From: an uncultured delta proteobacterium
GTDB taxonomy: Bacteria > Desulfobacterota > Desulfomonilia > UBA1062
Assembly (NCBI GenBank): GCA_963752595.1
Contig: CAVVYZ010000004.1
Coordinates: 1-16,004, forward strand
Reading direction: 5' to 3'
Length of the DNA: 16,004 nucleotides
Of this stretch, positions 1 to 16,004 are shown piece after piece (the stretch's first letter is position 1; each line of letters starts with the position of its first letter). The translations under genes and the position numbers were made by a program. The notes beneath the pieces are model-generated. The model had not been told where the DNA came from, searched no databases, and saw only the letters and a list, made by a program, of their open reading frames with translations.

Positions 1-336
1 AAGACAGGCAGTAGCGGCGGAAACGAGCTGGCCGTCACCTGTTATCCATCGGAAGCTCTGGTCGATTCTCTGAAAGAGGGCGAGCAGCCCCCCCAGCTCA
101 TCTTTGCCTTTTACACCGGGAAAGACAAGCTCGTAGGCATTTCCGACAAGGATTGCACGGGCAAGGGGCCTGCAGATCTCTTTCATGCATCGAAGAAGGG
201 TACTGTTTTTGTGGGAGAGCTCAAGCTCATCGCGTATAAATACGGTGACGGACCTGCCTATAATTATTTTCAGCAGGCGAACAGACTGCAGGTTCATTGC
301 ATCATCGAGAGGCTGACTCCGGTATCGGGCAACTAA
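1..336 (+). CDS. Hypothetical protein, 3' end only (truncated by window edge)
   Basis: Frame +1 is open from base 1 (KTGSSGGNELAVTCYPSEALVDSLKEGEQPPQLIFAFYTGKDK...HCIIERLTPVSGN) to TAA at 334-336. It is absent from the ORF track because no start lies in the window. No family recognised. Confidence 0.7.
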   Translation, partial: KTGSSGGNELAVTCYPSEALVDSLKEGEQPPQLIFAFYTGKDKLVGISDKDCTGKGPADLFHASKKGTVFVGELKLIAYKYGDGPAYNYFQQANRLQVHCIIERLTPVSGN

Positions 337-561
337 AAAGGAAATCAAAGGGCCGGAGAAATCCTTGGTGCATACGGGCGGATAAACCAACAACGATGCA
401 CCTTTTGTGTATCCGGATCATCTAAATTTTCATTGATAGAGTATTCGCTCAGTGAGTTCGTCCTGAAGGGCTGTACTTCCGGAAGAACGTTATTTCCGGT
501 CGAATGATACATGCAGCACAACCCATGCCCATGCATGCCTACATACACAAGGATGGTGTCT

Positions 562-994
562 ATGAACGATGAGAAAAGGCCGAACGTACACCTGATCCGT
601 AATCAGGCTGAAACAAAGGAAAGCGACTCGGGAACAATCCTGCTGATCGATGACGAGGAAATCATCCTTTCAAGCCTGCAGAGAGCGCTACAGCGGTCAG
701 GCTATCAGGTGATCACAGTCAAAGACAGCCTGGAGGCTCTCGAGATGTTCCGCAGGGCGCCCGACGAATACGATCTTGTCATAACCGACCAGACAATGCC
801 GCAGATAACGGGTGTGGAGCTGGGGAAGAAATTCATGGAGATACTGTTTCGACATCCCGATCATTCTCTGTACCGGGTTCAGTGACACCATCGGCGAGCA
901 GGAGGTGAAAGATATGGGCTTTCAATCACTCCTGATAAAACCCGCCGGCACAAAAGAGCTGAAAGCGGCTGTCCGGCAGGCGATGCAAGGATGA
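562..994 (+). CDS. Single-domain response regulator (receiver), split by a 1-bp frameshift near 845
   Basis: ILLIDDEE acidic pocket and DLVITDQTMP phosphoacceptor Asp are in ORF 511..885. DIPIILCTGFS and LIKP continue in ORF 812..994. Removing one base from 'atactgtttcgac' restores EIRFDIPIIL. AAGGA precedes ATG 562. Confidence 0.85.
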
Positions 995-1122
995 CACCCG
1001 GGAATAAGCCCCCGGAAGAAACAGAAACCGTGCCCGGTTGAAGGGTATCATTGCCGAGCACCATACGGTCTTGGAGATCAACCGGATGTTGATTTTGATC
1101 TCCTTCAAGCTACCATGTATAT

Positions 1123-2835
1123 ATGGTCTTCAAACCGAGAGACGACATATCCATCGTATTTTCCGGACAGGCAGGCCAGGGTCTGCAGACTTTGGAAGCG
1201 ATCGCCGCCAAGCTGTTCAAACGATCCGGCTACCACGTATTTAGCGACAGCGAATATATGTCCCGCATCCGCGGCGGGAACAATTCCACACAGATACGGG
1301 TATCATCCCGTAGGGTTGCCTCATATACCAGGCGGATAGACATCTTCGTGCCCATGCAGAAAGAGGCAATGCAGCGGTTCCATGACCGTATCACCCATGA
1401 GACCGTGATCCTCGGGGAACGGGCATACATCGAGGAGAGATACTTCGGGGGAGATTATCCCGTGATCGAGGTCCCCTTGAGCGGTCTCTCACAAGAAGCA
1501 GGCGGAGCCGTGTATGCAAACACGATCCTGCTCGGGCTCTTAGCCGCCCTGTTTTACGTAGACAGGCAGCTCATGGAAGAAGAGCTGAAAGCCTTTTTCC
1601 CAAGCCTGGAAGAACAGCGCCTGCAGAAAAACCTCAATGCAGCAGCCATCGGGTACGAGCGGGGTAAAAAGCTTCTGAAGCCCGGACAGGCGGCAATCTC
1701 CATCGAACACTCCGAAGATGTCAAAGGCGAACTCCTGATGGACGGCATCAACGCCGTGGGCCTTGGAGCACTTGCAGTGGGATGCACATTCGTATCCTCG
1801 TATCCCATGTCGCCCTCGACGGGCGTACTGGTATTCTTCACGCAGAAGGCAGAGCGGTCCAGCGTTGTCGTGGAGCAGACAGAAGACGAGATCAGTGCGG
1901 TAAACATGGCCATAGGTTCGTGGTATGCCGGCGGCAGGGCGCTCGTTACCACCTCTGGGGGAGGGTACGCCCTCATGGTGGAAGGCATCAGCCTTGCCGG
2001 GTGCGTGGAATCCCCTCTGGTCGTTCATATCGGCCAGAGGCCCGGACCTGCAACAGGTCTGCCCACGCGGACCGAGCAGGCAGACCTCCTGTTTGTCCTG
2101 CACTCGGGACACGGAGAATTCCCCAGAGCCATCCTCACACCCGGGAGTATGGAGCAGGGTTTTTCGCTCACCAGGCACGCCTTTTACCTTGCCGATAAAT
2201 ACCAGGTGCCGGTGTTCATACTCACGGATCAATTCTTTCTCGAATCGAGATACAACTTCCCGGACATGGAAATCTCCAAGGTATACGACCAGCCTTATAT
2301 GGTCGGACAGGCAAAGATTATCGCCGCTATGCCCTGAGTGAAAGCGGATATCGCCCCGGGGCATACCGGGCTTCGGCAAGGGCAGGGTCCGTGCGACAGC
2401 GACGAGCACGACGAGCAGGGGTTCATCACGGAAGATTTCGGCACGAGAACCGCCATGGTACGGAAAAGACTCATGAAGCTTGACGGACTTCAAAATGAGG
2501 TAATTCCGCCGGTGCTTGTCGGCCCCCGGGACTATAAGAACCTTATCGTATGCTGGGGATCGGCCTACCACCCGGTGAACGAGGCCATGGAGATGCTCGG
2601 CAGGGATGATACGGCATCTTTGCATTTTTCGCAGGTCTACCCCCTGGCCCCGGCGATAACCGGATACCTTGCACAAGCCGGGAAAAAGATCATCGTGGAA
2701 AGCAATGCCACCTCCCAGTTCGGCCGTCTGATCAGGAGCGAGACCGGCATTGATTTCGACCGGAGAATCCTCAAGTTCGACGGGCTCCCTCTCATGCCCG
2801 AAGAGATATACGATGCCCTGAAAGGCGTGCGCTGA
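1123..2835 (+). CDS. korA: 2-oxoacid:ferredoxin oxidoreductase alpha subunit (fused gamma-alpha type), interrupted by three 1-bp deletions at ~2303, ~2347 and ~2392
   Basis: Motifs GQAGQG, EYMSRIRGG, YPMSPST, EQTEDEISA, TTSGGG, QRPGPATGLPT, DSDEHDE, CWGS, IIVESNATSQF and KFDGLP. The intervening frames read TGKDYRRYALSESG and ISPRGIPGFGKG, which fit the family. Substrate specificity cannot be read from the sequence. Confidence 0.9.
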
Positions 2836-2850
2836 AAAAGGAGACCTGCC

Positions 2851-3714
2851 ATGGCTTCTGAATATGATTTCGACCATGAGATCGATATCGCCTGGTGCCG
2901 GGGCTGCGGCAACTTCCATATCCTGGCGTCGCTCAAGGCTGCGCTTTCCGGGCTCGGGCTCGACCCGGATGCCTTGGTGCTCGTATCGGGCATCGGCCAG
3001 GCTGCCAAGACCCCCCAGTATCTGAATGTACATTATTTCAACGGTCTCCATGGCCGGAGCCTCCCCGCAGCCACTGCCATCAAGGCCTCGAACCGGAACC
3101 TGACCGTCATAGCGGAAAGCGGAGACGGAGATACCTACGGGGAGGGGGGCAATCACTTTATTCATACCATCAGGCGTAATCCCGGCATCACGAATATCGT
3201 CCATAACAACATGGTGTACGCCCTTACCAAGGGCCAGGCATCACCCACAACCAGGGAAGGTTTTGTCACCCCGGTACAGCCGCAGGGTGTCACCGAAGAG
3301 ACCTTCAATCCCATGGCTGTAGCTGTTTCGCTCAATGCGCCGTTCGTGGCGCGGGCTTTTGCCGGAGATGAGCAGCAGACCACGGATATCCTGAAAAAGG
3401 CCATCGCGCATAAGGGCTACGCCCTCGTCGATATTTTCCAGCCCTGTGTGACGTATAACAAAGTAAATACCTACCAGTGGTACAAGAACAACACCTATTA
3501 TCTTGACAACAGCCATGATCCGTACAACCGCCAGGCAGCCTTCGGAAAAGCTCTGGAAACCGGGAAATACCCGCTGGGCATTCTCTATATCAATGACGGC
3601 AGGCCCACCTTCGAAGACACACTCGCTGCATACGGGCACGATACCAGGCCGCTGTATGAACGCACCATCGATATCGATGCAATAAAACGTCTCATGGATT
3701 CCATGAGGACATAA
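2851..3714 (+). CDS. korB: 2-oxoacid:ferredoxin oxidoreductase beta subunit (TPP-binding)
   Basis: [19 protein letters not shown], the TPP motif GDGD...[16 protein letters not shown], and [18 protein letters not shown]. Lies 15 bp after the alpha subunit and is intact. Confidence 0.93.
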
Positions 3715-3860
3715 TCATATTCCTTCAAGGATGGCAGGATTGATGCCGGGAATGCCGCACTTATACCCTGGGATAATCCGGATAATGTACAAATAGGATG
3801 AATTGGTTTATAGTCTTTTAAGAAATGTGCATTGTATAAAATCGATTGAGGGGGATACTT

Positions 3861-4514
3861 ATGAAAGACGGATACTGGCTGATGGGGTTTCAGTACGAGT
3901 TCACGGGCAGCCTTTACAGCCTGGGACAGATACCCAAGTGTAAAGTCGCGATGCTCGATAGCTTGAAGCCGGATGACAAACTTCTCATCGCAGGTGTGGG
4001 CCACGGAGTGGAGGCAGTCGAAGCTGCCAGAAGAGGGGTGAATGTCACGGCAGTCGATATCTCCAAGACTATGTTGAAATACATGCAGAAGAAGATCGAC
4101 AAGTCAAATCTGAACAAACCCATAGAGATGATCAATAACGATATCCTCGAAGTGAAGTACCCGCAGCAATTCGACATGGTCATCGCCAATTATTTCCTGA
4201 ACGTATTCCCACGGGAAAAGATGCTGAAGATCCTTACCCATCTCACGTCATTCGTAAAGCCGGGCGGCTATATGGTAATCGGTGATTTCATGTTGCCCAA
4301 GGAAGGCGGGACTTTCTACAAGTCATTCCAGAATATCTACTGGTACATCGCGGCAACGCTCTACTGGCTTACGGCGGATAATGCAGTCCATCCCATTTAC
4401 GATTATCCTGCCCTTTTACAATCGCTCGGCTTTGACATTGATGAGATAAAGTGTTTCAAGATGTTAACGATGAACTGTCACTGGTCCATCCGGGGAAAGA
4501 AAAGAACGGCATAA
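3861..4514 (+). CDS. Class I SAM-dependent methyltransferase, substrate unknown
   Basis: Motif I variant LLIAGVGHG, VTAVDISKTML, FDMVIANYFLNVF and VKPGGYMVIGDF. ATG 3861 follows GAGGGG and is preferred over TTG 3846. Confidence 0.85.
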   Translation: MKDGYWLMGFQYEFTGSLYSLGQIPKCKVAMLDSLKPDDKLLIAGVGHGVEAVEAARRGVNVTAVDISKTMLKYMQKKIDKSNLNKPIEMINNDILEVKYPQQFDMVIANYFLNVFPREKMLKILTHLTSFVKPGGYMVIGDFMLPKEGGTFYKSFQNIYWYIAATLYWLTADNAVHPIYDYPALLQSLGFDIDEIKCFKMLTMNCHWSIRGKKRTA

Positions 4515-4569
4515 CTTTATGGTCTTAAGTGCGTAAAAACAACAGGCAAGGATTCAAGGAGAAATACGC

Positions 4570-5488
4570 ATGAGCGTACTGGATGCAATTGGAAATACCC
4601 CTCTCGTCGAGATGAGGAATATCTGGAATTCCACGGCCACGGGCGTGCGGGTCATGGCCAAGCTGGAAGGCTCAAATCCGGGCGGCTCGGTCAAAGACCG
4701 GCCGGCATATTTCATGCTCAAGGATGCCGTGGCATCAGGAAAGCTGACCCAGGGCAAGGTGATCCTGGAGCCCACATCCGGCAACACCGGCATCGGCATG
4801 GCAATGGTGGCGGCGGCCATGGGCTTCAAAATCAAGCTGACCATGCCCACCTGCGTGAGCACCGAACGGCAGGCAGTTTTGCAGGCCCTCGGTGCGGAGC
4901 TCGAGCTGACCCCGGGCTGCGACCGGACGGACGGTGCCATAAAGAGGGCACACCATATCATGGATTACGACGGCGACCGTTATTTCATGCCCAACCAGTT
5001 CGACAACCCCCACAACTATCTTGCACATTATCAGACCACCGGGCCCGAAATCTTTCAGCAGACAAAAGGCGAGGTCGATGCCTTTGTCGCCGGAATGGGA
5101 ACCACCGGCACGCTCATGGGATGCTCGATGTTCCTCAAGGAAAAACGTCCTTCCGTAAGGATCATCGGGATCGAGCCCACCATGAACCACCGCATCCAGG
5201 GCCTGAAGAACATGCAGGAGGCGATCGTGCCCGAAGATCTATGACCCGTCGCGCCTGGACAGCATTATCAGCTGTTCCGATGAAGATGCTTTCGAGACGA
5301 CGCGCGATCTCTCCATACGCGAAGGCCTGTTCTGCGGGATCAGCTCGGGTGCGGCCATGTGGGGCGCGCTTCAGATCGCCCGCGACCTCTCGCGCGGATC
5401 GACCGTGGTGGTCATCCTGCCCGACCGGGGCGACCGCTACCTTTCCACCGAGGTCTTCCGGTCCTTCTGCGCCATGTGCCCGCCGTGA
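4570..5488 (+). CDS. Cysteine synthase (O-acetylserine sulfhydrylase, CysK/CysM family; PLP fold II), frameshifted near 5233
   Basis: IGNTPLV, KLEGSNPGGSVKDR (PLP Lys), EPTSGNTGIG, NQFDNP and GMGTTGT. After the shift the frame reads KIYDPSRLD...EGLFCGISSGAA...VVILPDRGDRYLSTEVFRSFCAMCPP to TGA at 5486-5488. AAGGAG RBS. Confidence 0.9.
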
Positions 5489-5558
5489 TGCGGCTAGAGG
5501 AGTTCCTTTGATTTGCTTTTTATTAGCAGGCGATTACAATGAACGAAGAGGCTTGTAT

Positions 5559-5897
5559 ATGGGTATTCTGGTCAACTGGCTGGTAATGACCGCCGCGATC
5601 ATGATCTCCGCCTACCTTCTGCCGGGGATCGCGGTGAGGAGTTTCTCGGCAGCCTTCGTCACTGCCCTCGTGCTCGGGCTCATCAACGCGATCGTGAGGC
5701 CTGTCCTCATCGTTCTCACGTTGCCGCTCACCATCATGTCCCTTGGATTTTTCATTTTCGTGCTGAATGCTCTCCTCGTGCTTCTGACGAGCGCCATTGT
5801 ACCTGGATTCCATGTCCTCAACTTCTGGTGGGCGCTTCTGTTCAGCTTTGTATTCTCCATCGTAAGCTTCACGCTGCACCGGATCGTCCCAGGCTGA
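5559..5897 (+). CDS. YvlD-like 4-TMS membrane protein ('phage holin family 4' superfamily)
   Basis: 112 aa hydrophobic protein with family-typical ALVLGLINAIVRPVLIVLTLPL...LGFFIFVLNA...VPGFHV.NFWWALL. ATG 5559 follows GAAGAGG. The longer track ORF 5121..5897 is an artefactual extension. Confidence 0.88.
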   Translation: MGILVNWLVMTAAIMISAYLLPGIAVRSFSAAFVTALVLGLINAIVRPVLIVLTLPLTIMSLGFFIFVLNALLVLLTSAIVPGFHVLNFWWALLFSFVFSIVSFTLHRIVPG

Positions 5898-5940
5898 TAT
5901 CCGGTCTTTTCAGGCCAGGGTCGCTTCCATCATAAATCCC

Positions 5941-6151
5941 TTAGGGGTCCATAAGGTTTTGCAGGGGATATTCCTGTCGGTTATCGGGCCGGATCATCTC
6001 GTTCACGACACTGCTTGCGACGTGCTCGGGCGTTGACAGGACATTTGCCGCGATCTCTTTTTTCAGTTTCCCAGGTACACGGCCTTATGGGCTTTCCGCT
6101 GATGCCGTGCCCAGGGAGATCGATGGCGCTGACACGACAGCTTTTGATCAA
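5941..6151 (-). pseudogene. Alpha/beta-hydrolase gene remnant (two short fragments in different frames)
   Basis: The minus strand reads LIKSCRVSAIDLPGHGISGKP (DxPGHGxS motif of the Abhydrolase_1/6 families). In another frame from ~6066 it reads LKKEIAANVLSTPEHVASSVVNEMIRPD... to TAA at 5941-5943. There is no GxSxG nucleophile elbow. Confidence 0.55.
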
Positions 6152-6189
6152 TCAAACCTTCAAGTTGTCTCAATCCGGTTTGGAATTGG

Positions 6190-6232
6190 GAGAGGGACGG
6201 GCAGAACCCTGTCCCTCTCGCGGTGTTTTTTT
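6190..6232. terminator. Intrinsic terminator-like hairpin just downstream of the acyl-CoA dehydrogenase stop
   Basis: GAGAGGGACGGG (6190-6201) pairs with CCTGTCCCTCTC (6208-6219) with one G-U pair. A T7 run at 6226-6232 lies on the + strand, so the direction of termination is uncertain. Confidence 0.6.
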
Positions 6233-6241
6233 GACTATTTA

Positions 6242-8076
6242 TTACACGAAGAATGATGCCTCGGGGACATCCATTACCGAGGAATCGCCTTCCTTGATGA
6301 CCCTGCAGGATCGTTCCCACCATGGGCAGGATGTTGTGGCAGAAGAACTTTGCAGATGCCACCTTGCCTGCATAGTAGGGATATTCGAAGTGCTCCGCGC
6401 CGAGTTCGTCGATCTTTTTCTGGGCGATCAGCGGCATGCTCGAGCAGGAGCTTCGCGCCGTAGAGGTAGCCGGTGGCATGCAGGATACGGGTGGCATAAA
6501 AGCCGATCATGCCGAACTTGCCCTGGCCGAGGTATCCGGCCATGGTCATCTGGATCTCCTTGTAGTTGTTCAGTGCCTCTTCCAGCAGGGCGAACTGGGC
6601 GCCAACGCGGCATGGGCCTTGTTGTCATGCACGAACTTCTCGATCTCGGCAAGCCATGCGGCGAAGACCTGGCCTCCGGCCATCATCCACTTGCGGCCGA
6701 TGAGGTCCATGGACTGGATGTAGTTGGTGCCTTCCCAGATGGGATAGATCCGGCAGTCGCGGAGCTGCTGGGCAATGGGGTACTCTTCGGAGAAGCCGTA
6801 GCCGCCGTAGCACTGCATGGCTTCGGAGATGCGAAAGGAATGCCATGTCCGAGCACCAGGCTTTGAGGATCGGGGTATTGACCTCGATGAAGCCCTTGGC
6901 CCAGCTTCGTTCAGTCCTCGTCCGTGGTGTTCTCCGCGATGTCCATGGCATAGTAGGAGCACGGCGATCATGGCGCGGGAGGCCTCGGTGATGGACTTCT
7001 GGAACATCAGCATGCGGCGCACATCTTCATGGTTGATGATGGGCACCCGGCCCGCCTTGGGGTTGGTGAGCTGGCGGCCCTGGATGCGGCCGGCCGCGTA
7101 CATGCAGGCGTTGTTGTAGGCCACCGTTGCCGCGGACATGGCGGCCAGGCCGGTTACCGTGCGCTCCTCGTTCATCATCTGGAACATCTGGGCCATGCCC
7201 TGCGCCTTTGCCGTCCACGGGGGCGTCGCCCAGCAGGTAGCCGCGGCACTTGCCTTCTTCGCCGAAGTTGACGATGGCAGTGGCGGAGCCGCTGATGCCC
7301 ATCTTGTGCTCGATGCCGCCGCAGTTCACATCGTTGAACTCGCCCTTTTCGCCGTTGGCGTCCGGCCAGTACTTGGGCACGACGAACAGGGAGATGCCCT
7401 TGGTGCCCGGGAGGCAGCCCTCGATGCGGGCCAGGGTCAGGTGGATGATGTTCTCGGTGATGTCCTGATCGCCGCCGGTGATGAAGCACTTGGTGCCCAC
7501 GATCTTGTAGACGCCCGGCTCATCGGTGGGGATGGCCTTGGTGGTGATGTCGCCCACGTCGGAGCCGCTGTTGGGCTCGGTGAGGTCCATGGTGCCGGCC
7601 CACTGGCCGCAGAACATCTTGGGCAGGAAAAGATTCTTGACCTTCTCGCTGCCGAAGTCGCGGATCAGACCTGACGAACCGGTGGTGGCCATGGCATAGG
7701 GACCCAGGGCGGCGTTGGCTGCTGCCAGGTACTCGTTGGTGGCGCCCATGACGCACAGCGGCATGGAGCTGGGGTCGGTATGGTCGGCGTTGCTGGAGCC
7801 GAGGCCGTTTTCCTGGATAGCCCAGTAGGCCTTCTTGAAGGACTCGGGCGTAGTGACCTTGCCGTCTTTGTACTTGGCATGGAGGTTGTCGCCGTCATCA
7901 TTGGTGGGCGCTATGGCCTCTTTGGCGATCTTGAGTGCGTTTTCAAGGATGGAGTCGATGTCTTCAACGCTGTAACCGCCTTCGAAACGCCCTGCTTCAA
8001 AGACCTTGGTCATGTCGAGCCATTCTTTCAGGATGAACTTGTGGTCACGGGTGGAATACAGAAAATTGGATGCCAT
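6242..8076 (-). CDS. Long-type (~600 aa) acyl-CoA dehydrogenase with about seven or more frameshifts in its 3' half (6300-7205)
   Basis: GTMDLTEPNSGSDVG, GTKCFITGGD, LARIEG..PGTKGISLFVVPK, IEHKMGISGSAT, MFQMMNEER, IINHEDVRRML, TPILKAWCSD, EAMQCYGGYGFSEEYPIAQQLRDCRIYPIWEGTNYIQSMDL and YYAGKVASAKFF. Ends EGDSSVMDVPEASFFV-TAA (6242-6244). ATG 8076 follows AGGAG. Confidence 0.92.
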
Positions 8077-8123
8077 TTTTTGATTCTCCTTCAATTTTGA
8101 TTTACGTTCGGGAATACGGAAGG

Positions 8124-8152
8124 AGTATAGATAAAAAGGCTTATAATGTCAA
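8124..8152 (-). promoter_or_regulatory. Sigma-70-type promoter for the acyl-CoA dehydrogenase
   Basis: Minus strand TTGACA (8152-8147), 17 bp spacer, TATACT (8129-8124), about 48 bp upstream of the ATG. Confidence 0.75.
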
Positions 8153-8482
8153 CAAATTATAATCATTCCGATTTCATGTGAAGAGTACGCGGACAGCGAA
8201 AATAAGAGGATGGGTATTTGTCTTCACAAAATAAAGGGTTATGTATTTTAAATTACTTTATAAGGAGATACTTTTTAACAAAATATCAATGGGTTGACAT
8301 GAGTGATATGCAATGAAAAAGTATTACAATAATATATCAGACATTATTACTATCAGCCGTAAATAAATGAGATGTTTCACGTTGCAACCAGCGCTGAATG
8401 TTCCGGGTGTAGTAAAAATGATGCCGTTGGAATAGATATTTTGGGGGCATGCACGTTAGAAAAGAATCAATCGGAGTTCTTC

Positions 8483-8902
8483 CTATATTTCCTCATTTTG
8501 TGAATGTTCCTTTCCGGGTTCGTTTCCCTGCCAGGGGATCACCGCCCAGGCCAGAAGAAGACCGACCCCGAGGGCGAGTATCGCCCAGGCACGCATGAAG
8601 GTATGCCCTTGAGCAGACCACCAGGTGAGAATTCTGCCGAAGCGTTGTACTCCGAAAAAGGGAGTAACCAGGCCTGATACAAAGGTTGTAATCCCGAAGG
8701 CGCGCAACACCTTGGGTATGCGTGAAGTGATCGCGGAATAGAAAAGGGACGAGCCCATGATCAGCCGCAATGCCGCTGCAGCGTAGAGCCCTTTTTGGCT
8801 TTCGAATTTCCGCGCGAAAGAGAGCAGTTTCAAGGGTGATATGATACCTTGCGCGCCTAAAGCAGTAATAAAGAGACTGATCAAGAAAGCGATACTCTTC
8901 AC
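8483..8902 (-). CDS. Hypothetical ~4-TMS membrane protein
   Basis: 139 aa with four hydrophobic segments. GTG start follows GGAGGTGA. TAG stop. Confidence 0.78.
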   Translation of the reverse strand: MKSIAFLISLFITALGAQGIISPLKLLSFARKFESQKGLYAAAALRLIMGSSLFYSAITSRIPKVLRAFGITTFVSGLVTPFFGVQRFGRILTWWSAQGHTFMRAWAILALGVGLLLAWAVIPWQGNEPGKEHSQNEEI

Positions 8903-9030
8903 CTCTCACCTCCTTAAAACCGATATTTTTACCTTGCCTCTCCGAACCGACCTCTTTGACAGTATGATTGCAGGTGCTGTATATACTATTCTTTTGATTC
9001 GATCAGTTATCAAGTGCATGCGTCCAAAGG

Positions 9031-10803
9031 TTACTTTCCGTAAATCTCTCTTACCCTGCTCCTCAGTACCTTGCCCACCGGACTCATGGGAAAGGAATCT
9101 GCAAACACCACGGACTTCGGCCGCTTGTATCCGGTCATCTTGTCCCTGCTCCAGGCTACGATTTCTTTTTCGGTGGCATCACAGCCGGCTTTAAGAACCA
9201 CAACGGCACGCACGGTGTTGCCCCATGTCTCGTCGGGCACGCCGATGACGCACACCCCGTCGATCTTCTCATGGCCCATGAGGATTTCCTCGATTTCGTG
9301 GGGAAAAACCTTCTCCGCCCCTGTAGATATGCATTCTCCCTTACGGTCTACAATGATAAGCTCACCGTCGGCATCGATGTAGCCAAGGTCGCCGGAGTGG
9401 AACCAGCCATCCTTGATCACCTCGGAGGTTTTCTCCGTATCACCGTAATATCCTTTCATGATCGTGCCGCTCTGATAGAATATCTCACCGGTTTCTCCTG
9501 CAGCCGCATCCTCTCCTTTTTCATTTACGATGCGCATTTTTATGCCTGACAGGGGACGCCCCACGGATTTGTTCTTGATCGTGTCGGCTGATGCATCGAT
9601 TCTGATCGTCGTATCAGGCGTCATCTCGGTCTGCCCGAATACGTCCACCACGAGGGAGTTGGGGAACTTTTCCAGGATCTGCTTCTTGCGGTGCGCAGGA
9701 TTTGCCCCGGCGCCGGTCATAGCCACGAGAACCGACGTACGGTCATATCGGTCGATGTCCGGGTAATCCAGGATCATTTTCCACTGGGTCGGCACGAGCA
9801 GGAGTACCATGGGCTTTTCCCGGGCTATGGCCTCCAGCACTTCCTGCGGCTCGAAATGGATGCCTTCACGGAGCATGAAACTGACGATCCCGGACATGGG
9901 CCCAATAATGAGAAGCTGATAATTGGCCATATGGAACAGCGGCATGTTCATGAAAATCGACAGGCCGCCGGTGATCCGGCCGAGGACCGGACCGACTGCT
10001 CTGCCCGTTGTCTGAGAGAGCAGGGACGGCAGGGCTTGAGACATGAACGATCGGATTTTCGCAGATCGCATGAGTCTGTTTAAAGGCCGTTCGCATCCCG
10101 GCATATGAACGAGCCCGGCTACTATCCTGCCGAAGTTCACCTTCTCGTCGGATGCGAGCCTGCCTATCAGATCGCCGAAGAGCGACCCTGCGAGGTTCCA
10201 GAAGTTGGAGTAGGTCAGGACCACTCCCTTGGGCAGCCCCGTAGTGCCGCCGGTGTAGCATATAGTGCATACATCTTCCTCTGTAGTGCAGGCAGGAGGC
10301 TCTGTTGCCGGATGCGATGCAATCAGTTCTTCATAGTCGAGCATACCTGCCGGTACCTTGCCCCCATCCCGGGTGAGGCAGATGGTGTGCACGATTTTAT
10401 TGGCATTCCCGATTGCCTTGGACGCCTCTTCAAAGAACAGATCCTCCAGGACAAGGACCGTCGAGTCGGAATGAGTGAGCTGGTATTCGATCTCCCGTGT
10501 AACGAACCTGAAATTGATGGGTATGGGCACTGCTCCGAGCTTCTGGAGTGCATAGTTGGCCTCGATGAATTCCGGACAGTCGTGAAACAGGATGGAAACA
10601 TGGTCTCCCTTCTTCACGCCAAGAGCTTTAAGGGCATTGGCGAGTCTGTTCACCCTGGTGTTGAGATCTCTCCAGGTAATGTGAGCCTCCCCGCAGGTTA
10701 TGGCGATGCCCCCGGGGTTGAACCGGGACATACCGGCAAGGAGTTCGCCAAAACTTTTCCGACCGGATTGATTCTGAGTACTGCGATTCTTTACCAATGG
10801 CAT
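9031..10803 (-). CDS. Acyl-CoA synthetase / AMP-forming acid-CoA ligase (class I adenylate-forming, FadD-like)
   Basis: YTGGTTGLPKG (A3), MPLFH (A4), FGQTE (A5), GYY, GWFHSGDLG (A7), DRKGECISTGAEKVFPHEIE (A8) and PMSPVGKV (A10). ATG 10803 follows GAGAGG. Intact. Confidence 0.93.
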   Translation of the reverse strand: MPLVKNRSTQNQSGRKSFGELLAGMSRFNPGGIAITCGEAHITWRDLNTRVNRLANALKALGVKKGDHVSILFHDCPEFIEANYALQKLGAVPIPINFRFVTREIEYQLTHSDSTVLVLEDLFFEEASKAIGNANKIVHTICLTRDGGKVPAGMLDYEELIASHPATEPPACTTEEDVCTICYTGGTTGLPKGVVLTYSNFWNLAGSLFGDLIGRLASDEKVNFGRIVAGLVHMPGCERPLNRLMRSAKIRSFMSQALPSLLSQTTGRAVGPVLGRITGGLSIFMNMPLFHMANYQLLIIGPMSGIVSFMLREGIHFEPQEVLEAIAREKPMVLLLVPTQWKMILDYPDIDRYDRTSVLVAMTGAGANPAHRKKQILEKFPNSLVVDVFGQTEMTPDTTIRIDASADTIKNKSVGRPLSGIKMRIVNEKGEDAAAGETGEIFYQSGTIMKGYYGDTEKTSEVIKDGWFHSGDLGYIDADGELIIVDRKGECISTGAEKVFPHEIEEILMGHEKIDGVCVIGVPDETWGNTVRAVVVLKAGCDATEKEIVAWSRDKMTGYKRPKSVVFADSFPMSPVGKVLRSRVREIYGK

Positions 10804-10875
10804 ACCGGAACCTCTCATATATTATCAAATTAAATTACCGGGAGTTGCACCCGGCATCTATTGTCTTACCATATG

Positions 10876-10904
10876 ACAATACAATATTCCCTGCATGAGT
10901 TCAA
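10876..10904 (-). promoter_or_regulatory. Candidate sigma-70 promoter for the acyl-CoA ligase
   Basis: Minus strand TTGAAC (10904-10899), 17 bp spacer, TATTGT (10881-10876). Each hexamer is only a 4/6 match. Confidence 0.4.
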
Positions 10905-10989
10905 TGATAATTAGGGGTTAGGTACAAAATAAGGTTATCATGGAGAAGGTCCGGGGTTACTCTGCATCTCCTCCAAAAGCCGGGCCGGC

Positions 10990-11928
10990 TCATGGCAAGA
11001 CCGGGTCATCTGATCCTGATCGTTTCAGGGGGAGATGCGTTGCCAGAGTACTGAAAAGCAGCGGATATACAGCCCCGGCCCAGAGAATGACGAGAAAATA
11101 TCGCACCGTATACGCTGCCGGATGATCTTGCAGCAGGGTGGCGATAGGTGCTTTCAGCAGGATGAGGAGGGCAACGGTACTGCCCAAGCCGAAAGCGTAT
11201 TTGACTGCCTGCCACCACCAGGGCCCCCGGATGTCATACCTGATGTAACGCTCATCCAGCAGCCAGACCAGGATCATTGCCGACATCGCACCACCCGCCT
11301 TGGAAGCATTTTCCAGGTATCTCACGGACACATTATCACCTGATGTGAGGAACCATGCATGCAGGAGCATGAACGCGGCAACCCCCAGCCCGAACATCCG
11401 GGAAGCGGGCTTGACCCACGGGTGGACCTGCATCGATTCGAACAGCCAGGCTGTCAGCAGAACCACCACCAGCCCGACTGCCAGCGATGCTGCGACATCC
11501 GCCGGAGTATGCACGCCGAGATACATGCGGGAAAAGCCTACCAGCAGCACCGCTGTGATACCCATGACAGTTACCCATATTTTGCGGGAAGCAACAGCAA
11601 GCGAGCCGAAGAGACCGGCTGCGGATTGCGTATGCCCGCTCGGGAACGAGTACCCGGCGGCCTTTTCAACAGCACGTCCCACAGGATTGATGGCAGGGTT
11701 GATCACCCATGGCCGCGGGATGCAGAAAATGTTCTTCAGGATCTGGTTGGTACAGGCTCCCAGCATGAAGGTGTAAAACATGAAGTAGCCTACCTTCTTG
11801 TTCAGGCACCAGAGAAAAAGCAGCACAATCGCAGTGAAGAAGGTTTCATCGCCCAAGAGCGTTATCGCCAGGAAGATGTTGTCCAGAAAAGGGGTCCTGA
11901 TTTCTTTGAGCATCAGCAGAAAATTCAT
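10990..11928 (-). CDS. PAP2-family membrane phosphatase
   Basis: C1 KNIFCIPRP, C2 FPSGH and C3 SRMYLGVHTPADV, plus multiple TM helices. ATG 11928 follows GGGGGAA and is preferred over 12006. Confidence 0.9.
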   Translation of the reverse strand: MNFLLMLKEIRTPFLDNIFLAITLLGDETFFTAIVLLFLWCLNKKVGYFMFYTFMLGACTNQILKNIFCIPRPWVINPAINPVGRAVEKAAGYSFPSGHTQSAAGLFGSLAVASRKIWVTVMGITAVLLVGFSRMYLGVHTPADVAASLAVGLVVVLLTAWLFESMQVHPWVKPASRMFGLGVAAFMLLHAWFLTSGDNVSVRYLENASKAGGAMSAMILVWLLDERYIRYDIRGPWWWQAVKYAFGLGSTVALLILLKAPIATLLQDHPAAYTVRYFLVILWAGAVYPLLFSTLATHLPLKRSGSDDPVLP

Positions 11929-12180
11929 AAAAGTGTATTCCCCCCGTTCAATCGGCTTGATTCTTTTTACCGGATGCAAGATTTCGCCATTTGTCGAAGA
12001 CGGCAACTCCTTCAGATTGATTGAAGCTTAAGCCAGGATTTGCAGGAAATATCAAGAACAATGGTTTCCCGAAGGCGATAGAAAGGACGATTGATATTCA
12101 GAGGACTTTACAATCGGATAAGAAATCCCACCAATTAGTTAATAGGAGGTAAACTTTCACAATGATAAAAGAAATAGTAT

Positions 12181-13907
12181 ATGGCTTCGCCTGCAGTAAC
12201 TATCCGTGAGCTATCGAAAGTCTATGTGGTAAGCGAGCGTGAAGCCGGCGTGGCGGCTTCTTTCAAGAGCCCCGTTCACCGGCATATGAAGAAAATCCCG
12301 GCAGTGGACGGCATCACGTTCGACCTGGCCTCCGGTGAGATCGTGGGTTTCCTGGGCCCGAACGGCGCGGGCAAGACCACCACGCTCAAGATGCTCTCGG
12401 GGCTGCTGCATCCGACGGCAGGCGAAGTGGCCGTGCTCGGCTTTGTTCCGTGGAAGCGCGACAGGGAATACTTACGACGGATCACCCTGGTCATGGGGCA
12501 GCGCAACCAGCTGATCTGGGATATCCCGCCCCAGGAAACATTCGAGCTGAACAGGGCCATATACAGCATCCCCATTGAAGACTATCGCCGGATGCTTACC
12601 GAGCTGACCGATCTCCTCGACCTGGGGCCGCTCTTGCGGAAACCGGTGCGCAATCTGTCCCTGGGCGAACGGATGAAGTGCGAGATCGCAGCAGCCCTCC
12701 TGCACCGGCCGCGCGTGGTATTCCTCGACGAGCCCACCATAGGGCTCGACGTGACCATGCAGCGGCGTATCCGCACCTTCATTGCCGAGTACAATCCCTT
12801 CCGGCATGTGGTATTCGGTGTTATTCAGGATGTCACCGAGCACAAACGGGCTGAAGAAAATCTGCGCAGAAGCGAGGAAAGATACCGGGTCATCCTCGGT
12901 AACATGGAGGAAGCATACTACGAACTGGACATCCACGGAAACATGACGTTCTTCAGCGCCATTACCCTGAAGGCCCTCGGCTATGCCAATGAAGAGATGC
13001 AGGGCATGAACTTCAGCCAGTATGTGGATCCCGGGTGCAAGCAGTACGTGATCGATGTATTCAGCAAGATCTTCCTGACCGGTGAAACAATCAAGGGTTT
13101 CGAATGGCTGATCGTCGGGAAAGATGGGAGGAGAATACCCGTAGAGACGTCCGCATCCCTCGTGCGGGACTCGGACGGCAATCCGGTAGGGTTCAGGGGC
13201 GTAACGCGTGATGTCTCACCTGGCTGAAGGAAGCCGAAGAGGCCCTGCACCGGAGCGAAGAGCGATACCGCACGATCTTCGAGAATACGGGCACAGCCAC
13301 CGTGCTCAGCGCAGAGGATACGACCATCCTGCTCGCCAATTCCAATTTCGAGGAACTCACCGGGTATACCAAAGAGGACATGGAAGGCCATATGAGCTGG
13401 ACATCCTTTATCAGCGATACCGATCTGGAACGCATGAAGAAATACCATATGCAGCGCAGGCATGAAGGCGGGGCCGCACCGGAATCCTATGAAGCCAAGT
13501 GCAAGAACCGCAGCGGGGAGTTCAGAGACATGTTTCTCACCGTGGCCATGATACCCGGCACCAAAGAAAGCGTAATTTCCTGCCTTGATATGACCGATCA
13601 TAAGTCTGCTGAGGAAGAAATGAGGAAGAGGGAGAAACTTCAGGGCATGCTCGAGATGGCGGGTGCCGTTTGCCACGAATTGAGTCAGCCTCTCCAGGTA
13701 TTGATGTCTTCCATTGATCTTCTCGCGACGGATGCACACGCGGACGAGCTTGACAATGAGCTGCCGGAGTAGGTCCAGACAGGAATCGAACGGATCGGTA
13801 CACTTACGCATAAGATCATGAAGATCACTGAATACGAGGTTAAAGACTATATGGGAGGGAAGAGCAAGATCATCGATATCGATCGCTCTTCCTCCGTGGA
13901 TTTGTGA
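12181..13907 (+). CDS. Chimeric gene: truncated ABC ATPase + PAC tail + PAS + PAS + HisKA-like domain without HATPase; frameshift at ~13216 and in-frame TAG at 13770-13772
   Basis: aa 1-205 carry Walker A GPNGAGKT, Q-loop MGQ, signature LSLGE and Walker B/D-loop VVFLDEPTIGLD. From ~12796 the same frame reads FGVIQDVTEHKRAEENLRRSEERYR and then a PAS (…VETSASLVRDSDGNPVGFRGVTRDV). After the shift come EALHRSEERYRTIFENTG (second PAS), the H-box AGAVCHELSQPLQ, TAG, and then VQTGIERIGTLTHKIMKITEYEVKDY…KIIDIDRSSSVDL-TGA. Confidence 0.75.
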
Positions 13908-13929
13908 CATTGTCGAAGGAGGTAGGTGT

Positions 13930-14316
13930 ATGGATGAGAATAGAATTCTGGTAGTGGATGATCAGCCGGTCATCAGGGAAATGTTCAAACGGTCGTTCGA
14001 GCGTGCAGGTTATGCGGTCGTGACGGCCCAGAGTGCGGAAGAGGCCCTTGAGATCCTTCCGAAATCGCCCTGCAATGTACTCTTCCTGGATCTCGACCTG
14101 CCGGGAATGGACGGGATCGAGCTTTGCCGGAGGATCAGAAAGGAATGGCCTATGGCTATCCCGTATGCCGTGACAGGCTATACGACCCTCTACCAGCTCA
14201 TGGAATGCAGAGAGGCCGGCTTTGAAGACTATTTTCCCAAACCGGCGAAGATGGCAGACCTGAAAAAGGCCGCAGAACATGCTTTTGAAAAGCTCGAACG
14301 CTGGAAGCAAAGATAA
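13930..14316 (+). CDS. Single-domain response regulator (CheY-like receiver)
   Basis: ILVVDDQ, LFLDLDLPGMDG, AVTG and FPKP. AGGAGG RBS. Starts 22 bp after the HisKA gene stop. Confidence 0.92.
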   Translation: MDENRILVVDDQPVIREMFKRSFERAGYAVVTAQSAEEALEILPKSPCNVLFLDLDLPGMDGIELCRRIRKEWPMAIPYAVTGYTTLYQLMECREAGFEDYFPKPAKMADLKKAAEHAFEKLERWKQR

Positions 14317-14439
14317 GATTCGATCATCTGTTTATGGCCTTTCATCGGCTTCATCACGTTCAGAGATTCCTCAAGAATATTTTCAAAACACCGAAATATT
14401 ACGTATGCACAAACACGAGGACTATACAGGCCAAGAATT

Positions 14440-14820
14440 ATGAAATGGAACATCCTGATCGTAGATGATTCAAATGTAGTCAAGGCTGTCCTGATCAAAT
14501 CTTTGACAGAAAGCGGGGCACCCATCAACAAGATATTCGATGCTTCGAACGGCAAGGATGCCCTCACCATCCTCAAATCATCAAAGATCGACATCCTGTT
14601 CGCCGACATCAATATGCCGGTGATGAACGGAATAGAACTTGTGGAAAACATCTCACAAGATCCGGATCTCAGAGGGATCCCGATCATCATCATCTCCACG
14701 GACGGCAGCACGAACCGCATGGATTATCTCAAAGAAAACGGCGTCAGGGCGTATGTCCGCAAGCCTTTTACCCCTGAGCAGATCCGTACCGTAGTGAAAG
14801 AGGTTATGCTTGGAAGATGA
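14440..14820 (+). CDS. Single-domain response regulator, CheY-like
   Basis: ILIVDDS, ASNGKDAL, FADINMPVMNG, IIISTDG and YVRKPFTPE. Overlaps the cheX-like gene. Confidence 0.92.
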   Translation: MKWNILIVDDSNVVKAVLIKSLTESGAPINKIFDASNGKDALTILKSSKIDILFADINMPVMNGIELVENISQDPDLRGIPIIIISTDGSTNRMDYLKENGVRAYVRKPFTPEQIRTVVKEVMLGR

Positions 14821-15289
14821 AAGAAACCTCTCCAGACAGGCCATGGAACAGGCCGTCATCTCGGTCGTTGCGGCAATGACGGGAATGTCTGCCGAGGTAA
14901 TCGAGGCCCGGGATATTCCTCCTTTTGAAATCCCGCTGATCAATGCCCGCATAGCATACAGCGGACCCTATTCCGGCGATCTGGGGCTTATGATCGAGCA
15001 GCCCCTTGCTGAGTTGATCGGAATGCACATGCTCGGGTTCGGACCGGGCGAACACCTCATCCAGGACATGATCGATGATGCGGTAAAGGAATTGCTCAAT
15101 GTGGTCTGCGGCCGGTTCCTCACGTTGATGTTCGGAAGCAAGCCGGTTTTTTCATTGAATATCCCCCAGGCCTTTCCCCTTGGCGCCCAGGTGTGCAATG
15201 CCCTCGTCCAAAACTCGCCACTCCTTGCTTTCCGGGTCGAAGGGTATACCATCATCGGCAATGTTCGAATGAAGAAAAGCGGGGAATAG
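14810..15289 (+). CDS. cheX: CheX-like CheY-P phosphatase
   Basis: ARIAYSGPYSGDLGL and DDAVKELLNVVCG (ExxN catalytic motif), FSLNIP, ~155 aa. TTG start follows AGAGG and overlaps the CheY-like gene by 11 bp. Confidence 0.82.
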   Translation: MEDERNLSRQAMEQAVISVVAAMTGMSAEVIEARDIPPFEIPLINARIAYSGPYSGDLGLMIEQPLAELIGMHMLGFGPGEHLIQDMIDDAVKELLNVVCGRFLTLMFGSKPVFSLNIPQAFPLGAQVCNALVQNSPLLAFRVEGYTIIGNVRMKKSGE

Positions 15290-15831
15290 GGCTTTTTAGG
15301 ACAAGTATCAATCTCAGATATACCTTTCATATTCCTTATTTTCAGCTTGAGGGAAATTCCCCGTTACAATTATGATGAACATGGGACAAATAAAGCAAAG
15401 GATTTTACCTGTGATTCCACACCCCCCGACCTTACAATCGTTCATAATCGAGACATCTCCGCAAGATACCTGTCTATCTGCTACATTGCCTGATACATCG
15501 ATACCGATCAGCACATGATAACACCAAATTGCTTTGCCGCAGGCGTCACTCCATCCGAATGTTCTCTCGAAGCTTCCGGATAGGAGAAATTAATTTTATC
15601 CCTACATATGGATTCTTTATGAGATATAACTAATTGTTTTATCATTCCATATATGGAATCCGCAGCTCTCCCGACTCCTTCGCGATGCACAATATCCGGG
15701 AAAAACTGGTACACTCATTGCTGTTCCATACACAGGATCAGGTTGGAGCAGGGCCGGGAAACTCATTGTTATCCATGAAAACAAAATACCTTTGGCTTGC
15801 TGTAAGGTACAAGAAAGAGGGTGCTGAGCAG

Positions 15832-16004
15832 ATGATAATCTTTACCGATTTGGACGGGAGCTTATTGAACCATTCCGATTATTCGTATTACGAAGCGCAG
15901 CCTGCCCTGAAAAGGTTACGGGTCGGCAATATCCCACTGATAATGTGCACCAGCAAAACCCGTAATGAGGTTGAGATTCTTCATGAAAAGATGAGCCTCA
16001 AGGA
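15832..16004 (+). CDS. Mannosyl-3-phosphoglycerate phosphatase-like HAD-IIB hydrolase (MpgP/YedP family), 5' end only
   Basis: MIIFTDLDGSLLNHSDYSYYEAQPALKRLRVGNIPLIMCTSKTRNEV contains HAD motif I DLDG and motif II CTSKT. GAGGG lies upstream. An alternative in-frame ATG is at 15775. Runs off the window. Confidence 0.85.
   Translation, partial: MIIFTDLDGSLLNHSDYSYYEAQPALKRLRVGNIPLIMCTSKTRNEVEILHEKMSLK

Follow-up and report, generated by a model that had tools for sequence, protein, structure and literature searches.

An in-frame ABC-PAS fusion in a delta proteobacterial assembly is a singleton that unites parts of two ordinary genes

Does an open reading frame that runs without a stop from an ABC ATPase into a PAS protein represent a new signalling architecture, or two ordinary genes that have been joined? 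The question is raised by the window analysed here, a stretch of 16,004 nucleotides that makes up the whole of contig C4 in an assembly (GCA_963752595.1, referred to as G000; 31 contigs, 84% complete, 6.8% contamination) of an uncultured delta proteobacterium. The ORF at 12181-13227 encodes 348 amino acids, with a Pfam ABC_tran match at residues 43-186 followed by a PAS match at residues 233-345. The original prediction, made from the DNA letters, had offered three readings of this frame: a new nucleotide-sensing input on a phosphotransfer or phosphatase protein, a recombination scar of foreign DNA, or a chimeric assembly.

The left anchor of the locus is a PAP2 phosphatase gene (10990-11928, minus strand, Pfam PAP2), part of a block (8509-11930) that matches the congener G004 at 80%. 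The PAP2 protein agrees with P0225 at 311 of 312 residues. Beyond three close relatives, its next matches are at most 47% identical, with the taxon-named ones belonging to Clostridia/Bacillota; the gene was likely transferred into this small clade. It is followed by a spacer without a G004 match (11930-12180), in which an AGGAGGT at 12144-12150 precedes an ATG at 12162. This ATG is offset by a single base from the frame of the ABC ORF, possibly through an indel error, and a promoter scan of 11900-12300 found nothing. The ABC part comprises 205 codons (12181-12795) and, like the parts described below as far as CheX, is read on the plus strand. From 12796 to 12876 the frame encodes the orphan last strand of a first PAS/PAC domain and its linker helix, corresponding to residues 149 onward of a 517-aa ortholog. 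It then enters a PAS domain (12877-13215; residues 233-345), equivalent to the second PAS of that ortholog, and is shifted by a 2-base insertion relative to G004 (at about 13213-13216). A further PAS domain (13251-13619, TIGR00229), the ortholog's third, and a HisKA-like (DHp) tail (13653-13907) complete the gene; the His of the tail lies at 13674-13676 and the protein ends 77 residues past it. The tail is interrupted by a TAG at 13770-13772, where G004 has TCG. The assembled frame of 348 aa thus stops upstream of the H-box, and reading through both lesions gives 574 aa. This agrees with the predicted in-frame run through a PAC strand, two PAS domains and an H-box, with two lesions and about 575 residues after repair. 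Two stand-alone receivers (13930-14316 and 14440-14820) and a CheX-family phosphatase (14810-15289) follow, all assigned by Pfam and syntenic in G004.

The ABC half is the front part of an ordinary ABC-2 type ATPase, as judged from Pfam, its motifs and its homologs. Its best NCBIfam match is DrrA, with a score below the cut-off of that model, and full-length ATPases from the same bacterial family, one of them NCBI-labelled Desulfomonilia, share 82-84% identity with residues 1-205; a word-index search of proteins of 191-609 aa found no ABC protein above 84% identity. Walker A, the Q-loop, the signature, Walker B and the D-loop are retained. The H-loop His, which touches the gamma-phosphate, the Walker B Glu and the D-loop (PMC3971661), is missing, together with the last three core strands and about 121 C-terminal residues of the 326-328 aa homologs. 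As predicted, its last residues are RTFIAEYN (12795), and the H-loop strand would have come next. The H-loop continuation is present in 84 of the 84 homolog loci read and the window alone differs (85 loci including the window; 82 scored, of which 81 continue and the window does not, and three minus-strand loci checked separately and found normal; L019 and L023 are apparently one locus). At these 84 loci, the first permease is found within the fetched flank in 74 and both permeases in 69; PAP2 lies beside the ATPase in none, and a distant, separate PAS gene occurs in one. Within the family, the ATPase is carried by four of 51 genomes (82-84% identity in three, 77% in one) and by none of the 11 congeners. 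PF06182 permeases occur in exactly these four genomes, and G000 is the only member of the family with an ATPase half and no permease. Profile searches for PF06182 permeases were negative for the window and for the 84%-complete G000 as a whole, and agree with the original prediction that the window holds neither an ABC permease nor an HATPase_c domain; tblastn of G000 with the ATPase C-terminus and both permeases found no ortholog. With the H-loop, the C-terminal core strands and the permeases missing, the window product is evidently not a functional ABC-2 ATPase.

A tree of 55 rows places the ABC half in an eight-row set with the ATPases of the host family (support 96/83, with the bootstrap not fully settled). 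Its GC content is 60.7%, compared with 56.7-61.5% in five homologs, and 7% of the 1237 long ORFs of G000 match it in GC richness; the PAS part has 52-54% GC and its G004 counterpart 54-55%. The drop in GC across the junction, counted by hand in the original prediction, is exact (40, 40, 30 and 30 of 60), but the step reflects the GC of the two gene families and not their origin. A distant foreign origin of the ABC half, considered from this step, was rejected, each half showing the GC of its own orthologs. Since the ABC half groups with the ATPases of the host family and equals its homologs in GC, it is not distant foreign DNA; of the predicted scar of foreign DNA, the scar can be kept but the foreign origin cannot.

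The PAS half has intact orthologs. At the syntenic locus, G004 carries an undamaged 517-aa TM-PAS-PAS-PAS-HisKA-like gene, and the window matches G004 at 80-83% over 8509-11930 and 12780-15280. The two syntenic blocks are separated by 727 bp in G004, which include the start of the 517-aa gene, versus 849 bp in the window. The orthologs P0002 and P0003 have the same TM-PAS-PAS-PAS-HisKA-like build, with a longer N-terminus than the PAS part of the window. P0002 shares 139 of 145 and 212 of 226 residues with the window (94-96%), versus 84% for the G004 protein. Records of the receivers and CheX at 96-99% identity lie on an 8540 bp contig, and the contig of P0002 is likewise 8540 bp long. Searches of G000 by tblastn with the PAS N-terminus and by blastn with the 727-bp stretch of G004 found no ortholog. 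The missing HATPase_c domain, previously counted as part of the oddity, turns out to be native to this protein family, since the intact orthologs (P0002, P0003 and P0004/G004) also lack it; they score 23.8-26.2 bits against HisKA, for which the cut-off is 26.9. Having an H-box His and no HATPase_c, the window product is evidently not a histidine kinase, and we infer that the native 517-aa protein is anchored in the membrane and serves the two receivers as a phosphotransfer or phosphatase partner.

A 71-aa query from the tail matched mainly via its PAC part and found a short, HATPase-less tail in five of 24 loci; among the other loci, 11 of the 12 inspected encode ordinary kinases that extend 227-251 aa past the His. 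Short tails (77-82 aa past the His) are also present in G042 (three loci) and G065. The HATPase-less HisKA-like proteins at L002:2875-4428, L200, L201, L218 and L221 all end 77-82 residues past the His with a tail of the Y-x-G-x(2-3)-K-x-I-x-D-I type, and the gene in G004 adjoins two receivers and CheX. Such short-tailed proteins possibly constitute a phosphotransfer or phosphatase module, and a literature search found no paper describing one.

The two halves of the window gene meet in a tract that is common to both parent genes. The ABC homologs read RTFIAEYN-RRFGATVLLTSH and the PAS orthologs DIHGIAEYD-PFRHVVF, and the window reads RTFIAEYN-PFRHVVF. The predicted join is present, but it is not a blunt junction at 12795/12796: ABC homologs match up to 12794 and the PAS gene of G004 matches from 12780, leaving an overlap at 12780-12795 in which 12 of 16 bases are identical to the latter gene and which encodes the shared five-codon tract IAEY[N/D]. 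Both partners are cut inside a domain and not at domain boundaries, the ATPase before its H-loop and the PAS protein within its first PAS/PAC domain, as had been noted. Comparison of the ABC gene with the PAS gene gives 92 windows of 16 bases in which 12 or more match, and 70 of them share the codon phase; these windows overlap and hence are non-independent. Since similar tracts are mostly in the same codon phase, the open frame across the join is no sign of selection. The junction tract is not the strongest available, as 11 windows score 13-14.

The fusion protein forms a one-member, one-contig cluster. Among 122 genomes of the class, an 80-aa junction query was covered end to end by G000 only, and none of 516 retrieved proteins contains both halves. 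In a word search with the junction region, which covered proteins of 191-609 aa, both domains occur in the window only among the 120 matches listed out of 7999. The best 150 of 1.84 billion representatives include no other fusion, the remaining 149 being 145 PAS-only and four ABC-only proteins, in a list so crowded by multi-PAS proteins that a distant fusion could rank below it. At the DNA level, a degenerate junction pattern gave four matches among 221 loci, all of them copies of the window. In scans of metagenome contigs that possibly omit near-identical records, the exact 36-base junction pattern gave no match, and P0002, used to look for conspecific DNA, gave two distant loci only (25-30%). 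A search of mainly open-access literature found no description of an ABC-PAS-HisKA protein. As a singleton that is cut mid-domain on both sides, it is not a conserved fusion. The predicted nucleotide-sensing input is contradicted by the same comparisons, in which the fusion occurs only in this assembly and the multi-PAS proteins of relatives have a longer N-terminus with TM and PAS segments. Taken together, the sequence comparisons show a one-off union of two ordinary genes and not a new signalling system.

The quality of the assembly bears on how this join came about. Positions 1-5551 of C4 duplicate positions 1-5546 of contig C26 at 96.7% identity; the alignment contains 151 mismatches and opens 26 gaps, and genes interrupted in one copy are uninterrupted in the other. 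When G004 is used to arbitrate over 394-3714, there are 33 differing columns; the odd copy is C4 in 17 and C26 in 10, with six ambiguous. Identity falls to ~90% in the last 1.2 kb of the overlap, where many of the substitutions are spaced by three bases, as though this part came from another strain. Twelve C4 genes contain 22 non-triplet indels relative to G004 in 11 kb, some of which are compensating pairs or end noise; since the two lesions of the PAS part fit this background, they are likely to be background sequence errors. Frameshifted genes of the window include those at 535-991, 1123-2835, 4570-5500 and 6240-8076, which we take to encode, in this order, a receiver, a 2-oxoacid oxidoreductase alpha-like, a cysteine synthase-like and an acyl-CoA dehydrogenase-like protein; the first two are whole in the C26 copy. 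The end of C4 (16004; last gene HAD-family) runs in frame into position 5394 of contig C8, as in G004. Positions 1-5393 of C8 consist of 68%-GC DNA (aldose epimerase, FGGY kinase), cut mid-gene and without a match in 25 relatives, and C8:5393-5394 evidently is a chimeric join in the assembly. Likewise, the end of C26 runs into position 4096 of contig C22 (GNAT domain; L162), the head of which is unrelated and contains an AlkB-like gene cut at the join and PolX/PHP.

Deletions relative to G004 are found elsewhere in G000 too. When 1.19 Mb is compared with 1.56 Mb of G004, clean gaps whose two ends lie within genes of the other genome account for six of 39 in G000 and one of 50 in the reverse direction, an asymmetry that depends on a single reference at ~83% identity and on a reverse count made less sensitive by broken G000 ORFs. 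At G000:C13:49476-49524, ~1.27 kb of G004 sequence has given way to a mosaic of 47 bases, put together from fragments of the absent sequence, in which each of the three jumps falls on a short shared tract. Other mid-gene deletions are located at C9:56496, 74344, 75567 and 237280 and at C3:10520, the largest measuring 1.54 kb and lying in a hybrid kinase. Haplotype mosaics, subpopulation mosaics between conserved flanks and chimeras are known errors of long-read assembly (10.1101/2025.04.22.649783).

The singleton join and the assembly faults support the predicted alternative of a chimeric assembly, and the fusion is probably an assembly-made deletion or haplotype mosaic that joins two ordinary genes. 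The parent genes, which relatives carry intact, encode an ABC-2 ATPase and a HisKA-like protein with a membrane anchor and three PAS domains, and they are joined at the common five-codon tract. An ATPase-permease-permease operon would have been situated between the PAP2 and PAS genes, in the organism or in one of its subpopulations, and a low-quality consensus would have jumped out of the ATPase gene to a point inside the PAS gene. Such a skip would drop at least ~2.7 kb, comprising the 3' part of the ATPase, two permeases, the promoter, the TM helix and the first PAS, and the open frame is a consequence of the shared codon phase. Several observations speak against an assembly-made join. The conserved gene order on either side, a left boundary that lies between genes and the undamaged start of the ABC gene suggest that this gene is really located here. 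The clear chimeric joins at C8 and C22 share just 1-2 bases, unlike the present one. An ABC operon at this locus was seen in no relative, and the ABC proteins found reach at most 84% identity, so that the deleted operon is a reconstruction.

Less likely, although a serious possibility, is a real recent deletion in the strain between imperfect direct repeats, by which the transporter and the membrane anchor would have been lost and a non-functional hybrid remnant left behind. One event would then explain the locus, and the intact ABC start and ribosome-binding site, the intergenic left boundary, the synteny on both sides and the clustering of the ABC half with the ATPases of the host family (96/83) are all compatible with it. 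Short-homology rearrangements arise in living bacteria, and a junction homology of 4-15 bp is known in E. coli (PMC1428787). However, the clear assembly faults in the contig and its neighbours count against a real deletion, as does a junction that lacks an independent record, with the reservation that one scan may omit the records of this or very close genomes.

It is very unlikely that the ABC piece and the spacer are a patch that came from a same-family organism present in the sample and was set into a G004-like locus through two chimeric joins. The absence of the ATPase from all 11 congeners, the foreign DNA joined mid-gene at C8 and C22, and the length of 849 bp, which is near the 727 bp of G004 at the same place, would be in line with such a patch, but a pair of joins no more than 850 bp apart would have to lead back to the same locus, and the left one would be forced into the short spacer.

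The predicted fold bears on whether the joined protein could function. AlphaFold2 gave the window fusion a mean pLDDT of 58.9, with residues 206-224 below 50 and the orphan PAC strand not placed as a strand, and gave an intact homolog of similar alignment depth 74.9, with strands 211-215, 228-233 and 236-242 formed. The comparison is a weak one, residues 206-237 having no aligned rows and the P-loop region being low in both models, and it hints that the orphan PAC strand does not replace the three lost ABC core strands. A real, expressed and selected fusion, whose H-loop-less ATPase would bind nucleotide or dimerise and control a PAS-PAS-DHp protein serving two receivers, is hardly credible, and so is a new chimera that would have exchanged its anchor and first PAS for a nucleotide-binding input through one microhomology deletion: the frame is open across the join and Walker A/B, the signature and the D-loop are retained, but the fusion is a singleton, three core strands are gone with no replacement in the weak AlphaFold2 test, and the assembled frame terminates ahead of the H-box.

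The locus is a useful warning that an in-frame "novel architecture" is easily produced by joining coding sequences at a short common tract. Protein collections already list the fusion as an ABC+PAS record of 348 aa, and other fusions called from this assembly call for the same scrutiny. Were the join borne out by reads and its product active, the locus would represent a signalling chimera at birth, a new architecture from one microhomology deletion.

Compared with known systems, the fusion locus resembles three. It shares residues 1-205, at 82-84% identity, with ABC-2 type (DrrA/NatA-like) ATPases that work with two ABC2_membrane_6 (PF06182) permeases, but it lacks the H-loop, ~121 C-terminal residues and both permeases of such a system. 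Compared with the TM-PAS-PAS-PAS-HisKA-like proteins (P0002, P0003 and P0004/G004), it keeps residues 206 onward, the short tail and the downstream genes, whereas its ABC piece stands in place of 143 aa that include the TM helix and the greater part of the first PAS, and its gene has two lesions. Finally, it resembles haplotype-mosaic or chimeric contigs (10.1101/2025.04.22.649783) in the conserved flanks around a variable stretch containing part of an alternative sequence and in the presence of other chimeric joins in the assembly; that paper defines such contigs by read clipping, whereas the present case is known from the assembled sequence.
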